A stretch of 64,000 nucleotides of DNA, from positions 500-64,499 of the forward strand of contig CALZKF010000004.1 in the NCBI GenBank assembly GCA_945787955.1. The letters are read 5' to 3'. The stretch is from an uncultured Acidobacteriota bacterium (GTDB lineage Bacteria; Acidobacteriota; Polarisedimenticolia; Polarisedimenticolales; Polarisedimenticolaceae). The translations under genes were made by a program, and so were the position numbers. Positions 1 to 64,000 of this stretch are shown here, piece by piece; the stretch's first letter is position 1, and every line of letters starts with the position of its first letter. The notes beneath the pieces were generated by a model. That model did no database searches, was not told the DNA's origin, and was given only the letters and a program-made list of their open reading frames with translations.

Positions 1-92
1 CCCGGGAGGATCATATCTCCGGCAATGCCGCCCTCCACGAGACCCTTGTTACCGTCAAAAAAGTCGGTAGCCGCAAGGAGGAACAGGCATGA
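1..92 (+). CDS. C-terminal end of a probable molybdopterin oxidoreductase catalytic subunit (partial, enters from window edge)
   Basis: Reading frame 3 is open from base 3 (...EDHISGNAALHETLVTVKKVGSRKEEQA*). Its TGA (90-92) overlaps the ATG of the next gene as ATGA. Function is inferred only from its position upstream of the NrfC/NrfD-like pair. Confidence 0.35.
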   Translation, partial: REDHISGNAALHETLVTVKKVGSRKEEQA

Positions 93-634
93 GCCGGTAC
101 GCCATGGTTCTGGATCGGGCCCGCTGTGTGGACTGCAAAGCATGCATGGTGGCTTGCACGGCGGAGAACGATGTCGAGATCGGTTACCACCGCAACTGGG
201 TTCGCGCCGCCGTCAAGGGGACCTTCCCGGAATTGTCCATGCAGATCGAGCCGGGTCAATGTATGCATTGTGACGACCCGCCATGCGTACGGTCCTGTCC
301 CACCGGGGCCTCGTACATCAATGCAGCCGGCGGGATCGTCGGTGTGGACGAGAAAAAGTGCATCGGCTGCCGCTACTGCATGCTGGCCTGCCCCTACGAC
401 GCAAGGTTCTTCGATGAAGCGGCCGGCATCGTGGATAAGTGCACGTTCTGCGACCACCGTCTGGCGCTGGGCCAGGAACCGGCCTGCGTGGAGACCTGCC
501 CTACCAAGGTCCGGGTGTTCGGTGATCTGGACGACCCGGGATCGGAAGTCTCCCGTCTGATGCGGACCCGGAACACCGAGAAGAAACTGGCCCACGCCGG
601 CACCGCCCCCAACCTCAATTACATCATCGACTGA
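89..634 (+). CDS. 4Fe-4S ferredoxin-type subunit of a Mo-oxidoreductase complex (NrfC/PsrB/DmsB family)
   Basis: 181-aa ORF with four cysteine clusters (CVDCKACMVAC, CMHCDDPPCVRSCP, CIGCRYCMLACP, CTFC...CVETCP). AAGGAGG SD lies 7 nt upstream of the ATG. Confidence 0.9.
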   Translation: MSRYAMVLDRARCVDCKACMVACTAENDVEIGYHRNWVRAAVKGTFPELSMQIEPGQCMHCDDPPCVRSCPTGASYINAAGGIVGVDEKKCIGCRYCMLACPYDARFFDEAAGIVDKCTFCDHRLALGQEPACVETCPTKVRVFGDLDDPGSEVSRLMRTRNTEKKLAHAGTAPNLNYIID

Positions 635-648
635 TTAGGAGCCGGGCA

Positions 649-1692
649 ATGGAACATCACGAATGGGGCTGGATGATCGTTGTTTACCTCTTCCTGGGCG
701 GGCTGGGAGCCGGCTGCATGGTGCTGAGCAGCGCCGCCCATCTGGGCAGGCGGGGCCGCTACCAGGGCATAGCCCGGGCAGGAGCTCTGTTGGCGCCGGT
801 CCTGGTCGGCCTGGGCTCCGGCCTCCTGATTTTCGATCTGGGCAGCCCGCTGCGATTCTGGCGGTTGTTCGTCACGTTCCAGCCGGCCAGCCCGATGTCC
901 ATCGGATCCTGGCTGTTGGTCGGGTTCAGCGTGATCACCTCGATCTTCGCGGTGCTGCAGTTGCCGCCGTCGTGGCTCCGCCGCCTGGCGGCCCGGTTCC
1001 CGAAATTGGGCGCCTCCTTCGAGACCCTGGCCCTGTGGAACAAGCCGGCGCATGTGGCGGTCCGTGAAGGTATATCCATCGAAAGGGACCAGATCGACAT
1101 CAACTTCCCCCACAGCCCGGGCGGTGTCCGTCGTTTGCGTTCGGCCATGGCCGGGATCGGCATCCCGCTGGGGATCGGTGTCGGGATCTACACCGGTGTG
1201 CTGTTGGGAGCGATACCGGCCAGACCGTTCTGGAACACGCCGATGGTTGCCCAGTTGTTCCTGTTCTCCGCCCTGTCCACCGCCGCCGCCCTCCTCATGC
1301 TGGTGACGCCGCTGGTCTGGAAAGGGGACGCCGGCCAGTCCGGACTGGCGCACCGCTCGCTGCTGCGAGCCGATCTGATCTTTATCTTCCTGGAACTGTT
1401 CATCATCATCCCGTACATCATCCACGGCGAGCTCAGCGTGCTGTCGGCCAAAGAGTCGCTGAACATGATCCTGGGAGGGCCGTACAGCGGTTCGTTCTGG
1501 ATCGGCGTGGTGCTGGTCGGCATCCTGATTCCTGCTTCCATCGAACTGGTTGAAGCGGCCGGCGGCGCCAGGAAACTCCCGGCAAGGCTGACGCGCGGAC
1601 TGCACTTCATCGTGCCGGTCATGATCCTGGTCGGCGGTTACCTGCTGCGGTGGGTGTTCGTCCACGCCGGACAAGACACTGCGTTCCTATAA
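649..1692 (+). CDS. NrfD/PsrC-family polytopic membrane anchor subunit
   Basis: 347-aa ORF with many hydrophobic helices, 14 nt after the FeS subunit, with an AGGAG SD. Gene order FeS subunit then integral membrane subunit is typical of NrfCD/PsrBC modules. Confidence 0.8.
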   Translation: MEHHEWGWMIVVYLFLGGLGAGCMVLSSAAHLGRRGRYQGIARAGALLAPVLVGLGSGLLIFDLGSPLRFWRLFVTFQPASPMSIGSWLLVGFSVITSIFAVLQLPPSWLRRLAARFPKLGASFETLALWNKPAHVAVREGISIERDQIDINFPHSPGGVRRLRSAMAGIGIPLGIGVGIYTGVLLGAIPARPFWNTPMVAQLFLFSALSTAAALLMLVTPLVWKGDAGQSGLAHRSLLRADLIFIFLELFIIIPYIIHGELSVLSAKESLNMILGGPYSGSFWIGVVLVGILIPASIELVEAAGGARKLPARLTRGLHFIVPVMILVGGYLLRWVFVHAGQDTAFL

Positions 1693-1716
1693 GTTAGAAC
1701 GATTCACTTCATTCTC

Positions 1717-1756
1717 CGCCCCGGTGTGCCGCCAAGGTATACCGGGGCGTTTTTAT
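1717..1756 (+). terminator. Rho-independent terminator after the oxidoreductase operon
   Basis: CGCCCCGGT (1717-1725) pairs with ACCGGGGCG (1741-1749) and is followed by TTTTTATT. Confidence 0.7.
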
Positions 1757-1887
1757 TGAGGACACCCTCTGTGATTTCCTGGCCTCCCGGGCGCTCGTTC
1801 CAAATCATGGAAGGGTGCTAGCATCGGTCCTTGATTTGAGTGATTGTGGGTTCGATTTGTAGAAGATGGTCCGAGGGGAGTTAATCG

Positions 1888-3096
1888 ATGAGAAGAAGTT
1901 CGAAGATTATCCTGACCGTTTCCGCGATCGTGCTGCTGGCGGTTCCCGCAGTTGCAGGCGACGACTTGGCCGAAGCTCTCATAGGCGGGAAGGTCAACGC
2001 CGACCTCCGCCTGCGATACGAGAATGTCGAGCAGGAAGATATCGATGAAAAAGCCGAGGCGCTGACATTCCGCGTCCGTCTCGGGTACACCACCGGGAGC
2101 TGGTTCAACTTCTCTTCCAAGGTGGAGTTTGCAGCCAATACCGCCGCCGGTATCGACGACTACAACAGTTCCGCCAACGGCATGGGCCAGTACCCGCTTA
2201 TCGCCGACCCGGAAGATACCCAGATGGTCCAGGCTTATCTGGCCTATTCCGTTGCCGACCACACCACGGTGAAGGCCGGGCGGCAGCGCCTCAAACTGAA
2301 TAACGACCGCTTCATCGGAAACGTTGGCTGGCGACAGCTGGAGCAAACCTATGACGGTGTGTCGGTCACCACCGCACCCGTTGAGCAATTCACAGGCTTT
2401 TTCGCCCACCTGACCAACGCCAACCAGGTCCAGGGCGAGCACAACCCCCTGCGTCCCACCGATGTCAATGCCGACATAGAGATTCTGAACGGTTCATGGC
2501 AGTTCGGAGTCGGGACATTGACCGGTTACGGCTATTTCGTCGACATGGAAGACGCTCCGGGCCTGTCCAACCAGACGCTGGGACTGCGCTTCAGCGGTAA
2601 GACCGGCCTGAACGAAGGCATGGACCTGTTGTATACGGCAGAGTTCGCCCGGCAGTCCGACTACAAGGATGGCATGCCCGAAATTGACGCCGAGTATATC
2701 CACGGCCTCATCGGTGTTGGTATGCGGAAGGTGGCTGTGACGGTCGGCTACGAGCTTCTGGGGAGCAACGATGGTATGTACGGCTTGTCCACGCCGTTCG
2801 CCACCCTGCACGGGTTTAACGGTTGGGCCGACAAGTTTCTGGGTACTCCCGGTGAAGGTCTGGAAGACACCTACCTGAACGTCACCGCCAATGTCGTCGG
2901 CCTGAAGCTGACCGGCGTGTACCACGATTTCTCGTCCGATTTCGGCGGCATGGACTACGGCTCGGAGATCGACCTGATGGTCGCCAGGAAGTTCGGTGAA
3001 CATTACTCCGGCATGATCAAGTTCGCCGACTACAGCTCCGACGGTTACAGCGTCGATACCACCAAGTTCTGGCTCGTGGCAACCGCCAGCTTCTGA
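1888..3096 (+). CDS. Outer-membrane beta-barrel porin (alginate-export / OprD-like)
   Basis: Signal peptide MRRSSKIILTVSAIVLLAVPAVAG, a DLRLRYE N-terminal strand, alternating aromatic/polar beta-strand pattern, and a C-terminal ...WLVATASF ending in Phe. GAGGGGAG SD is present. Confidence 0.8.
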   Translation: MRRSSKIILTVSAIVLLAVPAVAGDDLAEALIGGKVNADLRLRYENVEQEDIDEKAEALTFRVRLGYTTGSWFNFSSKVEFAANTAAGIDDYNSSANGMGQYPLIADPEDTQMVQAYLAYSVADHTTVKAGRQRLKLNNDRFIGNVGWRQLEQTYDGVSVTTAPVEQFTGFFAHLTNANQVQGEHNPLRPTDVNADIEILNGSWQFGVGTLTGYGYFVDMEDAPGLSNQTLGLRFSGKTGLNEGMDLLYTAEFARQSDYKDGMPEIDAEYIHGLIGVGMRKVAVTVGYELLGSNDGMYGLSTPFATLHGFNGWADKFLGTPGEGLEDTYLNVTANVVGLKLTGVYHDFSSDFGGMDYGSEIDLMVARKFGEHYSGMIKFADYSSDGYSVDTTKFWLVATASF

Positions 3097-5328
3097 TAAA
3101 AAGGTGGCAGATCTGTTCCCTTTTTCCGAGGGGGTTCGAGTGAGGTAAATCCACACCGGAGCGTCCACGGAGTAGAATACGAGCGCTGAGCCGGCAGCCG
3201 GGTCGGAATCCACGGCTCCCGATACGAAACCGACGGCGTACTGATCATCCACGGGATCCATGGGGAGGATGCCGCCGAGGGGAGGGGTCACCGGGTCGAG
3301 TTGTCCGACTTCAGTGTTGCGCAGCAGGTTTCCGGTGCGTACTCCCGCTCCCCGCCAGTCCATGGACGGATCACCGTACAGGTTGTAGTTGTAGAGATTC
3401 CTGTACTCATAATTCATTTCCCAGCCATAGTTGATGTGGCTGTAGAACTTCGACTCGTACAGCGCCGCACCCAGGGTCCTGAGACCTCCAGGCGCCGCGA
3501 TAAGATAGCGGTTGAACTCGTAACACAGTGACTCGGCACCGCCGGGCTGTGCCGGCCAGTCACTGGTGACGGCTGCGTACCGGGACGAACTCACGATACC
3601 TGCGGCGGCGCCGGCCCCTGGATCGGAAAGAAGATGGATCCCCAGGTTTCCGTATGCATTCGGTTCGGGGTAGCCGACATTACAGGAGACGGCGCAGACA
3701 ATCGATTGATAGTCGTCATCGAAGATCGGATAGTCGGAGATGAACGGATCGCTCCAGAAGGAGTCCGAACCGTCGGTTTCAGGCACACCGTCGCCGTCGT
3801 CCGCCGACCAGACCGTTCTGGCGACGGAATCCGGCCAGCCGTGCCCGGACCAGTTGACGATCCCGTAGGCGCCGTTTCTCCAGTCCGTGATGAAAGCGGT
3901 CAGGGAGATCTGAGGCCACGGACAAACAGAGGCGACAAGACCCTCCTGTTCGCTGTATCGGCTCATGGTCCAGCCCTGCATGAAGTTCTGCTCGATTTCG
4001 TCGACACAGACGGCGCCGTCCCGGAACGGAATCCCGCTGTAGTCCTGGTTTTCATAGAACAGCACCGCTCCTGCGTGGAGGGCGCTTCTCTTCCAGTCTC
4101 CGGTATCCTGTTCGTACCGCACCATCTTGTTCAGGCTGTAGGTCACCTGGGAAGCGATGCTGGTGGGGACGCGGCCGACGTTGACCTCGGCCAGGAAGTC
4201 CGGCATATCCTGGCCGTATTCCCCGTAGAACCCGTCACCATCCAAGTCCCAGGAATCCGCATCGGCAAACGACAGGTCCGCGTAATACGCGTCGGTGGGA
4301 ACGGAGCCGGGGCCGGTGCCGGGGTCGGCCGGATTGTGCAGATGGTTGTAAGGATCCGGAAAGCAATAGCGCATCGGCACATCCAGGTAGTTCCCCACCA
4401 GCAGCACGTTTTCGATGCTCCATGCACCGTAGTAGGCCCGCAGGAAGTTACGGATGCGCGCCGCCAGGTCGACACCGCTCTGACCGGATACTTCGGCATC
4501 GGTGGTCAGAACGGTCCGGACGTTGTAGCCGAGGGACGTTTTCCAGCTCACGAAGTCGGAGGCCGCAACCGCCTCTGCGAGGCCGGACGTAGTGATGACA
4601 ACGAAATCATGGACCGCGAAATCGGCTCCCGGGGCCGCCGCTTCCGGTTCGTATTGATCCTTCATTTCGCCGTAATTGACGAACAGACCGGCAGCCCTGT
4701 TATCGGCAACCGTATCCGCCAGGAGCTCCCTGGCGGTCTGTTCCCGGATGCTGCCTTTTGCGGGAGCCGAGTAGATCACCCGCAGCCGGACACCGTTCCG
4801 GTGATCCAGACGCCCCGATGCGGCGTGATAACTGAACGGACGGAAGGAGATTCTGGCGTAGGAAAACTTCCGCAGGCTGCCATGGCCGGTGATGCGAGCT
4901 GCCTCCGGCGGGTAGGCACCGTCATCGGCGTAGGCCGCAACCCTGGCTGCCTCCAACCGCTCCTTCTCTTTTTTTAATGCGCCGGACAGGGGCAGCAGCG
5001 AGGATGAGGGCACGATGGCGTATTTTCCAGGCAGCACTTCAGCGCCGATCTCTTCAATCTCCAGCGAGACGGCACGTGCTCCCGGAGGGAGGAGGACCAG
5101 CGCCTGAATCTCGGGCAGCAACGGCCGTCCCGGTTCCTTGAGGTAGTCGAAGCCCTCCATGACGAGCTGCTGTCCACCCGGTACATCGACCAGGTGGAAG
5201 GGCGCCGAGTCAAGGACGACCTCGATGGCGCCGGTTGTCCATTCATCCTGATCGCCGGGAGGGGTGAAAGCAAGAACGGCGGAGCAGGCAAGCAGAACCG
5301 GGAGAGTGAATACAAGGCTCGGACGCAT
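2494..5328 (-). CDS. Secreted gingipain-like cysteine peptidase, family C25. The ORF as drawn has no stop until 2494; the credible coding part is about 3100-5328.
   Basis: Signal peptide MRPSLVFTLPVLLACSAVLA, a C25 propeptide-like N-terminus, and a His/Cys dyad context (IVNWSGHGWPDS, SIVCAVSCNVGYPE). The last ~200 codons are antisense to the porin and not protein-like. Confidence 0.75.
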   Translation of the reverse strand: MRPSLVFTLPVLLACSAVLAFTPPGDQDEWTTGAIEVVLDSAPFHLVDVPGGQQLVMEGFDYLKEPGRPLLPEIQALVLLPPGARAVSLEIEEIGAEVLPGKYAIVPSSSLLPLSGALKKEKERLEAARVAAYADDGAYPPEAARITGHGSLRKFSYARISFRPFSYHAASGRLDHRNGVRLRVIYSAPAKGSIREQTARELLADTVADNRAAGLFVNYGEMKDQYEPEAAAPGADFAVHDFVVITTSGLAEAVAASDFVSWKTSLGYNVRTVLTTDAEVSGQSGVDLAARIRNFLRAYYGAWSIENVLLVGNYLDVPMRYCFPDPYNHLHNPADPGTGPGSVPTDAYYADLSFADADSWDLDGDGFYGEYGQDMPDFLAEVNVGRVPTSIASQVTYSLNKMVRYEQDTGDWKRSALHAGAVLFYENQDYSGIPFRDGAVCVDEIEQNFMQGWTMSRYSEQEGLVASVCPWPQISLTAFITDWRNGAYGIVNWSGHGWPDSVARTVWSADDGDGVPETDGSDSFWSDPFISDYPIFDDDYQSIVCAVSCNVGYPEPNAYGNLGIHLLSDPGAGAAAGIVSSSRYAAVTSDWPAQPGGAESLCYEFNRYLIAAPGGLRTLGAALYESKFYSHINYGWEMNYEYRNLYNYNLYGDPSMDWRGAGVRTGNLLRNTEVGQLDPVTPPLGGILPMDPVDDQYAVGFVSGAVDSDPAAGSALVFYSVDAPVWIYLTRTPSEKGNRSATFLSEAGGCHEPELGGIDAVTVGAVVGELDHAGVMFTELPGDHQVDLRAVVHAAEIGREIVVHAGQLQADDIGGDVQVGVFQTFTGSTQKLVGPTVKPVQGGERRGQAVHTIVAPQKLVADRHSHLPHTNTDEAVDILGVNFGHAILVVGLPGELCRIQQVHAFVQAGLTAEAQSQRLVGQARSVFHVDEIAVTGQCPDSELP

Positions 5329-5424
5329 CGCACACTACCTCTCGTCATCCCGCAAACACGTCCACGCAGATTGTACGGTCGTTTATTCCGTGCTCGAACC
5401 GGTGCAGTCCCCCAAATTTGTCTT

Positions 5425-8370
5425 CTATTCCTGTTTCTTCCCCCGGATCTTCGGTTTCGTCTTCATTCGTGGTTTTCTGGGCTCCGGCGCCGTGATCTCC
5501 AGTTCGGTGGTGTGGGTGTCTTTGCCGATGGTGAGCCGCACGGAATAGGTTCCCGGGGTGACGTACAGTGGTCGCTTGAGGCGAACCGCCTCCGCCCAGG
5601 GCCGGTCCTTGGGATCGCCGTCGTCGCCGAGACGTTTCCGTTCCGCCTTCAGGGCCGGCTTCTCATCCAGAACCAGGTCCCATTCGGTCTGGTTCACGCC
5701 GGCCACCGCCTGCAGGTTGCGGGACCACAGTTTCCGGCCGTCGGCATCCAGCACCGCCAGTTCGACGGCGCCGTCTTCACGGGACCAGTACGGGATCCGA
5801 ATTGAAGGATCGTATTCCGGCCTGTGCCACCAAGGGTCCCGGCGGGATTTCCACGACCGGGATGCCTGAACCGGTTCCAGCGGGAACAGGTGGGCGCTTG
5901 AGTCCCGGATCTCCGGTGTCAGTTCCTGAACAGGCAAAACATCCAGGATCCAGACCGAGCGGCCGTGTGTGCCGGCCACCAGTTCCCGCTCCCTTGGATG
6001 GACCACGAGATCGTGCACCGGCACGTTGGGGATTCCGCCCGGGAGGCTTTCCCAGTTCCTGCCGCGATCGAGGGAAACATAGACGCCACGGTCGGTTCCG
6101 ACGTACAACACCTTCGGGTTGACTGGATCTTCGCGGACGACGTTCACCGGCTCCGCCGGCAGGCCGTCGGCTATAGAAGACCAGGTCCGGCCCAGGTCCT
6201 CGGTGGCATAGACGTAGGCGGTCATGTCGTCGTCGCGATACCCGTTCAGGCTGACATAGGCCCGTTTGTCCTCATAGCCGGAGGCCTCCACGCGGCTGAC
6301 CCACCGATCCCCGGGAAGAACCCCGGCGACATCGTTCCATTCCGAGCCTCCGTCCGCACTGACCCAAACCTGGCCGTCGTCGGTTCCGGCCCACAACAAT
6401 CCGAATTTCAGCTTCGATTCGGAGATCGAGGAGATCGTGGCGAACGGGACGTCACCCCGTTCGCTGGAGCGGGTCAGGTCCGGGCTGACCGCCGTGAAGG
6501 TCTCACCCTGGTCCATGGATCGGAACAATCGGTTGCTGCCGAAATAGAGGATGTCCTGGTTGTGGGACGATAGGGCGATCGGGCTGTTCCAGTTATACCG
6601 CAACGCCGGTTCACGGATACCGTTCCGCGGTTTGACCCGGGCGCCACCGGCCCGGCCGATCCTGCGGTAATTGCCGAACTGGTACCCGAGGTAGGTAGTG
6701 CTGTCGTCCCGGGAGTCGACCTGCACGTACATGCCGTCGCCGCCGCCGATCCTGGTCCAGTCGGATCCGGCCCGGAGATCGGTGCGACTGGACCCTTTCC
6801 AGACCCCGTTGTCCTGCAGACCGCCGTAGACGTTGTACGGCTCGGCCATGTCCACCGCCACGGTGTAAAACTGGCCCACCGGCACCGGGTTCAGTTTCAG
6901 CCACGACCTGCCGCCGTCGTAGGACATGTTAAGGCCGCCGTCGTTACCGTCCAGAACCCGGTCGGGGAATTCAGGATCGATCCAGAACGACTGGTGATCG
7001 CCATGGACGTTCGGCTCGTTGATGTTCCGCCAGCTTTTGCCGCCGTCGTCTGACGTCAGGAGCGGCACACCCAGGATGTATATCCGGTCCGGGGTTTCCG
7101 GAGAGACCCGGATCTGGCCGAAGTAGTAGCCGTACGTGTGGACCATCTTCGAGATCGGCTTGTCGTGGGTCGGCCTCCAGCTCTTGCCGCCATCGTCGCT
7201 GCGATAGACCTCGGCGCCCCTCAGATCGCGGTTGAACAGGTTGGAGTTTGCGTCGTCCAGCGCGTTACGGATCGTATCCAGGTCGAGGTCGCCCTCTCGC
7301 ACCTGTTTGAGAAGCTTGTCGGCGTCCAGGCTCGGATCCAGGTCATTGGACCTCAGGAATTCCTCGATCTCCTCCGGATCTGTGTTCAGGAATTCCTCCC
7401 GTGTCATCGTCCTGAGCCGTTTCGGTGTCACCGCGCCGTCGCCCAAGTCCCACATCGATTCGGGCAGCAGTTCCTGGTTGTCCAGGAAGGCGTACACAGT
7501 TCGAGGCGCCGATGGGGCCACCGCCAGGCCGATCCGGCCGACATGATCCCCCTGAGGGAAGCCGCCCTCCAGCCGGACCCAGTTCCCGCCGCCGTCGCTG
7601 CTTTTGTAGATGCCGCTGCCCGGACCACCCTCAACGAAGTTCCACGGCCGGCGCATCCGTTCCCAGGAGGCTGCGTACAGGGTATCCGGATCGGAGGGGT
7701 CCATGACCAGGTCCACAAATCCGGTCTGGTCATCGCCGGGAAGGACCAGGTTCCAGCTTTTGCCTCCATCGTCGGTGCGGTAGATCCCGCGCTGTCCGCC
7801 GGGGGTATACAGCTTGCCCAGTGCCGCCACATACACCCGGTTCCCGTCCCTGGGGTCAACCAGGATCCGGCCGATCCGGTCGGTCCCGGCCAACCCCGCA
7901 GGCTCCCAGGATGCGCCGCCGTCCCGGCTGCGGAACAGGCCGAGGCCGCCGTATGAGGAGCGGGAAGAGTTGTTCTCTCCGGTCCCGACCCAGACGGTGG
8001 CGGGGTTGGACGGATCCAGGGCGATATCGCCCATGATCATGGTCGGCTGATCGTCGAACAACGGTTCGAAGGTTACTCCGTTGTTCTCGGTTTTCCACAG
8101 ACCACCGGAAGCGAAGGCGACGTAGAAACTGTACGGGCTGCCCGGGACGACCTCGATATCCACCAGCCTGCCGCCCATCTGCAGCGGTCCGATACAGCGC
8201 CACGGCAGGCCCTTGAACGGAGAGCTCCCGGCCATGGCCTGGTGTCGCCGCCAGGCGGCCTGGCCTTGTTCCGGGGTGGACGGCCCCTGCGGGGCGGGAC
8301 GGGATGAAGCGGCCGGAACGGCGATGGCCGAAACGGACAGCAGGAAGCAGGTCAGGGTGCGTCGCAGCAT
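5425..8370 (-). CDS. Sortilin/VPS10-type BNR (Asp-box) repeat beta-propeller protein, glycosidase-like, secreted
   Basis: 981 aa with a signal peptide and at least 9 Asp-boxes (SRDGGASW, TDDGGKSW, SSDGGGNW, SDDGGKSW x2, SYDGGRSW, SADGGSEW ...). GGAGG SD is present. Confidence 0.85.
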   Translation of the reverse strand: MLRRTLTCFLLSVSAIAVPAASSRPAPQGPSTPEQGQAAWRRHQAMAGSSPFKGLPWRCIGPLQMGGRLVDIEVVPGSPYSFYVAFASGGLWKTENNGVTFEPLFDDQPTMIMGDIALDPSNPATVWVGTGENNSSRSSYGGLGLFRSRDGGASWEPAGLAGTDRIGRILVDPRDGNRVYVAALGKLYTPGGQRGIYRTDDGGKSWNLVLPGDDQTGFVDLVMDPSDPDTLYAASWERMRRPWNFVEGGPGSGIYKSSDGGGNWVRLEGGFPQGDHVGRIGLAVAPSAPRTVYAFLDNQELLPESMWDLGDGAVTPKRLRTMTREEFLNTDPEEIEEFLRSNDLDPSLDADKLLKQVREGDLDLDTIRNALDDANSNLFNRDLRGAEVYRSDDGGKSWRPTHDKPISKMVHTYGYYFGQIRVSPETPDRIYILGVPLLTSDDGGKSWRNINEPNVHGDHQSFWIDPEFPDRVLDGNDGGLNMSYDGGRSWLKLNPVPVGQFYTVAVDMAEPYNVYGGLQDNGVWKGSSRTDLRAGSDWTRIGGGDGMYVQVDSRDDSTTYLGYQFGNYRRIGRAGGARVKPRNGIREPALRYNWNSPIALSSHNQDILYFGSNRLFRSMDQGETFTAVSPDLTRSSERGDVPFATISSISESKLKFGLLWAGTDDGQVWVSADGGSEWNDVAGVLPGDRWVSRVEASGYEDKRAYVSLNGYRDDDMTAYVYATEDLGRTWSSIADGLPAEPVNVVREDPVNPKVLYVGTDRGVYVSLDRGRNWESLPGGIPNVPVHDLVVHPRERELVAGTHGRSVWILDVLPVQELTPEIRDSSAHLFPLEPVQASRSWKSRRDPWWHRPEYDPSIRIPYWSREDGAVELAVLDADGRKLWSRNLQAVAGVNQTEWDLVLDEKPALKAERKRLGDDGDPKDRPWAEAVRLKRPLYVTPGTYSVRLTIGKDTHTTELEITAPEPRKPRMKTKPKIRGKKQE

Positions 8371-8431
8371 TTTACAGCCTCCGATTGATCAGCCAGGATG
8401 CATAGGGTACTATCCCGCGCCCGGAGGGAAG

Positions 8432-9292
8432 ATGAGCGGAAAGGAAAAGAAGAAGAAAAAATCGACCGCATCGATTCCCAACCGGCATGCCTTGTATGAG
8501 GCGGCGGTGCAGAACGTCGAGGCCGATATCGAGTTCTTCGAGAGGGTTTACCTGGAAGAGCACGGCAGGCCGTTCCGGGTCCTGCGGGAGGATTTCTGCG
8601 GTACCGCAACCCTGGCATGCGCCTGGGTTTCCGGATCGCCGGAACGTGAGTCCTGGGGAGTCGATCTGGACCGGGACACACTGGACTGGGGGCGGGAATA
8701 CCGCATCGCCCCGATGGAACCGACGGCACGGGAGCGGGTTCATCTGCTGTGTGACGACGTGCTTGCCGCCGATTGCCCGCCGGCCGACCTGGTGGCCGCG
8801 CTGAATTTCTCGTACTTCGTGTTCAAAACCCGGGAGGCGCTGCTCGGTTACTTCCGGTCCGCGCTAAGCGCACTGGCGCCGGGTGGCGCCCTGGTATTGG
8901 ATCTGTTTGGGGGCACCGAGGCGATGGGTGATCTGGTGGAGAGCGAGCGCAAGGACGCCATGACCCATCCGGACGGGATCCGCACCCCCGAATTTACATA
9001 CACCTGGGAGCAGGCCGATTTCAACCCGGTCACCCATGAGTTGCACTGCCATATCCACTTCAAACTATCCGGAGGACGCAAGCTCAAACGGGCGTTTTCC
9101 TACGACTGGCGGTTGTGGACCATCCCGGAGATCCGGGAACTGATGTCCGAGGCCGGCTTTGCCCGAAGCGACGTCTATATCGAGGGCTGGGACGACGAGG
9201 CCGACGAGTCCGACGGGATATTCACCCGCAAGGACCGCTTCGAAAATCAGGAAAGCTGGCTGGCGTATGTGGTGGGCTGGAACCGGTCCTAG
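8432..9292 (+). CDS. Class I SAM-dependent methyltransferase
   Basis: ATG at 8432 is preceded by GGAGGG. Motif I-like EDFCGTATLA and a post-I acidic strand are present. Track codons upstream of 8432 are antisense to the BNR gene. Confidence 0.7.
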   Translation: MSGKEKKKKKSTASIPNRHALYEAAVQNVEADIEFFERVYLEEHGRPFRVLREDFCGTATLACAWVSGSPERESWGVDLDRDTLDWGREYRIAPMEPTARERVHLLCDDVLAADCPPADLVAALNFSYFVFKTREALLGYFRSALSALAPGGALVLDLFGGTEAMGDLVESERKDAMTHPDGIRTPEFTYTWEQADFNPVTHELHCHIHFKLSGGRKLKRAFSYDWRLWTIPEIRELMSEAGFARSDVYIEGWDDEADESDGIFTRKDRFENQESWLAYVVGWNRS

Positions 9293-9678
9293 CTCCAGAA
9301 GTTGTCGACGGAGTGCTGGTCGAACGGGTTGGACCATGCTTCGGTGATGCGGTTGTCCTCGACCTGGAACAGCAGCATCTGGTAGGTGTCCAGATCCTTG
9401 CCGTCCCGTTTGCCGGTGACGTGGTACAGAATCAGTCCGCGGTCGTCATTGACCAGGATGTCTCGCAGCTGCAGGTCGTAGACCTCGGTCTCCTCGCCCA
9501 GGGTGCCCAGGTAATCCAGGACCTGGTCTCGGCCGGTCTTGGTTCCGGACAGCCGGTGTTTGCCGGGAACATGCCACAGCAGGTTGTCCGCCAGGAGTTC
9601 ATCAAGCACCTCCACGTCGCCTACCGAGAGGGCGTCCCATACAGCTTTGGCCAGGGTCATGTTCATCTGTGCCGACAC
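9289..9678 (-). CDS. SnoaL/NTF2-like fold protein
   Basis: 129-aa ORF with a GTG start preceded by GGGAGGA. Sequence style matches ketosteroid-isomerase/SnoaL-like small proteins; the family call is weak. Confidence 0.55.
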   Translation of the reverse strand: MSAQMNMTLAKAVWDALSVGDVEVLDELLADNLLWHVPGKHRLSGTKTGRDQVLDYLGTLGEETEVYDLQLRDILVNDDRGLILYHVTGKRDGKDLDTYQMLLFQVEDNRITEAWSNPFDQHSVDNFWS

Positions 9679-9750
9679 GACTATTTCCTCCCGTTCCGCT
9701 ATGGCCGGACCGGTATCGGGCTAACACTATCATGAGAAGGTCGGGGCGGG

Positions 9751-10743
9751 TCAATCGTGGAGAAACCTTACGAACTCGTCCCGGTCCAGGCCACCGAATA
9801 CGCCCGCCAGGTCGGTCCCCAGAAGGGCGCAGCCCAGTTGATCCGGGTCGTAAGGCACGCCGATCAGGCTGCTTTCCAATCCGGTGAGATCACCGCAGCC
9901 GAGGAAATCACCGTAGATTCGGATCGTCTTGATCCGTCCTTCATGGACTTCGATCCGGGCATCGATTTTTCCGATCGGAAAGCGGTGCACCCGTTGGATG
10001 TTGAACCGGGGGGACCTGCCGTAATTCCAGTCCCATTTGCGATACACACTGTCGGCCAGGGTCCGGACCTGCTGCCACTCCTGGTTGTCGAGGTGGTAAG
10101 CCGGGATCGGATCCTGGCCGTCGAAAATGGAACGGACCAGGTGTTCCCGGAACTGTTCCATGGTGATCGGTTGCGGCAGGAATTCCGTGATGTTGGCTAC
10201 CCGGCTCCGCACCGACTTGACTCCCTTGGAGGCGATTTTATCCGTCTTGACACTCAGCGCTTCCGCCACCCGGTCCAGCCCGGAATCGAACAGCAGGGTA
10301 CCGTGGCTGAGCATGCTGTGGACGGTAGTGAACTGAGCGTTTCCGGAGATCTTGCGGCCGTCTACGGTGATATCGTTCCTGCCGCCCAGCTCGGCGTGTA
10401 CGCCCAGTCCGGCCAGCGCCCGGATCACCGGCCGGGTGAATTCCTCGAACCTCAGCATCTGGCCCTTGGCGAAGGATGTGATGAAACTGAAGTTCAAGTT
10501 GCCGTGATCATGGAACACGGCGCCGCCTCCGGAAATCCTGCGGACGACGGGGATCCCGTTTTCCCGAACATACGGCAGGTTGATCTCTTCAAGTGTGTTC
10601 TGGTGTTTTCCGATAATGATCGAAGGATCGTTGATGTATAACAGCAGGAACGGTTCGCTGGTGTCCAGGTTCCGGACACAATACTCCTCAAGCGCCAGAT
10701 TGAGGTACGGATCCCGGTTGTCGTTGTTGAAAATCAGCCGCAT
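9751..10743 (-). CDS. lplA: Lipoate-protein ligase A
   Basis: MRLIFNNDNRDPYLNLALEEY..., IIGKHQN, RRISGGGAVFHDHGNLNFSF, RKISGNAQ. The start is trimmed to ATG 10743, immediately after the kinase stop. Confidence 0.9.
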   Translation of the reverse strand: MRLIFNNDNRDPYLNLALEEYCVRNLDTSEPFLLLYINDPSIIIGKHQNTLEEINLPYVRENGIPVVRRISGGGAVFHDHGNLNFSFITSFAKGQMLRFEEFTRPVIRALAGLGVHAELGGRNDITVDGRKISGNAQFTTVHSMLSHGTLLFDSGLDRVAEALSVKTDKIASKGVKSVRSRVANITEFLPQPITMEQFREHLVRSIFDGQDPIPAYHLDNQEWQQVRTLADSVYRKWDWNYGRSPRFNIQRVHRFPIGKIDARIEVHEGRIKTIRIYGDFLGCGDLTGLESSLIGVPYDPDQLGCALLGTDLAGVFGGLDRDEFVRFLHD

Positions 10744-10745
10744 GA

Positions 10746-12086
10746 TCAGTGCAGCGCCAGTTTCTTGCCGCACCAGGGGCAGGCTTCCCAGAACCCTTTG
10801 GCCACCGGCCACTCGCATCGCGGGCACTCGTCCCGGGAGCGGCCCAGTTTCCAGGGCTTCTTGACCTTGGTGCGGCACCACGGACAGTAACGCATGAACG
10901 GCATCAGCACCTTGCGTTCACAGGACGGATTGCCGCAGCGGCCTTCATAGCGCTTGTCGGTGTATTTCCTGGCCGACGGGTCATCGAAACGGGGTCCGTA
11001 GCACCATGCACAGTACTGCCAATCCAGCTTCCGCCCACGCCGGCAGCGAGGGCATGTGTCGGGGAACCGGGTGTTGGCCCGGATCAGTTTTTCCGAGGAG
11101 CCGCACCAGGGGCAGTGGTTCATGCTGTCGGCCACCGGGCCTTTGCATTGTTCGCAACTGCCTTCCAGCCTGAGGACCTTCCGGAACTGGGCCTGGAACT
11201 GCCGGATGCGAATCTGGCGCCAGTCGAGCTGCTGGGATGAAGTCGGAACCGTTCTCCTCCCGCGGCTCTGCATGTTCATGAACCGTTTCATCCGCGGCAG
11301 CATCTTCCAGAATGCCGCCAGCATCTGGCAGGCGTCCCGGTACCGTTTGCGGTGGTCGACCTGAAGCGCACGGTGCAGGAAGGCGATCATGTCCGGGTGC
11401 ACCTTTTTCTGCAGGCGGGAATGCCCGGGGAGCGGCCAGGTATAGGGCCATTCCGGCAGCGACCCGGACAGCATGCGATAGATCACCAGCCCTGAGGAGA
11501 AGACGTCGGAGCGGAACGACGGCCTGCCCATGGCCTGCTCCGGTGCGACGTAGCCGACGGTGCCGGATCCGGAGGCGTAAAGCGTGTGGGCGGCGACCCG
11601 GGAGATCCCGAAGTCGGTCAGGCAGAGCCGGTTTCCGGGAAACAGGATCAGGTTTTCCGGTTTGACGTCGCAGTGGATGATCCGCCGGGTGTGGGCGTAA
11701 TCCAGGGCTTCCAGCAACTGCTCCGCCAGTTCCAGGGCAACCTGCTGGGTCATGCGGTGTTGCATACGGTCGCCCAGGGTTCTCTCCCCCAGGGGGTAGG
11801 CCACGACCAGGCGGCCGTCGATGAACTCGGCGTTTTTAATCGGCAGGATGTTCGGATGGTCCAGACCGGCGGTCAGCCGGACCTCCTTGCGAAGGTCCTT
11901 GAGCATTTCCTGGCTCACCAGATGCTGGTGGGGTACCCGCAGGGCCACCTTGATCCCTTCCACCGTATCCAGGGCCTGCCAGACCTCCATAAAGCCGCCG
12001 GCGCCCAGCCTGCGCTGGATCCGGTACTTGCCCAGATTCTGGCGTGCCTTGATCGGCGGCGGGACGTGGCCGCGTGTGCTCTGCAT
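10746..12086 (-). CDS. Ser/Thr protein kinase (Hanks type) with four C-terminal zinc-ribbon modules
   Basis: GAGGFMEV glycine loop, VALRV Lys, HCDVKPEN catalytic loop, DFG, GYVAPE. The C-terminal 139 aa carries 4x CxxC-x10-12-CxWC. Confidence 0.9.
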   Translation of the reverse strand: MQSTRGHVPPPIKARQNLGKYRIQRRLGAGGFMEVWQALDTVEGIKVALRVPHQHLVSQEMLKDLRKEVRLTAGLDHPNILPIKNAEFIDGRLVVAYPLGERTLGDRMQHRMTQQVALELAEQLLEALDYAHTRRIIHCDVKPENLILFPGNRLCLTDFGISRVAAHTLYASGSGTVGYVAPEQAMGRPSFRSDVFSSGLVIYRMLSGSLPEWPYTWPLPGHSRLQKKVHPDMIAFLHRALQVDHRKRYRDACQMLAAFWKMLPRMKRFMNMQSRGRRTVPTSSQQLDWRQIRIRQFQAQFRKVLRLEGSCEQCKGPVADSMNHCPWCGSSEKLIRANTRFPDTCPRCRRGRKLDWQYCAWCYGPRFDDPSARKYTDKRYEGRCGNPSCERKVLMPFMRYCPWCRTKVKKPWKLGRSRDECPRCEWPVAKGFWEACPWCGKKLALH

Positions 12087-12131
12087 CGTGCCTCTGCTTC
12101 AAAAACGGGACAAGCGATAGTAGCACAGCGG

Positions 12132-12926
12132 CTAGCGCTTCAGGATCTCCCGAATCCTGCGGTAACCCTCCTCGGTGAGCCAACGATGGCTGTCCAGCAG
12201 GTCCGGCGCCGGGCCGTCCTGCATCAGCTTCCGAAGGGCCAGGCCGATGGCCAGCTTGCCGTGCAGCCAGAGCACCAGGCGGCCTTCGAAGGCGTCGAGG
12301 AACCGGTTGGCTACCGGTTCCAGCAGGGCCGGGTCGGCTTCCGGCATGAGCTCCAGCTCCATCTCGGCATGCCGGCATTCGTGACCGCCCGGGCTGTACG
12401 CCACCTGGTCGATAACCATCTCGGCGAACCGGTCCGATCCGGCCTTGTTCCGGAGCACATCCCGGGTCTCTCGGACCATGATCCGGTTCTGGAACGGTTC
12501 CAGGCCGGCTGCGGCCATCAGGTCTTCCCGGGAGGGGAGTTCGGAATGGTTCCAGTCGCCGCGGAGAGTGATACCTCGTGATGCCAGTTCACTGAAGACA
12601 CGGGCCGTGGACTCTGCGGTCCAGGGCAATTCAAGCTCAAGGCGGGTGCGGGAGCCACCGGGGTTCCTGGTGGAAGGGCCCTTCAGGGTGATCCGGGTTT
12701 CCTGTTCGAGTTTGCGGATCCGGACGGCGAAACGGGAGTTCCGCAGCCGCCGGCCGGGGGTGTCCAGGTAGCTGTCCCGGACCGTTTCCCGCCGGGGGTT
12801 CAGCAGGCGGTACGGACCTATCCGCTCCAGAGCCTGGAGCTCGTGAAGGGTATCCTGCCGCCGCTCCGCCGTGAGGCGCAGAGTCGTTTCGGTCTCGGTC
12901 AGGGCGGCGGCCGTGATTGTTTCCAT
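12132..12926 (-). CDS. CYTH (triphosphate tunnel metalloenzyme) domain protein
   Basis: Alternating charged beta-strand signatures ([23 protein letters not shown]). ATG at 12926; the track start at 12941 is TTG. Confidence 0.65.
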
Positions 12927-12949
12927 GCCTGGAGTGTACAATCATCACC

Positions 12950-13978
12950 ATGGTAAAGAAGATATATCTGGCGCGTCCCCGTGGGTTCTGCGCCGGTGTG
13001 GTCATGGCGATCCAGGCTGTGGAAGAAACTGCGGACGCCATGAAGGCTTCCGGCAAGGGCGAACTGGTGGTCTACCATTCCATCGTCCACAACGATACGG
13101 TGGTGGACCGGCTGGAGCGGGAGCGGGGCGTACATTTCCTGGAAGATCTGGACGAAGCCGAGGCTCTGGCACGGGAGGTGGAACGGCGCGGCTCCAGGCT
13201 GTCGGACACTGTGGTGTTTTCCGCCCACGGCATCAGCCCCGAGGTGCGCAAACGGGCCGATGAACTGGGGATGGCGACCCTGGACGCCACCTGCCCTCTG
13301 GTCACGAAGGTCCACAGCGAGGCGACGAAGTACGCCGCCCTCGGTTACCACATCCTTCTGATCGGTGATTCCACCCGGCACCAGGAAGTGATCGGCACCG
13401 TTGGGCAGGCCCCGGATCGGACTACGGTGGTCAGCGTGATGGGTAACCGCAAGGAAGACCCGGCGCTGGCCGACCCGGAAACGGTGCAAGTGCCGGACCC
13501 GGACCGTGTGGTGGTGCTGACCCAGACTACATTGAGCGTCGATCTGACCATGCAGACCGTGGAGATTCTGAAACGAAGGTTTCCGAACCTGGTGGTCCCC
13601 AGCCGGGACGACCTGTGCTATGCAACCAAGAACCGCCAGGATGCGGTCCGGAAAATCGGTTCCGACGTGGAACTGTTCCTTGTAGTGACCAGCAGCTACA
13701 GCAGCAACGGCATGCGGCTGCTGGAGCTGGCGGAAGAGGTCACCGGGAACGCCCGCCGCATCGAGCGCGTCAACGACATCCGTGAGGACTGGCTTGCCGG
13801 CATCGAGTCGGTGGGAGTGACCTCAGCCGCATCCACACCGGAGGATCTGGTGCAGGATGTGGTGGCCTGGTTCTCCGACAGGAACCCTGACCTCAAGATC
13901 ATGGAAGAGGGAGAATGGGAAGGAATCACTTTCCGCAAGCCGGAACGGGTCCTCCCCCAGGGCCATGACACGAGGTGA
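12950..13978 (+). CDS. ispH: 4-hydroxy-3-methylbut-2-enyl diphosphate reductase
   Basis: [34 protein letters not shown] and QTTLS motifs are present. Confidence 0.92.
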
Positions 13979-14957
13979 AATCAGACCGCTGAGCGTGGCC
14001 CCGATGATGGATCGGACCGACCGGCACTTCCGGTACTTCATTCGCCGCATCACCAGCCGGACCCTGCTGTACAGTGAGATGGTCACCACCGGCGCGATCC
14101 TTCACGGCGACCGGGATCGTTATCTCGCCTTTGACCCGGCCGAGAAGCCGCTGGCGCTGCAACTGGGCGGCGACGACCCGGCCGACCTGGCCCGGTGTGC
14201 GGTGATAGGATCCGAATACGGTTACGACGAAATCAACCTCAACGCAGGATGCCCCAGCGACCGGGTGCAGCGCGGCTCCTTCGGCGCCGCTCTGATGGCA
14301 AGACCGGGGCAGGTGGCGGCGGCGGTCGAGGCGATGCGGACGGCGGTCGACCTGCCTGTGACGGTGAAACACCGCATCGGGATCGACGATCTGGATCGCT
14401 ACGAAGACATGTCCGCATTCGTGAAAGCGGTGGCCGCCGCAGGCTGCGACCGGTTCTCGGTGCATGCCCGCAAGGCCTGGCTCAAGGGCCTCAGCGCAAA
14501 AGAGAACCGCACCGTCCCGCCTCTGAGGTATGAGGACGTCTACAGGCTGAAGCAAGAGAACCCGGAACTCACCATCGAGATCAACGGCGGCATCGTTTCC
14601 CTGGAGGAAACGGAGTCCCATCTCCAGCATGTGGACGGCGTCATGATCGGCCGTGCCGCCTACGACGACCCGTACATCCTGGCGGAGGCCGACAGCAGGT
14701 TGTTCGGGGAGGACCGGCCGGTTCCGAGCCGGGAGGAGATCGTCCGCAGGCTGGTCCCTTACGTGCAGGACTGCAGGGATCGTGACGTCTACCTCAGCCG
14801 GGTGGTGCGACACATGCTCGGCCTGTACGCCGGGATCCGTGGCGCCAGGGCCTGGAGACGGATCCTCACGGTGGAAGGCTGCCGGCCGGGCGCCGGCCCC
14901 GAGGTGCTGTTGAAGGCGATGGAAACGGTGGAACAGGCCCGGATGGAGCAGGCATGA
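13965..14957 (+). CDS. dusA: tRNA-dihydrouridine synthase A
   Basis: [26 protein letters not shown] and VKHRIG motifs. It overlaps the ispH end by 14 nt. Confidence 0.9.
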
Positions 14958-15343
14958 TCCCCGAAAGCGAACTGGGGTTCGAGTACACCCACGCCGGCGG
15001 TCCCGGCGGGCAACACGTCAACAAGGTCGCCACCAAGGCGATCCTGCTGTTTGACGTTGAAGCTTCTCCCAGTCTCGAAGATTTCGAGAAGGCAAGAATC
15101 ATGGAGAAGCTTGCCACCCGGATCAACAAGGAAGGGATCCTGAAGGTCAGCTGCCGCCGGTTCCGCTCCCAAGCCATGAACCGGGATGCGGCGGTGGCCC
15201 GATTTCACGAACTGATCGAAGCAGCCCTGGCCGTGCCGAAGAAGCGGCGCAAGACCCGGATCAGTCGCAGGCAAAAAGCGAAACGCCTGGACGACAAGAA
15301 GAAGCGCTCCCGGTTGAAGCGGGATCGGCGGGCGACGGAATAG
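14954..15343 (+). CDS. arfB: Alternative ribosome-rescue factor / peptidyl-tRNA hydrolase ArfB
   Basis: GPGGQHVNKV (GGQ motif) and a basic C-terminal tail KKRRKTRISRRQKAKR. ATGA overlap with dusA. Confidence 0.9.
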   Translation: MIPESELGFEYTHAGGPGGQHVNKVATKAILLFDVEASPSLEDFEKARIMEKLATRINKEGILKVSCRRFRSQAMNRDAAVARFHELIEAALAVPKKRRKTRISRRQKAKRLDDKKKRSRLKRDRRATE

Positions 15344-15369
15344 GCCGGTCCTGCAAGATTACCGGTGCC

Positions 15370-16458
<1,089 letters not shown>

Positions 16459-16570
16459 GATGTTACCTCCCGATACCCGCTCCAGGTACCATACTGTGTT
16501 CCTACCGGAGTTGCATCCCGGGGAATCAAAAACGACCGGCCATTGTTGGTTATTCCCTGGAGGAAACAAA

Positions 16571-16837
16571 ATGCTCGCAAGAAGCTGGAACAATGCGGTT
16601 CCGGTCTGTCTGATCCTGTTGTTGTCGGCGGGAGCCGCCGTTGCGAAGGATCCGGTCAATCAGTCGACGCTGGGCGGAATCGCGATCAAGGGCACCGACC
16701 CCAAGGCCTGGAGAATCGTGGACGGCAAGCTGTACCTGAATTATTCCCTCGAGGTACAGGCGACCTGGGAAGCGGATATCCCCCGATTTATCAGGCTGGC
16801 CGATGAAAACTACCCGATAATCTTCGAAAAACCGTAA
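16571..16837 (+). CDS. Small secreted protein, YHS-domain-like (hypothetical)
   Basis: 88 aa with signal peptide [25 protein letters not shown] and a [17 protein letters not shown] resembles the N-terminal motif of YHS-like secreted proteins. Confidence 0.55.
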
Positions 16838-16926
16838 AAAACCTGAGCCGCTTCTGGCGCAGACCGGCACAGCGCCGTATAAAAGTCGTTCCGGCCGGAG
16901 GGGAGTCCGGCCGACAGGAGCCCCCC

Positions 16927-19900
16927 ATGTCCAAGATTTCCCGTGCCTTCCTATGCGTATTCTGCCTGACCGCCGTTTCGAGTGGGCTGTTCGTTAAGGC
17001 AATCGAGCCACCGGCCCCAGCCGGCCTGGACCAGCGTGTCCGTCGATTAGCGCCGGTGGTGGACGAACTGGTACCCGTCGAGGCTGCCGCATCGCCGACT
17101 GCCGGACTGGACCGCTTCCGCTCCCGCACCGGCGGTATCTGGTGGGGGAGTCTGGTGGCCGGTTCCGGGCGGGCAGGGCTGATATCCGGAAGCGGGATGC
17201 AGATCCTGCCGATCGGCGGGGACTCAACCGCAGGCCTCCCGGACCTGGAACAGCGTGTGCGCAGCTTCATAGCCACCTGGCCGGAGCTGCTGGCGCCGGG
17301 GGCGGCTGAACTGGTGCTCTCCACCAGGCGCAGCGCAGTTCACAACGGCGGCCTCCTGGCTTATGTCGATTTCGACCTGCAGCACGCCGGCCGTCCGGTC
17401 CACGGCGCCCAGGTTTTCGCCCGGATCAACCACGGACGGGTCATCCAGTTCGGGACCGTGCTGGTCGGCGGCGAGTTCGATACGGACCAGCCGGTGCTGA
17501 GCCTGGACCAGGCAACCGCTGCTCTGTTTGAATACGTCGGTGGGAAGGGGGAACTGGACGCACTGTTCGGAGAGCAAGATCTGTATTACCTCCCGGTTCG
17601 CTCCGGCTCCGGCCTGGAATACCGCCTGGTCTACGAGATCGCCTTCCGCCGTGGTGGTGAGGCGGCGACCTGGACCGGCCGGGTCGGCGCCGTGGACGGC
17701 CAGGTTCTGGAGTTTTTCGACGCCAACCTCTACGGCGAAGTGACCGGCGGTACCTATGAACGCACCGTCACCGATCCGGAAGTAGTCCGTCCGTTCTTCG
17801 ACGCGCAACTGGGCGACGGTACGGTGACCGATCGTGCCGGTTATTTTGACTTCGGCGGGGGAACGGCTTCAACCGTCCTGGGCGGCCGGTACTTTCGGAT
17901 GGCGTGCGACGGTTGCACCAACCCGGCAGCGGTTTCGACCGAGACCGACCTGGGGCTGGGCTGGCTGCGCCTCGGCACAGGCGGTGCGGACGAAGTCGGA
18001 AACGGTATCTCCACCGTGGCGGAGCGCAACGCGTTCTACCACCTCACCATGATCCGCCTTCAGGCAACCAAGTGGCTTTCTCTGGGTTGGCTGGACACGA
18101 CGATCACCACCAATGTGAATATTGCCGACACCTGCAACGCGTTCTGGAACGGTACGGCCAACTTCTATCGTTCCGGCGGCGGCTGCAACAACACCGGCGA
18201 GATCGCCGACGTCATGCAGCACGAGTGGGGCCACGGGCTGGACGGCAACACGCTGAGCGGCGATTCGGCCACCGGCGAGGGCACCGCGGACCATGTGGCG
18301 TTCATCCTGCAGCATCATTCGGTCATAGGGCCGTACTTCCGGACTACCGGTGGCGGTGTCCGTGATGTGAACAAGGACACCAGCCCCCGGGGTCTCATGA
18401 CCTATTCCAACGTCCTGACCAAGTGCGGCACCGGTCCCTGCCTCGGCCCTCTGGGGCGGGAATGCCACTGTGAGGGCGAGATCTACGGCCAGGCCGGCTG
18501 GGACCTGGCCCAACTGTTGGTGGCCAGGCACGGTTACCACACCGGCTGGCAGGAGTTCGAACGGCTGTTCTATACGTCCCTGGCCCAGTCCGGCACCTAC
18601 GAGCCGAACCTTGCCAACAGCATCTACGACGCCATGCTGGCGGCCGATGACGACGACGGTAACCTGGCCAACGGCACTCCCAACGGCCAGGAGATCTACG
18701 ATGCCTATAACCTTCACGAAATCGCCGGGTCGCCGGTCGGATCGTCCCCCTACTGCTCCCGGCCCGCCGAGCCTGTAGTCACCGTGGACGATACCTGCGG
18801 CACACTGGAACTGTCCTGGGATGCCGTGCCAGGCGCCGTAGAGTACCGGGTGATGCGGCAGCCGCTGTCCGATACCAAGGCGTTCCTGCCGGTTGCCACC
18901 GTCACCGAAACCTTCTATTCCGACGACCAGGTCGCCCCCGGCGCCACCTACTACTACGTTGTTGAGGCGCTGGACCCGGGTCAGTGCCGATCCACCATCG
19001 AAAACGTTCAGACGGTTACAGGTCCCCAGAAACCGCTGATCGGCATCACCGCCCTGCGCACCGACGACCTGCCGGCCGGAAACCGATCCGGAACGGTGGA
19101 CCCGGGTGAAGCGGTGGACCTGTTTTTTACGCTGGAAAACATTTCCTCACTGGGCGGGACCGGGATCACCGGTACCATGAGCACAACCGCGCCGGGCGTA
19201 ACCCTGGATATCGCCAGCCACGGATTCAACGACCTGGCGCCGGGAGCGGTCACCGAAAACGACACCGGCCTGCGGTTCTCCCTGGATGAAACAGTGACCT
19301 GCGGCGACACACTGGATTTCACCTTCACGGCCACCGACGATTCGGCCTGCGCAGTGGATACGCAGCAGTTCGGGATTCAGGTCGGCGTGGACGATATCCG
19401 CCAGTCCGACACCTTCGACACCGATAACGGATGGGTGTTCGACGCCGTCGGATCCACCGCAACCAGCGGCGCCTGGACACGAGGTGACCCGGACCCGTCC
19501 GGCTACCAGCCCGGAGATGATTCCGATGATGCCGGGACCCTGGCATGGTTCACCGCCCCCAACGCCGGCGGTGACGGAGTCGATGACGTGGACGACGGCG
19601 AAGTCGTACTGCTGTCACCGCAGATCGACCTGAGCACCATGACCCGGCCTCGGGTCGGTTATCAGCGCTGGTATGCCAACCGGGATATCGGGGAAGACCC
19701 GGATGATTACTTCTGGGTCGAGGCCTCGGACAATGACGGATCGACCTGGGTCACCGTGGAAAAACTCGGATCGGATGTCAACGCTCCGGCCTGGACCGCG
19801 GTTTCCTTCGACCTGGCAGGGCTGATCTCCTTCACCAGCCAGGTCAGGTTCCGGGTTCGGGTCTCCGACGGCACCCTGGACGGCAACCTGATCGAAGGCG

Positions 19901-21387
19901 CTCTGGACGATTTCAAAATTACCGAGCCGGTCTGCGACCTGACGCCGCCCTGCTTCGTGGAGCCGGCCTTCACCGGACTCGACGGGGTGAGTCCCGGACC
20001 GGATTGCGCCGAGGTCTCCCTGTCGTGGTCCGCCGCGTCCACCAACTGCCAGAACGCAGAGATCAGCTACAGCATCTATCGGTCCACCGATCCGGCGTTC
20101 CAGCCGTCCGCGGCCAACCGGATCGCGGAGGGGATCACCGGTCTCAGCTTCACGGATAATCTCCTTCAGCCTGGGCAGACCTACCATTACATCGCGAGGG
20201 CGATGGATACCCGATCAGGTGAAGACTCCAACCTGGTCCGGGTGCAGGTCGCCTCTCCGGTCGCTCCGGACACCAAGGCGCCGGTATTCAATGGATTGGT
20301 CAACGCCGGTTCCGGCGCCGGTTGTGGTGAAGCCGTTCTGGTGTGGGACGCGGCCCTTGAGACCTGTTCCACGCCGGTGCAGTACCGGGTCTACCGGTCG
20401 ACCACCGCCGGGTTCACACCCGGTCCGGCCACCCTGGTGGCCGAAACATCCGGCCTGGGACTGGTGGATGCCGGACTCGCCCCGAACCAGGATTACCACT
20501 ACATCGTACAGGCGGTGGATTCGACAGGCTTGGCCGACGGGAATGTGCTGGAGCGGCCGGTGACCGCCACCGTGCTCCCTGAAGTTCTTTCCCTCGAAGA
20601 CTTCGAGGGCGGCGCCGCCGGCTGGTCCCGGACCGGTCTCAATGATGCCGTGTCCGGCCTGTGGGAACTGGGGGATCCGGCAGGTACCGCCGCCCAGCCG
20701 GACAGTTGCGCTTCAGGCGTTTCCTGCTGGGTCACCGGACTGGCCGGCCCCGGCCTGGGAGACAACGATATCGATACCGGTACGACCACCCTGCTGTCCG
20801 GACCGTTCAGCCTGCTGGGTATGGCCGAGCCGGCGGTGCGGTATATGCGCTACTACTCCAACGATACCGGCTCGACTCCGGGAACCGACACCTGGACAGT
20901 GGAGATTTCGTCCGACGACGGCGGTAACTGGACGGTACTGGAACAGACCATGCAGTCCGATTCCGGCCTGGTCCACACTCAGGTGGAACTGCCCCTGCCG
21001 GGCGGGATGACCGCCACCGACACCATGCGACTGCAGTTCACCGCCGCGGATCTGGCTGACGGCTCCCTGGTGGAGGCGGAGCTGGATGATTTCCAGACCG
21101 TGGACCTGGCAGGTGGTTGCGACGATTGCGCCGCGCCACAGACCGTGGGGACGATCTTCCTCAACCTGGACGGCGGCGATATCGTTCTGGACTGGACCGC
21201 CGATGTCGTGACGGCGGACCGGTTCAAGGTCTACGCCCTGAACGGCGCGGACTTCTCCGTCCCGACCCTGATCGGAACAAGCGACGGCAAGAGCTTCCGT
21301 CATGCGGGAGGGGCGCTGACCCCCGGACTGACCGGGTACCGGGTGTCCGCCATGAACGGTTGCGCCGAAGAGGGAGCGCTGAAGTAA
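16927..21387 (+). CDS. Large secreted zinc metalloprotease (M36/fungalysin-like gluzincin) with FN3 repeats and two MAM/jelly-roll-like domains
   Basis: Signal peptide present. MQHEWGHGLD ... GEGTADH matches the HExxH + GEGxxD pattern. There are 3-4 FN3-like units (LSWDAVPGAVEYRVMR..YYYVVEA; YSIYRS..YHYIARA; YRVYRS..YHYIVQA) and two ~170-aa modules ending in ALDDFKI / ELDDFQT. Confidence 0.85.
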   Translation: MSKISRAFLCVFCLTAVSSGLFVKAIEPPAPAGLDQRVRRLAPVVDELVPVEAAASPTAGLDRFRSRTGGIWWGSLVAGSGRAGLISGSGMQILPIGGDSTAGLPDLEQRVRSFIATWPELLAPGAAELVLSTRRSAVHNGGLLAYVDFDLQHAGRPVHGAQVFARINHGRVIQFGTVLVGGEFDTDQPVLSLDQATAALFEYVGGKGELDALFGEQDLYYLPVRSGSGLEYRLVYEIAFRRGGEAATWTGRVGAVDGQVLEFFDANLYGEVTGGTYERTVTDPEVVRPFFDAQLGDGTVTDRAGYFDFGGGTASTVLGGRYFRMACDGCTNPAAVSTETDLGLGWLRLGTGGADEVGNGISTVAERNAFYHLTMIRLQATKWLSLGWLDTTITTNVNIADTCNAFWNGTANFYRSGGGCNNTGEIADVMQHEWGHGLDGNTLSGDSATGEGTADHVAFILQHHSVIGPYFRTTGGGVRDVNKDTSPRGLMTYSNVLTKCGTGPCLGPLGRECHCEGEIYGQAGWDLAQLLVARHGYHTGWQEFERLFYTSLAQSGTYEPNLANSIYDAMLAADDDDGNLANGTPNGQEIYDAYNLHEIAGSPVGSSPYCSRPAEPVVTVDDTCGTLELSWDAVPGAVEYRVMRQPLSDTKAFLPVATVTETFYSDDQVAPGATYYYVVEALDPGQCRSTIENVQTVTGPQKPLIGITALRTDDLPAGNRSGTVDPGEAVDLFFTLENISSLGGTGITGTMSTTAPGVTLDIASHGFNDLAPGAVTENDTGLRFSLDETVTCGDTLDFTFTATDDSACAVDTQQFGIQVGVDDIRQSDTFDTDNGWVFDAVGSTATSGAWTRGDPDPSGYQPGDDSDDAGTLAWFTAPNAGGDGVDDVDDGEVVLLSPQIDLSTMTRPRVGYQRWYANRDIGEDPDDYFWVEASDNDGSTWVTVEKLGSDVNAPAWTAVSFDLAGLISFTSQVRFRVRVSDGTLDGNLIEGALDDFKITEPVCDLTPPCFVEPAFTGLDGVSPGPDCAEVSLSWSAASTNCQNAEISYSIYRSTDPAFQPSAANRIAEGITGLSFTDNLLQPGQTYHYIARAMDTRSGEDSNLVRVQVASPVAPDTKAPVFNGLVNAGSGAGCGEAVLVWDAALETCSTPVQYRVYRSTTAGFTPGPATLVAETSGLGLVDAGLAPNQDYHYIVQAVDSTGLADGNVLERPVTATVLPEVLSLEDFEGGAAGWSRTGLNDAVSGLWELGDPAGTAAQPDSCASGVSCWVTGLAGPGLGDNDIDTGTTTLLSGPFSLLGMAEPAVRYMRYYSNDTGSTPGTDTWTVEISSDDGGNWTVLEQTMQSDSGLVHTQVELPLPGGMTATDTMRLQFTAADLADGSLVEAELDDFQTVDLAGGCDDCAAPQTVGTIFLNLDGGDIVLDWTADVVTADRFKVYALNGADFSVPTLIGTSDGKSFRHAGGALTPGLTGYRVSAMNGCAEEGALK

Positions 21388-21400
21388 ACTGGCAGACGCC

Positions 21401-21820
21401 ATGAGACAGACCAGCACCGAATTCCAGGTCCGGACACCGGGCCGGACCATGATCGACTTCAGTCACGAGGTTGTGGACTGGGTCCGGAAGTCCGGCATCC
21501 GGGAGGGGCTTCTGACCCTGCATGTCCGGCACACCTCCGCATCGCTGCTGATCCAGGAGAACGCCGATCCGGAGGTCCAGCGGGATATGGAGCGGTTCAT
21601 GGCCCGTCTGATCCCCGACGGCGACCCGATGCTGCGGCACACCGCCGAGGGTCCCGACGATATGCCGGCCCATATCCGCTCGGCTGTGACCGCCACATCG
21701 CTTTCGATACCGGTTGCCGGTGGTGAGCCGGCCCTGGGAACCTGGCAGGGTGTTTACCTTTACGAACATCGTTCCATGCCTCATCGCCGCCGTGTGGCGG
21801 CCCACCTGATCGGAGAATGA
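21401..21820 (+). CDS. YjbQ/UPF0047 family protein (secondary thiamine-phosphate synthase-like)
   Basis: HTSASLLIQENADPEV and PDDMPAHIRS motifs. Confidence 0.85.
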   Translation: MRQTSTEFQVRTPGRTMIDFSHEVVDWVRKSGIREGLLTLHVRHTSASLLIQENADPEVQRDMERFMARLIPDGDPMLRHTAEGPDDMPAHIRSAVTATSLSIPVAGGEPALGTWQGVYLYEHRSMPHRRRVAAHLIGE

Positions 21821-21821
21821 C

Positions 21822-22247
21822 ATGCCCTGCATGGAAGTGACGCTGCCCAGGCTGGGTGTGGAGGTGAAGCGGAATCTGGCAAGGGTGCTCACGAATGCCT
21901 ACGCCGACAGTACCGGCATGGACAGGGAGCGGATCGGCATCCGGTTCCTGGAATACGGCGAGGGTCAGGCCGCCTATGCCGGCGTCCTGGATGAAGGCGG
22001 GGACGGCGGCAGGCCGTACGTCCACGTGGTGCTGTACTGTCCGCGGCAGACGCGGGAAGTGAAGCAGCGCATCGTCCGACGGATCAACGCCGGGCTCCGC
22101 GACAGCCTCGACCTTGCGGGAAGCCGGCCGGTTATCCATATCCAGGAGCACCCGTACGAAAATGTCGGTGTGGACGGCGAACTGCTTTCGGACCGATTCC
22201 CGGAGCTGGCGGACCGGAAATTCTATTACCCGCTGGACAGGGACTGA
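21822..22247 (+). CDS. Tautomerase-superfamily protein, tandem 4-OT-like halves
   Basis: Begins with Met-Pro (Pro1). There are two beta-alpha-beta halves (MPCMEVTLPRLGVEVKRNLARVL.. and PYVHVVLYCPRQTREVKQRIVRRI..). It starts 1 nt after the yjbQ-like stop. Confidence 0.55.
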   Translation: MPCMEVTLPRLGVEVKRNLARVLTNAYADSTGMDRERIGIRFLEYGEGQAAYAGVLDEGGDGGRPYVHVVLYCPRQTREVKQRIVRRINAGLRDSLDLAGSRPVIHIQEHPYENVGVDGELLSDRFPELADRKFYYPLDRD

Positions 22248-23227
22248 CCCAGCTTCTCCTTGAACGCCCGGGTCCGCAGCCGGCGGTTGATCTCGTCTGC
22301 GGCATCCACCGCCTCGTCCCACGCGGTGTAGATCTGCATCTTCTTCCCGGCCACAAGATCCCCGACAACGAACAGCCCTGGAATGGATGACTCGTACTTC
22401 TCCGAAACGATCGCCTTGCCGGAGCCGTCCACTTCGCCGCCCAGCCCGGTGAGCAGTTGGTTGTAGGCGATGATGCCCAGGGAGACGATGGTTCTGCTGG
22501 AGTCGACCCGGGTGCCGTCGGCCAGCACGAACCCCTCCAGCCCGGTCCGGGGCGTCCCCAGGACCTCGGCGATCGGTGAGGTATGGACCGGCATGTCATA
22601 GACCGCCATCAGCTTCTCGGTCGACTCGCTGAAATCCGGGTCGGTCCCGTTGGTCAGGATCGGAACCTGGTTGTGGCGGTAGCGCTGGATCATCATGGCG
22701 GCGATCGATGCGGCTGTGGAGTTGTGGCCGATGACCGACAGGGTATGCCCCAATGTGCGGTGGCCGTCGCACCGGACGCAATAGATCGCCTCGCCCCGGT
22801 TGGCGTACGGGAATATCGGGTCGATGGAGCCGTTGATCTCCGGCTGGACGTCCATAATACCGGTGGCCAGGATGACATACCGTGCACGCACCGCCTGGCC
22901 CTCGCCGTACTTCACGACGAATTCCTCTCCGTCCTGCTCCAGGGATGTCGCGATATCCTTCATTGCGGTTCCGATCCCCTGCAGCGGTTCCTGACCGTCG
23001 ATCCAGGCCAGGGTCGACTTCACCGTGCCGAGGATCGGTCGTTTCATGTCGTGCATCCCCGGGATGTTGTCCACCTCCCCGACCCACATCGCCCGTCCCC
23101 GGCGGCTGGTTTTTTTATCTCCCATGAACAATACGGTCCTGTCACAGTTGAGCACGCCCCGGAGGTACGCCATAGCACCGGCGCCGCCGCCTCCGATGAC
23201 CGCCAAATCGACCTGTTCCATGGTCAT
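22226..23227 (-). CDS. FAD-dependent pyridine nucleotide-disulfide oxidoreductase (thioredoxin-reductase-like)
   Basis: DLAVIGGGGAGAMA dinucleotide fold and GLFVVGDL C-terminal FAD motif. The start is trimmed to ATG 23227, which overlaps the upstream stop as ATGA. Confidence 0.8.
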   Translation of the reverse strand: MTMEQVDLAVIGGGGAGAMAYLRGVLNCDRTVLFMGDKKTSRRGRAMWVGEVDNIPGMHDMKRPILGTVKSTLAWIDGQEPLQGIGTAMKDIATSLEQDGEEFVVKYGEGQAVRARYVILATGIMDVQPEINGSIDPIFPYANRGEAIYCVRCDGHRTLGHTLSVIGHNSTAASIAAMMIQRYRHNQVPILTNGTDPDFSESTEKLMAVYDMPVHTSPIAEVLGTPRTGLEGFVLADGTRVDSSRTIVSLGIIAYNQLLTGLGGEVDGSGKAIVSEKYESSIPGLFVVGDLVAGKKMQIYTAWDEAVDAADEINRRLRTRAFKEKLGQSLSSG

Positions 23228-23889
23228 GTCCTCACGCCGACCGCCAGGCCGTCCGGAGTCGGGATGCAGGCTGCGATGCAATGTTCCGCCAGCAGGCGGT
23301 GGGTCTCGATGACCGACGCGCGCGCCGCCGCATGTTCCTGATCGTCGTCCGCAAGAAGTCCGAACAGGTAGGCGTTGTCCGCCAGTACCAGGCCTCCCGG
23401 CCTGAGATTATCCAGTGCCCAGCGGGCGTAGGTCTCGTAACCTTCCTTGTCGGCGTCCACGAACACCGCATCGAACGGTCCCTGTTCGGCAAGGCTGTCG
23501 AGGAACTCCCTGCCGTCGCCGGTCAACTGGGTGACCTGGTCCGCCACGCCGGCTCTCTGGAAAACGCCGCCCGCCGCTGCGGCATGGGCCTGCTCCAGTT
23601 CCAGCGTCCAGAGACGGCCTTCGGGTCCCATGCCGGCCAGAAGCCAAAGCGCAGAATAGCCGGACAAGGTGCCGAACTCCACGACCTTCTTTGCCGAGGC
23701 AAGGTGCATCAGCAGTTTCAGGATCCTGCCGTCGGTAGGCGAGACCTGGATTTTCGGCATCCCGGTTCGCTCCAGTGTGTCAAGGGCGTCGGCGAATGCC
23801 GGGCCCGGATCTCCGTAGATCGACTCCAGAAGCTCGTGGATGTCGGGGTTGCCGTACCGGGTGCCGTCACGGGATGCGTCGTCGGCCAT
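23224..23889 (-). CDS. Cation-dependent O-methyltransferase (caffeoyl-CoA OMT-like)
   Basis: VVEFGTLSGYSALWL motif I and FVDADKEGY. GGAGGGA SD is present. Confidence 0.85.
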   Translation of the reverse strand: MADDASRDGTRYGNPDIHELLESIYGDPGPAFADALDTLERTGMPKIQVSPTDGRILKLLMHLASAKKVVEFGTLSGYSALWLLAGMGPEGRLWTLELEQAHAAAAGGVFQRAGVADQVTQLTGDGREFLDSLAEQGPFDAVFVDADKEGYETYARWALDNLRPGGLVLADNAYLFGLLADDDQEHAAARASVIETHRLLAEHCIAACIPTPDGLAVGVRT

Positions 23890-23921
23890 GGTGTTCCCTC
23901 CAGGAGGAGGATTGTACCTTC

Positions 23922-25970
23922 CTATTCCAGGATGAACACCTGTTCTGCTGTCAGTGCTTCGGGAGCGACCTCCGGTGAGAAGCGGATGTGGTAGACGTAT
24001 TCGCCAGGCGGGAGGAACCGGCTGTCCACCGGGTCGGAAAGTTCGGCACAGGATCCGGCCCGAGGTGGTTTCGCAGTATCGAACCGGAAGATCGGCTCAC
24101 CGTCCCGGGCTACGAACCGGACTACATCCACGGACTTGCCCTTCTTCGGTGAGCACACCCATGTTCTGAACTCCAGGCCGTCTCCACGCCGCACCGGCCT
24201 TTGCGGCAGTGGCAGAGCGGCGCTCAGGATCTCCGTACTGCGAGTCGCTCCGGCGACCTGCTTCGCTTTGTCGGTCATGTCCGGAAGTGCGGTCCGGATC
24301 CAGGGTTGTCCGCTCCGGAACGGAACCGGGGTGGATAATCCTGCTTCACCAGGTTCGGGGAGGGTCATTTCGAGCGAGCCGCCTCCGAAGGTCCGGGCGT
24401 TGCGATCCCGAATGAACGCCCCCAGATGCCACTCACCTGGTTTGAGGCCATCGAGAACCCGCTCGTGGACGATATAACTGCCGGCAACGGCCCCGGTCTC
24501 TACGGTCAGTCGGGAGTGGGCCAGCAGTTCCACAGGGTCCACACCCGGGTCGCGGTACATCAGGGCGCCGGTTTCCCAGGCTCCGGTTTTACCCCCGGCA
24601 GCCGGCAGGAGAAGCAGTCCTTCAGCCTCCATCGCCACACGGACCGCAACCTCCCAGCGTCCTTTCTTGAGCCCTATGGGGTGGAGGGATGCAGCCAGCG
24701 GTACGTCGGTAACATCCTCCGGCGAGCGCAGCACCGCCTGGGCTTCCCGGAGCCAGCGGTCGAAACGGGTCAGGTGCTGAAGCCGAATCCCCCGGGGGAT
24801 CCTCCGGTCGTGTACGAACACCGCAGCGTGGTACAGGTCGTTACGTCTCAAGGGCGGCGGCTCGACGCCGATACGGTAGATGCAGCGACAGCCGCGGCCG
24901 GCCTCCCCGGTCACTGCAGGCAGGAGGTGCGCCGCCCGGTTGTAGGATCCTCCTGAATAGTCGGCCAGGTTGGCGCCGACGTTGATCCCGGCTGCGTTGG
25001 CGTCGGACCCGGAGAAGGCGGCGGCGATGGTGGTGCGGGACAGCACCGCGTCGGCGCCGACCTGTTCGATCTCTTGGTTCAGGTCCCGGACGTCGGTGTC
25101 ACTTACTCCTGAAAAAAGTCTCGCCGGGTACAGTGCGTCGTTCTGGAAAAAATACAGGACCGTCTTGCGGCCCCGGACCTGCTCCAGCCGGTACAGCAGT
25201 CTTTGCAGCGCTCCCATGGACCAGGAGCCATGGGAGTATTCCTCCCGAGCAAAACCTCGGCATTTGACCTGGCACGACTTGATGCAACTCCTCATGGACA
25301 AGGTGTCCAGTCCGACACAACGGTCGTAACACGCTTCGCACTCGTCCTGGCGGAGTGCCCGCTGAGTGGGAAACGGGTCGAAAAGTACCGGGTCGGTCCG
25401 GGCGGCGTCGAGAGTTGCCAGCAGCTCTTCCTTACTGTCCGTAACCTCGGTTAGTTCTTGCAGGCCTTTGACGGAAGTCCAGGCCATGATCTGGACCCGC
25501 TCACCCGGCTGCTTGACCTCCCGAACCCAGCGTTCGGCTTCGGCCAGGGCGTTGAACCGCCCGCCTTGGTCCAGCTGGCCGAAGTTGAGGTACAGGATGT
25601 ACAGCATCGGTTCCGCCGGGACCGGCGGCAGGGAGGTGACCTGTTCCGGTGGGAGCTCTGCCTCCTCAACCACCAGGGTCTCGTCGGCTGTCGGATCGCT
25701 GCAGGTGCACAGGTCGTCCACCGAGTACAGGGTGCGGACCTTGCCGTTGATCTTGAGGGTGAAATCCGACAGGGTCAGACCACGCATCGGGAGCCCCTCT
25801 GTGTCATAGACCTCCACGTCCAAAAGAATGAGATCGATGCCGGTCTCTTCGATGAAATCGACCCGGTACGGCTCCGGCTCCGGACGGTTGTCCCGGGCTC
25901 CATTCGCCCCTGCAACTGCCGCCATAACCAGCAGACAACCGATGGACCGCCTTGTCACCATTCCCATCAT
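23922..25970 (-). CDS. Secreted VWFA-related domain protein (family first described in Acidobacteria)
   Basis: Signal peptide present. N-terminal LILLDVEVYDTEGLPMRGLTLSDFTLKINGK pattern, a Cys-rich insert, and no catalytic motif. The start is taken at ATG 25970; the track TTG is at 25979. Confidence 0.7.
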   Translation of the reverse strand: MMGMVTRRSIGCLLVMAAVAGANGARDNRPEPEPYRVDFIEETGIDLILLDVEVYDTEGLPMRGLTLSDFTLKINGKVRTLYSVDDLCTCSDPTADETLVVEEAELPPEQVTSLPPVPAEPMLYILYLNFGQLDQGGRFNALAEAERWVREVKQPGERVQIMAWTSVKGLQELTEVTDSKEELLATLDAARTDPVLFDPFPTQRALRQDECEACYDRCVGLDTLSMRSCIKSCQVKCRGFAREEYSHGSWSMGALQRLLYRLEQVRGRKTVLYFFQNDALYPARLFSGVSDTDVRDLNQEIEQVGADAVLSRTTIAAAFSGSDANAAGINVGANLADYSGGSYNRAAHLLPAVTGEAGRGCRCIYRIGVEPPPLRRNDLYHAAVFVHDRRIPRGIRLQHLTRFDRWLREAQAVLRSPEDVTDVPLAASLHPIGLKKGRWEVAVRVAMEAEGLLLLPAAGGKTGAWETGALMYRDPGVDPVELLAHSRLTVETGAVAGSYIVHERVLDGLKPGEWHLGAFIRDRNARTFGGGSLEMTLPEPGEAGLSTPVPFRSGQPWIRTALPDMTDKAKQVAGATRSTEILSAALPLPQRPVRRGDGLEFRTWVCSPKKGKSVDVVRFVARDGEPIFRFDTAKPPRAGSCAELSDPVDSRFLPPGEYVYHIRFSPEVAPEALTAEQVFILE

Positions 25971-26079
25971 GTTCCTCAAATCATACCGGCGGAATAGGGA
26001 TTGTGGAACGGGGGGGCTGCGGCTTTTGGGTTATTTGCGGATATACTGCCGCATTCAGCAGTCGATGGAGGCCCGCAAG

Positions 26080-29000
26080 ATGAAGAAGCTGTGCTCCCTG
26101 CTCGTTATTATGCTGGCGCTGGCAGCGGGGCCGGCCATGGCGAAAAAGAAACCGGCCGCGGAGATCAAGGCGGACGAGGGTCCGTGGAAAGCGTCCACTT
26201 TCAGCGGCCTTGCCCTGCGCAACATCGGCCCGGCACTGACTTCCGGGCGGATCGCCGATTTCGCCGTGGACCGCCGTAACCGCAAGCGGTTCTTCGTGGC
26301 GGTGGCATCCGGTGGCGTCTGGAAAACGGAAAACGCAGGCACCACCTGGACGCCGCTGTTCGACAAAGAGGGCTCGTACTCCATCGGCACCGTGACTTTG
26401 GATCCGGGGGATCCGTCGGTGGTCTGGGTCGGGACCGGGGAGAACAACAGTCAGCGCAGTGTCGGTTACGGTGACGGCGTCTACAAGTCGGTGGACGGAG
26501 GCAAGAGCTGGACCCATATGGGCCTCAAGGACTCGGAGCACATCGGCGGCATCGTGGTCGACCCCCGGGACTCGGACCGGGTATTCGTGGCGGCCCATGG
26601 TCCGCTGTGGCGGTCCGGTGGTGATCGCGGCCTGTTCCTGACCGAGGACGGCGGCAAGAGCTGGAGCAACGTTCTCGAGATTTCCGAGAACACCGGGATC
26701 AACGAAGTGGTTATCGATCCCCGGAACCCGGAGATAATGTACGCCTCGTCCTACCAGCGCCGCCGCCACGTCTGGGTGCTGATCAACGGCGGTCCGGAAG
26801 GAGCGCTGTACAAATCGAAAGACGGTGGGAAGACCTGGAACAAGCTGAGCAACGGGCTCCCCGAAGGTGATATCGGCCGGATCGGACTGGCGATTTCACC
26901 GGTGCAGCCGGACACGGTCTACGCCATTATCGAAGCGGCCGACAAGGAGGGTGGGTTCTACCGCTCCGTGGACGCCGGGGCCAGTTGGGAAAAACGCAGC
27001 GACTATGTCGCCGGCAGTCCCCAGTATTACAACGAAATCATCGCCGACCCGAAGCGTGCGGACCGGGTGTACTCCATGGACACCTGGATGCATGTCACCG
27101 AGGATGGCGGCAAAAGCTTCCACAAGGTGGGGGAAGTCACCAAGCATGTGGACAACCACGCATTGTGGATCGACCCGGCCGATACCGATTATCTGCTGGC
27201 CGGTTGCGATGGTGGTGTGTACGAGACGTTCGACCGGGGCGCCACCTGGGCGTTCAAGGCCAACCTCCCGGTAACCCAGTTCTACCGGGCGACGCCGGAC
27301 AACGATGTGCCGTTCTACAACGTGTATGGCGGCACCCAGGACAACGCCACCCTGGGCGGACCATCCCGGACGGCTACCGTCCACGGCATCACCAACCAGG
27401 ACTGGTTCGTCACCATTTTCGGGGACGGCTACAAGACGGTCATCGACCCCACCGATCCGGATATCCTCTATTCCCAGTACCAGTACGGCGGCCTGGCCCG
27501 GTTCGATCGCAACAGCGGTGAACTGGTGGACATCCAGCCCCAGCCGGCGCCTGGCGTGGACGGCTCCCGGTGGAACTGGGACAGCCCGGTGATCATCTCT
27601 CCTCATTCCAATACACGGTTGTATTTTGCTTCCCAGCGGCTGTACCGCTCCGACGACCGCGGCAACTCCTGGAAGCCGGTCAGCGGCGACCTCAGTTCCG
27701 GTGTGGACCGCAACAAGCTCAAGGTCATGGGCAGAGTGTGGTCGGTAGACGCGGTGGCGAAAAATGCTTCCACTTCGTTTTACGGCAACATCGTGGCGCT
27801 GAACGAATCCACCCTGCTGGAAGGGTTGATCTACGTCGGAACCGACGACGGGCTGGTGCAGGTCACCGAAAACGGCGGCGAGACATGGACACGGGTGGCC
27901 GACATCGCCGGGGTGCCGGCCAGAGCTTACGTATACGACCTGGAGCCTTCCCTCCACGACGCCAAGGTGGTGTTCGGTTCGTTCAACAACTTCAAGATGG
28001 GCGATTTCAAGCCGTACCTGATGAAGAGCTCGGACCGGGGCAGGACCTGGAGCTCGATCACCGGCAACCTGCCGGAGCGGGGCTCGACCTATGCCTTCGC
28101 CCAGGATCACGTCAACCCGGATCTGTTGTTCGTCGGCACCGAGTTCGGCCTGTTCTTCACGGTGGACGGCGGCAAGGTCTGGACCGCCCTCTCGGGAGGC
28201 ATGCCTACGGTGGCTGTGCGGGACCTGGAAATCCAGCGCCGGGAGAACGACCTGGTGCTGGGCACCTTCGGCCGCGGGATCCTGATCCTGGATGATTACA
28301 CGCCGCTTCGGACTATCTCAGAAGAAACGCTGAAGGCCGGCTCGACACTGTTCCCGGTGAAAGACGCCTGGATGTACATCCCGGCGGTACCGATGGGCAT
28401 CCGGGGGAAGGCGTTCCAGGGTGACGGCTTCTTCACGGCGCCGAACCCGCCGTACGGGGCGGTCTTTACTTACTATCTGGCCGATGAGATCAAGACCCTT
28501 GCAGAGACCCGCAAGGCGAAAGAGAGCGAGATCAAGGAGCAGGGCGGTGACGTGCACTACCCGTCCTGGGATGATCTGCGAGCCGAGGACCGGGAAGAGG
28601 AGCCGGTGATCCTGCTCACCGTACGGGATTCGGACGGCAGGGTGGTTCGCCGAGTGGAAGGACCTGTGACTGCCGGCTTCCACCGGGTGGCCTGGGACTT
28701 CCGTTATCCCGCCACCGAGCCGGTGGATCTGACACCGGATGATCCCGGGCCGTTCGGAAGTCCGGATCGGGGGCCGATGGCGGCGCCCGGTAACTACACC
28801 GTTTCCCTCGCCAGGCGTGTCCGTGGCGAGGTTGCGGAACTCTCGGAGAGCCGGCCGTTCAAGGCGGTTCCCCTGGGTAACGCCCTCCTGCCGGCGGAAG
28901 ATCGGGAAGCGCTGGAATCATTCCAGCTGAAGGCCGGCCGGCTCAACCGCGCAGTACTCGGCGCCAACCGTTCCCTTTCCGAAGCCTTGGATCGGATCAA

Positions 29001-29376
29001 GCACCTCAAGAAAGGGATCGACTACACACCGGTCGCCTCGGGAGAGCTGGCCGTCAGGGTCCGGCAACTGGAATCGGAGCTCAAGGACGTTCAGGTTCTC
29101 CTCACCGGTGACGGCACGATCAGCCGCCGGAGCGAACCGACGCCACCTTCAATCACCGACCGTGTGCAACGGATCATCCAGGCCCAGTGGGATTCCACAT
29201 CGGCTCCCACCGGTACGAGCCGGGACGGTTATCGCTTCGCCGCCGAAGCGTTCGCACCGGTCCTGGCCGACCTGACACGATTGATCGAGGAAGACCTGAA
29301 GGGACTGGAACAGGATCTTGAATCGGCCGGTGGCCCCTGGACTCCCGGCCGGGTCCCGCGCTGGACCCCTGAATAA
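26080..29376 (+). CDS. Sortilin/VPS10-type BNR (Asp-box) repeat protein, paralogue of 5425-8370
   Basis: Signal peptide MKKLCSLLVIMLALAAGPAMA and at least 10 Asp-boxes (SVDGGKSW, TEDGGKSW, SKDGGKTW ...). The N-terminal block GGVWKTENAGTTWTPLFD parallels GGLWKTENNGVTFEPLFD. The track ORF is extended 252 nt upstream into the antisense of the VWA gene. An alternative ATG lies at 26065. Confidence 0.85.
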   Translation: MKKLCSLLVIMLALAAGPAMAKKKPAAEIKADEGPWKASTFSGLALRNIGPALTSGRIADFAVDRRNRKRFFVAVASGGVWKTENAGTTWTPLFDKEGSYSIGTVTLDPGDPSVVWVGTGENNSQRSVGYGDGVYKSVDGGKSWTHMGLKDSEHIGGIVVDPRDSDRVFVAAHGPLWRSGGDRGLFLTEDGGKSWSNVLEISENTGINEVVIDPRNPEIMYASSYQRRRHVWVLINGGPEGALYKSKDGGKTWNKLSNGLPEGDIGRIGLAISPVQPDTVYAIIEAADKEGGFYRSVDAGASWEKRSDYVAGSPQYYNEIIADPKRADRVYSMDTWMHVTEDGGKSFHKVGEVTKHVDNHALWIDPADTDYLLAGCDGGVYETFDRGATWAFKANLPVTQFYRATPDNDVPFYNVYGGTQDNATLGGPSRTATVHGITNQDWFVTIFGDGYKTVIDPTDPDILYSQYQYGGLARFDRNSGELVDIQPQPAPGVDGSRWNWDSPVIISPHSNTRLYFASQRLYRSDDRGNSWKPVSGDLSSGVDRNKLKVMGRVWSVDAVAKNASTSFYGNIVALNESTLLEGLIYVGTDDGLVQVTENGGETWTRVADIAGVPARAYVYDLEPSLHDAKVVFGSFNNFKMGDFKPYLMKSSDRGRTWSSITGNLPERGSTYAFAQDHVNPDLLFVGTEFGLFFTVDGGKVWTALSGGMPTVAVRDLEIQRRENDLVLGTFGRGILILDDYTPLRTISEETLKAGSTLFPVKDAWMYIPAVPMGIRGKAFQGDGFFTAPNPPYGAVFTYYLADEIKTLAETRKAKESEIKEQGGDVHYPSWDDLRAEDREEEPVILLTVRDSDGRVVRRVEGPVTAGFHRVAWDFRYPATEPVDLTPDDPGPFGSPDRGPMAAPGNYTVSLARRVRGEVAELSESRPFKAVPLGNALLPAEDREALESFQLKAGRLNRAVLGANRSLSEALDRIKHLKKGIDYTPVASGELAVRVRQLESELKDVQVLLTGDGTISRRSEPTPPSITDRVQRIIQAQWDSTSAPTGTSRDGYRFAAEAFAPVLADLTRLIEEDLKGLEQDLESAGGPWTPGRVPRWTPE

Positions 29377-29378
29377 AT

Positions 29379-29467
29379 GGGGACATTGCACTTTATATTT
29401 CAATACTTATTCCAGTGGCCTCAAGGGAGATAAGTATTCAAATATAAAGTGCAATGTCCCCTTTTTT
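29379..29467. terminator. Very long AT-rich hairpin (32-bp stem, 31/32 paired) plus T6; probable bidirectional terminator or repeat element
   Basis: 29379-29410 is the reverse complement of 29430-29461 with one mismatch (29401/29439). The loop is 19 nt and TTTTTT occupies 29462-29467. It lies between the BNR stop (29376) and the stop of a small minus-strand ORF. Confidence 0.7.
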
Positions 29468-29624
29468 ACGTGATCCGCTTCGCTTCGATGACCGTGAACG
29501 TCTCCCAGGCGATTCCGTCCAGATCGATGGCGGTCCTCTGGTCGAACCTGCCTTCAGCCGCCAGGAACCACAGCCCGTCGTGGAGCATCCCTTCCAGTTC
29601 TTCCCGTGAGTATTGCTCGTACAT
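29466..29624 (-). CDS. Hypothetical small protein (52 aa), not in the supplied track
   Basis: ATG 29624 is preceded by GGAG. Translation is MYEQYSREELEGMLHDGLWFLAAEGRFDQRTAIDLDGIAWETFTVIEAKRIT, and the TAA overlaps the hairpin T-tract. No family was recognised. Confidence 0.3.
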   Translation of the reverse strand: MYEQYSREELEGMLHDGLWFLAAEGRFDQRTAIDLDGIAWETFTVIEAKRIT

Positions 29625-29698
29625 GTTGATCTCCATTCCTGGGGCCGAGCATCGAATCAGGATACTATCTGTACGATGATATCGAACCGGAGCGCCGT

Positions 29699-29893
29699 AT
29701 GAACTTCTTTGATGACTTGGCCGCCCTGGCGGTGCCCCTGATCTGGATCCTGATCATGGCAGGCCGGTATATGAAGAAGCGGAAGCAAAAGCAGGATTAC
29801 TACGCCGCCGAGGACAAGCGGTCCGAGATCGACCTTCCGGATAACGACCGGCCCGAGAACAAGCCGATCCATCCCAAGGGAACCAACTGGTGA
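29699..29893 (+). CDS. Hypothetical small membrane protein (64 aa)
   Basis: One hydrophobic helix (LAALAVPLIWILIMAG) followed by a charged tail KKRKQKQD... No family was recognised. Confidence 0.3.
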   Translation: MNFFDDLAALAVPLIWILIMAGRYMKKRKQKQDYYAAEDKRSEIDLPDNDRPENKPIHPKGTNW

Positions 29894-29902
29894 GTGTGGC
29901 CT

Positions 29903-30208
29903 CTACCTCCCGGGCTTGTAGACTTGCACCTCCTCGGCCAGCCTGAGTCCCAGGTGATCCCGTTCGGTCTCCAGGTCAAATCGGGATTGCAGGTTCAGCC
30001 AGAACTGTTCGCTGGTGCCGAAGAACCGGGCAAGGCGGAGAGCCGTGTCGGCGCTGATCGCCCTTTTACCATGCACGATTTCGTTGATCCGCCTGGGAGA
30101 GACGGAAATATCCTTGGCCAAACGGTACTGGCTGAGTTCCATCGGCCCGAGGAAATCCTCCTGGAGTACCTCTCCCGGATGTACCGGCTTCATTTTTCCG
30201 TAAGCCAT
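29903..30208 (-). CDS. higA: HigA-family antitoxin (XRE-type HTH)
   Basis: KPVHPGEVLQEDFLGPMELSQYRLAKDISVSPRRINEIVHGKRAISADTALRLARFFGTS is the characteristic HigA/VapI sequence. GAGGGAG SD is present. It lies 13 nt downstream of higB. Confidence 0.9.
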   Translation of the reverse strand: MAYGKMKPVHPGEVLQEDFLGPMELSQYRLAKDISVSPRRINEIVHGKRAISADTALRLARFFGTSEQFWLNLQSRFDLETERDHLGLRLAEEVQVYKPGR

Positions 30209-30221
30209 AGTCGGCGCTCCC

Positions 30222-30503
30222 TCAGTGATAATCGACGATCTTTACTTCGTAGGCATCGCCCCGCTGCCATCTGAAACAGATCCGCCACTGGTCATTGATA
30301 CGAATGCTGTATCTCCCTTCACGTCTGCCCGTCAACTTTTCCAGTCGGTTTGCCGGCGGGATTCGCAGGTCGGCCAGGACTGCGGCAGCATCCAGCGCCA
30401 CGAGTTTTCGAAGCGCGGTCCGTTGCATGTCTGCCGGGAGTCGACTGGAGCGGCTGCGCCCGAATATCTTCCCTGTTTCCTTGCAGCGGAAGCTTTTGAT
30501 CAT
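30222..30503 (-). CDS. higB: HigB-family toxin (RelE/ParE superfamily, plasmid-maintenance killer protein)
   Basis: MIKSFRCKETGKIF...LDAA..L.DLRIPPANRLEKLTG.REG.YSIRINDQWRICFRW is typical HigB. Toxin-first gene order matches higBA. The start is trimmed to ATG 30503. Confidence 0.88.
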   Translation of the reverse strand: MIKSFRCKETGKIFGRSRSSRLPADMQRTALRKLVALDAAAVLADLRIPPANRLEKLTGRREGRYSIRINDQWRICFRWQRGDAYEVKIVDYH

Positions 30504-30508
30504 GGCCA

Positions 30509-30546
30509 ATAGTAACGTCATGCGTTAATAACGTCAAGTGTTATTA
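30509..30546 (-). promoter_or_regulatory. Putative higBA promoter with overlapping operator repeats
   Basis: Read on the minus strand: TTGACG (30537-30532) - 17 nt - TACTAT (30514-30509), then 5 nt to the ATG. A 7-bp palindrome TAATAAC/GTTATTA (30526-30532 / 30540-30546) brackets the -35, and TAACGTCA is directly repeated (30513-30520, 30529-36). Confidence 0.4.
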
Positions 30547-30557
30547 TTTCGCTCAAC

Positions 30558-30585
30558 AAAAAGGGCGCCTGTTGAGGCGCCCTTT
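30558..30585 (-). terminator. Rho-independent terminator downstream of pruA
   Basis: AAGGGCGCC (30561-30569) pairs with GGCGCCCTT (30576-30584) around a 6-nt loop. On the minus strand it is followed by TTTTT. Confidence 0.75.
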
Positions 30586-30610
30586 CCGTATCGAGCTGTG
30601 AACTTCCCGC

Positions 30611-32242
30611 CTACTCCTGCATGAACGGGTACCGGAAGTCGGTGGGGGCGTCCAGGTTCTCCTTGATCGTTCTCGGGTTGACCCAGCGGACCAGGGTGAG
30701 GTAGCTACCGGCTTTGTCGTTGGTTCCCGACGCCCGGCCGCCGCCGAACGGCTGCTGGCCGACCACGGCGCCTGTCGGCTTGTCGTTGATATAGAAGTTG
30801 CCGGCGGAGTTGGTCAGAGCGTCGGTCATCTTCACGATGACGTCACGGTCCTTGGCGAAGATGGCGCCGGTGAGACCGTAATCCGAGCCCTGGTCGCACA
30901 GCTGCAGGGTCTTATCGAGCCGGTTGTCGGGGTATACGTAAATCGTCAGCACCGGGCCGAAGATCTCTTCACGCATGAGCTTGAAGTCCGGCTTCTTCGC
31001 CAGCACCACCGTCGGCTCGATGAAAAATCCCTTGCGGGCGTTGCAGCCGCCGCCATGGAGGATGCGGGCGTCTTTGGACCGCTTGGCGTAGTTGATGTAG
31101 CTCCGGATGTCGTTGAAGGCGTGCTGGTCGATGACGGCGCCCATGAAGTTGGTGTACACCGCCGGGTCGCCCATCTCCAGCCTATCGAGATCTTTCTGCA
31201 TTCGCTTCCACAGCCTGGGCCACAATGATTTGGGGATGTAGGCCCGGGAGGCTGCGGAGCATTTCTGACCCTGGAACTCGAACGCGCCACGGATCAGGGC
31301 GGTGGCAAGCTGGTCCACGTCCGCCGACTTGTGGGCGAACACGAAATCCTTGCCTCCGGTCTCGCCCACGATCCGCGGGTAGTACTTGTAGCGGTCGATG
31401 TTCTCGCCGATGGTCTTCCACATCCCTTTGAACACCGCAGTGGAGCCGGTGAAGTGCACACCGGCCAGGTCGGGGCTGGCCATCACAGGGTCGCCGACGT
31501 CGCCGCCGCTTCCCGGAACCATGTTGATGACACCGGCCGGCAGGCCTGCCTCTTCCAGGATCTCCATTATGAAGTGCGCCGCGTACACCGCCGACGATGC
31601 CGGTTTCCAGACTACCGTGTTGCCCATCAACGCCGGCGCCGTCGGCAGGTTGCCGGCGATGCTGGTGAAATTGAACGGCGTCACCGCGAACACGAACCCT
31701 TCCAGTGGACGATGCTCCAGGTAGTTCCAGCAGGCGGTGCCGGACTCCGGCTGCTGCATGTAGATCTGCTGCATGTACAGCGGATTGAAGCGCCAGAAGT
31801 CGATCAATTCGCAGGCCGCATCGATCTCCGCCTGGTGGCATGTCTTGGATTGGCCCAGGACGGTGGCGGCGTTGAGCACATGGCGGTATTTCCCGGTCAG
31901 GAGTTCCGCGGCCTTCAGGAAGACGGCGGCCCGGTGATGCCACGGTGTGGCGGCCCATGCTTCCCGGGCATCCAGGGCTGCATCGATCGCCCGCTGCACC
32001 TCCTTCTTGCCGCATTTGTGCCAGTGAGCCAGAACGTGGCCGTGATCGTGGGGCATCACCGCTTTCGCCAGCTTGCCGGTGCGTATTTTGCGGCCGCCGA
32101 TACGGGCAGGGATCTCGATCGCCCTGCCGGAGAGACGCTTGATCCAGGCTTCCAGCCCTTTGCGCTCCGGACTGCCCGGCGTGTACGGCAGGATAGGTTC
32201 GTTGTACGGTTCGGGAACGTCGAAGATACCGTTCGCCATCAC
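30611..32242 (-). CDS. pruA: L-glutamate gamma-semialdehyde (1-pyrroline-5-carboxylate) dehydrogenase
   Basis: 543-aa ALDH-superfamily protein. VGETGGKDF and FEFQGQKCSAASR (catalytic Cys) are present, and the N-terminus is typical of stand-alone P5C dehydrogenases. AGGAG SD is present. Confidence 0.88.
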   Translation of the reverse strand: MMANGIFDVPEPYNEPILPYTPGSPERKGLEAWIKRLSGRAIEIPARIGGRKIRTGKLAKAVMPHDHGHVLAHWHKCGKKEVQRAIDAALDAREAWAATPWHHRAAVFLKAAELLTGKYRHVLNAATVLGQSKTCHQAEIDAACELIDFWRFNPLYMQQIYMQQPESGTACWNYLEHRPLEGFVFAVTPFNFTSIAGNLPTAPALMGNTVVWKPASSAVYAAHFIMEILEEAGLPAGVINMVPGSGGDVGDPVMASPDLAGVHFTGSTAVFKGMWKTIGENIDRYKYYPRIVGETGGKDFVFAHKSADVDQLATALIRGAFEFQGQKCSAASRAYIPKSLWPRLWKRMQKDLDRLEMGDPAVYTNFMGAVIDQHAFNDIRSYINYAKRSKDARILHGGGCNARKGFFIEPTVVLAKKPDFKLMREEIFGPVLTIYVYPDNRLDKTLQLCDQGSDYGLTGAIFAKDRDVIVKMTDALTNSAGNFYINDKPTGAVVGQQPFGGGRASGTNDKAGSYLTLVRWVNPRTIKENLDAPTDFRYPFMQE

Positions 32243-32324
32243 TCGATCTCCTACGGATTGGATAAAAGAATGAGTGGCATTCTAGCTGTTTCGGGCAAGA
32301 TTTGCCGCCGGGCGGGGGAGCGGA

Positions 32325-32594
32325 TCAGTCGCTTTCCTTCAGGGTTTCCTGGACCAGATCGCTGTACTCCGAGGTCGCCTGTTGCATCTGCTGCAGGTTG
32401 GGCAGGCCGGTTTCCCGGAGGGCTCCCGCCGCATCGGTCTGGCCATGGTCGGAGACCGGACCGGCCCCTTCCGCGCCAGGGAGCTGTGCCAGGGTCGGGG
32501 TGACCGATTTCCAGGATTTCGCCGCCAGCAGCAGAACCACCGCCAGGACTACCAGCAGAACCACCATCCCTACCCCGCTACCTTTTCCTCTCAT
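32325..32594 (-). CDS. Hypothetical small membrane-anchored protein
   Basis: One TM helix (MVVLLVVLAVVLLLAA) and an acidic tail. It lies upstream of and co-directional with pruA. The start is uncertain, and an internal ATG is possible. Confidence 0.4.
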   Translation of the reverse strand: MRGKGSGVGMVVLLVVLAVVLLLAAKSWKSVTPTLAQLPGAEGAGPVSDHGQTDAAGALRETGLPNLQQMQQATSEYSDLVQETLKESD

Positions 32595-32675
32595 ACGGAG
32601 AATGTAGGGCCGTCCGGCCCTGTGTTCAAGAGCCCGGCCCCCGGATAGAATGAGAGCGGGGGTGGGAGAAGCCGG

Positions 32676-33566
32676 ATGTTATTAACAAGGAAGCTGTTCC
32701 TGTTGGCGTTGCTGACGGTGGTGGTCTCCCTGCCGGCGGGGGCGACCAGGCCGCATTACCCGTCCCCGGAGGAACAGATCCATCGCAAACTGTCCACTGC
32801 ACGGGAACGGGCCGGTCTTTCCGCTCTGGAGCGGCGGGATGAACTGGATGCCGTGGCCCGGGCCCGGGCCGGGGCAATTGCGGCCAGACCGGCCAAAAAG
32901 CGGCTGGGCGGGTCGAGGCCGGTAGGGGAGATCCTGAAGGATGGCGGCGGCAGTTACCGCCAGGCGGTGGAACGGCTGATCCTGATCCGGAACATTGACC
33001 AGGTAACCGGTGTCATGGAGAGGTGGGAGGCCGATAGCGATGCGTGGCAAACAGTCACCACCGCCAGATTTGACGCTGTCGGTTACGGCACGGCCCGTGC
33101 GGATGACGGCTGGATAGTGTTCGTTGCGATCATGGTCCGGGACATGGTGATCCGGAATTCCGCCGAGGAGATCGCGGCTATGGAGCAGGCGGTGCTGGAG
33201 CGGATCAATCGGATCCGGAAGGAGCGCGGCCTCTTCGAACTGCTGCCGACGGCGGACCTCGCCACAGCGGCCAGGGCCCACTCCCGGGATATGGTGGCGA
33301 ATGATTTCTTCGGCCACGCCGACCGATCGGGGAAGAAAGCTGTCGGCAGGGTGCGGGCGACCGGTATGAAATTCCGGGGTGTGGCGGAGAACCTGACCAT
33401 GAACAACAACCCGGACACCCCGGCGGAACAGGCGGTGCAGGACTGGATGAACAGCCCGGGACACCGCCGTAACATCCTGGACGGCAGCTTCCAGATCACC
33501 GGTGTCGGCCTGGCGGTTTCCGACGACGGCCGCTACTACTTCACGCAATTGTTCCTGGTCCCGTAA
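32676..33566 (+). CDS. Secreted CAP/SCP (YkwD-like) domain protein, two CAP-like halves
   Basis: Signal peptide present. AARAHSRDMVANDFFGH, VAENL and WMNSPGHRRNIL motifs occur in the C-terminal half. The N-terminal half has a similar layout but is more divergent. Confidence 0.8.
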   Translation: MLLTRKLFLLALLTVVVSLPAGATRPHYPSPEEQIHRKLSTARERAGLSALERRDELDAVARARAGAIAARPAKKRLGGSRPVGEILKDGGGSYRQAVERLILIRNIDQVTGVMERWEADSDAWQTVTTARFDAVGYGTARADDGWIVFVAIMVRDMVIRNSAEEIAAMEQAVLERINRIRKERGLFELLPTADLATAARAHSRDMVANDFFGHADRSGKKAVGRVRATGMKFRGVAENLTMNNNPDTPAEQAVQDWMNSPGHRRNILDGSFQITGVGLAVSDDGRYYFTQLFLVP

Positions 33567-34495
33567 TGAGGCCGGTTCGCGGACGGTTCGCTCCCAGCCC
33601 TACCGGGGACATGCATGTGGGCAACGCTTCTTCCGCGCTGCTGGCCTGGCTGTCGGTCCGGGCCCGGTCAGGCGTCATGGTCATGCGGATGGAGGACCTG
33701 GACCTGCCCCGGGTCCGGCCAGGCTCGGCGCAACGGATCCTGGAAGATCTTAGATGGCTCGGCCTGGACTGGGATGAGGGACCGGTGTCCCAGTCGGATC
33801 GTTTTTCCAGGTACGACGCAGCCTTCCAGAAGCTCAAGCGAGCCGGCCGGGTCTATCCCTGTTTCTGCAGCCGCAAGGATGTGGCCGCCGCCGCCAGTGC
33901 GCCTCAGGAGCCGGGAGATGAGACACGCTACCCGGGTACCTGCCGTGACCTGCCGCCGGGACAGGCGAAAATTCGAACCGCAAACGGTGACCGCCATGTC
34001 TGGCGTTTTCGGGTGGAGGCGCCCTGCGCTCCACCTTTCCAGGACCTGGTCCACGGTCAGCAGGGCGGACCGGGAACCTCGCCGCCGGGTGATTTCATTG
34101 TTCGCAGGTTTGACGGGACGCCCAGCTACCACCTGGCGGTGACGGTGGATGACATGGAGATGGGCATCAGCGAGGTAGTCCGGGGTGATGACCTCCTGCC
34201 GTCGGCGGCGAGGCAGATCCTCCTGTTCCAGGCGTTGGAAGGCGAGCCGCCGGTATATGGCCATGTACCGCTGATTCTGGGACCGGATGGCGTTCGATTG
34301 TCCAAGCGGCACCGGGGCGTGACAGTTCGGGAACTGAGGGCTTCGGGCTGGACCGCAGGGCAACTGGCCGGGGAGTTGCTGGAGCTGCTGGGGCAGAGGG
34401 GGCCGGGGGAGCATTGTGGATTGGAGGGCGTGCTGAACCGGTTTGACCTGAGAACGGTAAAAGCCTGTCCCGAAGGGATATTTTGGATTAATTGA
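33566..34495 (+). CDS. gluQ: Glutamyl-Q tRNA(Asp) synthetase
   Basis: RFAPSPTGDMHVGN, the zinc-site region YPCFCSRKD...YPGTCR, and RLSKRH. TAATG overlap with the upstream gene. Confidence 0.88.
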   Translation: MRPVRGRFAPSPTGDMHVGNASSALLAWLSVRARSGVMVMRMEDLDLPRVRPGSAQRILEDLRWLGLDWDEGPVSQSDRFSRYDAAFQKLKRAGRVYPCFCSRKDVAAAASAPQEPGDETRYPGTCRDLPPGQAKIRTANGDRHVWRFRVEAPCAPPFQDLVHGQQGGPGTSPPGDFIVRRFDGTPSYHLAVTVDDMEMGISEVVRGDDLLPSAARQILLFQALEGEPPVYGHVPLILGPDGVRLSKRHRGVTVRELRASGWTAGQLAGELLELLGQRGPGEHCGLEGVLNRFDLRTVKACPEGIFWIN

Positions 34496-34615
34496 CCTTT
34501 TTGGCCCAGTTCTCAAGATAATTTTATAGCTTCTTAAAACGTTAATAACAATATTTCAGGTAGGCGCCATGAATGAACAGGGTTGAGGAATCCTGCCGTA
34601 ACGGAGTACCGGCCT

Positions 34616-35044
34616 ATGTTGACTGAACCAAACACTGAGTCCCAACCGATGAAGCGAATTCTGGTCGTGGATGACGAGAAGGTCATCAACCGGGTGGTGT
34701 CGGATATCCTGCGAAAGGAAGGTTTTGAAGTCATCGCCAGTTACGACGGCCATGACGCTGTCACCGCCTTCAAAAAATTCCGCCCCCACCTGGTCATCAT
34801 GGACGTGATGATGCCGAAAGAGAACGGCTACCGTGTGGCACGCCGGATGAAAACCGCCTGCAGGGCATGCCACACCCTCCGGGAGCCGAAGATCATGCTT
34901 CTTACGGCCCGGGACCTGAGCCACGACCCGGCCAGGGAGAACACCATGCACCTGTTTTCCATGGCCGATACCTACATGTACAAACCGTTTGTTGTGGAAG
35001 AACTCCTGGAAAAGGTCCGAACGCTATTGCAGTCGCCTGCGTAG
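34616..35044 (+). CDS. Stand-alone response-regulator receiver (CheY-like)
   Basis: ILVVDDE, the LVIMDVMMP phospho-acceptor Asp and YMYKPF Lys. Start choice is uncertain among 34583 (TTG), 34616 and 34649. Confidence 0.8.
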   Translation: MLTEPNTESQPMKRILVVDDEKVINRVVSDILRKEGFEVIASYDGHDAVTAFKKFRPHLVIMDVMMPKENGYRVARRMKTACRACHTLREPKIMLLTARDLSHDPARENTMHLFSMADTYMYKPFVVEELLEKVRTLLQSPA

Positions 35045-35051
35045 GAGGAGG

Positions 35052-36443
35052 TCATTCCAGGGCTTCCGGCAGCCTTGGAACGGTCTCCTCCGCTTCAGCC
35101 AGGGCGAAACCCAGAACCGCCATGGCGGCCACATTCTTCGCCAGAAGATCAGGGTCGACCTTGTCCAGCGTATCGGCCATGGAGTGGTGCCAGTCGAAGT
35201 AGTATGTCGTGTCCTGGCGCTGACCGATCTGGGGAACGCCGTAAGGTTTCAGCGGAGAAATGTCGGCGCCGCCGCCGCCGTCCCGGACAGCATCGGCTCC
35301 GATGACGGCAAGGGGCGCCGCCCATTCCGTGAGCAGTTCCACTGCGCCTGCACCGGCGCTGACACCGAACCCGAGGGGGGCTCCTGCGCCTGCGTCCGAC
35401 TCCAGTGCGGCGACGATGTTCCCCGTCTCCGCGGCGTGGGCCAGGGCGTAGGCCTTCCCTCCCCATAAACCGTTCTCCTCTCCGGTATAGAGGACCCCCC
35501 GCAGGGAGCGTCGCGGCGTCAGGCCTGCTGCACGGATGATCCGGAGGCTCTCCATCACCATGATGCATCCTGCACCGTCATCGATGGCCCCGGTGCCCAG
35601 ATCCCAGGAATCGAAGTGGCAGGCCAGGATGACCACCTGCTCCGGTTTCTCACGGCCCCGGATTTCCGCCACTACATTGGCCGATGCGGCCATCGGCAGG
35701 TTGCGGCAGCCGAGCTCGAAATGCAGCGTGACCTTTTCGCCTGCCGCCAGCAGACGCTGGATCAACTCGCTGTCTTCCGCCGAGATCGAGGCGGCTGGAA
35801 TTTTCGGAATACCGTCCTCGTACCGCATCATGCCGGTGTGTGGCAGGCGGTAAGCTGCGGTTCCGAGGGAACGGTTCATGGCGGCCACCGCCCCCAGCTT
35901 CGCCGCCTCGGTGGCGCCGGTGACCCGGTAGGTTGCCGCCGAGCCGTATCCCGCCTCCCGGCCGCCGTTCCGGACGATCGGCCGGGTGTACAGGACGATT
36001 TTGCCCCGGACCTCTTCGCCCAGCAGCTTCAACTCGTCGTAGTTGTCCACCGCCACAACCTCTGCCGTGATCCCCCCTTCCGGAGTCGAAATGCTGCCCC
36101 CCAGTGCGGTGATGACCACCGGGTGGACCGTCGGGGAAACCACCCGGGCTGTCTCTTTGCCTCGCACCCAGTGCGGGACCGCGACCGGTTCGGTGTGGAC
36201 GTTTTCCTGGCCGTCGTTGCGAAACTCCTCCGTCGCCCACTCGATCGCCTTTTCCAGGTTGGCGGAACCTGTGATCCTGGGACCGATTCGGTCGGTGAGC
36301 CAGGCCAGCCGGTGGTAGGCGTGATGATCGGCCAGAGCGGCTTCCAGGATGCGTTCTGCGGCGGTCCTGTCCCGATCGTTCCCGAGGGCGGTCGCCGGCG
36401 GCATGGCCAGCAACGCGGCCAGGAGTACGATTATTGCTTGCAT
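35052..36443 (-). CDS. M28-family aminopeptidase with PA domain, secreted
   Basis: Signal peptide MQAIIVLLAALLAMPPATA. Zn ligand contexts HFDSWDLGTGAIDDGAG, TGEENGLWG and DWHHSMAD. GGGAGG SD is present. Confidence 0.85.
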   Translation of the reverse strand: MQAIIVLLAALLAMPPATALGNDRDRTAAERILEAALADHHAYHRLAWLTDRIGPRITGSANLEKAIEWATEEFRNDGQENVHTEPVAVPHWVRGKETARVVSPTVHPVVITALGGSISTPEGGITAEVVAVDNYDELKLLGEEVRGKIVLYTRPIVRNGGREAGYGSAATYRVTGATEAAKLGAVAAMNRSLGTAAYRLPHTGMMRYEDGIPKIPAASISAEDSELIQRLLAAGEKVTLHFELGCRNLPMAASANVVAEIRGREKPEQVVILACHFDSWDLGTGAIDDGAGCIMVMESLRIIRAAGLTPRRSLRGVLYTGEENGLWGGKAYALAHAAETGNIVAALESDAGAGAPLGFGVSAGAGAVELLTEWAAPLAVIGADAVRDGGGGADISPLKPYGVPQIGQRQDTTYYFDWHHSMADTLDKVDPDLLAKNVAAMAVLGFALAEAEETVPRLPEALE

Positions 36444-36509
36444 GAGTCCTCCCGTGTGCGACAGATCATTATGCCATGCAAGAATGTATGGCCAGAACAG
36501 GAGGCCCCG

Positions 36510-37742
36510 ATGATTCTGAAGCCGTTTCGTGGCTGGCGCCCGGCGGAGGAGCTGTCCTCCAGGATTCCCAGTTACCCGTATGACGTAGTCGGGCCGGACG
36601 AGGCCCGTGAGGCGGTACGGGATAATCCGTATTCCTTCCTGCATGTGGTCCGGCCTGAAATCGATCTCCCGGAAGGGGTCTCACCCTACGACGATCAGGT
36701 CTACGCCATGGCCGGTGTGAATCTCCGCGGGATGCAGGACCGGGGGTGGCTTGTCCAGGATGAAGCGCCGTCGTTCTACATCTATCGCATGACCATGGGA
36801 GCGCATGTCCAGACCGGGCTGGTCGGGGCGGCGTCGGTGGCGGAATACGACGACGGCAGGATAAGGAAGCACGAACACACCCTGCCGAAGAAGGAGGATG
36901 ACCGGGTCCGCCACATGGAGGCGTTATCGGCCCAGGTCGGGCCGGTGCTGGTCGCTTACCCGGATAATCCTGAAATGGATCACCTGGTCAATGAGATCAC
37001 CGCCGGCGCGCCGGCAACCGACTTCGTAGCTTCGGACGGTATCCGGCACCAGCTCTGGCATGTGGATGACGGCTCCCTGGTTGACCGGATCGAAAAACTG
37101 TATGCCTGCGTGCCCGGCAGCTACATCGCCGATGGCCATCACCGGGCCGCCGCTTCGTCCAGGGTTGCCGCGGCGCGGCGCGAACTGGGCGAGGGACCGG
37201 AGTCTGCTTCACAGTATTTTTTGACCATCCAGTTTCCGGCAGGACGGATGCAGGTTCTGGAGTACAACCGGCTGGTGCGGGATCTGGGCGGCCTGGACGC
37301 AGGCGGTTTTCGCCGCAGGGTCGTGGAGGCCGGGTTCTCGCTGAAACGCTCCGAGGCCGGCAGGAAGCCACCCGGGCGGGGCTGCTTCGGCTTGATTCTG
37401 GAAGGGGTGTGGTATCTGCTGCAGGCATCGCCGGACATGGTCAACGGGACCGGCCCGGTGGATCTGCTGGACGTTTCCATCCTCACCGAGCACCTTCTCA
37501 AACCGGTGCTGGGGATCGGGGATCCCCGATCGGACCCCCGGCTGGAGTGCGTCGGCGGCATACGGGGAGCGGATTATTTGGAACGCCAGGTGAGTACTGG
37601 CCGGTTCGCCGCCGGGTTCGTGCTGTACCCCACCAGTATTCAGGAGGTCATGGCCGTCGCCGACGCCGGGGAGGTCATGCCGCCTAAAAGCACATGGTTC
37701 GAGCCGAAAGCCCGTTCAGGCATGGTATTCCGCGAAATTTAA
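36510..37742 (+). CDS. DUF1015 family protein
   Basis: MILKPFRGWRP..., YPYDVV, IRKHEHTLPKKEDDR and ADGHHR motifs. AGGAGG SD is present. The track ORF is extended ~900 nt upstream into the antisense of the M28 gene. Confidence 0.85.
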   Translation: MILKPFRGWRPAEELSSRIPSYPYDVVGPDEAREAVRDNPYSFLHVVRPEIDLPEGVSPYDDQVYAMAGVNLRGMQDRGWLVQDEAPSFYIYRMTMGAHVQTGLVGAASVAEYDDGRIRKHEHTLPKKEDDRVRHMEALSAQVGPVLVAYPDNPEMDHLVNEITAGAPATDFVASDGIRHQLWHVDDGSLVDRIEKLYACVPGSYIADGHHRAAASSRVAAARRELGEGPESASQYFLTIQFPAGRMQVLEYNRLVRDLGGLDAGGFRRRVVEAGFSLKRSEAGRKPPGRGCFGLILEGVWYLLQASPDMVNGTGPVDLLDVSILTEHLLKPVLGIGDPRSDPRLECVGGIRGADYLERQVSTGRFAAGFVLYPTSIQEVMAVADAGEVMPPKSTWFEPKARSGMVFREI

Positions 37743-38054
37743 TTTCGGGGACAGGCACCTTAACCCGGGTTTCGGGGACACCCTTCCAGCAGCCAAGAGC
37801 AAGACTTCTGAGCTGAGGAGGCAGGTCTCAACCTCCACGCTTGCCTGATCTCCTGTCTTATCACTAGCCGTCGTGGGATGTCGATTTGGAATAACCCTTC
37901 CTGACGGGATATACCAAATCGACATCCTCCGACGGCCGTTCAAGGGCGCTGCAATCGAAGAGCAGGCTGTGCCTTCATGCGAACAGTCGTATGGGCTGAC
38001 TGCGATTATCGATGGGTGTCCCCGAAACCCGGGTTAAGGTGCCTGTCCCCGAAA
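37743..38054. repeat. 312-bp element bounded by perfect 41-bp inverted repeats, with a nested internal hairpin (MITE/REP-like element or structured RNA)
   Basis: 37743-37783 is the exact reverse complement of 38014-38054. An inner hairpin pairs 37867-37889 with 37914-37936 (21/23). No credible ORF lies inside, and the element abuts both flanking stop codons. Confidence 0.8.
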
Positions 38055-38822
38055 CTAGAGAAGCATATGGCGGAGCTTGTTCCGGATGACGGTGTGCAGA
38101 TTCGGTCTCCGGTTGAGCAGCCTGAGCGCGGGCAGAGGAAGCAGTTGCACCATCTGCTCGGCAAGCGGAAGAGGCGTCCGGACATGACAGATAATTTCCA
38201 GCAACACATCCGGTTTGTCCTTCCAGCGCTGGCTGGCGGCGATCTGTTCGAGAGTCCGAGACATCAGGTGGATGTTGTCGAGAAGAGCAAGAAGCTCCGA
38301 TTCCCGCAGATGTGGATTCCTAGCAAGCGAATCGAGAACCAGGGGATGTACTTCGTGAAGGAGAATTTCTCGCTCCGATGAGCTGAGAGATCGTATGGCT
38401 ATGGTGGTCCGCAGAGGCACCGGGATCAATCCGAGGGCGTTCCGGATCTCTCTTGCCGGGGAGCCCGGATTAATGTGGGATAACGGTCCAGGCGGGTTCC
38501 TCTCTATCAGACGCTGTAAAATTGATTCCAGACGGAGCCGTTCCTCCTGAGTGATCGAGTCGAACTCCAGCGCCAGGGCAGTGCTGGAATTGTCCTCATG
38601 CTCGGACACTCGAGCGACCCGACCGGACAATTCCGCCTGCAGGTCACCGCTGGGTGCTTCCAGCCGGAAGCTCACCGTTTCGTCCGCCGGCCAGGGGATC
38701 CCCCCTACAAGCATCACGCCGGTGCGGCTGAGATCGTTGGCCGTACACGGGTAATCCCGGCCACGGTAATGCACCACCGCCGGGATACCGGCCTTGAATC
38801 TGACTTTTCGGTCAGGTGCCAT
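38055..38822 (-). CDS. PilZ-domain protein with helical-repeat C-terminal domain
   Basis: N-terminal DRKVRFK ... NDLSRTG (RxxxR-like and DxSxxG PilZ motifs). The C-terminal half is leucine-rich helical repeats. Confidence 0.7.
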   Translation of the reverse strand: MAPDRKVRFKAGIPAVVHYRGRDYPCTANDLSRTGVMLVGGIPWPADETVSFRLEAPSGDLQAELSGRVARVSEHEDNSSTALALEFDSITQEERLRLESILQRLIERNPPGPLSHINPGSPAREIRNALGLIPVPLRTTIAIRSLSSSEREILLHEVHPLVLDSLARNPHLRESELLALLDNIHLMSRTLEQIAASQRWKDKPDVLLEIICHVRTPLPLAEQMVQLLPLPALRLLNRRPNLHTVIRNKLRHMLL

Positions 38823-38935
38823 GGTTTTGTCCAGCTCCCTGAATATCCTACCTGAAATCGGGCTCCGAGAAAGTAGACCAACGCGGGTTCCTATCCTATT
38901 TTGATTATGGTGGTTATGGGTGTATTTTCGCGAGC

Positions 38936-39970
38936 ATGAATTTCCAGATCGACATCGACCAGAACATTCTCAAGATGGTGGCCCACCTGGATCATTTCCG
39001 GGGGGTCTGGTCCGGGGGGGCAGGCATCCCCGCCACCCGGCGTGCCCGGCTCCGTGAGGAGGCCACGGTTCTGTCCACTTTAACCGCCTGCACTATGGGC
39101 GGGGTTGCCGTGACCGAGGAGGAAATTCGAAATGCCGGGGCCGACGGAGTTGTTGCATCACCGAAGCACCAGCAGGTCGTGGGGTTCCTCACAGCTCTGA
39201 AACGGGCCCATAGTGATAACGCCGCCATGGTGACCACCCGGACACTGCGGGATTACCACGCCATTATCCTGGGCTGTCCTGACAATGCTTTCATGCCCTC
39301 GGACTGGCGGACAACGCCGTACGACCGGGAAGCGTTTGATTCCGACGGCAACGCCCTGGGACGGGTGTTCACCACCCTGCCACCGCACGCCGTGCCTGAC
39401 TCCATGGAAGATCTGGTGACCTGGCTCGAGCTGGAACTCCACGGTAGAGAGAACCATCCGCTCCTGGTGATCGGCGCCGTTTCACTGGCCATGACCGCCG
39501 CCAGCCCGTTCAGCAAAGGCAACGGCCGCCTGGTCTGGGTCATGATCGCCCGGCTCATGGAGCGGGCAGGTTATGCCTACGTGCCGTACGCCAGGCTGCT
39601 CACCGGAGAGCTGCGGGAGCGAACCGCGTACTACGATGCCCTGGACCGTTCCCAGAACCGGATCTGGAGTGGCGATGCCGACCTGCGCCCCTGGCTGACG
39701 TTCTTCCTGGAGACCCTGGTCGGGCATGCCGATCGAGTACGGGCAATCGCCGAGGTGGAGCACGATTCCACTTCGTACTCGCCGCTGCAGCGTAAGATCG
39801 TCGAAATCGTCAAGAAACACGGCAGCGCGGAAGCCGGTCTGTTGATGCGGACCACCGGCGCCAACCGCAACACCCTGAAGGACAACCTTCGCCGCCTGGT
39901 GGACCGGGGCAACCTGGAACGGCTGGGGAAACGCCGGGGCACCCGGTACCGTATACCAACCGACCTGTAA
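38936..39970 (+). CDS. Fic/DOC family protein with degenerate Fic motif and C-terminal winged-helix domain
   Basis: The layout is Fic_N-like N-terminus, core helix bundle, then wHTH (RNTLKDNLRRLVDRGNLERLGKRRGTRY). The motif position reads SPFSKGNGRLVW instead of HPFx(D/E)GNGRxxR. Confidence 0.75.
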   Translation: MNFQIDIDQNILKMVAHLDHFRGVWSGGAGIPATRRARLREEATVLSTLTACTMGGVAVTEEEIRNAGADGVVASPKHQQVVGFLTALKRAHSDNAAMVTTRTLRDYHAIILGCPDNAFMPSDWRTTPYDREAFDSDGNALGRVFTTLPPHAVPDSMEDLVTWLELELHGRENHPLLVIGAVSLAMTAASPFSKGNGRLVWVMIARLMERAGYAYVPYARLLTGELRERTAYYDALDRSQNRIWSGDADLRPWLTFFLETLVGHADRVRAIAEVEHDSTSYSPLQRKIVEIVKKHGSAEAGLLMRTTGANRNTLKDNLRRLVDRGNLERLGKRRGTRYRIPTDL

Positions 39971-39977
39971 GCAGGCT

Positions 39978-41651
39978 CTAGCCTTCAAGCTTGGCGTGTA
40001 CCGTCCGTCGAACCTCGGCGGCCGTTTGTTGCGCCTGTTCCAGGAGTTCGGCCTGGCGGGCCAGCATCCGCTCGGCAACCGCCCGGTCGGTCAGGGCCGG
40101 CACATTGATCAGCACGTTCATGGCCGCCCCTTCCGCCGCCGCAAGGGCGCAGGCCCCTGCCACGCCGGCGTCGGACACCGAGTTCGGGTTACCGTCCCGA
40201 GCAACGCCAAGGGCCAGTTCGGCTGCGATAACCGACCGCTCCAGCACGTCCAGGGGGACCTGTGTTGCAAACTGATTGGCCGCCTCGATGGCAGCCGTCC
40301 GGGTCGCCTTGTCGGCGTCGCTGGACCTGGGGAGACGCATGGCCGCCAGGACCTGGTTGAACGCGTCGGTATCCCGGTCCACCGCATCCATGAACCAATC
40401 CTTGAGGTTCTGGCCGCGGCAGCCCAGTTCCTGCATTGCGGGACGAGCCGCCTCCATACCTTTCTTGGACCAGGTCAGGCCGGCAACCATGGCGGAAAGA
40501 CCGGCTGACAACGATCCACACAGGGCGGCAACGCTGCCCCCTCCAGGTGCCGGCGAGTCGGACGCAAGTTCATCGGCGAACTCGGTCAAGGGCATCTTTT
40601 TCAGGCCGCCTGCCGCACCCCGGTATTTGAATTCCACGATCTTCTCGTCCGGGTCGAAGGGGGAGAGTTCGTTCAGGCCAAGGGAGAGAACGGCTGTATG
40701 AATCCGTTCCTTGACGGCGACACCGGTGGTTCGGCCCTGCAGTTTGAGGTAATGGTCCCCGGCCGCCAGGATCGCATCCAGAGGGATCAGGCCGACCAAC
40801 TCGCTTCCGGTTACCCGCAGGCCGAGCCTGGCCGCCTCCTCCCGGCAAGCGTCAAATACATCATGGACGGGAGAAACCTTGTAGTTGGTCAGGTTGAATG
40901 ACAGCTGGGCCCGGCCGAACTCCTCGATGTACCAGCCGACTCCACGAACGTTCTTGAAACGACCGGGAACCCAGACCTGTTTGCCTTCGGTGTCCCGGAC
41001 AATCTTGCCTTCGGCGTCCCGTTTCAGCTTGCCCTTCTCCCGGATCTCCATGGCGACTTTCTTGGCCAGCCCCTTGTCCCTGGTGTTCAGGTTGATGTTG
41101 TAGGCGATGAGGAATTCCCGGGCTCCGATGGCGGTGGCGCCGGAACGGGCGTTGAATTCCGCAGGTCCGAAGTCCGGCTTGAATTCCGGCTTCTTGAGCT
41201 TGACCGCAAGCGCTTCATACTCGCCCTGGCGGACGTCGGCCAGCGAGTTGCGCTCTGGTCGGCTGGCGGCGTTTTCGTAGAGATAGACCGGGATCCCCAA
41301 CTCCTCTCCCACCCGTTTGCCCAGCTTCCTGGCCACCTCGACGCAGTCTTCCATCGTTGCGCCCTGCACCGGCACGAACGGGCATACGTCGGTCGCTCCC
41401 ATCCGGGGGTGCTCCCCGGTGTGACCGGACATGTCGATCAGTTCCGACGCCTTCCGGATCGCACGGAACGCAGCCTCTTCCACGGCATCCGGGGTTCCGA
41501 TCATCGTTACTACCGTTCGGTTGGTGGCGGCGCCTGGATCCACGTCCAGCAGGAGCGCCCCCTCGGTGTTCCTGATCTCCGCGGTGATCGCGTCGATCAC
41601 GTCCGGGTTCCGGCCATCGCTGAAGTTCGGTACGCACTCGATAAGCTTCAT
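39978..41651 (-). CDS. ftcD: Bifunctional glutamate formimidoyltransferase / formimidoyl-THF cyclodeaminase
   Basis: MKLIECVPNFSDGRN and GEHPRMGATDV (transferase domain). DSPAPGGGSVAALCGSLSAGL (cyclodeaminase domain). The start is trimmed to ATG 41651. Confidence 0.88.
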   Translation of the reverse strand: MKLIECVPNFSDGRNPDVIDAITAEIRNTEGALLLDVDPGAATNRTVVTMIGTPDAVEEAAFRAIRKASELIDMSGHTGEHPRMGATDVCPFVPVQGATMEDCVEVARKLGKRVGEELGIPVYLYENAASRPERNSLADVRQGEYEALAVKLKKPEFKPDFGPAEFNARSGATAIGAREFLIAYNINLNTRDKGLAKKVAMEIREKGKLKRDAEGKIVRDTEGKQVWVPGRFKNVRGVGWYIEEFGRAQLSFNLTNYKVSPVHDVFDACREEAARLGLRVTGSELVGLIPLDAILAAGDHYLKLQGRTTGVAVKERIHTAVLSLGLNELSPFDPDEKIVEFKYRGAAGGLKKMPLTEFADELASDSPAPGGGSVAALCGSLSAGLSAMVAGLTWSKKGMEAARPAMQELGCRGQNLKDWFMDAVDRDTDAFNQVLAAMRLPRSSDADKATRTAAIEAANQFATQVPLDVLERSVIAAELALGVARDGNPNSVSDAGVAGACALAAAEGAAMNVLINVPALTDRAVAERMLARQAELLEQAQQTAAEVRRTVHAKLEG

Positions 41652-41899
41652 AAATCGCTCCCAATAGCGGTGTTTTTTCCGATGATGGAGAAATTTTACC
41701 GGATCGATACAAATCCTGCCCGGGCCGCTCCCGTATAGTGGACTGTTGCCCGTGAAATCAAATCCCGGACTGACCGTTAATACAGATATCCGGGTTCGTT
41801 TGGGGTCATTCTGGAACCATCGGGTGTTCCTGGCCGTTTGTACTGTAGAACGGAGAACATTTGCCCTCCGGGGGGCGAACGACATAGACGGAGGCAACC

Positions 41900-43165
41900 G
41901 TGAATAGCAGGACTTGGTCTTGGCTGGTGGTGTTCCTGGCTGTTTTATTTCTCGCAGGCATGGGGGTAATCACCACCGGCTGTGACGGGAATTCCGATTC
42001 CGAAGCCTCCAACGGCTCCACCGATCCTGCCGCTGATGCGGAAGCGAAAGGTAAAGGCGAGGACGAAGACGACAAGGAAGAGGCTGTTCCGGTCGAGGTG
42101 GTGAACCTTGCCACCGGCCAGATCGAATCGGTCCTGCGCTATTCCACCAACCTGGAGGCGGAGAGCCAGGTGCAAGTCCACGCCCAGGCTGCGCGACAGG
42201 TAGTCAAGCTGCTGGTGGAGGAAGGGGATAGGGCCGCCCGGGGCCAGGTCCTCGTACGCCTCATGGATGACGAGCAGCGCAACAACCTGGCCATGGTCCG
42301 CAGCGAGCTGGACAAGGCCAACCGTGAGTACGAGCGCAGCCAGCGCCTGTTCAGGGAAAACCTCATCAGCGAGCAGCAGTTCAACGATGCGACCTATGAA
42401 ATCGACCAGCTGAAAATCCGAGTCGAGAATGCCGAGCGGGAACTTGGATACACCGAGGTCCGGGCGCCGATCGCCGGAACCATCACCTCCCGGCTGGTGA
42501 ACCTGGGGGACCAGATCACGGTTGGACAGCACCTGTTCGATATCGTCGATTTCGATTCGATCGTGGCAAGGGTGTATGTGCCGGAGAAGCACCTCCCGGA
42601 ATTGCACAAGGGTTTGTTGGCCCGTGTCAGCTCCCCCAGTCTCGGAACCCGCACCTACCAGGGTCAGGTCGATCGCATCGCCCCGGTGGTGGATCCCAAG
42701 AGCGGCACGGTGAAGCTTACCGTCGCGCTGGGTGGGCAGACCGGCCTGCGTCCCGGCATGTATGTGGACGTCGACCTGGTGACCGCATCCCACGAAGACG
42801 TGGTGCTGGTACCGAAACAGGCGATTGTATACGACAACGACAGGATGTTCGTCTACACCCTGGAGGGCGAAAACCGGGTCCGGCGGGTGCTGCTCGAGGC
42901 GGTGCTGACCGACAAGGACAATATCGAACCGTTGGAAGGGTTGAACGCCGGTGACCCGATCATCATCGCCGGACAGACCGGTCTCAAGGACGGCACCCTG
43001 GTGGAACTGCCGGCTCCCCCGGAGGAAGCGGTGGCGGAAGCCGGAGAACCGGCGGATGGTGAACCGGAGGCGGCCGAGGCGGTGGAGACCGAGGTGGAAA
43101 AGGCTGGAGAACCTCGGGACGAGGCGATGCTGGCCAGTCAGTCCGACGAAAGGGCGAGCCGGTGA
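41900..43165 (+). CDS. RND efflux periplasmic adaptor (MFP/HlyD family), lipoprotein
   Basis: GTG start and lipobox ITTGC. Coiled-coil and lipoyl/beta-barrel signatures are present (YTEVRAPIAGTITSR, VDPKSGTVKLTV). Confidence 0.88.
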   Translation: MNSRTWSWLVVFLAVLFLAGMGVITTGCDGNSDSEASNGSTDPAADAEAKGKGEDEDDKEEAVPVEVVNLATGQIESVLRYSTNLEAESQVQVHAQAARQVVKLLVEEGDRAARGQVLVRLMDDEQRNNLAMVRSELDKANREYERSQRLFRENLISEQQFNDATYEIDQLKIRVENAERELGYTEVRAPIAGTITSRLVNLGDQITVGQHLFDIVDFDSIVARVYVPEKHLPELHKGLLARVSSPSLGTRTYQGQVDRIAPVVDPKSGTVKLTVALGGQTGLRPGMYVDVDLVTASHEDVVLVPKQAIVYDNDRMFVYTLEGENRVRRVLLEAVLTDKDNIEPLEGLNAGDPIIIAGQTGLKDGTLVELPAPPEEAVAEAGEPADGEPEAAEAVETEVEKAGEPRDEAMLASQSDERASR

Positions 43166-43767
43166 ATCCGAAGGAGCCCGGACAGGCTTCGCTGCACAGC
43201 TTCCCCACATCAAGGCCGGTGGCGATCCTCATGATCTTCCTGGCGGCGGTGGTTTTCGGCGCGCTCAGTTACGGCCGGCTGCCCCTGATGCTGATGCCGG
43301 AGCTGAGTTACCCGACCCTGACCGTTCGTACCGATTATCCGGGAGCGGCTCCGGAGGAAGTTGAAGCGGATATCAGCCGCCCTATCGAAGAGGCCCTGGG
43401 GGTGATCGGCGGGCTGGCCAAGATCAGCAGCATCAGCCGTGCCGGCATCAGCGATGTGGTCCTGGAGTTTTCCTGGGACATGGACATGGATGATGCCAGC
43501 CAGGAGGTCCTGGAGAAGCTGGACCGGGTGTTCCTGCCGGTGGAGGCCGAACGTCCCCTGATCCTGCATTACGACCCCTCCCTCGATCCTGTTCTGGAGT
43601 TGAGTCTGTCCGGCAAAGGGGAGCTCTACGAAGGTGAGTCGGGGTTGCGCCGCCTCAGGAGGATCGCGGATATCCAGTTGCGGAGGCTTCTGGAGCCTGT
43701 GAAAGGCGTAGCCGCCGTACGTATCCGCGGAGGTCTCGAGGAAGAGGTTCATGTCCTCTGTCATTGA
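43162..43767 (+). CDS. RND (AcrB/HAE1-like) permease, N-terminal fragment (gene interrupted)
   Basis: TM1 plus the first periplasmic subdomain (PELSYPTLTVRTDYPGAAPEEVE). It ends at TGA 43765-43767. GTGA overlap with the MFP gene. Confidence 0.75.
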   Translation: MNPKEPGQASLHSFPTSRPVAILMIFLAAVVFGALSYGRLPLMLMPELSYPTLTVRTDYPGAAPEEVEADISRPIEEALGVIGGLAKISSISRAGISDVVLEFSWDMDMDDASQEVLEKLDRVFLPVEAERPLILHYDPSLDPVLELSLSGKGELYEGESGLRRLRRIADIQLRRLLEPVKGVAAVRIRGGLEEEVHVLCH

Positions 43768-46627
43768 TCGACTGGCCCAGGAGAACATCAACCTGGCCGG
43801 AGGAACCATCAAGGACGGCAGGACCGAATACCTTGTCCGGACCATGAACGAGTTCGAGGATCTGAAGCAGATAGAGGAAACGGTGATCGCCTCCTTCGAC
43901 GGCCGAAATGTCCGTATCCAGGACGTGGGCAGGGTGGTTTATTCCAACAAGGACCGGGAGATCATCACCCGCACCGATGGCGGCGAATCGGTGCAGATCG
44001 AGATTTTCAAGGAAGGGGACGCCAACATCGTCAATCTGGCCAAGCGGGTCAAGACGATGCTGGGCGAGGATACCCGGGAAGATATGCTGGCGTGGTCGGA
44101 AGCGCAGACACAGACCGTTCCGGAAGGTGAGGACAAGGCCGAGGTCAAGGAAATCGCCGGTCTGGCCGCCGACCTGTTCAAGACCGAAGGGGTTTTTCTT
44201 CAGCTGGTCGCCGATCGCTCGATCTTTATCGAGCAAAGCATCAAGGAAGTGCGCAATACGGCGATCCTGGGCGGCCTCCTTGCGATATTCATCCTCTTCC
44301 TGTTCCTGCGCAACGTCAAGGCGACCACCATCGTGGCGGTCTCCATTCCGATTTCCCTCCTGATCACATTCGCGCCCCTGAATCTGCTGGGCGTCAGCAT
44401 GAACATCATGTCCCTGGGCGGTCTCGCCCTTGGGATCGGCATGCTGGTGGACTCCTCGATCGTCGTGCTGGAATCGATTTTCCGGTGCCGTGAGGAAGGT
44501 GACGATATCGTCTCCGCCGCGGTAAGGGGCACTCGCGAGGTCAAGGGCGCCGTCCTGGCATCCACTTTGACTTCCATCGCCGTCTTCCTGCCGATGGTAT
44601 TCGTGGAGGGCATCGCCGGACAGGCGTTCGGAGACCTGGGCATGGCGGTAGTGATCTCCCTGCTGGCCGCGGCGGCGGTTGCGCTATGGTTCATTCCGAT
44701 GCTGGCCAGCCGCAAGGGCGTGGATCGCTCCGGGCTGATCGGTGGGCAGAAGCTCGGTGAGGGTCTGAAGAGTTTCCATTCCTGGAATGTGGTCAAGGCC
44801 GCCTTCGGTAACGCGCGGCTATGGCTGAAAATATTCGGTGCACCCTATTTTGCCATCCGCTTTGTCCTGGGAATCCTGTTCGAGGCGATGGGCAAGATCG
44901 TCCTGCTGGTCTGGACTCTCCTGGTCCTGACGGTCACCCGTTTCCTGGCTCCGTTTTTGGGGATCGTGTTCGGCGCCCTGATGTGGCTGCCGGTCCGGAT
45001 CACCAAGGCGCTGCTGAGCAGTCTCGGCTCAGCCTACCCCCGCACCCTGCGCACCGTTCTGGCCCACCCGGGTCTGGTACTGCTGGTGATGGCCGGCTGC
45101 ATGTGGGCAACCTGGGAGATCGGAACCCGGTTGAACAGCGAACTGCTCCCGGAAGTTCACCAGGGAGAATTTACCGTCGAGGTGGCATTGCCGGTGGGGA
45201 CGCCGCTGCCACGGACCCGTGAAGTGCTCTCTCCGGTGGAACAGGCGATCCTGACCGAAAAGAAAAACATAAAAAGCCTTTTGCTTACCCTGGGTTACGA
45301 CTCGGCTACCTCCCAGAGATCGGATGAGGGCGAGCACACGGCAAAGTTCAAAATCATGTTGGACGACAACTCCCGCGGCGCGGCCACCGAGGAGGCGGTG
45401 ATTGGTCGGATGCGGGACCGTTTCGCGGCAATCCCGGATCTTGACGTTCGTATCCTGCGGCCGGTGCTGTTCAGCTCGAGAACCGCCGTGGAAGTGGAGA
45501 TCGAGGGCGACCAGCTGTTGCTGTTGCGCAAGGTATCGGAGGAGGCCCGGGCCGTCCTCGCCACCCTTCCGGAACTGGCGGATGTGGAAACCAGCCTGCG
45601 CTCGGGAGCACCTGAAGTCCAGATCATTTATGATCGGGACCTGCTGGCCCGGTTCGGCCTCAACATCAACGAGGTCGCCCGGCTGATTCGGAACAAGGTG
45701 CAGGGCTATGAAGCGACCCGGTACAACCTGAAAGACCGCCGTATCCCGATCGTGGTCCGCCTGGGAATGGAGGATCGTGAAACCGTGGAAGAGGTCCGGG
45801 GTCTGGTGGTCAATCCGGGCGGCGAACGTCCCCTCCCGCTTTCAGCCGTTGCCGACGTCATTCTGGGCGAAGGGCCCAGCGAAGTCCGCCGCGTGGACGG
45901 CCAGCGTGTCGCCCTGGTTCAGGCCAACCTGGCCGGTGGATCCCTGAGCGCCGCTTCCGCCCGTATCGAGGATGCCCTCAGGAGCCGTGTCCAATGGCCG
46001 GACGGCATGAGCTATACGCTGGGAGGCCAGAATCAGGAATGGGAACGGAGTCGGAGCAGCCTGTGGCTCGCACTCGGCCTCAGCATGTTCCTGGTCTACG
46101 TGATCATGGCGGCCCAGTTCGAGTCACTCATCCACCCGCTGGTGATCATGTTCACCATCCCCCTGGCGTTTCTGGGCTCCCTGGCCCTGCTTTGGGCCTT
46201 GAATATCTCCCTGTCCATCGTGGTGTTTCTCGGCATGATCATGCTTGCCGGTATCGTGGTGAATAACGCCATTGTGCTGGTGGACTACATCAACACCCTC
46301 AGGGCCCGGGGGATGGAGCGCACCGAGGCGATCGTGAAGGCCGGATCCGTCCGGTTGCGACCGATCCTCATGACCACCGCCACCACGGTGCTGGGCCTGC
46401 TGCCGATGGCCCTCGGTATGGGGGACGGCGCGGAGATCCGGACGCCGATGGCGTTGACGGTCATCGCCGGCCTGCTCAGCTCCACCGTGTTGACGCTTCT
46501 CCTGATACCGTCGGTCTATGCCATATTCGATTCCATGAAGCAGGTCGTCCTGGGGAGGGGCGTCGAACCGCAGGAGACCGGACGGGACAACCTGCGGAAA
46601 ACCGGTGTTGAAGGAGCGACGTCGTGA
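43751..46627 (+). CDS. RND (AcrB/HAE1-like) permease, remaining ~960 aa in the +1 frame
   Basis: It continues the same protein (..VIDRLAQENINLAGGTIKDGRTEYLVR..). The 12-TM architecture motifs are completed only when it is joined to 43162-43767. Confidence 0.8.
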   Translation: MSSVIDRLAQENINLAGGTIKDGRTEYLVRTMNEFEDLKQIEETVIASFDGRNVRIQDVGRVVYSNKDREIITRTDGGESVQIEIFKEGDANIVNLAKRVKTMLGEDTREDMLAWSEAQTQTVPEGEDKAEVKEIAGLAADLFKTEGVFLQLVADRSIFIEQSIKEVRNTAILGGLLAIFILFLFLRNVKATTIVAVSIPISLLITFAPLNLLGVSMNIMSLGGLALGIGMLVDSSIVVLESIFRCREEGDDIVSAAVRGTREVKGAVLASTLTSIAVFLPMVFVEGIAGQAFGDLGMAVVISLLAAAAVALWFIPMLASRKGVDRSGLIGGQKLGEGLKSFHSWNVVKAAFGNARLWLKIFGAPYFAIRFVLGILFEAMGKIVLLVWTLLVLTVTRFLAPFLGIVFGALMWLPVRITKALLSSLGSAYPRTLRTVLAHPGLVLLVMAGCMWATWEIGTRLNSELLPEVHQGEFTVEVALPVGTPLPRTREVLSPVEQAILTEKKNIKSLLLTLGYDSATSQRSDEGEHTAKFKIMLDDNSRGAATEEAVIGRMRDRFAAIPDLDVRILRPVLFSSRTAVEVEIEGDQLLLLRKVSEEARAVLATLPELADVETSLRSGAPEVQIIYDRDLLARFGLNINEVARLIRNKVQGYEATRYNLKDRRIPIVVRLGMEDRETVEEVRGLVVNPGGERPLPLSAVADVILGEGPSEVRRVDGQRVALVQANLAGGSLSAASARIEDALRSRVQWPDGMSYTLGGQNQEWERSRSSLWLALGLSMFLVYVIMAAQFESLIHPLVIMFTIPLAFLGSLALLWALNISLSIVVFLGMIMLAGIVVNNAIVLVDYINTLRARGMERTEAIVKAGSVRLRPILMTTATTVLGLLPMALGMGDGAEIRTPMALTVIAGLLSSTVLTLLLIPSVYAIFDSMKQVVLGRGVEPQETGRDNLRKTGVEGATS

Positions 46628-49600
46628 GCCCCCATGACGTAACTCGGGAGACCGCGCTTCCCAAGTTCTCCCTGAACCGCAGGATCACCGTGCTGGTCCT
46701 GTTCGCCACCACCCTGGTGGTCGGAGCGATCGCCGCTATCGGCATTCCGCTGGAACTGTTCCCGGCAGGGTTCTCCGCTCCGTTTCTCCAGGTATACATT
46801 CCTTACAACGACGCACCTCCCAAGGAAGTGGAACAGAAGGTCACGTTACCGCTGGAAGCGGAGATCAGTACGGTCAAGGGCATCAGCCAGCTTGTGTCGG
46901 TCTCCCGGTACGGTTCCGCCGTCAGTTTTATCGAATTCAAGCAGTCCACGGACATGGATGTGGCGTACCGCGAGGTCCGGGACAGGGTGGAGCGGGCCAA
47001 GGTGGAGTTTCCCGCCGAGGTCGACCGGGCGTTCGTACAGAAGTTCAACAGCTCCGGGATACCGGTCCTGGTTGTCGGCATCGCAGTGGATTCCGAAGTG
47101 TCGGATCTTTACAACCTGGTCCAGGACCGGATCGTCAAGCCGATGTCCCGGATCGATGGGGTGGCCAATATCCAGCTCGACGGGATGGAAGAGAAGGAAA
47201 TCCTGATCGAGCTGGACCGCCGCAAGGTGGCGGCCAACGGACTGAATATCTACGAACTGGCCCAGGACCTGGGCGGCGACAATTTCACCATGTCCAGCGG
47301 TACGGTTCTGGAGGGAGCCGACAAGCTGGCCTTGCGCTCCATCGCCCGGTACGAATCGGTGGAGGCCTTGAACAATCGCAAGGTCGGTCCGTCGGTCCGT
47401 CTCGGGGACGTCGCCACGATCCGATACGAGGAAGAGGAGAAGGATTACCGTGCTCGAGCCATGAGCGAGCCGGCGTTCGCCTTGATCGTCATGAAGGAGG
47501 GTGACGCCAACGCAACGGAAGTGTGCCGCAAGCTGGTGGCCCAGGTTGAACGGATGCAATCCGACCCTCGCCTGAGCGGATTCGAATCGATCGTTCTGTT
47601 CAACCAGGGGGCTGTAATCGAGGAATCCCTGACCACCATGCTGCAAAGCGGCATGATCGGCGGAGTCATCGCCGGCATGGTCCTTTTCCTGTTCCTGCGC
47701 CGGTTCCGCATGACTCTGATCGTCTCGCTGTCCATCCCCCTGAGCCTTCTGATCGGGCTGACGGTGATGTTTTTCGCCGGCGAGACTCTGAATTTCCTGA
47801 CCCTGTTGGGATTGATGCTGTGCGTCGGTCTGCTGGTGGACAACTCGGTGGTGGTGGCGGAAAACATCTACCGGCTGCACCGCAGCGGCTCCGAACGCCG
47901 TGATGCGTGCATCAACGGCGCCGGAGAAGTCGCCCTGGCCATCACCATGTCCACCCTGACGACCATCGTGGTATTCCTGCCGGTATCCCTGGTGGAAGGC
48001 CCGGGCCAGTTCTTCCTGACCCGGCTGGCGATCCCGGTCTGCGTATCCCTGGCCGCCTCGCTGCTGGTGGCGCTGGTGTTCATCCCGTTGTGCGTCTACC
48101 TGACCCTGCCGGAAGCGGTTGCCGCAGCCGGGGAAGGGCAGGCGACGGGGCCGACCCTGGTCCGCCGGTTCCACACCCGCCTCAATCGGGTACTGAGGCG
48201 GTTCTATGAGAGTGTGTTCGGACGCCTGAATCGTAACTACAACAAGATGCTCGGATTCTTCCTGGCCCGCCGCCTGGATCTGGTCATCTGCCTCCTGGTG
48301 GTTTTTGCAGCCACCGCCGCCCTGCCGATGAAGGATGTCAAGGTGGTGGAGAATCAGGAGGAGGAAGCCGGGGGATTTACGCTTTATGTCGAGATGCCGC
48401 CCAACTCCACCCTGGATGAAGCCGAGACCTGGTTCCTGGGTGCGGAAAAGACGATCGAGGGCATGCAGGAGGAACTGGGGCTGGAAGGCTGGTTCCTGTC
48501 TCACGATGAGGAGGGCGGCGAGCTGCATGGCTGGTTCGACAGCCCCCATTCGGTGAAGATCACGGCCCGGGAAGCGACGGAAAAAGTCAAGGAGGAACTT
48601 CACGTCATTCCCGGCATGGAACTGTTCACCGGACAGGAAAGCGAGACCGAAGACGATAACAGCATCGCGACGTACCCGGTCATGTTGTACGGCGAAGACA
48701 TCGATATCCTGGAGGAAACGGCGCGCAAGCTGGAGGCGATGTTTATCAAGATCGACGGAGTTCTCGGCTTGCAACGGCGGTCCGACCCTCCGCCCAACGA
48801 ACTGGGGCTGGTGGTGGATCGGGACCTGGCCCAGCGCTACCAGGTCAACCCCCAGGTCGTGGCCGGTGTGGTCGGCTACGCCCTCCGCGGCGCCGACCTG
48901 CCGAAATATTATGACGACGGCAAGGAGATACCGGTCCGCATCCGCTTCCAGGAGGAAGATCGCGAGAACCTGAATAACCTGGAAAATTTCCTGGTTCCGA
49001 CCCAGACCGGAAGCGCTCTGCCGTTGTCCGCCGTCACCGATGCCAGGTTCCTGCCGGCCAGGAACCGGATTTTCCGCCTGGACAAACGGGCGCTGCGCCG
49101 GATCACCCTGGAATTGGAAGAGGGCACGGAAGAAGAAACCACCGCCCGTCTGGCGGCGTTGTCTTCCAGGATCGACCTGCCCGAGGGTGTGACGCTGGGG
49201 GCCAACGTCACCAGGATCTCCTTCAACGACGACGTCAGCGCCATGATCTTTGCGGCAATGCTGTCGGTGGTGTTCATATACCTGCTCATGGGTTTCCTGT
49301 TCGAGAGCTTCATCCTGCCGCTGTCGATCATCCTGACCATCCCGCTCTCCATCATCGGCGTCTACTGGATGCACTTCGCGGCCCAAAAAGACCTGGACAT
49401 GCTGGGAATCGTCGGCATTGTGTTGCTTATTGGCGTCGTAGTGAACAACGGGATCGTGCTTATCGATTACGTCAACCGGCTGCGGGCCGGCGGGATGTCC
49501 CGGGCCGAAGCGCTGGCACAGGCAACCGACAGGCGGTTCCGGCCGATCATGATGACCGCCATCACCACCATCGGCGGCATGATCCCCCTGGCGTTGGCAG

Positions 49601-49833
49601 GCAGCGGGGGAGGCGACGACGGGTTGAGTTACACCAGTTTCAGCTTGACCCTGATCGGCGGCATGACCACGGCGACCCTGCTGACCCTGTTGGTGGTGCC
49701 GGTGTTCTACACCTTTTTCGACGATGCCCGCACGGTGCTCGTACTGGTGATGAGGAGGACCCTGGGACCGGCGTCAGCCGCCGAGGGTCACCCACAGCAG
49801 GCCTCGGAAATCGCCCTCTCGGAATCCGACTGA
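46624..49833 (+). CDS. RND (AcrB/HAE1-like) efflux permease, second copy, intact
   Basis: 1069 aa. GTG start overlaps the previous stop (GTGA). Full AcrB-like layout (..NGLNIYELAQDLGGDNF.., LGLMLCVGLLVDNSVVV, GIVLLIGVVVNNGIVLIDY). Confidence 0.9.
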   Translation: MSPHDVTRETALPKFSLNRRITVLVLFATTLVVGAIAAIGIPLELFPAGFSAPFLQVYIPYNDAPPKEVEQKVTLPLEAEISTVKGISQLVSVSRYGSAVSFIEFKQSTDMDVAYREVRDRVERAKVEFPAEVDRAFVQKFNSSGIPVLVVGIAVDSEVSDLYNLVQDRIVKPMSRIDGVANIQLDGMEEKEILIELDRRKVAANGLNIYELAQDLGGDNFTMSSGTVLEGADKLALRSIARYESVEALNNRKVGPSVRLGDVATIRYEEEEKDYRARAMSEPAFALIVMKEGDANATEVCRKLVAQVERMQSDPRLSGFESIVLFNQGAVIEESLTTMLQSGMIGGVIAGMVLFLFLRRFRMTLIVSLSIPLSLLIGLTVMFFAGETLNFLTLLGLMLCVGLLVDNSVVVAENIYRLHRSGSERRDACINGAGEVALAITMSTLTTIVVFLPVSLVEGPGQFFLTRLAIPVCVSLAASLLVALVFIPLCVYLTLPEAVAAAGEGQATGPTLVRRFHTRLNRVLRRFYESVFGRLNRNYNKMLGFFLARRLDLVICLLVVFAATAALPMKDVKVVENQEEEAGGFTLYVEMPPNSTLDEAETWFLGAEKTIEGMQEELGLEGWFLSHDEEGGELHGWFDSPHSVKITAREATEKVKEELHVIPGMELFTGQESETEDDNSIATYPVMLYGEDIDILEETARKLEAMFIKIDGVLGLQRRSDPPPNELGLVVDRDLAQRYQVNPQVVAGVVGYALRGADLPKYYDDGKEIPVRIRFQEEDRENLNNLENFLVPTQTGSALPLSAVTDARFLPARNRIFRLDKRALRRITLELEEGTEEETTARLAALSSRIDLPEGVTLGANVTRISFNDDVSAMIFAAMLSVVFIYLLMGFLFESFILPLSIILTIPLSIIGVYWMHFAAQKDLDMLGIVGIVLLIGVVVNNGIVLIDYVNRLRAGGMSRAEALAQATDRRFRPIMMTAITTIGGMIPLALAGSGGGDDGLSYTSFSLTLIGGMTTATLLTLLVVPVFYTFFDDARTVLVLVMRRTLGPASAAEGHPQQASEIALSESD

Positions 49834-50328
49834 ATTGTCGTCGGGGTACATCTCGGCAATCTGAACCTGGACCTCTTCCGCGATGATCTCACCGTGGCAG
49901 GCCAGGCACGGCTTGCCCACGTAGAGTGGTTCGACATACCCGACTGTTGCATCATCGATCCGGACGGCTCGGGGCGCCGCGCCGGGGCCGGCTTCCAGGT
50001 ACTCCTTCAGGAGCGGTTCAAGCCACGGCTCCGGCGCATTGACCGGATTGCGCAGTCTCAGGGCGGTCCTCCCGATCCCGACACCGTCCACCGACATTTC
50101 CGCCGCCAGTTCCGGTGCGCGGATGCTGCAGGCCCCGATCGCCTGTCCCGGCCCGTCGGCCAGACCTTCCTTGAGAGCAGCCATGAGGGTGGACTTGAAT
50201 TCGGCCGCCAGACCGGCAGCCTCCAGGACGGTTTCTTCCGGTATTTCGCCGGGGCTGTCCTGTCCGGCGCAGCCGGTCAGAAGGCATGTCAGCGATAGAA
50301 GAACGGCGAGCGTTTGTTTTTGCATCAT
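49774..50328 (-). CDS. DUF3365 (Tll0287-like) haem-binding lipoprotein
   Basis: Lipobox LLTGC. ALRLRNPVNAPEPWE and the CLACHG (CxxCH) motif are present. The start is trimmed to ATG 50328. It overlaps the RND 3' end by 60 nt, convergently. Confidence 0.75.
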   Translation of the reverse strand: MMQKQTLAVLLSLTCLLTGCAGQDSPGEIPEETVLEAAGLAAEFKSTLMAALKEGLADGPGQAIGACSIRAPELAAEMSVDGVGIGRTALRLRNPVNAPEPWLEPLLKEYLEAGPGAAPRAVRIDDATVGYVEPLYVGKPCLACHGEIIAEEVQVQIAEMYPDDNSVGFREGDFRGLLWVTLGG

Positions 50329-50335
50329 GGCATGA

Positions 50336-51253
50336 TTGTACCCCTTTTGTCCGGTATCGGGGGGCAGGCCGTTGCGGTTGGATCTCCTTGCTTCTGTCGT
50401 CATCTGGGGATGGACCTTTGTTGCGACACGGGTCTGCCTGCAGGTTCTGACACCGGCGGAAGTGTTGACGCTCCGTCTGTGGATCGCCATCCCGGTTCTG
50501 GCGGTCATCGCCACAGTCCGGAAAAAGAGACTGTCCGTAACCGGTCGCGAGCTCGGCCCGTTGCTGACCGGGTCCGCCCTGCTGACTGCCCATTTCCTGG
50601 TGCAGATCACCGGGCTGAAGCACACATCGGCCACCAATACGGGCTGGATCATCGCCGCCATACCGCTGGTCATGGCGGTGCTGTCGTTCCTGATCCTTGG
50701 CGAACGGCTCGGGAAGCGGGAGCTGGCCGGCATCGCCATTGCAACCCTGGGGATCATCCTGCTGGTTTCCCGGGGACGGGTCGGGGATCTGGCCTGGTTG
50801 AAGAGCACCGGGGACTGGCTCATCCTTGCTTCCTGTCATACCTGGGCGCTGTTCACAATCGCCACACGGGATCTGACTCGGCGGCGGGACCCCCTGGTTG
50901 TGACCCTGTTGCTGATGATCCCCTCTGCGGTGGTGATGACATCCTGGACCTTCGTTCGGTCCGACACGGCACGATGGCTGGAACTGCCTGCCGAAGCGGT
51001 TGTGGCGCTGCTGTTCCTGGGGATCCTGGGCACCGCCGCCGCCCACCTGTTCTGGCAGCGCGGTGTTGCAGCCCTGGGTGCCTCCAGGGCCGGAATCTAC
51101 CTGTTCCTGGAGCCGCTGGCGACTACAGCTCTTGCGGTGCCGTACCTCCGTGAGCCGTTCGGACCGTTTACCGCCGTCGGCGGCGGGCTGGTTTTGCTCG
51201 GCGTGTGGTGGGCGTTTCGGAGGAAGGACGGTGCTTCCGGTCGATCAGGATGA
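50336..51253 (+). CDS. DMT-superfamily transporter (two EamA domains)
   Basis: 10-TM pattern with duplicated EamA-like halves. The TTG start at 50336 is uncertain. Confidence 0.8.
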   Translation: MYPFCPVSGGRPLRLDLLASVVIWGWTFVATRVCLQVLTPAEVLTLRLWIAIPVLAVIATVRKKRLSVTGRELGPLLTGSALLTAHFLVQITGLKHTSATNTGWIIAAIPLVMAVLSFLILGERLGKRELAGIAIATLGIILLVSRGRVGDLAWLKSTGDWLILASCHTWALFTIATRDLTRRRDPLVVTLLLMIPSAVVMTSWTFVRSDTARWLELPAEAVVALLFLGILGTAAAHLFWQRGVAALGASRAGIYLFLEPLATTALAVPYLREPFGPFTAVGGGLVLLGVWWAFRRKDGASGRSG

Positions 51254-51934
51254 AGTCAGGATGGTCTGCAGGCCGTTGACGTACTTGGAGAATCGGCCGA
51301 CCCGGACCGGGATGTCGGAGACGACCCGTCCCAGGTCACGGAACGATCTGTCCACAGCCTTCGCTTCCACAATCATCACGTCCGGCAGGTTGGCTTTGGC
51401 GGTTCGGTTGGGGCTGCGGGACAGGCGTTGGTCCAGTACGGCGAGGCCGGTGTCCAGCGTGATGCGGACCCGGCCGTCCCGAGAGACGAAATACTCCCTG
51501 TGATAGCGGTTGATGATCACCGGCTCAGGATGGTTGTCAAGCCACTGTTGTGCCTCCATGGGGAGGCGGTCGCGCAAATCGCGGCCGATCTGCCGCCAGG
51601 TCCGGCCGAGGAACGGCAGTCCCCGAACCGCATACGTGGTCTTCCAGCCGAGACGGTTCTTTTTCTGTTTCAATTCAAGCTTGCCGTCAAGGGCCGGCTT
51701 GTCGGAACCGTACCATCTCAGGCGGATCTTGGTGCGTTCGCTCACACCGGACAGGTTCTCGGCGTAAGTCACCAGGTCGAAGTTGTCGAAATAGACGTTG
51801 TTGACCCGCCGTGGCGGGTAGGCTACACGGAAACCCTCGGCGTGTGTCTTCACCCAGCCGTGCATTCTGTAAGCTTCGGGGCGGGGCACGACGAATTTGA
51901 TCTCGTACCGCAGATCATCCAGGGGAATCGTCAT
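51245..51934 (-). CDS. VTC-domain protein (polyphosphate-polymerase-like triphosphate tunnel fold)
   Basis: MTIPLDDLRYEIKFVV..., NVYFDN, IRLRWY and LELKQK strand signatures. ATG 51934 overlaps the upstream stop as ATGA. Confidence 0.8.
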   Translation of the reverse strand: MTIPLDDLRYEIKFVVPRPEAYRMHGWVKTHAEGFRVAYPPRRVNNVYFDNFDLVTYAENLSGVSERTKIRLRWYGSDKPALDGKLELKQKKNRLGWKTTYAVRGLPFLGRTWRQIGRDLRDRLPMEAQQWLDNHPEPVIINRYHREYFVSRDGRVRITLDTGLAVLDQRLSRSPNRTAKANLPDVMIVEAKAVDRSFRDLGRVVSDIPVRVGRFSKYVNGLQTILTSS

Positions 51935-53196
51935 TTTTTCATATACCCCTCTTTGTACAGGGCATCGACGTCCAGATCTTCCGCCGGGATCTCCCGCCCA
52001 TCCACAACCACTCTGCTGCCGGTCTGGGCGAGAGCCTTCTCGCCGGCGCCGGATACGTCGACTTTGTCGGCCACAAGTTCGGCCGGTCCGTACTCCGGCT
52101 TTTTTACGTACGCCATCAGCCCGACATGGACAATGCCGGTCATGACGCAATCGTGGATTGTTGTTGTAGAACGATCCTTGCTGACCACACCGGTGCCGGC
52201 GTTTTCAATCCGGATGAGGTTCGCGGAAAGCGTACTGGCCTCGCCGACGGAGATCGCCTTGTCTCTGATCTCGCGGAAGACCGTCCCTTCCACCTCGATG
52301 TCGGAACCGCTGAAATCGATCCCGTCCCCTCCGACGCGCTCCACGGTGCCACCTGTAATTCTGCCGTCGGAGAAGTCACCGTCGAAGGCATCGGAGCGAG
52401 TGTCGTTGAAATCGCAGTCGCTGAGCGAAAAGCTGCTCCGGATCGTGTTGAGGGCGTCTTCGGCTTTTGTGCCGAGGAAGGATACGTGATCCAGGTCGAT
52501 CCGGCTGTCGTGGAACGTAAGCCCTCCGGTCATGGTCCAGTCGCCCAGTCGAAATCCCGAGGTGTTGGTGATCTGCACCCAGGCCAGGCTGGAGGTCGCT
52601 CCATCACCCAGCACAAGGATGCCGGGCCAGCCAGCTTCGCCGCCACCGGAAGGTTTGAGGATGACCGGCTCGGTTTCGGTGCCGTTCATGACGACAGCGC
52701 CACGTACCAGGACCGCACATTCAGGTCCGAATCTCAGGGTCGTGCCGGCTTCAACCCGGAGTCCCGTGTCCCGGGGCAGGATCAGGGGGCGGTCTATCTC
52801 GAAGTTGCCGGGGCCGACCTGGAACATGCCGGTGGTCGCATCGAACGTCAGCAGGCCATGGTCGGCCAGCACCTCGTCGATAGTCGGATGCGGTATGGCC
52901 GGGGATACGGCCGCTTCCGGATACTCCATGGCGATGAATCGGTACTGTCGGTCCTGCCCGACGATTGAGGCGAGCCCTTCGATCAGGAGCGGACCAGGGT
53001 CGGCAGGCTGGACCGGCAGTTCCACACGGCGGTAGGCCGGGGAGCCGCCGAACGGTGTCGGCGGAAGTTCCAGGCTGTCCGGCAGGGTCAGGTCTTCCGG
53101 CTGAACCCGGATCTCACCGACGGAGACCTCAACAGGCAGGAGGTTGGCGAGCTCAAGGTACTGCCGGTCACCGGTCCGGATCAGCCGGGCCTGCAC
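51931..53196 (-). CDS. Right-handed parallel beta-helix domain; probable C-terminal part of the upstream CotH gene (frameshift)
   Basis: Repeated PbH1-like turns (GGLTFHDSRIDLDHVSF, DALNTIRSSFSLSDCDF, DAFDGDFSDGRITGGTV, GIDFSGSDIEVEGTVF, AISVGEASTLSANLIRI). The frame stays open and protein-like upstream of the GTG (..AFDPIIQRAEALQTVDNDALFGFGNALHTADTRYPQVV). Confidence 0.75.
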   Translation of the reverse strand: MQARLIRTGDRQYLELANLLPVEVSVGEIRVQPEDLTLPDSLELPPTPFGGSPAYRRVELPVQPADPGPLLIEGLASIVGQDRQYRFIAMEYPEAAVSPAIPHPTIDEVLADHGLLTFDATTGMFQVGPGNFEIDRPLILPRDTGLRVEAGTTLRFGPECAVLVRGAVVMNGTETEPVILKPSGGGEAGWPGILVLGDGATSSLAWVQITNTSGFRLGDWTMTGGLTFHDSRIDLDHVSFLGTKAEDALNTIRSSFSLSDCDFNDTRSDAFDGDFSDGRITGGTVERVGGDGIDFSGSDIEVEGTVFREIRDKAISVGEASTLSANLIRIENAGTGVVSKDRSTTTIHDCVMTGIVHVGLMAYVKKPEYGPAELVADKVDVSGAGEKALAQTGSRVVVDGREIPAEDLDVDALYKEGYMKK

Positions 53197-54452
53197 GACC
53201 TGCGGGTAACGTGTGTCGGCGGTGTGCAGGGCGTTGCCGAACCCGAACAGTGCGTCGTTGTCAACGGTCTGAAGAGCCTCTGCACGCTGGATGATCGGGT
53301 CGAATGCAGAGCACCGGCAAACTCGGATCGGACCCGGGGGTCCGCCAGGAAGCGGTGACAGATCGGCTCGTTCTCGAGCAGAAGATTGCGGTCGATGTGA
53401 TGGGCCTGCAGGTTCGCATCGAAGCCGATCGGTTCCAGTTCCCGATCCACAGGGTTGTAGTACAGCCGCAGGTTGTGCCAGCGGACGGCGTGGATGGAGC
53501 CCCAGATCTCCGAGAGAGCCAGGAAACGGCCCAGAAGTTTCTCGTCGAATACGTCGGAGGCCGGCAACCGCCCGTCCACAAATCCCCGGAGGAGGGCTCG
53601 CGCTTCACGGTAGTCTGAAGTCAGCGCCGGGCTTTTGGCGATCCGGCCGGTCTGGAAGGCTGAAATGGTGGCGGTTTTGTAGTTCTCGTAAGGTCCATGG
53701 GCTTTGTTGATCAGCATGTTTTCCCAGAAGAGTGACTCATCAAACTTCAGGACCACCCCTTCCCTGCGATCCTGGGATTCCAGCAACTCCTTGCTGAAAT
53801 GCTCCTCCAGGGCCATCAGACCCAACTCCTTGCCGTTCCTGACCACATTCACGAAGCTGTAGCGTGGCGCCAGGATGCCCTCATCCCGCAGCGAGTCCAT
53901 AAACAGCGGCTCGGCCTGGAAACCGCGGGTTTCAGGTGCCTGGATGGAAAACCGCCTCATACCGAGGATCGCATCACCGCCACGGACCTGGATCCGAAGG
54001 GACCATTTCTCGGTTTCCAGGTGATCGGGCAGGTCGCCCTTCAGCCGCAACCGCACCCGGTGGGTCGCCGATCCGTGCCGGATCTCGGCCCGCACCAGGT
54101 CATCGGAGCCGGTTACCAGCAGGCCCTGGGCCAGGGCCTCGTCCCGTTTCCGGTGGATCTGTTGCAGGCTCTCGAACGGAATATCCAGGATCAGTTTTTC
54201 GGGCTCGCTCCCTGAGGTTGCGGCCGCAAGCCAGCGCCCCGGCGCTCCGGCCACCGCCGCAACGGAGGATGCGACGGAAGCGCGGCCGGTCAGGGATTGG
54301 AGGTTGGGCCTGATGAAATCGAGGAACGCGAATCCGGCTGCGAACATCACGCCGGACCACACAGCCAGAAGCGCCAGAAGGATCACCAGTCGATATCGTC
54401 GACGTCCCGGCAGCATGGGGCGCTGCTTGTTCGTTCGGGATCGGATCAGCAT
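53181..54452 (-). CDS. CotH-family (atypical kinase fold) protein with N-terminal membrane anchor; the 3' end is out of frame
   Basis: TM anchor LVILLALLAVWSGVMFAAGFAF. CotH-like core (WSLRIQVRGG..., NVVRNGKELGLMALEEHF, WHNLRLYYNP). The last ~45 codons (HSTRSSSVQRLFRPLTTTHCSG...) are not protein-like. Confidence 0.75.
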   Translation of the reverse strand: MLIRSRTNKQRPMLPGRRRYRLVILLALLAVWSGVMFAAGFAFLDFIRPNLQSLTGRASVASSVAAVAGAPGRWLAAATSGSEPEKLILDIPFESLQQIHRKRDEALAQGLLVTGSDDLVRAEIRHGSATHRVRLRLKGDLPDHLETEKWSLRIQVRGGDAILGMRRFSIQAPETRGFQAEPLFMDSLRDEGILAPRYSFVNVVRNGKELGLMALEEHFSKELLESQDRREGVVLKFDESLFWENMLINKAHGPYENYKTATISAFQTGRIAKSPALTSDYREARALLRGFVDGRLPASDVFDEKLLGRFLALSEIWGSIHAVRWHNLRLYYNPVDRELEPIGFDANLQAHHIDRNLLLENEPICHRFLADPRVRSEFAGALHSTRSSSVQRLFRPLTTTHCSGSATPCTPPTHVTRRSCRPG

Positions 54453-54456
54453 GGAT

Positions 54457-55137
54457 CTAAACGCTTGGCAGGCGGTTTTGATCGATGAACGTCAGATCAA
54501 TTCCGGGGAACGCCACCCGCAGCTCGTCCAGCATGGTAACCAGGCTGGTTTCATGCTCGATGTCCACAAAGAAAGTCGCGTCAACCTGGCCTTCCGCCGT
54601 ATCGACCCGGCGCATATCCTGGGACAGAGTGTGCTTACCCAGGATCTCGGTCACCAGGTTGAGGAAATTGCCCTCGCCGACTTTTTCGCTGTACCGCACC
54701 GACAGAAACATGCTTTTCTGGTCGATCCGCCGCCCGGCACGTTTGTACACCGCTACGATCAAGAGGATGACCGCGGCGGCCATCAGCGTCGCTCCCCTTC
54801 GGTCCGCACCCAGTCCCAGTCCTACGGCGATCGCCATGAAAAGATAGGCCAGTTCTTCCGGCTCCTTGATCGGTGTCCGGAACCGGACGATCGACAGTGC
54901 ACCGACCAGGCCCAGTGAGAGGGCCAGGGAGGATTTCACGACACTGATGATGAGGATCGTGGTCAGCAGGATGAACGGAAAAACCTGGGCAAAGGCGCCT
55001 CGGTTCGAAAGGGTGGATGCGAATTTGCCGAAGTGCCACTTGAGGACGCCGGCGAGGATCGCGCCGATGACCAGGTTGATCAATAGATCGGTGATTGCCA
55101 GCGGCTCTCCCGACGACAAAAAGCTCAGTTCCTGCAT
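54457..55137 (-). CDS. DUF4956 family membrane protein
   Basis: 4-5 TM helices, the SIVRFRTPIKEPEELAYLF signature and a soluble C-terminal domain. ATG 55137; the track TTG is at 55143. Confidence 0.8.
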   Translation of the reverse strand: MQELSFLSSGEPLAITDLLINLVIGAILAGVLKWHFGKFASTLSNRGAFAQVFPFILLTTILIISVVKSSLALSLGLVGALSIVRFRTPIKEPEELAYLFMAIAVGLGLGADRRGATLMAAAVILLIVAVYKRAGRRIDQKSMFLSVRYSEKVGEGNFLNLVTEILGKHTLSQDMRRVDTAEGQVDATFFVDIEHETSLVTMLDELRVAFPGIDLTFIDQNRLPSV

Positions 55138-55219
55138 GTTCAATTCCTAGTAAATGGATATGCAATGCTTAAGCTGGAAATATACTCTACAGGAGTAGCC
55201 GGGACAATGGCGGATTACG

Positions 55220-55633
55220 TCATGCCAGAGGCTCCATGCCGGTCTTGCCTCCATACCGGGGCATATCGTCGGTAATTTCATGCCAGTCCGCCTTGTGATC
55301 GACGTAGACGTGGGCGCCGGGCGACCTCTCGATGTCGCCGTTGATCACCGCTCTGGCGATATGGATCTCGGATTCCCAGCGCGGCCCCTCGTAGAACAGG
55401 GTCGTGCCGCAGTGCCTGCAAAAGGAGCGGGTCGCGCCGGTGTCGGTCCGGTAACGCACCAGGTTTTCCTCACCGGCGGTGAATCGGAACTGCTGCACCG
55501 GGTAACCGACCCAGGTCACGAAAGCGGCGCCGTGAGCCCGGCGGCAGTTTTGGCAGTGGCAGTGGGCGCAAAAACGGCCGGGAGGTTCGACCTCGAACCG
55601 GATCGCCCCGCACAAGCAGTTCCCGTCATTCAT
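55220..55633 (-). CDS. GFA (glutathione-dependent formaldehyde-activating / CENP-V-like) family protein
   Basis: Cys-rich zinc sites CLCGAIRF, CHCQNC and FCRHCG. Confidence 0.85.
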   Translation of the reverse strand: MNDGNCLCGAIRFEVEPPGRFCAHCHCQNCRRAHGAAFVTWVGYPVQQFRFTAGEENLVRYRTDTGATRSFCRHCGTTLFYEGPRWESEIHIARAVINGDIERSPGAHVYVDHKADWHEITDDMPRYGGKTGMEPLA

Positions 55634-56307
55634 GGCGTCTCCCGGGGACGGCGGTACCAGGCAAAGTAATGCGGCACCGGCGGGTCCTGATCGTCGTCGT
55701 ACTCCACGAGATGCTGCCGAACAAGACCGGCTTTTTCAAAACCGTCGAGCTCATGGCGGTCCAGCGGCAGAGGGAACTCATCCTCCCTCTCGCCGGAGTT
55801 TCGACTGCGGCAGGAAACCAGTACCACACCGCCTGGTGCAACCATGCCTGCGATGGCGTTCAGTGCACGCAAGCGGTATTCACCGGGCAACGCCTGGATC
55901 GTGTTGCATTCGAACACCAGGTCGAACCCCGCTTTCCATTCAGGCGGGTGTTCGAACAGGTCGGCGACCAGGTAATCGACCCGGCTGTCCGGATAACGCT
56001 CGCGGCACATCCGGATGGCGGTTGGTGCGATATCGAAGGCGGTCACCCGGTAACCGCAGCCGGCCATCGCCTCGGCGTCATCTCCCAGGCCGCAGCCGAT
56101 GGTGATCGCCTGCTGTTCCGGTTTCGGGGCAGGATGATCCTTCATCCAGGACACCAGGTGGGGGCTGGGCGCAAGGTCGGCCCAGTGCACCGCGGAGAGA
56201 TCGTCGCCGGCGTTGCGGTAAACCGAATCGAACCAGCCGGTCGGGTCGTCCCTGTGGTGATGGGAGTCGACCATCTTCCGGAATTGTTTCTTTGCCGCGT
56301 CGTCCAT
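55630..56307 (-). CDS. Class I SAM-dependent methyltransferase (TPMT-like)
   Basis: ITIGCGLGDDAEAMA motif I and VTAFDIAP. ATGA overlap with the GFA gene. Confidence 0.8.
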   Translation of the reverse strand: MDDAAKKQFRKMVDSHHHRDDPTGWFDSVYRNAGDDLSAVHWADLAPSPHLVSWMKDHPAPKPEQQAITIGCGLGDDAEAMAGCGYRVTAFDIAPTAIRMCRERYPDSRVDYLVADLFEHPPEWKAGFDLVFECNTIQALPGEYRLRALNAIAGMVAPGGVVLVSCRSRNSGEREDEFPLPLDRHELDGFEKAGLVRQHLVEYDDDQDPPVPHYFAWYRRPRETP

Positions 56308-56433
56308 ATGACCTTCAACTTACCAGTTCAAGCCGTCCGGGTCTAACGTAGCAGCCGCGGGCCCGGAGGTGCGTCCGCTTCAGCCGGGTCACTGATTGGG
56401 AGGCTTTTTCCATGAATATTTTGGAGCGTGTAT

Positions 56434-56823
56434 TCAATTGACGGCAAACGGTTCGCTCAAGGTAAAGGTGCCGATGGCGATCTCGAACATGTTTCCGTCC
56501 GTATCCCTCATGAGGTAGCTGCCGGACATGGTGCCGAAGGAGGTCGGCAGGGGACAGAACGACGTGTACTCGTGTGCCGCACCGGACTCCAGCACCGGTT
56601 GCCGCCCGACCACCCCTTCGCCACGGACGTGTTCCTCCTGGCCGTCGGCGTCGGTGATGATCCAGTGCCGGCTGACTAGTTGCACGGTTCGGTCGCTCTC
56701 ATTCGTGATCCTGATGTGATAGGCGAACAACCAGCGCTTCTGTTCAGGCTCGGATTGCTCCGGAACATACTCCGCCCGTACTTCGACCCGGATTCCATCG
56801 GTTACGGCCTCGGATATGGACAT
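56434..56823 (-). CDS. apaG: ApaG (DUF525) protein
   Basis: FAYHIRITNES..., RHWIITDADG, GEGVVGRQPVL and the C-terminal GTFTL pattern. Confidence 0.88.
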   Translation of the reverse strand: MSISEAVTDGIRVEVRAEYVPEQSEPEQKRWLFAYHIRITNESDRTVQLVSRHWIITDADGQEEHVRGEGVVGRQPVLESGAAHEYTSFCPLPTSFGTMSGSYLMRDTDGNMFEIAIGTFTLSEPFAVN

Positions 56824-56836
56824 CTCGCCTCCAGAC

Positions 56837-59305
56837 TCATTCAGGCCGGTAACCGGCTTGCTCTACAGCGGTTCGCATCGCTTCCGGTCCGGTCCGTTTC
56901 GGGTCATAACGTACCCGGGCAGTCCCCGGTTCCAGGACAACTTCCACGTTCAGGATCCCGGGAAGTTTACCAAGGGCGCGCTCTACGTGGCCAACACAGT
57001 TCATGCAGGTCATGCCCCCGACGTTGAATACGGTCTCTGCTTCTGATTTTTCAGGATCCATCGTCGCTCCGTCCTCCTGGTCGCGAAACCGGCGCAGGCG
57101 CAAGCTGTTGCCCACCACCGATACGCTGGAGGCCGCCATGGCCGCCGAGGCGATCACCGGTGAGAGCAACCAGCCGGTCCAGGGGTACAGTAATCCGGCA
57201 GCAACAGGAATGCCCAATATGTTATAGCCGAAAGCCCAGGCCAGGTTCTGCCGGATCGTCCGCAGGGTCTGCCGGGACAGGCGCAGAGCGGTGAGGATCG
57301 CCGTTAGTCCCGGCCGCACCAGGGTGATGTCCGAGGCCGCCTGAGCGACATCGGTGCCGGTGCCGATGGCGATCCCGAGGTCGGCCTGGGCCAGGGCCGG
57401 GGCGTCGTTGATACCGTCTCCGACCATGGCGACCCGGCCTTCCTGTTGCAGCTTTCGGATGGTTTCCAGCTTCTGGTGGGGCAGGACCTGGGCCACGACC
57501 TCATCGATGCCGACGCTCCCGGCCACGGCCCGGGCTGTTTCAAGGTTGTCCCCGGTGAGCATGACCACGCGCAGTCCCGACTCGCGCAGGCGGCGAACCG
57601 TCTCCGCCGCCTCGCTCCGGGGCGGATCGGCCACCGCTACAAGGCCTGCGGGGGTCCGGTCTACCGCCACCTGGATCACGGTTCGTCCCAGCGCCTCCAT
57701 CCGCCGGGCTTCCGGCTCCAGCACCGAAGTATCGACTTCCTCATCACGCAACAGGCGACCGGTCCCTGCCACGACACGGTGGCCGTCGACCGTGGCCACC
57801 AGACCGAAGCCTGGGCGGGCCTCGAACCCGGTTGCAGGCGGAATATCGATGTGGCGCTCCCGGGCGGCGGCCAGGATCGCTCCGGCCAGAGGGTGTTCCG
57901 AGAGCGCCTCGGCACCGGCCGCCAGTTGAAGCAAACGGGAGCGGTCCGGGCCGCCCGGGGCAACGAACAGATCGGTAACCTCCGGCCGGCCCAGTGTCAG
58001 GGTACCGGTCTTGTCCAGCACGATGGTGTCGATCCTCCCTGCCGCTTCCAGCGGGGCGCCGCCCTTGATCAGGATGCCGAGTTCGGCTCCCCGCGTAGTT
58101 CCCACCAGGATCGCCGTCGGTGTGGCCAGGCCCATGGCGCAGGGGCAGGCGATGATCAGGACCGAGACGGCGTTGATCACGGCAAAGGCCATCCGGTTGT
58201 CGCCGTCATAGAGGAACAACCATCCCAGGAATGTAGCTGCTGCGGCCAGGAGCACCACCGGGACAAACACGGCGCTGACCCGGTCCGCCAGCCGCTGGAT
58301 AGGAGCCGACGAAGCCTGAGCGTCCTCCACCAGCCGGATTATCTGCTGCAGGACCGTATCCTCCCCGGTGCGGGTGACACGGAACAGGAATGATCCGTTG
58401 CCGTTGATGGTGGCGCCGGTGACCGGGTCGCCGGGCCCCTTGGCCACCGGCATGCTCTCCCCGGTGACTATCGCCTCGTCCACGACGGTCTCGCCCTTCA
58501 CGATCTCCCCGTCCAAAGGGACTGCTTCCCCCGGCCTGACACGGACCATCTCCCCGGGAACCACCTGTTCCACCGCAACCGTCCGTTCGGTTCCGTCACG
58601 AGTAACTTGGGCGGTGCGGGGCTGGAGGGACGCCAGCCTGCGCAATGCCTCGGTACTTTTCTTCCGTGCCCGGGCTTCCAGCAGGTTCCCGAACAGTACG
58701 AGGATTATGATCGCCGCCGTCGCTTCGAAATAAATCGGCGGCTTGTCCACACCGGTGGCGGCACCCAGTCGGTCGGGCGCCAGCGTGGCGGCCAGGGAGT
58801 ACAGGAAGGCGGCGCCGGTCCCCAATGCCACCAGCGAGTTCATGTTGGAGCTGCGGTGCAGCAGGGCTGCCCAGGCTCGCCGGTAGAACGGACCGCCGCC
58901 CAACAGCAGCACCATGGCGGTTAAAGCAAGCTGTATGAACCGTTCCCCCGGGAGATGAAGCGCCCCGTGAGACATGCCCAGTACGATGACCGGAATGCCG
59001 AACAGGGATGCGACGATGAGCCGGCGCCGCAATTCTGCGGTCTCCGCATCCTCCAGGGACCGGGCCGGGCGTCCCGGGGTTTCCCCGGTGGCCAGCTCGT
59101 ACCCCGCTTGCCGGACCACGCTGTCCAGCCGTTCCGCCGTGACCCGGTCCGGCCGGTAAACCAGGGAGACCTTCCGGGTGGCGAAGTTCACTACCGCCTC
59201 GTCGACGCCGGGAGTGGAGCGCAATGCATCTTCCACGTGCCGGGCGCAGCTGGCGCAGGTCATCCCGCCAACCGGATACGTCACCTGCCGGGCCGGTGGC
59301 TGCAC
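56837..59305 (-). CDS. copA: Copper-translocating P1B-type ATPase with N- and C-terminal HMA domains
   Basis: GMTCASC (N-terminal HMA), CPC in TM6, DKTGTLT, MLTGDN, GDGINDAP, plus a terminal GMTCMNC HMA domain. GTG start at 59305. Confidence 0.9.
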   Translation of the reverse strand: MQPPARQVTYPVGGMTCASCARHVEDALRSTPGVDEAVVNFATRKVSLVYRPDRVTAERLDSVVRQAGYELATGETPGRPARSLEDAETAELRRRLIVASLFGIPVIVLGMSHGALHLPGERFIQLALTAMVLLLGGGPFYRRAWAALLHRSSNMNSLVALGTGAAFLYSLAATLAPDRLGAATGVDKPPIYFEATAAIIILVLFGNLLEARARKKSTEALRRLASLQPRTAQVTRDGTERTVAVEQVVPGEMVRVRPGEAVPLDGEIVKGETVVDEAIVTGESMPVAKGPGDPVTGATINGNGSFLFRVTRTGEDTVLQQIIRLVEDAQASSAPIQRLADRVSAVFVPVVLLAAAATFLGWLFLYDGDNRMAFAVINAVSVLIIACPCAMGLATPTAILVGTTRGAELGILIKGGAPLEAAGRIDTIVLDKTGTLTLGRPEVTDLFVAPGGPDRSRLLQLAAGAEALSEHPLAGAILAAARERHIDIPPATGFEARPGFGLVATVDGHRVVAGTGRLLRDEEVDTSVLEPEARRMEALGRTVIQVAVDRTPAGLVAVADPPRSEAAETVRRLRESGLRVVMLTGDNLETARAVAGSVGIDEVVAQVLPHQKLETIRKLQQEGRVAMVGDGINDAPALAQADLGIAIGTGTDVAQAASDITLVRPGLTAILTALRLSRQTLRTIRQNLAWAFGYNILGIPVAAGLLYPWTGWLLSPVIASAAMAASSVSVVGNSLRLRRFRDQEDGATMDPEKSEAETVFNVGGMTCMNCVGHVERALGKLPGILNVEVVLEPGTARVRYDPKRTGPEAMRTAVEQAGYRPE

Positions 59306-60427
59306 TCACTCCTCCTTCAGGATGTCGCTGTCCAGTAGAGGATCGTACCCGGACTCCCAGACCCCCGCACTTCCGGGCCGTTCGGAACCGGCCGAGCGGC
59401 GGAAAATCGATCGGAACCAGCCTGGTTTTTCCTCCGGTTCGATCTCCAGGGTGCTGAAACGTTCCTGGACCATGCTCTGCAGGGACCGCAGGGCGCGGAA
59501 GTAATCCGTCGGACGCCAGATCCGCCAGCGCGGCCTGGAACCACCGGTTGATCTGCAACGCATCCTGGCCGCCGCCCCGATCCTGAGGGTGACCACGCCG
59601 TTGACCAGGCCCTGGCCCAGAGGACCGAGGATCCTGGCGCTCCATGCTCCGGTCATCTCCGAGAGGGCGGAGGCGACGTGGTCGCTGACGTACTCCAGGG
59701 CTCCGGCCATGGCAGCGGTGCCCAGGACATCCCGACCGACCTTCATGGTCCCGAGCAGGCCCGGCCTGCCGTAATACAGATCGGCCAGCCTGGAGATCAG
59801 ATCGATGTTTCGCCCCAGGGTGATCAGAAAGTCCATGAACACGCTGGGTGAAACCGCGGTGGCCACCGCCACTTCCACGGCCGCCCGGCGGATGAGGCGG
59901 TTCGCCTCCCGGTCCAGGGGGGCGGTGACCTGGTTGAGAATCGTCTCGACCCTCCGAGACAGTGCCTGGGCGGCCCGGACAGGGTCGGCGGCGTCTTCAG
60001 CCTCCAGGCCGGATTCCAGTTCGGCCAGGGCGGAGGGGATGGCGTCACGTGCCTCGGCGGGCAGCCGGGGGTTGCGCTCCTGCCGCAGCAGGTAACGGCG
60101 CGCGAACCGTAGGAATTTCCGCTGGTGCGCCGGGTTCCAGCCTTCATTCACGTCCGGAAGGAGAGGGGGGGAGAGCACGGTCGGGTTCCGCAGGTACCGC
60201 AGGAAGCGGTATCCGGTCCAGCCGAGCACGATGGCGGCCAGCGACCCGGTCACGGCCCAAGCCAGGGCCGGGTGCAGGCGAGCCACCAGGTCGAACAGGT
60301 GCACCGCTTCAAGGATCACCAGGATGGTGACGGTTGCCGCGGCGGCCCACAGCAGGCGTCGGCCGATGCGGTAAGCCCGGCTCCAGACGCTGGTAAAATT
60401 GTCCAGGGGCAGATCAATGGTGGACAT
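59306..60427 (-). CDS. DUF697 (YcjF-like) membrane protein
   Basis: Two N-terminal TM helices, then ATAVSPSVFMDFLITLGRNIDLISRLADLYYGRPG. AAGGAGAG SD is present. The track ORF is over-extended 441 nt upstream. Confidence 0.75.
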   Translation of the reverse strand: MSTIDLPLDNFTSVWSRAYRIGRRLLWAAAATVTILVILEAVHLFDLVARLHPALAWAVTGSLAAIVLGWTGYRFLRYLRNPTVLSPPLLPDVNEGWNPAHQRKFLRFARRYLLRQERNPRLPAEARDAIPSALAELESGLEAEDAADPVRAAQALSRRVETILNQVTAPLDREANRLIRRAAVEVAVATAVSPSVFMDFLITLGRNIDLISRLADLYYGRPGLLGTMKVGRDVLGTAAMAGALEYVSDHVASALSEMTGAWSARILGPLGQGLVNGVVTLRIGAAARMRCRSTGGSRPRWRIWRPTDYFRALRSLQSMVQERFSTLEIEPEEKPGWFRSIFRRSAGSERPGSAGVWESGYDPLLDSDILKEE

Positions 60428-60444
60428 GGTCTCTCTCCTTGCCG

Positions 60445-62025
60445 TCAGTTCAAATCGTCCCTGCACCCGGTACTGCGCGCCATGGCTATGGCGGCGGTGA
60501 GCAGCCCGGCAAATGCAGCGAAAGCTGCAACACCGCCGAGCCCGACCCAGCCGGTCACAGATTCCGGTCTGAGGGTACGTCCTACCGCCTCCAGGAAAGC
60601 GAAGCCGGCTTCCGGATCGCCAAGGGCATTCAGCAGCGCCAGGGCTGCCAGGGCGAAGACAAATCCGGCTGTGAATCCCAGGGAGCTCCGCATCAGCAGC
60701 ACGTTCCTGGTCAGCGGCTCGCTCAGTGCCGGTGCCTTGACGTCGAACTCCGGCTCCCGAACCGACCAGGGCACGAACCGGGCCAGCAAAATCATCCCGG
60801 GGATCCCTGCCACCATGGTGAACCAGAAGAAGTTCGTCCAGCCCACGGCATGGACGGTATAACCGCAAACCGGGCCGGCCAGGATCCTGGGTAGACCGAA
60901 CAGGCTGGAGAACAGGGCGTACTGGGTGGCGGAGAACCGTTTGTGGGTCAACCGCAGGAGCAGCACCCCGAACGCGCCCATTCCCAGGCCGGTGGTCAGG
61001 GTTTCAAACGCCATGGCGCCGTACATCAACGGGAGGTTCACCGGCAGGTTCGCCACCAGGATGTAGCCGATGTTGGAGAATATCTGGAGGAATCCGAACA
61101 GCCAGAGGGAACGGCCCAGGCTGAGTGTGTTGGTCAGGGCTCCGCCCAGGAAGGTGCCGCTCAGGGTGAAAGCCAACCCAAGGGTGGCCAGGCCGGCACC
61201 TCGATGGAGTTCGTTGTACCCCATGTCGTTCAGGAACGGTCTCAAAAGGGACTGGGCCAGGTTGTCCGACAGCTTGTACATGATCACGAACGCCAGGATC
61301 GGAAGTGCCTGGTGTCGTGACAGCAGTTCCAGGAACGGGAGCCACACCGCGTCCCGGAGCGATCGCGGCGCTATGACGCGTTCCTCCGCTTCCGGCGCCG
61401 TCACGGTGACAAGCATCATCGGGACGTACAGCGCCGCCAGTCCGATGCAGACTACCGGCCAGGAATGCAGGCCGGTAAGGGTAATGGCCAGCCCTCCGGC
61501 TGCGAACATGGCGCCGCGGTACAGAGCAGTCCGCAATCCAACCGCTACGCCCTGCTCTTCCTTACGCAGGACATCCACGGCGTAGGCGTCGATGGCGATG
61601 TCCTGGGTGGCGGAGAACAGGGCCATGGCCAGGGCCAGGGCGAACAGGACCCAGGGAGTGTCCGGATTGTCTCCCAGGCCGGCCATTGCCAGGGTCAGGG
61701 CCAGAAGACCGATCTGTGCCAGCAGGGTCCATCCCCGCCGCCTCCCCAGGCTGAGCGGGGAAAACCGGTCCATCAGCGGCGACCACAGGATCTTGAACGA
61801 CCAGGGCGCCTGGGTCAGTGTCATCATCCCGACCAGACGGATATCCACGCCGTTGTCCCGCATCCAGTCCGGAATGGCGATCCAGACCAGCCCCAGGGGC
61901 AGCCCGGAAGAGAACGAAAGCAGGGACACCGACAGGGTCCGCCACGAGCAAAATGCCTGAATCACCCCGCGGAAAAACCCTGCTCGGGCTTCCGGGGAAT
62001 CTCTGGTGTACAATTTTTGTTTCAT
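60445..62025 (-). CDS. ampG: AmpG-family muropeptide MFS permease
   Basis: SFSSGLPLGLVWIAIPDWMRD and APWSFKILWSPLMDRF are typical AmpG N-terminal motifs. Polytopic throughout. Confidence 0.85.
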   Translation of the reverse strand: MKQKLYTRDSPEARAGFFRGVIQAFCSWRTLSVSLLSFSSGLPLGLVWIAIPDWMRDNGVDIRLVGMMTLTQAPWSFKILWSPLMDRFSPLSLGRRRGWTLLAQIGLLALTLAMAGLGDNPDTPWVLFALALAMALFSATQDIAIDAYAVDVLRKEEQGVAVGLRTALYRGAMFAAGGLAITLTGLHSWPVVCIGLAALYVPMMLVTVTAPEAEERVIAPRSLRDAVWLPFLELLSRHQALPILAFVIMYKLSDNLAQSLLRPFLNDMGYNELHRGAGLATLGLAFTLSGTFLGGALTNTLSLGRSLWLFGFLQIFSNIGYILVANLPVNLPLMYGAMAFETLTTGLGMGAFGVLLLRLTHKRFSATQYALFSSLFGLPRILAGPVCGYTVHAVGWTNFFWFTMVAGIPGMILLARFVPWSVREPEFDVKAPALSEPLTRNVLLMRSSLGFTAGFVFALAALALLNALGDPEAGFAFLEAVGRTLRPESVTGWVGLGGVAAFAAFAGLLTAAIAMARSTGCRDDLN

Positions 62026-62059
62026 ATTCAGGGAATGATCATAACCCGGTGGAGAGTCG

Positions 62060-62572
62060 ATGAAGCTATTGAGACGGGTGCTGTGGGTGGCTGCGCTGCT
62101 CATGCTGTTCCCGGCACCTTTCACGGTGGCCGGTCTTCAGGAAGAGGGCAGCACTGCGCCGGAATTCACCCTGAATACGCTGGAAGGCAAGCCGGTGAGC
62201 CTGTCCGAGTTCCGGGGCCGGCCGGTTGTCCTGGAGTTCTGGGCCACCTGGTGCGGTCCCTGCCGACACCAGTTCCCGAAGATGGCCCGGCTTCATGAGC
62301 AGTACGAAGGCGAGGTGCAATTCCTCATGGTGAATACGGCGGAAGACGCCGCCACGGTCCGGGCCTTCGCCGAGCAGGTGGAAGTGCCGGGGATCATCCT
62401 GATGGACCCCACCGACAAGGTCGGTGAGCGTTACGGGACACGGATCCTGCCGTCGCTGTTTTTCATCGATGCTGACGGGGTGGTCCAGGCTGCGGTTCCC
62501 GGTGCGCTGAAAGACGTGGAGCTGTTTATGAATTACATGATGGGGCAGGCCGGGGACCGAGCCGTGAAATGA
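62060..62572 (+). CDS. TlpA-like thiol:disulfide oxidoreductase (thioredoxin fold), secreted
   Basis: Signal peptide present. APEFTL...[26 protein letters not shown] is the redoxin family pattern. Confidence 0.88.
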
Positions 62573-62606
62573 CATACAATGGGCTCCCCACGGAGGAGAC
62601 CCATCC

Positions 62607-64000
62607 ATGAAACATCATCGCATCATCCGAACGCTGGCGATCGGCGCTGTACTGGTCGCATCCCTGTCGTTCACATCCGCCCTCGAGGTTCAGGTGGAAA
62701 CCTACACGCTCCCCAACGGCCTCACTGTGACCCTGCATGAAGATCACAGCCTGCCGCGAGTGACAATCAACACATGGTTCGCCGTCGGTTCCAAAGACGA
62801 AGACGAGGGCCGGTCCGGGTTCGCCCACATGTTCGAGCATCTCATGTTCATGGGAACCCACCGGGTGCCGGACAATCAGTTCGATGTCCTCATGGAAACC
62901 GGAGGCGGAGCGAACAACGCTTCCACCAGCACCGACCGGACCAACTACTACAGCTGGGGCCCGCCGGAGTTGCTGCCGACCCTGCTGTGGCTGGATGCGG
63001 ACCGGCTGGCGGCGCTGGCCGATGCCATGACCGTTGAGAAACTGAACCTGCAGCGCAACGTGGTCCGCAACGAACGGCGCCAGGGAGTGGAGAATACGCC
63101 GTACGGCATCGCCGAGGAGATCCTGGCGCCGGCGTTGTACCCGGAAGGGCATCCTTACCGGCACACCGTCATCGGCAGCCATGAAGACCTGGAGGCAGCC
63201 ACCCTGGATGACGTCAAGAACTTCTTCAACACACACTATGTGCCGGGGAACGCATCCCTGGTAGTGGCCGGAGATTTTGATCCGGATGAAGTCAAAAAGG
63301 TCATCGCCGCTTCCTTCGGCGCAGTGCCGGCACGGCCGGTCCCTTCACCGCTTCCGGCGCCTGCCGCCTCCCTGTCTCGGGAGGTGCGCCACGTGGCTGT
63401 TGACAACGTCCAATATCCCAGGCTGTACCTGGTGTGGCATTCGCCGGCCAGTTACAAGGACGGCGACGCCGAGATGGACCTGATCGCCGATATCCTGGCA
63501 TCCGGTGAATCGAGCCGCCTGTACAAGAAGCTGGTGATCGACCTGCGGCTGGCCCAGGACGTCACTTCCTACCAGTACTCCAAGGAACTGGGATCCGAGT
63601 TCCATGTGGAGATTACCGCGGTTCCCGGCGCCGATCTCGAGAGGATCAAGGCGGAAGCGCTTGCCGTGATCGAAGATCTCAAGGCCCACGGACCGACGCA
63701 GACCGAACTGAAACGGGTGTCGGCAGCCATGGAGTCGTCGTTCCTTCAGCGCATGGAGAGCCTGGCGGCCAAGGCCGACAGCATCAACCGTTACCGGCAC
63801 TACCTGGGAGTCGCCGACGGTTTCCAGTGGGACCTGGACCGTTACCTGACCGCCGACGCCGACGGTGTCCGCACCTGGGCCGGCAAGGTCTTCGGCCAGG
63901 GGCGGGTCGACCTCCGGATCCTTCCCAGGGACGCCACCGTGGAAGGCGCCGACCTGGACAACCGGCCGGAGCCGTTCGCCACCGGCGAGTTCACCCCTCC
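62607..64000 (+). CDS. M16 (pitrilysin/insulinase) family zinc peptidase, partial (runs off window end; absent from the supplied track)
   Basis: My own translation from ATG 62607 (GGAGGAG SD) gives MKHHRIIRTLAIGAVLVASLSF..., the inverted zinc motif HMFEHLMF, the downstream RNERRQ Glu and SRLYKKLV. No stop occurs before 64000. Confidence 0.85.
   Translation, partial: MKHHRIIRTLAIGAVLVASLSFTSALEVQVETYTLPNGLTVTLHEDHSLPRVTINTWFAVGSKDEDEGRSGFAHMFEHLMFMGTHRVPDNQFDVLMETGGGANNASTSTDRTNYYSWGPPELLPTLLWLDADRLAALADAMTVEKLNLQRNVVRNERRQGVENTPYGIAEEILAPALYPEGHPYRHTVIGSHEDLEAATLDDVKNFFNTHYVPGNASLVVAGDFDPDEVKKVIAASFGAVPARPVPSPLPAPAASLSREVRHVAVDNVQYPRLYLVWHSPASYKDGDAEMDLIADILASGESSRLYKKLVIDLRLAQDVTSYQYSKELGSEFHVEITAVPGADLERIKAEALAVIEDLKAHGPTQTELKRVSAAMESSFLQRMESLAAKADSINRYRHYLGVADGFQWDLDRYLTADADGVRTWAGKVFGQGRVDLRILPRDATVEGADLDNRPEPFATGEFTP

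Follow-up and report, generated by a model that had tools for sequence, protein, structure and literature searches.

The closest described counterparts of the element reported here are the repeats that accompany the TIRYT genes. These genes carry long flanking terminal inverted repeats that share the motif GGGGWSAS, and the repeats also occur as singles, dimers, and clusters (PMC3733652; PMC6006769). Subclass 2.1 of the TnpA-Y1 proteins, to which Quentin et al. 2018 (PMC6006769) assign the enzymes that Di Nocera et al. 2013 had named TIRYT, treating the two as equivalent, is characterized by the HuH motif NHVH, the Y motif YIELNP, a median length of about 238 aa, and a C-terminal extension (PMC6006769). 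The same proteins make up the Group 1 RAYTs, the largest group, and their flanking 16-mers are moderately repeated (Bertels et al. 2017, PMC5581495). No activity, target, or evidence of movement of the flanking repeats was reported in the TIRYT surveys (PMC3733652; PMC6006769). In the literature that we searched, the name TIRYT was found only in Di Nocera 2013 (PMC3733652) and Quentin 2018 (PMC6006769), and the 10-mer TTTCGGGGAC and its reverse complement retrieved only primers and unrelated sequences. The published TIRYT accounts describe repeat families only, and our host class, Polarisedimenticolia, is not covered by them.

Other mobile repeats share some of the features of our element. REPINs (Bertels and Rainey 2011, PMC3116915; PMC3337134) also consist of two inverted transposase-flanking repeats and a spacer that form one long hairpin. 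Like our element, they are non-autonomous, vertically inherited, and long-lived, with repeats that co-evolve with a single-copy Y1 gene. However, REP units are short palindromes with a GTAG/GTGG foot, whereas the arms described here are non-palindromic and lack GTAG. The structured 230-bp spacer also sets our element apart, most doublets of its family being 48-180 bp in total. REPINs reach tens to hundreds of copies per genome; for the arms described here, the count in the source genome is at least three loci. The IS200/IS605 elements (IS608, ISDra2) and TnpA-REP of E. coli are similar in their catalytic fold, the lack of a target duplication, and the short specific flank, but the ends of IS200/IS605 elements are asymmetric, with hairpins in subterminal positions in place of terminal inverted repeats, in contrast to the symmetric 41-bp repeats with paired boxes seen here. 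The MITEs Correia/NEMIS, ERIC, and RUP (PMC3733652) are likewise small, non-coding, bounded by inverted repeats, and located directly past coding regions, and, as predicted here, could form a very stable hairpin in the transcripts of both neighbors. These MITEs depend on DDE enzymes and make target duplications; our element shows neither.

The element was noticed in a 64,000-nucleotide stretch of DNA from an uncultured Acidobacteriota bacterium (the window). It is very probably a non-autonomous, REPIN-like doublet in which two inverted copies of the terminal repeats that belong to a RAYT-like Y1/HUH (TIRYT) transposase enclose a structured interior of 230 bp; this long interior is unusual. A MITE/REP-like element was among the interpretations offered by the first-pass annotation of the window, and this candidate was upheld by homologues, an empty site, and a RAYT-type transposase with the same arms in the same genome. 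The likeness to TIRtrons and TIRYT genes extends to a Y1/HUH gene of about 220-240 aa with NHVH and YIELNP, to long, non-palindromic inverted repeats with GGGGWSAS, and to dispersal as singles and dimers. Unlike the published TIRYT cases (PMC3733652; PMC6006769; PMC5581495), ours offers empty-site evidence, a long dimer with a conserved structured interior, and a TA(G)/stop flank. The TIRYT surveys lack a series of alleles like the one found here at a single site, which comprises an empty state (1 nt), a full-length state (310-319 bp), and a collapsed state (48 bp). Further additions to the surveys are the pairing of the element with its cognate transposase in one genome, TA(G)/CTAG as a candidate target, and arms that have long been held constant while the interior has not. 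This kind of repeat is known but barely studied, and what is new here is that an empty site and the cognate enzyme are documented. Biologically, these findings extend the REPIN/RAYT picture without adding a new principle, and their practical importance is moderate.

Structure and setting of the element

The features of the locus are listed in Table 1. As first described, the arms of the 312-bp element are exact reverse complements (41/41), and a match of this kind was absent from 100 shuffles of the window. Inverted complementarity reaches 47 nt at 96% identity (TA-A...C-TA). Each arm contains two boxes, GGGGACAG and GGGGACAC, both of which fit GGGGWSAS. The repeated box and core reported for each arm were found again: in the left arm, TTTCGGGGACA occurs at 37743-37753 and 37770-37780, with a spacing of 27 nt, around AACCCGGGTT. 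No GT[AG]G foot was found in the arms. Folded in its entirety, the element reaches about -192 kcal/mol on each strand, with z about -15. The suggestion that each arm can also fold locally was not upheld, as single arms had z values of +0.4 to +0.7 against shuffles, which is not beyond chance.

Table 1. Features of the element and its neighboring genes (positions in the window)
Feature	Position	Strand	Basis and remarks
DUF1015 gene	36510-37742	+	Pfam 8e-91; gene call in L115; TAA at 37740-37742 touches the left arm
Left terminal inverted repeat (arm)	37743-37783	+	Two direct GGGGACA boxes around AACCCGGGTT
Interior (cargo), 230 bp, non-coding	37784-38013	+	Homologous to long-doublet interiors elsewhere (alignments, blastn)
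Central long hairpin	37867-37936	+	Fold and compensatory changes; position conserved
Most conserved interior block CAAGGGCGCTGCAATCGAAGAG (37941-37962) and second stem-loop with 37977-37986	37941-37986	+	Alignment
Right terminal inverted repeat (arm)	38014-38054	-	Exact reverse complement of the left arm; outer end abuts CTAG
PilZ-domain gene	38055-38822	-	Pfam 7.2e-12; stop CTA (+ strand) at 38055-38057 touches the right arm

Both junctions with the neighboring genes proved to be as exact as first noted: the left arm starts one base past the DUF1015 stop codon and the last base of the right arm precedes the PilZ stop codon. A 708-aa open reading frame that covers the DUF1015 gene is an upstream over-extension of it. 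Only one copy of the element is present in the window. A Y1 transposase was sought there by tblastn and was absent, in agreement with the first reading, and the cognate RAYT-type gene lies elsewhere in the same genome. Another contig record from the assembly of the window (L115) shows the same structure. An assembly artefact was ruled out by this record and by independent metagenomes in which homologous copies occupy the site (L119, L125/L127, and L126).

Empty, filled, and collapsed alleles

Relatives with the same locus were found through the DUF1015 protein. Two of them are empty at the site. In L116 (bin Acidobacteriota_JACXWD01; DUF1015 identity 80%), a single nucleotide separates the two stop codons (...GAGATT TGA A CTA GCG...), and in L117 (75%) the stops are separated by 19 nt. 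Filled sites were found in L119 (77%), with a homologous element of 319 bp, and in L125/L127 and L126 (78%), with a homologous element of 310 bp. In L123 (83%), the element has collapsed to a 48-bp hairpin made from the outer halves of the arms. The existence of homologues and of an empty site in a related genome were the checks suggested with the first-pass annotation, and both favor a mobile element.

The DUF1015 protein ends in ...REI* and has the same length in the empty-site relatives, where the stop codon is TGA. The PilZ stop is at the same codon position in L116 and L117. Since both stop codons are placed alike in empty and filled alleles, they predate the insertion. The simplest comparison of alleles is TAA-A-[element]-CTAG vs TGA-A-CTAG, and the ancestor gained the element in a 1-nt gap between the convergent DUF1015 and PilZ stops without a target duplication. 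The lack of a target-site duplication, which had been noted from the window, thus agrees with the comparison of empty and filled alleles. The exact fit of the element between the two stops is explained by the ancestral gap of about 1 nt, because insertion at only that point spares both genes, and by the flank preference of the family. The first-pass annotation had also suggested that the PilZ gene and the adjacent Fic gene may be accessory; this was contradicted by the gene order Response_reg, DUF1015, PilZ, Fic-like, FTCD, which is kept in L116 and L117.

A neighbor-joining tree of DUF1015 groups the filled sites in a single clade, outside of which the empty sites branch, indicating one ancestral insertion followed by vertical descent. 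The element has been inherited vertically since it was inserted. Independent re-insertion of lineage-specific long elements into one hot spot is a much less likely explanation.

The empty alleles bear on a further alternative, in which two single arms were inserted independently around an old spacer, or repeats came to bracket a stand-alone structured ncRNA gene. Single arms do exist, for example in L087, where one lies directly past a stop codon, and the interior contains conserved stem-loops. With only 1 or 19 nt in the empty alleles, though, there was no older 230-bp spacer, and we regard this explanation as having hardly any chance of being correct.

A second pair of empty and filled alleles was sought at the TrmH site (L107, L130, and L131). 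This site is filled in most relatives, and its sole empty allele, with 65% identity and another synteny on the right, has diverged too far for the junction to be placed.

Interior and arm evolution

Relatives carry homologues of the interior at this site, and Polarisedimenticola svalbardensis carries them elsewhere. The nested hairpin described in the interior is real; the DNA of the central hairpin folds at -27.6 kcal/mol (z = -8). The 22-mer CAAGGGCGCTGCAATCGAAGAG is identical in the window, L119, L125/L127, L126, and L068 and has one mismatch in L079. The open reading frames of the interior had been called artefactual, and rightly so, as they are not conserved and orthologous copies differ by frame-breaking indels of 1, 4, and 5 nt. 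Between the window and L119, the identity of the interior is 53%, compared to 55.7% at third codon positions of DUF1015. Except for the hairpins and the 22-nt block, the interior drifts at about the neutral rate.

Covariation was examined in an alignment of six distinct copies, in which 97.2% of the cells of predicted pairs can pair. Two-sided changes were found in 17 pairs, compared to 4.6 +/- 1.8 in shuffles (0 of 500 shuffles reached 17) and 0-6 in controls in which the partner was slid. In the central hairpin, 97.9% of cells pair and 11 of the 33 pairs show two-sided changes; its four one-sided changes are all G.U on the + strand. Helices at alignment columns 214-255, in the region of the 22-nt block and the second stem-loop, pair in 98-100% of cells and have no two-sided changes. 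In the arm helix, six pairs have compensating two-sided changes and none has a one-sided change, while four further pairs deviate by non-pairing cells only (five non-Watson-Crick mismatches and one A.C cell, near the termini).

The arms are far more conserved than the interior and change only in matched pairs. Arm identity between orthologous copies is 83-90% (83-88% between the window and L119), and each lineage has its own arm type, matched within the copy: GGCACCTTAACCCGGG in the window, GCAACCGAAACCCGGG in L119, and GGCACATAACTCGGG in L125. The arm type in the window is also that of the transposase unit of its own genome. Since the arms match within copies but differ between lineages, they are constrained and evolve in concert. 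They may be kept perfect by continued recognition by the transposase, by selection for the hairpin, or by conversion between arms.

Perfect 41-bp inverted repeats are also a substrate for recombination, and an invertible segment, in which the 230 bp between the repeats would flip as a DNA switch, was one of the first-pass candidates. A 1.55-kb inversion between L033 and L128, two loci with a transposase unit, has one breakpoint exactly at an arm end beside this unit. However, the interior has a single orientation relative to DUF1015 in four diverged genomes (those of the window, L119, L125/L127, and L126), no invertase or recombinase gene is nearby, and no promoter-like site was found inside the element. 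A DNA switch is therefore extremely improbable.

The structured ncRNA of the first-pass annotation fared no better as a stand-alone gene: Rfam gave no match at the gathering score, and the interior moves together with the arms (L079 and L068). In the E-value mode of Rfam, the only match over 36500-39500 was to mir-5360, with 25.5 bits against a gathering score of 79 (E 0.03); it was rejected as a chance, miRNA-like match far under this score. An origin of the interior as a remnant of the transposase unit was also rejected, as blastn matches to L033 and L128 reach just about 13 nt inward of the right arm, apart from the arm repeats themselves. A scan of metagenomes (JGI) with the conserved interior block found one true locus, L121, which is the same as L127. 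The second match, L122, was a chance match in rpsC. The single true locus suggests that the long form is rare in the JGI data.

What the element might do at the RNA level was considered next to these results. Both transcripts would run, directly from the stop codon, into a 41-bp stem that is expected to stop 3' exonucleases or to serve as an RNase III site and that may interfere with translation termination. REP/BIME sequences of E. coli are said, in work by Liang, Rudd and Deutscher from 2015, to affect mRNA decay and, when they are near a stop codon, translation as well. It is plausible that the element acts on both convergent mRNAs, either as a substrate of RNase III or as a 3' stabilizer. 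A canonical giant bidirectional terminator, as had been proposed, is not what the window contains: no stem with a T-run was found in its copy (37500-38300), while in sister copies the central hairpin bears one at its apex (for example, L119 at 3379-3398).

One alternative partly overlaps with the transposase-repeat explanation. The element may be a domesticated cassette that acts on RNA and was kept as an insulator of convergent genes without a spacer, so that mobility would explain its origin only. The outer 41-bp stem and the inner hairpins would then serve both mRNAs as a terminator, 3' stabilizer, or RNase III site. The empty allele, which leaves 1 nt and no terminator between the convergent genes, would fit such a need, as would an element older than the split of species at 75-78% DUF1015 identity and the strong fold of the whole element. 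The apex stem and T-run of the sister copies point the same way, but this structure is missing in the window copy, and the greater part of the interior changes as fast as neutral sequence. Covariation of the central hairpin, with nine G.U cells on the + strand against one A.C cell, could reflect selection on RNA, but conversion between arms yields compensatory changes in inverted DNA repeats without any such selection, the G.U count is small, and for helices 3 and 4 this count is biased by the method of structure prediction. The collapsed copy in L123, which retains a 22-bp hairpin, is also in line with a domesticated cassette. On balance, we consider domestication of this kind possible but somewhat unlikely.

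The cognate transposase, its arms, and their flanks

The proposed assignment to a TIRYT transposase is based on a gene found elsewhere in the source genome. P0121, a Y1_Tnp protein of 241 aa, is encoded on contig CALZJK010000025.1 of GCA_945787205.1, an assembly that also contains the window site. Its gene is flanked by arms at 2890-2927 and 3746-3786 of L128, the right one of which matches the window arm at 41 of 41 positions. In the sister genome, Ca. Polarisedimenticolaceae MFD03804.bin.3.322, arms of the window type bracket a 222-aa open reading frame (L033) that matches Pfam Y1_Tnp at 2.4e-16 and the NCBIfam model REP_Tyr_transpos (REP-associated tyrosine transposase) with 77.3 bits, just below the cut-off of 80. 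The closest relative of this protein is P0121, with 83% identity. A Y1_Tnp gene lies between convergent arms of 38-41 bp in L128, L033, and L129, and this transposase unit is single-copy and syntenic across species. The genome of L129 is empty at the window site and still has the orthologous unit at the syntenic place, indicating that the enzyme is older than the insertion in the window.

The motifs LMPNHVHLL and RYIELNP were read in both L033 and L128, and their residues are invariant in an alignment of the transposases. Judged by the motifs NHVH and YIELNP, the length, and the box consensus, P0121 fits the TIRYT / TnpA-Y1 subclass 2.1. Subclass 2.1 was described without accompanying REP-like sequences by Quentin et al. 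2018 (PMC6006769), whereas repeats are present here. A sequence search of the PDB with the transposase gave a best E of about 0.5, and a fold search was needed. The AlphaFold model of P0121 (pLDDT 87.6) matched best to 4er8, the E. coli RAYT bound to REP (E 2.9e-09), and then to the TnpA proteins of IS608 and ISDra2; the best matches in the PDB were 4er8, 2a6m, and 2vjv. The model has an extra C-terminal helical region, with helices at 185-224.

Arms of this kind are not confined to these genomes. Two TTTCGGGGACA boxes 12-20 nt apart were found at 114 or more loci in many phyla in a scan of one genome per species, and this paired motif is multi-copy within single MAGs. Homologues of the transposase with 33-52% identity are also flanked by convergent TTTCGGGGACA arrays in Acidobacteriota, Desulfobacterota, Bacillota, Alphaproteobacteria, and Gammaproteobacteria.

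A mechanism for the movement of the element can be proposed from related enzymes. The transposase would bind the paired GGGGACA[G/C] boxes, which are predicted binding sites, possibly through the C-terminal helices at 185-224. It would then cut and rejoin single-stranded DNA at the outer ends, in the manner of IS200/IS605 elements and E. coli TnpA-REP, with a presumed preference for the flank TA(G), often CTAG. Cutting and rejoining of single strands would account for the absent target duplication. To our knowledge, transposition, cleavage, or binding has never been demonstrated for a TIRYT enzyme and, thus, the catalytic steps are given by analogy only. Single arms are not hairpins, unlike characterized Y1 substrates, so the single-strand model may require folding of the whole doublet or may be wrong. 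The system is testable in vitro with P0121 protein and arm oligonucleotides.

Dispersal of the arms was seen in both genomes. At least three arm-bearing loci (the window doublet, L128, and a collapsed doublet in L130) were reached by protein look-ups in the source genome, and no second long form was seen among them. The sister genome MFD03804.bin.3.322 has arm-bearing loci in L033, L060, and L107. The doublets in L060 and L107 are 113-114 bp long and form perfect hairpins (fold z -15 to -18); both arms of the 113-bp doublet at 3027-3139 of L107 equal the 41-mer of the window. Most of the non-coding doublets in the fetched loci are 48-180 bp long and four are 275-312 bp, the window copy being the longest. 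Units that contain a transposase gene are 807-1148 bp long. In the P. svalbardensis MAG AM4, long elements of the L119 type that are 90-95% identical to L119 occur in L079 and L068 at other sites with different flanks, indicating that the 310-320-bp unit moves, or moved, as a whole.

The flanks of 35 arms of the family were compared; these include orthologous arms that are not independent, and P values are therefore indicative only. TAG is located just outside the TTTCGGGG terminus in 7 of the 35 arms, compared to a per-position background of 0.32%, and 17 of them have TA no more than 3 nt from the terminus, compared to 1.4%. The transposase unit is located between two convergent gene ends, at AACTAG/TTTCGG...CCGAAA/CTATTC. 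As a side observation, TA flanks the window element at both ends, and likewise the transposase unit. This would also fit a 2-bp duplication of TA, which only the diverged empty alleles oppose.

A different enzyme could be involved if the element were a classical cut-and-paste MITE of a TA-duplicating DDE transposase (IS630/Tc1-like or IS5-like) and the Y1 gene merely lay inside another copy. Long perfect terminal inverted repeats, a small size, and the lack of coding capacity are all typical of such MITEs, and the TA at both ends in the window (TA-A-TTTCGG...CCGAAA-C-TA) and in L128, the TA near 17 of the 35 termini, and single arms that are not hairpins could be explained in this way. Nevertheless, excision of the element together with one TA fails to restore either L116 (ATTTGAACTAGCG) or L117, with its 19-nt spacer. 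Furthermore, no DDE gene was seen between arms; the arm-bounded coding units, in several phyla, hold only Y1_Tnp, and GGGGWSAS repeats are assigned to Y1 enzymes in the literature. Together, these points make a DDE-type MITE very unlikely.

If the element belongs to a Y1 transposase, as we favor, the long TIRYT doublets might form a distinct sub-class that carries cargo, i.e., mobile cassettes for the 3' ends of genes that are placed by the Y1 enzyme, selected for their interior, and maintained in their arms by the enzyme. The transposase would place doublets beside (C)TAG, in practice at stop codons. The interior, with its covarying hairpin, terminator-like apex in most copies, and 22-nt block, would be selected for a function as RNA or single-stranded DNA that insulates convergent genes, and continuing action of the enzyme would keep the arms perfect and identical to those of the transposase unit. 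We offer this proposal tentatively and think it unlikely to hold in full. If it is true, the site would document in nature, for the first time, the states before and after a move in the RAYT group that is both the largest and the least understood.

The relationship between arms and stop codons was found elsewhere in the family. CTAG occurs once per 4.3 kb in these genomes. Because CTAG is very rare in a genome with 62% G+C except as a stop codon, the ends of the family often touch or supply stops. In about seven other cases, a long open reading frame enters an arm and ends at a TAA inside it; TrmH, for example, ends in ...LYERFRGQAP* in several species, with a stop donated by the arm. The locus also explains a pattern that may be encountered in the annotation of high-G+C genomes, in which repeats directly adjoin a stop codon or supply one together with a few C-terminal residues.

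Genes around the element

In the window and in L116, a relative with an empty DUF1015-PilZ site, the response-regulator gene and DUF1015 are separated by a Peptidase_M28 gene. When L116 was set against L117-L120, which include a second empty site (L117) and a filled one (L119), the gene was found to be missing from all four. The difference is therefore a gene-sized indel, and synteny is otherwise conserved. The match of the window's Fic-like gene to Pfam Fic is marginal, at 24.9 bits where the cut-off is 24. The first-pass annotation had regarded this gene as degenerate and perhaps accessory. Since its place and length (344 aa) are conserved in both L116 and L117, it is not an accessory gene in decay.

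Positions of features at the loci compared
Feature	Locus	Position	Strand	Sequence
Peptidase_M28 gene	window	35052-36644	minus	
Peptidase_M28 gene	L116	3546-4934		
Fic-like gene	window	38936-39970		
Arm-donated gene end	L107	3027-3047		
Arm-donated gene end	L060	4078-4097		
Arm-donated gene end	L033	around 6340	minus	
Arm-donated gene end	L130	1157-1176		
Collapsed doublet	L123	1264-1320		
Collapsed doublet	L130	1160-1206		
G+C-rich hairpin	L128	2960-3000		GTTGCCGCCCGGCAAC
G+C-rich hairpin	L033	5530-5575		GCAACTCGCAAGCGGTTGC
Inverted segment	L128	3784-5340		
Inverted segment	L033	6361-7901		
Arm after P0005 stop	L118	4946-4976		
Arm after P0005 stop	L119	3239-3280		
Arm after P0005 stop	L120	3496-3524		
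Head-to-tail box array	L027	2745-2855		
Head-to-tail box array	L009	1415-1520		
Head-to-tail box array	L063	7840-7896		
Head-to-tail box array	L008	57-140		

Gene ends and collapsed doublets

Neighboring genes take their final codons and stop codon from the arms, as seen in the table. The TrmH-family methyltransferase ends in ...LYERFRGQAP* in several species, in ...RFRNSGTGT* in the source genome, and in ...RFRDYFPL* in a more distant orthologue. The native sequence at the TrmH site, GGTTTCGGGAC, is similar to the arm terminus. At two independent sites, L130 (the TrmH site of the source genome) and L123 (the DUF1015-PilZ site of a relative), the doublet has shrunk to a 47-48-bp hairpin made solely of the outer halves of the arms. 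The right junction in L123 carries an additional 9-nt tandem duplication, CCGAAACTA.

Surroundings of the transposase unit

Reading the transposase units of the source genome (L128) and the sister genome (L033) revealed that, in each, a short G+C-rich hairpin separates the left arm from the start codon of the transposase gene. This hairpin might represent a subterminal structure or a regulatory one. The 1.55 kb adjoining the transposase unit is in opposite orientation in the two genomes. One breakpoint of this inversion lacks any arm remnant; the other is exactly the outer end of the right arm.

Arm types and box arrays

An identical DUF1015 protein, P0005, is encoded on three contigs. L118 and L119 have an arm of the GCAACCGAAACCCGGG type 3' of its stop codon, and L120 has one of the GGCACCTTAACCCGGG type. 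Both L118 and L120 terminate within the arm and, thus, the difference in arm type may reflect variation among strains or an assembly that crossed from one repeat copy to another. In other phyla, the box occurs in head-to-tail arrays of at least four units, with periods of 15-27 nt, instead of in two-unit arms.

Follow-up and report, generated by a model that had tools for sequence, protein, structure and literature searches.

Layout and products of a three-gene cassette

The window, a 64,000-nt stretch of an Acidobacteriota genome with kinship to Ca. Polarisedimenticola, carries on its minus strand three contiguous genes that encode, in 5' to 3' order, a DUF4956 membrane protein (54457-55137), a CotH-fold/beta-helix protein (51931-54452, split here into open reading frames at 53181-54452 and 51931-53196) and a VTC-domain protein (51245-51934). 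A first-pass annotation had placed the three families at these positions, and both the ORF list and Pfam agree. The 4-nt spacer between the DUF4956 and CotH genes (TAG-ATCC-ATG) and the overlap of the VTC start with the stop of the upstream gene (ATGA) are both present as that annotation described them, and the 3' end of the VTC gene overlaps a convergent EamA gene by 9 nt. Pfam supports the assignments of VTC, DUF4956 and Beta_helix and Foldseek that of the CotH fold, and the proposed topology (cytosolic VTC, membrane DUF4956, extracytoplasmic signal-anchored CotH/beta-helix protein) is consistent with our results. The segment 5' of the DUF4956 gene on the same strand (55138-55219) had been described as an AT-rich putative promoter region. 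Its composition bears out the AT-richness (42.7% GC versus 62.5% for the whole window). The leader holds one weak sigma-70-like site (TTGTCC-17-TATATT, 55207-55179), but promoter-like sites in the region scanned were not above chance (2 versus 1.1 expected). A Shine-Dalgarno-like AGGAA motif lies 5' of the DUF4956 ATG, and an Rfam search of the leader returned no match.

The VTC protein is a stand-alone, soluble triphosphate-tunnel domain of 229 aa that matches nearly the whole of Pfam PF09359 (profile positions 2-233 of 235; E 1.4e-29, 103.8 bits versus a cutoff of 23), with a dN/dS of 0.08 relative to its closest relative. Seven residues that are invariant in our VTC alignment (A2) align to triphosphate ligands of Vtc4, namely R71, R73 and K89 to R264, R266 and K281, and Y144, R146, S216 and K217 to Y359, R361, S457 and K458. 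Seven of the nine Vtc4 residues listed as binding triphosphate and required for polyphosphate synthesis (10.1101/2023.01.27.525886) thus map by alignment onto invariant positions, in keeping with the tunnel conservation on which the earlier reading had depended. These include K458, which marks active Vtc4 and is Ile or Leu in inactive Vtc2 and Vtc3 (10.1101/2023.01.27.525886). The other two, K200 and E426, have no match by alignment and can be matched by motif only (R-x-E-x-K and E-x-K). Judged by these residues, the protein looks catalytically competent. It might instead be a polyphosphate-binding protein or a triphosphate-tunnel enzyme of another kind, for example a tripolyphosphatase or NTP phosphohydrolase, in which case the cassette, with an MgtC-like membrane protein at its core, would serve phosphate homeostasis or signalling. 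The TTM/CYTH superfamily has diverse functions, the protein resembles Vtc4 only distantly in sequence (phmmer E 7.5e-4; profile E 2.7e-5), the profile ranks inactive Vtc2 and Vtc3 above Vtc4, and K200 and E426 are unmapped by alignment. We nevertheless regard a non-polymerase as improbable, given the end-to-end match to the VTC model, the invariance of every alignable Vtc4 ligand and the retention of K458, the sole residue that separates active Vtc4 from inactive Vtc2 and Vtc3.

The DUF4956 protein (226 aa; Pfam PF16316, E 5.7e-17, 62.4 bits versus a cutoff of 30.6; dN/dS 0.08 versus the closest relative) is modelled by AF2 (pLDDT 77) with five transmembrane helices, the N-terminus outside and the C-terminus inside, followed by a cytoplasmic domain of beta-alpha-beta-beta-alpha-beta, ACT/ferredoxin-like topology. 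Across the 40 sequences of alignment A4 a core of 45 residues (VVKSSLALSLGLVGALSIVRFRTPIKEPEELAYLF..GLGLGA) is invariant, and so is the cytoplasmic loop RFRTPIKEPEE. Foldseek matches to the model were confined to ACT/ferredoxin-like domains; similarity to the Vtc1/Vtc4 channel was undetectable, including at the level of a structural match to Vtc1. In layout the protein resembles MgtC/SapB/YhiD, which also have about five transmembrane helices and then a cytoplasmic ACT-like domain, and weak colinear Pfam matches to this family occur in 35 of the 40 homologues. These matches are, however, sub-threshold (best E 0.0047, 13 bits versus a cutoff of 31.4), and hhalign gave a probability of only 1.3% for E. 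coli YhiD. MgtC is a regulator and not a channel, and we know of no partnership between it and a VTC enzyme.

The 5' part of the middle gene (53305-54452, minus strand; alignments A1 and A3) encodes a basic cytoplasmic tail, a signal-anchor transmembrane helix and most of a CotH-like domain, and the 3' part (51931-53304, minus strand, -1 frame) encodes a beta-sandwich linker and a right-handed beta-helix. Pfam CotH matches ORF 53181-54452 below threshold (E 4.7e-4, 20.2 bits versus a cutoff of 23.8), and among the four proteins scanned P0061 alone passes (27.0 bits), the window piece, P0001 and P0007 falling short. The AF2 model of the intact orthologue P0001 (pLDDT 90.8) matches B. cereus CotH (PDB 5jd9; Foldseek E 3.2e-12, TM 0.72), so the claim of a CotH fold stands. 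The accompanying claim that this protein phosphorylates a target fares less well. The catalytic-loop positions in the window read H, N and D; His occupies the position of the B. subtilis CotH catalytic Asp, D228, in 112 of 116 homologues, and the D251 equivalent is kept as D345 in 113. Given this near-invariant His substitution, phosphorylation by a canonical ATP-kinase mechanism is doubtful, and the domain could be a pseudokinase or binding module. Compared with the Bacillus CotH Ser/Thr kinase (PDB 5jd9/5jda), it thus shares the atypical kinase fold and the D251 equivalent but differs in this His, whose neighbours are Ala, Ser, Pro or Gly, and in belonging to a membrane-anchored, extracytoplasmic, beta-helix-fused protein. 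Sporulation CotH acts in the mother cell, which contains ATP, and to our knowledge has no VTC or DUF4956 neighbours. The beta-helix is recognised by Pfam in ORF 51931-53196 (E 1.5e-6, 28.3 bits versus a cutoff of 25.9) and has an acidic, conserved groove (EDALN, SDAFDGDF, GGDGIDxSGS, DKAxSVGE); Foldseek matches to this part of P0001 comprise GH87, P22 tailspike, pectate lyase, AlgE4 and NosD. From the model and these matches we assign it to the type that occurs in polysaccharide-active enzymes.

A 112-nt deletion in the middle gene

The first-pass annotation ascribed the split of the middle gene to a frameshift. A simple frameshift is rejected by the DNA alignment: when window positions 51245-55137 were aligned with MAFFT to the closest relative (L001, Ca. 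Polarisedimenticola; 83% nucleotide identity), a single 112-nt gap appeared, with its junction at 53304-53305 on the minus strand and a matching 37-residue gap in protein alignment A1. The loss amounts to 37 codons plus 1 nt, encoding RLTGQVLDGTLISRWQDREKRYLHILNREYPVRAPID in the closest relative and, in the CotH-like domain of P0001, corresponding to predicted helix 393-409. In all relatives the gene is a single ORF of about 880 aa (879 aa in L001-L003). In the window the frame 3' of 53305 is out of register for about 41 codons up to a stop at 53181-53183, and up to the GTG at 53196 the 3' part lacks both a start codon and a signal sequence of its own. A 421-aa 3' piece is gene-called on the source contig.

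The deletion probably inactivates this copy of the middle gene, leaving a cassette whose extracytoplasmic arm is probably non-functional in this genome and whose DUF4956 and VTC genes are intact. We lean slightly towards genome-specific decay, in which a real deletion truncates the CotH-like domain, strands the beta-helix without a start or export signal and stops the trio from working. A gap of 112 nt is neither a multiple of 3 nor a homopolymer miscount, a helix predicted for the CotH-like domain is lost with it, the same gene has undergone independent and far larger losses at two other loci (L014 and L029), and dN/dS versus the closest relative is highest in the 3' part (0.21, versus 0.08-0.12 elsewhere, the 5' part having 0.12). 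Set against decay, the 3' part is free of internal stops and, apart from one in-frame gap of 6 nt, neither piece shows a further stop or indel; since dN/dS of both pieces is well below 1 and other lesions are few, any inactivation is recent. The junction is, moreover, known from a metagenome-assembled contig. The gap might be an assembly or consensus error or a minority variant hiding an unbroken gene (about 878 aa) in a cassette that works in full, as the origin of the window (a contig of 66.6 kb from a public assembly that seems to be a MAG), the otherwise purifying selection on all three genes and the exact synteny with relatives would allow. We consider such an artefact rather unlikely, as the loss of 112 nt of unique sequence is rare among assemblers and no repeat is evident at the junction in the comparison with the closest relative. 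Decay of the operon in this lineage, which the annotation had named as a finding that would count against its reading, is thus probably seen in part: it would affect the middle gene, by deletion, in this genome only.

Conservation of the trio and its glycan context

VTC relatives number 566 in GTDB species genomes, and we counted linkage in the 67 retrieved loci whose upstream sequence reached at least 3.7 kb. DUF4956 adjoins VTC in every one of these (67/67, more than 10 phyla), the full trio lies on one strand in 61, and gene order is that of the window in 56. The expected three-gene linkage is therefore overwhelming. Pairwise distances of VTC and DUF4956 correlate (r 0.80) as highly as those of the two halves of the middle protein (r 0.77). 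The DUF4956-VTC pair occurs without an intact middle gene at four loci (L009, L014, L027 and L029), with a remnant of that gene persisting at L014 and L029, and is evidently able to stand alone. Beyond the trio, no gene family exceeds 10 of 80 loci; that count is reached by an exported, membrane-anchored metallophosphoesterase next to the cassette. The cassette, in the order DUF4956 > CotH-fold/beta-helix > VTC, is a self-contained, horizontally mobile unit of many environmental diderm phyla.

The three families have been seen together before, as accessory genes of Gram-positive pel operons (Whitfield et al., 10.1101/768473) and in NELoc-2, a chitin-synthase-like locus of C. perfringens. The VTC-DUF4956 pair is found in pel operons of streptococci, clostridia and bifidobacteria (10.1101/768473; 10.1101/2024.04.20.589940). 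With the pel block (10.1101/768473; SIR_1592-1594, 10.1101/2024.04.20.589940) the window shares the contiguous, co-directional families, a CotH protein predicted to be secreted, a cytoplasmic VTC, a transmembrane DUF4956 protein with an ACT-like domain, and a glycan context. It differs in lacking pel genes and DUF4832, in its order (DUF4956 > CotH > VTC), in the fusion of CotH to a beta-helix rather than FN3, in having His for the catalytic Asp where SIR_1594 is reported to retain its catalytic residues, and in its hosts, which are diderm environmental phyla. NELoc-2 and a Planococcus maritimus plasmid likewise have adjacent VTC, DUF4956 and CotH genes (VTC - DUF4956 - CotH - 685-aa hypothetical - HEAT - chitin-synthase-like GT), but there the trio is accompanied by genes for a processive glycosyltransferase and a HEAT-repeat protein, CotH has no beta-helix, and the Planococcus VTC is only 24% identical to that of the window. 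A glycan theme runs through the partners of VTC-DUF4956: the pel operons just named, the glycosyltransferase and HEAT genes of the Planococcus plasmid and NELoc-2, a heparinase II/III-like lyase and a GT4 at L009, LTD-CotH and LTD-CotH-beta-helix proteins at L068 and L072, and the beta-helix fusion of the window cassette itself. Glycan-synthesis genes were not consistently linked in the diderm loci, and none was linked in the window. The literature searched agrees with the first-pass annotation that the trio has no experimentally assigned role, and holds no biochemical or genetic data for any member.

A proposed function

We tentatively propose, at somewhat less than even confidence, that VTC polyphosphate made at DUF4956 feeds a CotH/beta-helix transferase outside the cytoplasm, with a glycan as its target. 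The soluble VTC protein would be an active Vtc4-type tunnel enzyme that polymerises polyphosphate from ATP on the cytoplasmic side of the inner membrane while bound to a DUF4956 oligomer, whose RFRTPIKEPEE loop and ACT-like domain may provide the site of docking or gating. In the role of the yeast Vtc1/Vtc4 channel, DUF4956 would let the chain or its phosphoryl groups cross the membrane. On the periplasmic side the signal-anchored CotH-fold/beta-helix protein would grip a polysaccharide with its beta-helix, and its kinase-like domain, with metal-binding Asn and Asp kept and His for the catalytic Asp, would tether polyphosphate to the glycan or transfer phosphate or polyphosphate onto it. We propose polyphosphate as the donor because the periplasm lacks ATP; we know of no precedent for polyphosphate as a periplasmic phosphoryl donor. 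The eukaryotic VTC complex (Vtc4/Vtc3/Vtc1), in which a membrane channel is coupled to the polyphosphate polymerase, offers a parallel in its tunnel domain, its conserved triphosphate ligands (including the K458 equivalent) and its obligatory small multi-transmembrane partner. The window VTC differs in having neither an SPX domain nor a fused DUF202 transmembrane domain, its membrane partner belongs to another family with no detectable structural match to Vtc1, and its product would go to the cell surface or periplasm instead of the vacuole.

VTC-DUF4956 might instead make membrane-associated polyphosphate that is kept in the cytoplasm to store phosphate or energy or to regulate exopolysaccharide production, with the ACT-like domain of DUF4956 sensing a metabolite and the CotH/beta-helix protein, merely co-regulated, serving separately as an extracytoplasmic glycan-binding or pseudokinase module. 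A preprint on S. intermedius suggests that polyphosphate may stay cytoplasmic because other VTC subunits are absent (10.1101/2024.04.20.589940). The likeness of DUF4956 to the regulator MgtC in architecture and weak Pfam matches, the missing catalytic Asp and the persistence of DUF4956-VTC at the four loci without an intact middle gene would fit such retention. Yet it leaves unexplained why a translationally coupled, extracytoplasmic kinase-fold gene lies between the other two in 56 of 67 loci across phyla, and why the distances of its product co-vary with those of VTC and DUF4956. PPK, moreover, already serves cytoplasmic polyphosphate in most bacteria, and the exported metallophosphoesterase neighbour points to phosphate chemistry beyond the cytoplasm. 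We therefore think retention in the cytoplasm unlikely and tentatively favour export towards a glycan. The cassette is widely conserved and uncharacterised, and it probably delivers phosphate chemistry to cell-surface polysaccharide.

A three-gene cassette with a damaged middle gene

The minus strand of window positions 51245–55137 contains four consecutive open reading frames (ORFs). A first-pass annotation had read this segment as a co-directional trio of genes for a DUF4956 membrane protein, a CotH-fold/beta-helix protein and a VTC-domain protein, and Pfam searches bore out these families. The DUF4956 gene (54457–55137; PF16316, E = 5.7e-17, 62.4 bits against a cutoff of 30.6) is followed by a CotH-like 5' piece (53181–54452; CotH, PF08757, E = 4.7e-4, 20.2 bits, under the 23.8 gathering score), a Beta_helix 3' piece (51931–53196; PF13229, E = 1.5e-6, 28.3 bits against 25.9) and the VTC gene (51245–51934; PF09359, E = 1.4e-29, 103.8 bits against 23, an end-to-end match), all on the minus strand. 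For the sub-threshold CotH assignment, support came from a fold match found with Foldseek. No NCBIfam model matched any of the four ORFs. The tight junctions were also as described, with a 4-nt spacer (TAG-ATCC-ATG) separating the DUF4956 and CotH-like genes and an ATGA overlap preceding VTC. The 82-nt leader (55138–55219), proposed to be an AT-rich promoter region, is indeed AT-rich (42.7% GC versus 62.5% for the window), but it contains one weak -35/-10-like site and the count of such sites in the region does not exceed the shuffled expectation, so that the promoter itself was not supported. An Rfam search of the leader and operon (50900–56500) gave no riboswitch or other RNA match at E ≤ 1, and PADLOC returned no match for any of the three cassette proteins to known anti-phage defence systems, a reading that we rejected.

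The neighbouring genes, which are GFA, methyltransferase, ApaG and P-type ATPase genes upstream on the same strand and a convergent EamA gene, a Tll0287-like gene and RND pumps downstream, are unconnected with polysaccharide or phosphate metabolism. The 3' ends of VTC and the plus-strand EamA gene (50336–51253) overlap by 9 nt (51245–51253), leaving no space for a terminator, and the same convergent overlap is present in L001, the syntenic locus of the closest relative, a Ca. Polarisedimenticola. Upstream synteny with L001 departs (window 55220–55633 versus L001:7363–8463), in that a GFA-family gene adjoins the cassette in the window with the methyltransferase gene before it, whereas in L001 the GFA gene is absent and a 4Fe-4S ferredoxin-type gene lies between ApaG and the methyltransferase.

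The two middle ORFs had been joined across a supposed frameshift into a single gene (51931–54452). Each homologue of the joined protein is encoded by one ORF of ~880 aa, and the nearest homologues (69–79% identical) belong to Acidobacteriota MAGs with the names Ca. Polarisedimenticola and Polarisedimenticolaceae. When aligned with these proteins, the window lacks 37 residues precisely at the frame change, and a DNA alignment of the whole operon with L001 (83% identical) contains one 112-nt gap at window 53305/53304, along with one in-frame 6-nt gap and, in the intergenic spacer, a difference of 1 nt. Relative to orthologues, 37 codons plus 1 nt have been deleted at the frame break and, because the frame change coincides with the 112-nt gap, we could rule out a simple or programmed frameshift as well as a homopolymer error.

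The deletion removes a predicted helix of the CotH-like domain (residues 393–409 in the numbering of P0001, an intact orthologue), gives the 5' piece an out-of-frame tail and leaves the 3' piece, which encodes 421 aa and is gene-called on the source contig, with neither a start codon nor an export signal ahead of the GTG at 53196. Measured against L001, dN/dS was 0.08 for both DUF4956 and VTC, 0.12 for the 5' piece and 0.21 for the 3' piece, and neither middle piece contains further stops. These low ratios and intact frames indicate that the lesion is either recent or an artefact of assembly. At two other loci (L014:817–2377 and L029:2438–4418) only a remnant of the middle gene, ~150–340 nt long, is left between DUF4956 and VTC genes that are themselves intact. 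Both loci lost independently the gene in which the window has its lesion, and loss of the middle gene evidently recurs. We lean towards the view that the deletion has crippled the window copy of the cassette, and regard an artefact, with which the low ratios would also agree, as a somewhat unlikely explanation. Decay of the operon would apply in part, and to this genome only, in that the middle gene is probably inactivated while DUF4956 and VTC are intact; the window copy is a damaged example of the cassette and a poor choice for cloning.

Linkage and spread of the trio

Using an alignment of VTC proteins to scan one genome per GTDB species, we obtained 566 relatives, fetched the best 80 loci and annotated them with HMMs built from homologues; counts were limited to the 67 loci having at least 3.7 kb upstream. 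DUF4956 adjoins VTC in all 67 of these, the expected three-gene linkage of DUF4956, CotH-like/beta-helix and VTC genes on one strand was found in 61, and the exact gene order of the window was found in 56. Two apparent exceptions carry a canonical CotH instead (LTD-CotH in L068, Pfam E = 1e-47, and LTD-CotH-beta-helix in L072). Hosts belong to the Acidobacteriota, Myxococcota, Nitrospinota, Nitrospirota, Gamma- and Alphaproteobacteria, Planctomycetota (including Ca. Uabimicrobium amorphum), Chloroflexota, Latescibacterota, Sumerlaeota, Armatimonadota and Actinomycetota. Pairwise-distance matrices of the cassette parts were correlated (r = 0.62–0.80, highest for the VTC-DUF4956 pair at 0.80); the observed value was attained in none of 500 permutations, and the three genes are co-inherited as a unit. 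Paralogous copies on different contigs occur in one Nitrospina MAG (JABHBK01; L016, L029 and L030) and in one gammaproteobacterial MAG (JAAERX01; L020 and L025). In a plasmid collection the sole match was a distant one, from Planococcus.

A fourth conserved partner gene was rejected, as none of the families obtained by clustering 657 flanking ORFs occurred in more than 10 of the 80 loci, and the cassette is consequently a self-contained, mobile three-gene unit. A calcineurin-like metallophosphoesterase gene adjoins it in 10 of the 80 loci (L023:2100–3362, L024:10679–11596, L054:10868–11953, L069:3425–4528, L075:10660–11727 and five more), on the strand of the cassette in seven. The encoded protein (Pfam E = 2.7e-12 for the representative) starts with a signal-like segment and ends in a TM anchor, as for an exported, membrane-anchored protein, and could be an extracytoplasmic (poly)phosphatase partner of the cassette. 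The VTC-DUF4956 pair invariably has glycan-related partners, among them beta-helix proteins, LTD/CHB_HEX/Fn3-CotH proteins, pel operons and GT2 synthase loci. Another case is a locus that lacks CotH (L009:6535–13621), where DUF4956-VTC is preceded by genes for a PAS histidine kinase and a sigma-54 response regulator and followed by genes for a heparinase II/III-like lyase and a GT4 glycosyltransferase.

The trio has been noticed in the literature, where its role is uncharacterised. In streptococci, clostridia and bifidobacteria, according to Whitfield et al. (10.1101/768473), pelDEA(DA)FG is contiguous with an accessory block made up of cotH, "poly-phosphate polymerase", DUF4956 and DUF4832 genes. 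The three families are contiguous and co-directional both there and in the window; in the window, however, judging by flanking gene families, there is no such contiguity with pel genes or DUF4832. A preprint of 2024 used AlphaFold2 (AF2) models to describe the three S. intermedius proteins, whose role, in its words, "remains to be determined" (10.1101/2024.04.20.589940). In C. perfringens, the NELoc-2 locus combines VTC, CotH and a 222–226-aa membrane protein annotated as tubulin/FtsZ, which is probably DUF4956; adjacent genes encode a 685-aa protein, a protein with HEAT repeats and a chitin-synthase-like GT. The same arrangement, under current NCBI names, is found on a Planococcus maritimus plasmid. 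Our literature searches on the three families returned descriptive mentions and transcriptome tables and no functional experiment, in keeping with the initial view that the trio has no experimentally assigned role. The window-type cassette differs from these in that it stands alone with no linked glycan-synthesis genes, that its hosts are diderm environmental phyla, and that its CotH-like domain is fused to a beta-helix and has His in place of the catalytic Asp.

Predicted features of the three proteins

The VTC protein is a single domain of 229 aa (residues 9–224 match profile positions 2–233 of 235) and, in contrast to eukaryotic Vtc4 with its SPX, VTC and C-terminal DUF202 TM domains, lacks SPX and TM domains. 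In yeast Vtc4, cryo-EM placed K200, R264, R266, K281, Y359, R361, S457 and K458 at the bound triphosphate and E426 at Mn2+; all are required for polyphosphate synthesis, and K458 is the only one altered, to Ile or Leu, in the inactive subunits Vtc2 and Vtc3 (10.1101/2023.01.27.525886). HMMER alignments equated R264, R266, K281, Y359, R361, S457 and K458 with R71, R73, K89, Y144, R146, S216 and K217 of the window protein, and all seven are invariant in our bacterial VTC alignment, including K217 in 23 of 23 sequences, where S216-K217 aligns to S457-K458. Short-fragment searches gave no usable alignment for K200 and E426, which we matched by motif pattern only, to K13 (in the invariant R9-x-E11-x-K13) and E190 (in the invariant E190-x-K192). 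The predicted conservation of tunnel residues was therefore confirmed, and from its sequence the tunnel looks catalytically competent. Reviews treat VTC as the eukaryote-type and PPK as the prokaryote-type polyphosphate polymerase (e.g. PMC12526157). Despite this label, the VTC family with all alignable catalytic residues amounts to 8,806 clusters at 50% identity with E ≤ 1e-3 (3,795 with E ≤ 1e-10), and the best 150 of the 8,806 are all short single-domain proteins of 181–321 aa, most of ~220–250 aa.

All 40 aligned homologues of the DUF4956 protein match the DUF4956 Pfam model. An AF2 model (pLDDT 77) consists of five membrane helices followed by a beta-alpha-beta-beta-alpha-beta domain, for which Foldseek found ACT, SerB2-ACT, CutA and PII-like folds. 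By the positive-inside rule the N-terminus would be outside and the RFRTPIKEPEE loop and ACT-like domain cytoplasmic, so that the protein is predicted to be polytopic with a cytoplasmic ligand-binding-type domain. A Vtc1-like channel was rejected as an identity for DUF4956: Foldseek matched only the ACT/ferredoxin-like C-terminal domain, with nothing for the membrane part, and a sequence search of the PDB was empty. In the 40-sequence alignment, a 45-residue core, VVKSSLALSLGLVGALSIVRFRTPIKEPEELAYLF..GLGLGA (residues ~66–111, window 54862–55000), is nearly invariant across phyla, with the remainder of the protein ~55% identical; such constraint is unusually strong for a small membrane protein.

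The architecture of DUF4956 resembles that of the MgtC/SapB family, yet the sequence match is not significant. The MgtC/SapB model (PF02308) scored 13.1 bits where the cutoff is 31.4, the lowest E for any of the 40 homologues was 0.0047, hhalign against E. coli YhiD gave 1.3% probability, and we rejected DUF4956 as an MgtC homologue since the similarity, while colinear, is sub-threshold only. That VTC is a non-polymerase tunnel enzyme within an MgtC-like signalling module strikes us as improbable beside the conserved tunnel residues.

The intact orthologue P0001 was modelled by AF2 with high confidence (pLDDT 90.8, pTM 0.82) as a basic tail, a long signal-anchor helix, a CotH-like domain, a beta-sandwich linker and a right-handed beta-helix (stacked short strands at 574–856). 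Pfam CotH scores fall below the 23.8 cutoff for the window piece (20.2), P0001 (17.7) and the homologue P0007 (20.2) and above it for the homologue P0061 (27.0), with only profile positions 1–113 of 322 matching. With Foldseek, the CotH-like domain of P0001 matched B. cereus CotH (5jd9 and 5jda; E = 3.2e-12, TM 0.72, ~400 columns), and the beta-helix resembled GH87 glucanase, P22 tailspike, pectate lyases, AlgE4 epimerase and NosD. The middle protein is thus predicted to be membrane-anchored, with its kinase-fold and polysaccharide-enzyme-type domains outside the cytoplasm.

Activity of B. subtilis CotH requires D228 and D251, D228Q and D251A being inactive (PMC7821199). In alignments of ~16–20% identity, the D228 position falls at P0001 residue 322 (Ala, Ser, Pro, Gly or Thr) by profile alignment to 5jd9 and at H321 (His in 112 of 116 homologues) by hhalign against canonical CotHs; Asp occurs at neither column in any of the 116. 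The equivalent of the metal-binding D251, D345, aligns to the WD(Y)D Asp and is kept in 113 of 116, and N327, 18 residues upstream of D345 as in B. cereus CotH, is kept in 109 of 116. With the catalytic Asp replaced and D345 and N327 kept, the middle protein is by sequence a CotH-fold protein with an altered catalytic centre and not a canonical CotH kinase. The loss of this Asp would suit a scheme in which polyphosphate is cytoplasmic or regulatory and the middle protein is an independent, glycan-binding pseudokinase; with the three genes co-inherited, we consider that scheme rather unlikely. Five Chloroflexota loci carry an extra large CotH-related paralogue downstream of the cassette (L059:8420–10912, L070:14628–16079, L074:14666–17119, L077:14592–16625 and L082:14779–17559), in which the catalytic-loop NxD...WDxD looks degenerate by eye (...GFPAAELYA...FLYGGG...), suggesting pseudo-enzymes.

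A possible route for polyphosphate to the envelope

The first-pass annotation envisaged a polyphosphate or envelope-phosphorylation system, a proposal favoured by the apparently competent VTC tunnel and the predicted extracytoplasmic middle protein and disfavoured by replacement of the catalytic Asp of CotH. As the reading that we prefer, though tentatively, we infer that VTC would polymerise polyphosphate at DUF4956, that DUF4956 would conduct the polymer, or gate its passage, across the membrane, and that the CotH-fold domain would use it on a glycan held by the beta-helix. Polyphosphate is proposed as the donor since a kinase-fold enzyme outside the cytoplasm would have no ATP supply. Sporulation CotH works in the mother-cell cytoplasm and, to our knowledge, has no partners of the VTC/DUF4956 type; that an ATP-supplied CotH goes without such partners also led us to this proposal.

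A more elaborate and unlikely version is a polyphosphate-powered extracytoplasmic phosphotransfer machine, in which VTC and an oligomer of DUF4956 would pass polyphosphate through the inner membrane and the CotH-fold enzyme would spend the polymer, not ATP, on exopolysaccharide held by the beta-helix. The His that stands in for the catalytic Asp might then act through a phospho-His intermediate, and the exopolysaccharide would be phosphorylated or polyphosphorylated. Were this true, the cassette would encode a VTC-type polymerase-translocase, the first from a bacterium, would account for the ability of kinase-fold enzymes to work in ATP-free compartments, and would reveal a polyphosphate export route and a class of phosphorylated matrix glycans.

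If the simpler tentative mechanism holds, bacteria would have a second, vectorial polyphosphate synthase and a route for polyphosphate into the envelope or biofilm matrix, which would account for the energising of a kinase-like enzyme outside the cytoplasm. As the trio is found alongside pel and chitin-synthase-like loci of streptococci and C. perfringens, it also bears on the chemistry of pathogen biofilm matrices. Our analysis defines a minimal, portable three-gene unit, in which VTC is joined to one small membrane protein, at all sampled loci that have enough flank, and usually also to an exported kinase-fold protein, and singles out residues for mutation in VTC (K217, R71 and R73), the CotH-like protein (H321, N327 and D345) and DUF4956 (R85, R87 and K91). 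The cassette is thus a tractable and widespread unit that bears on VTC-type polyphosphate synthesis, and its possible export, in bacteria.
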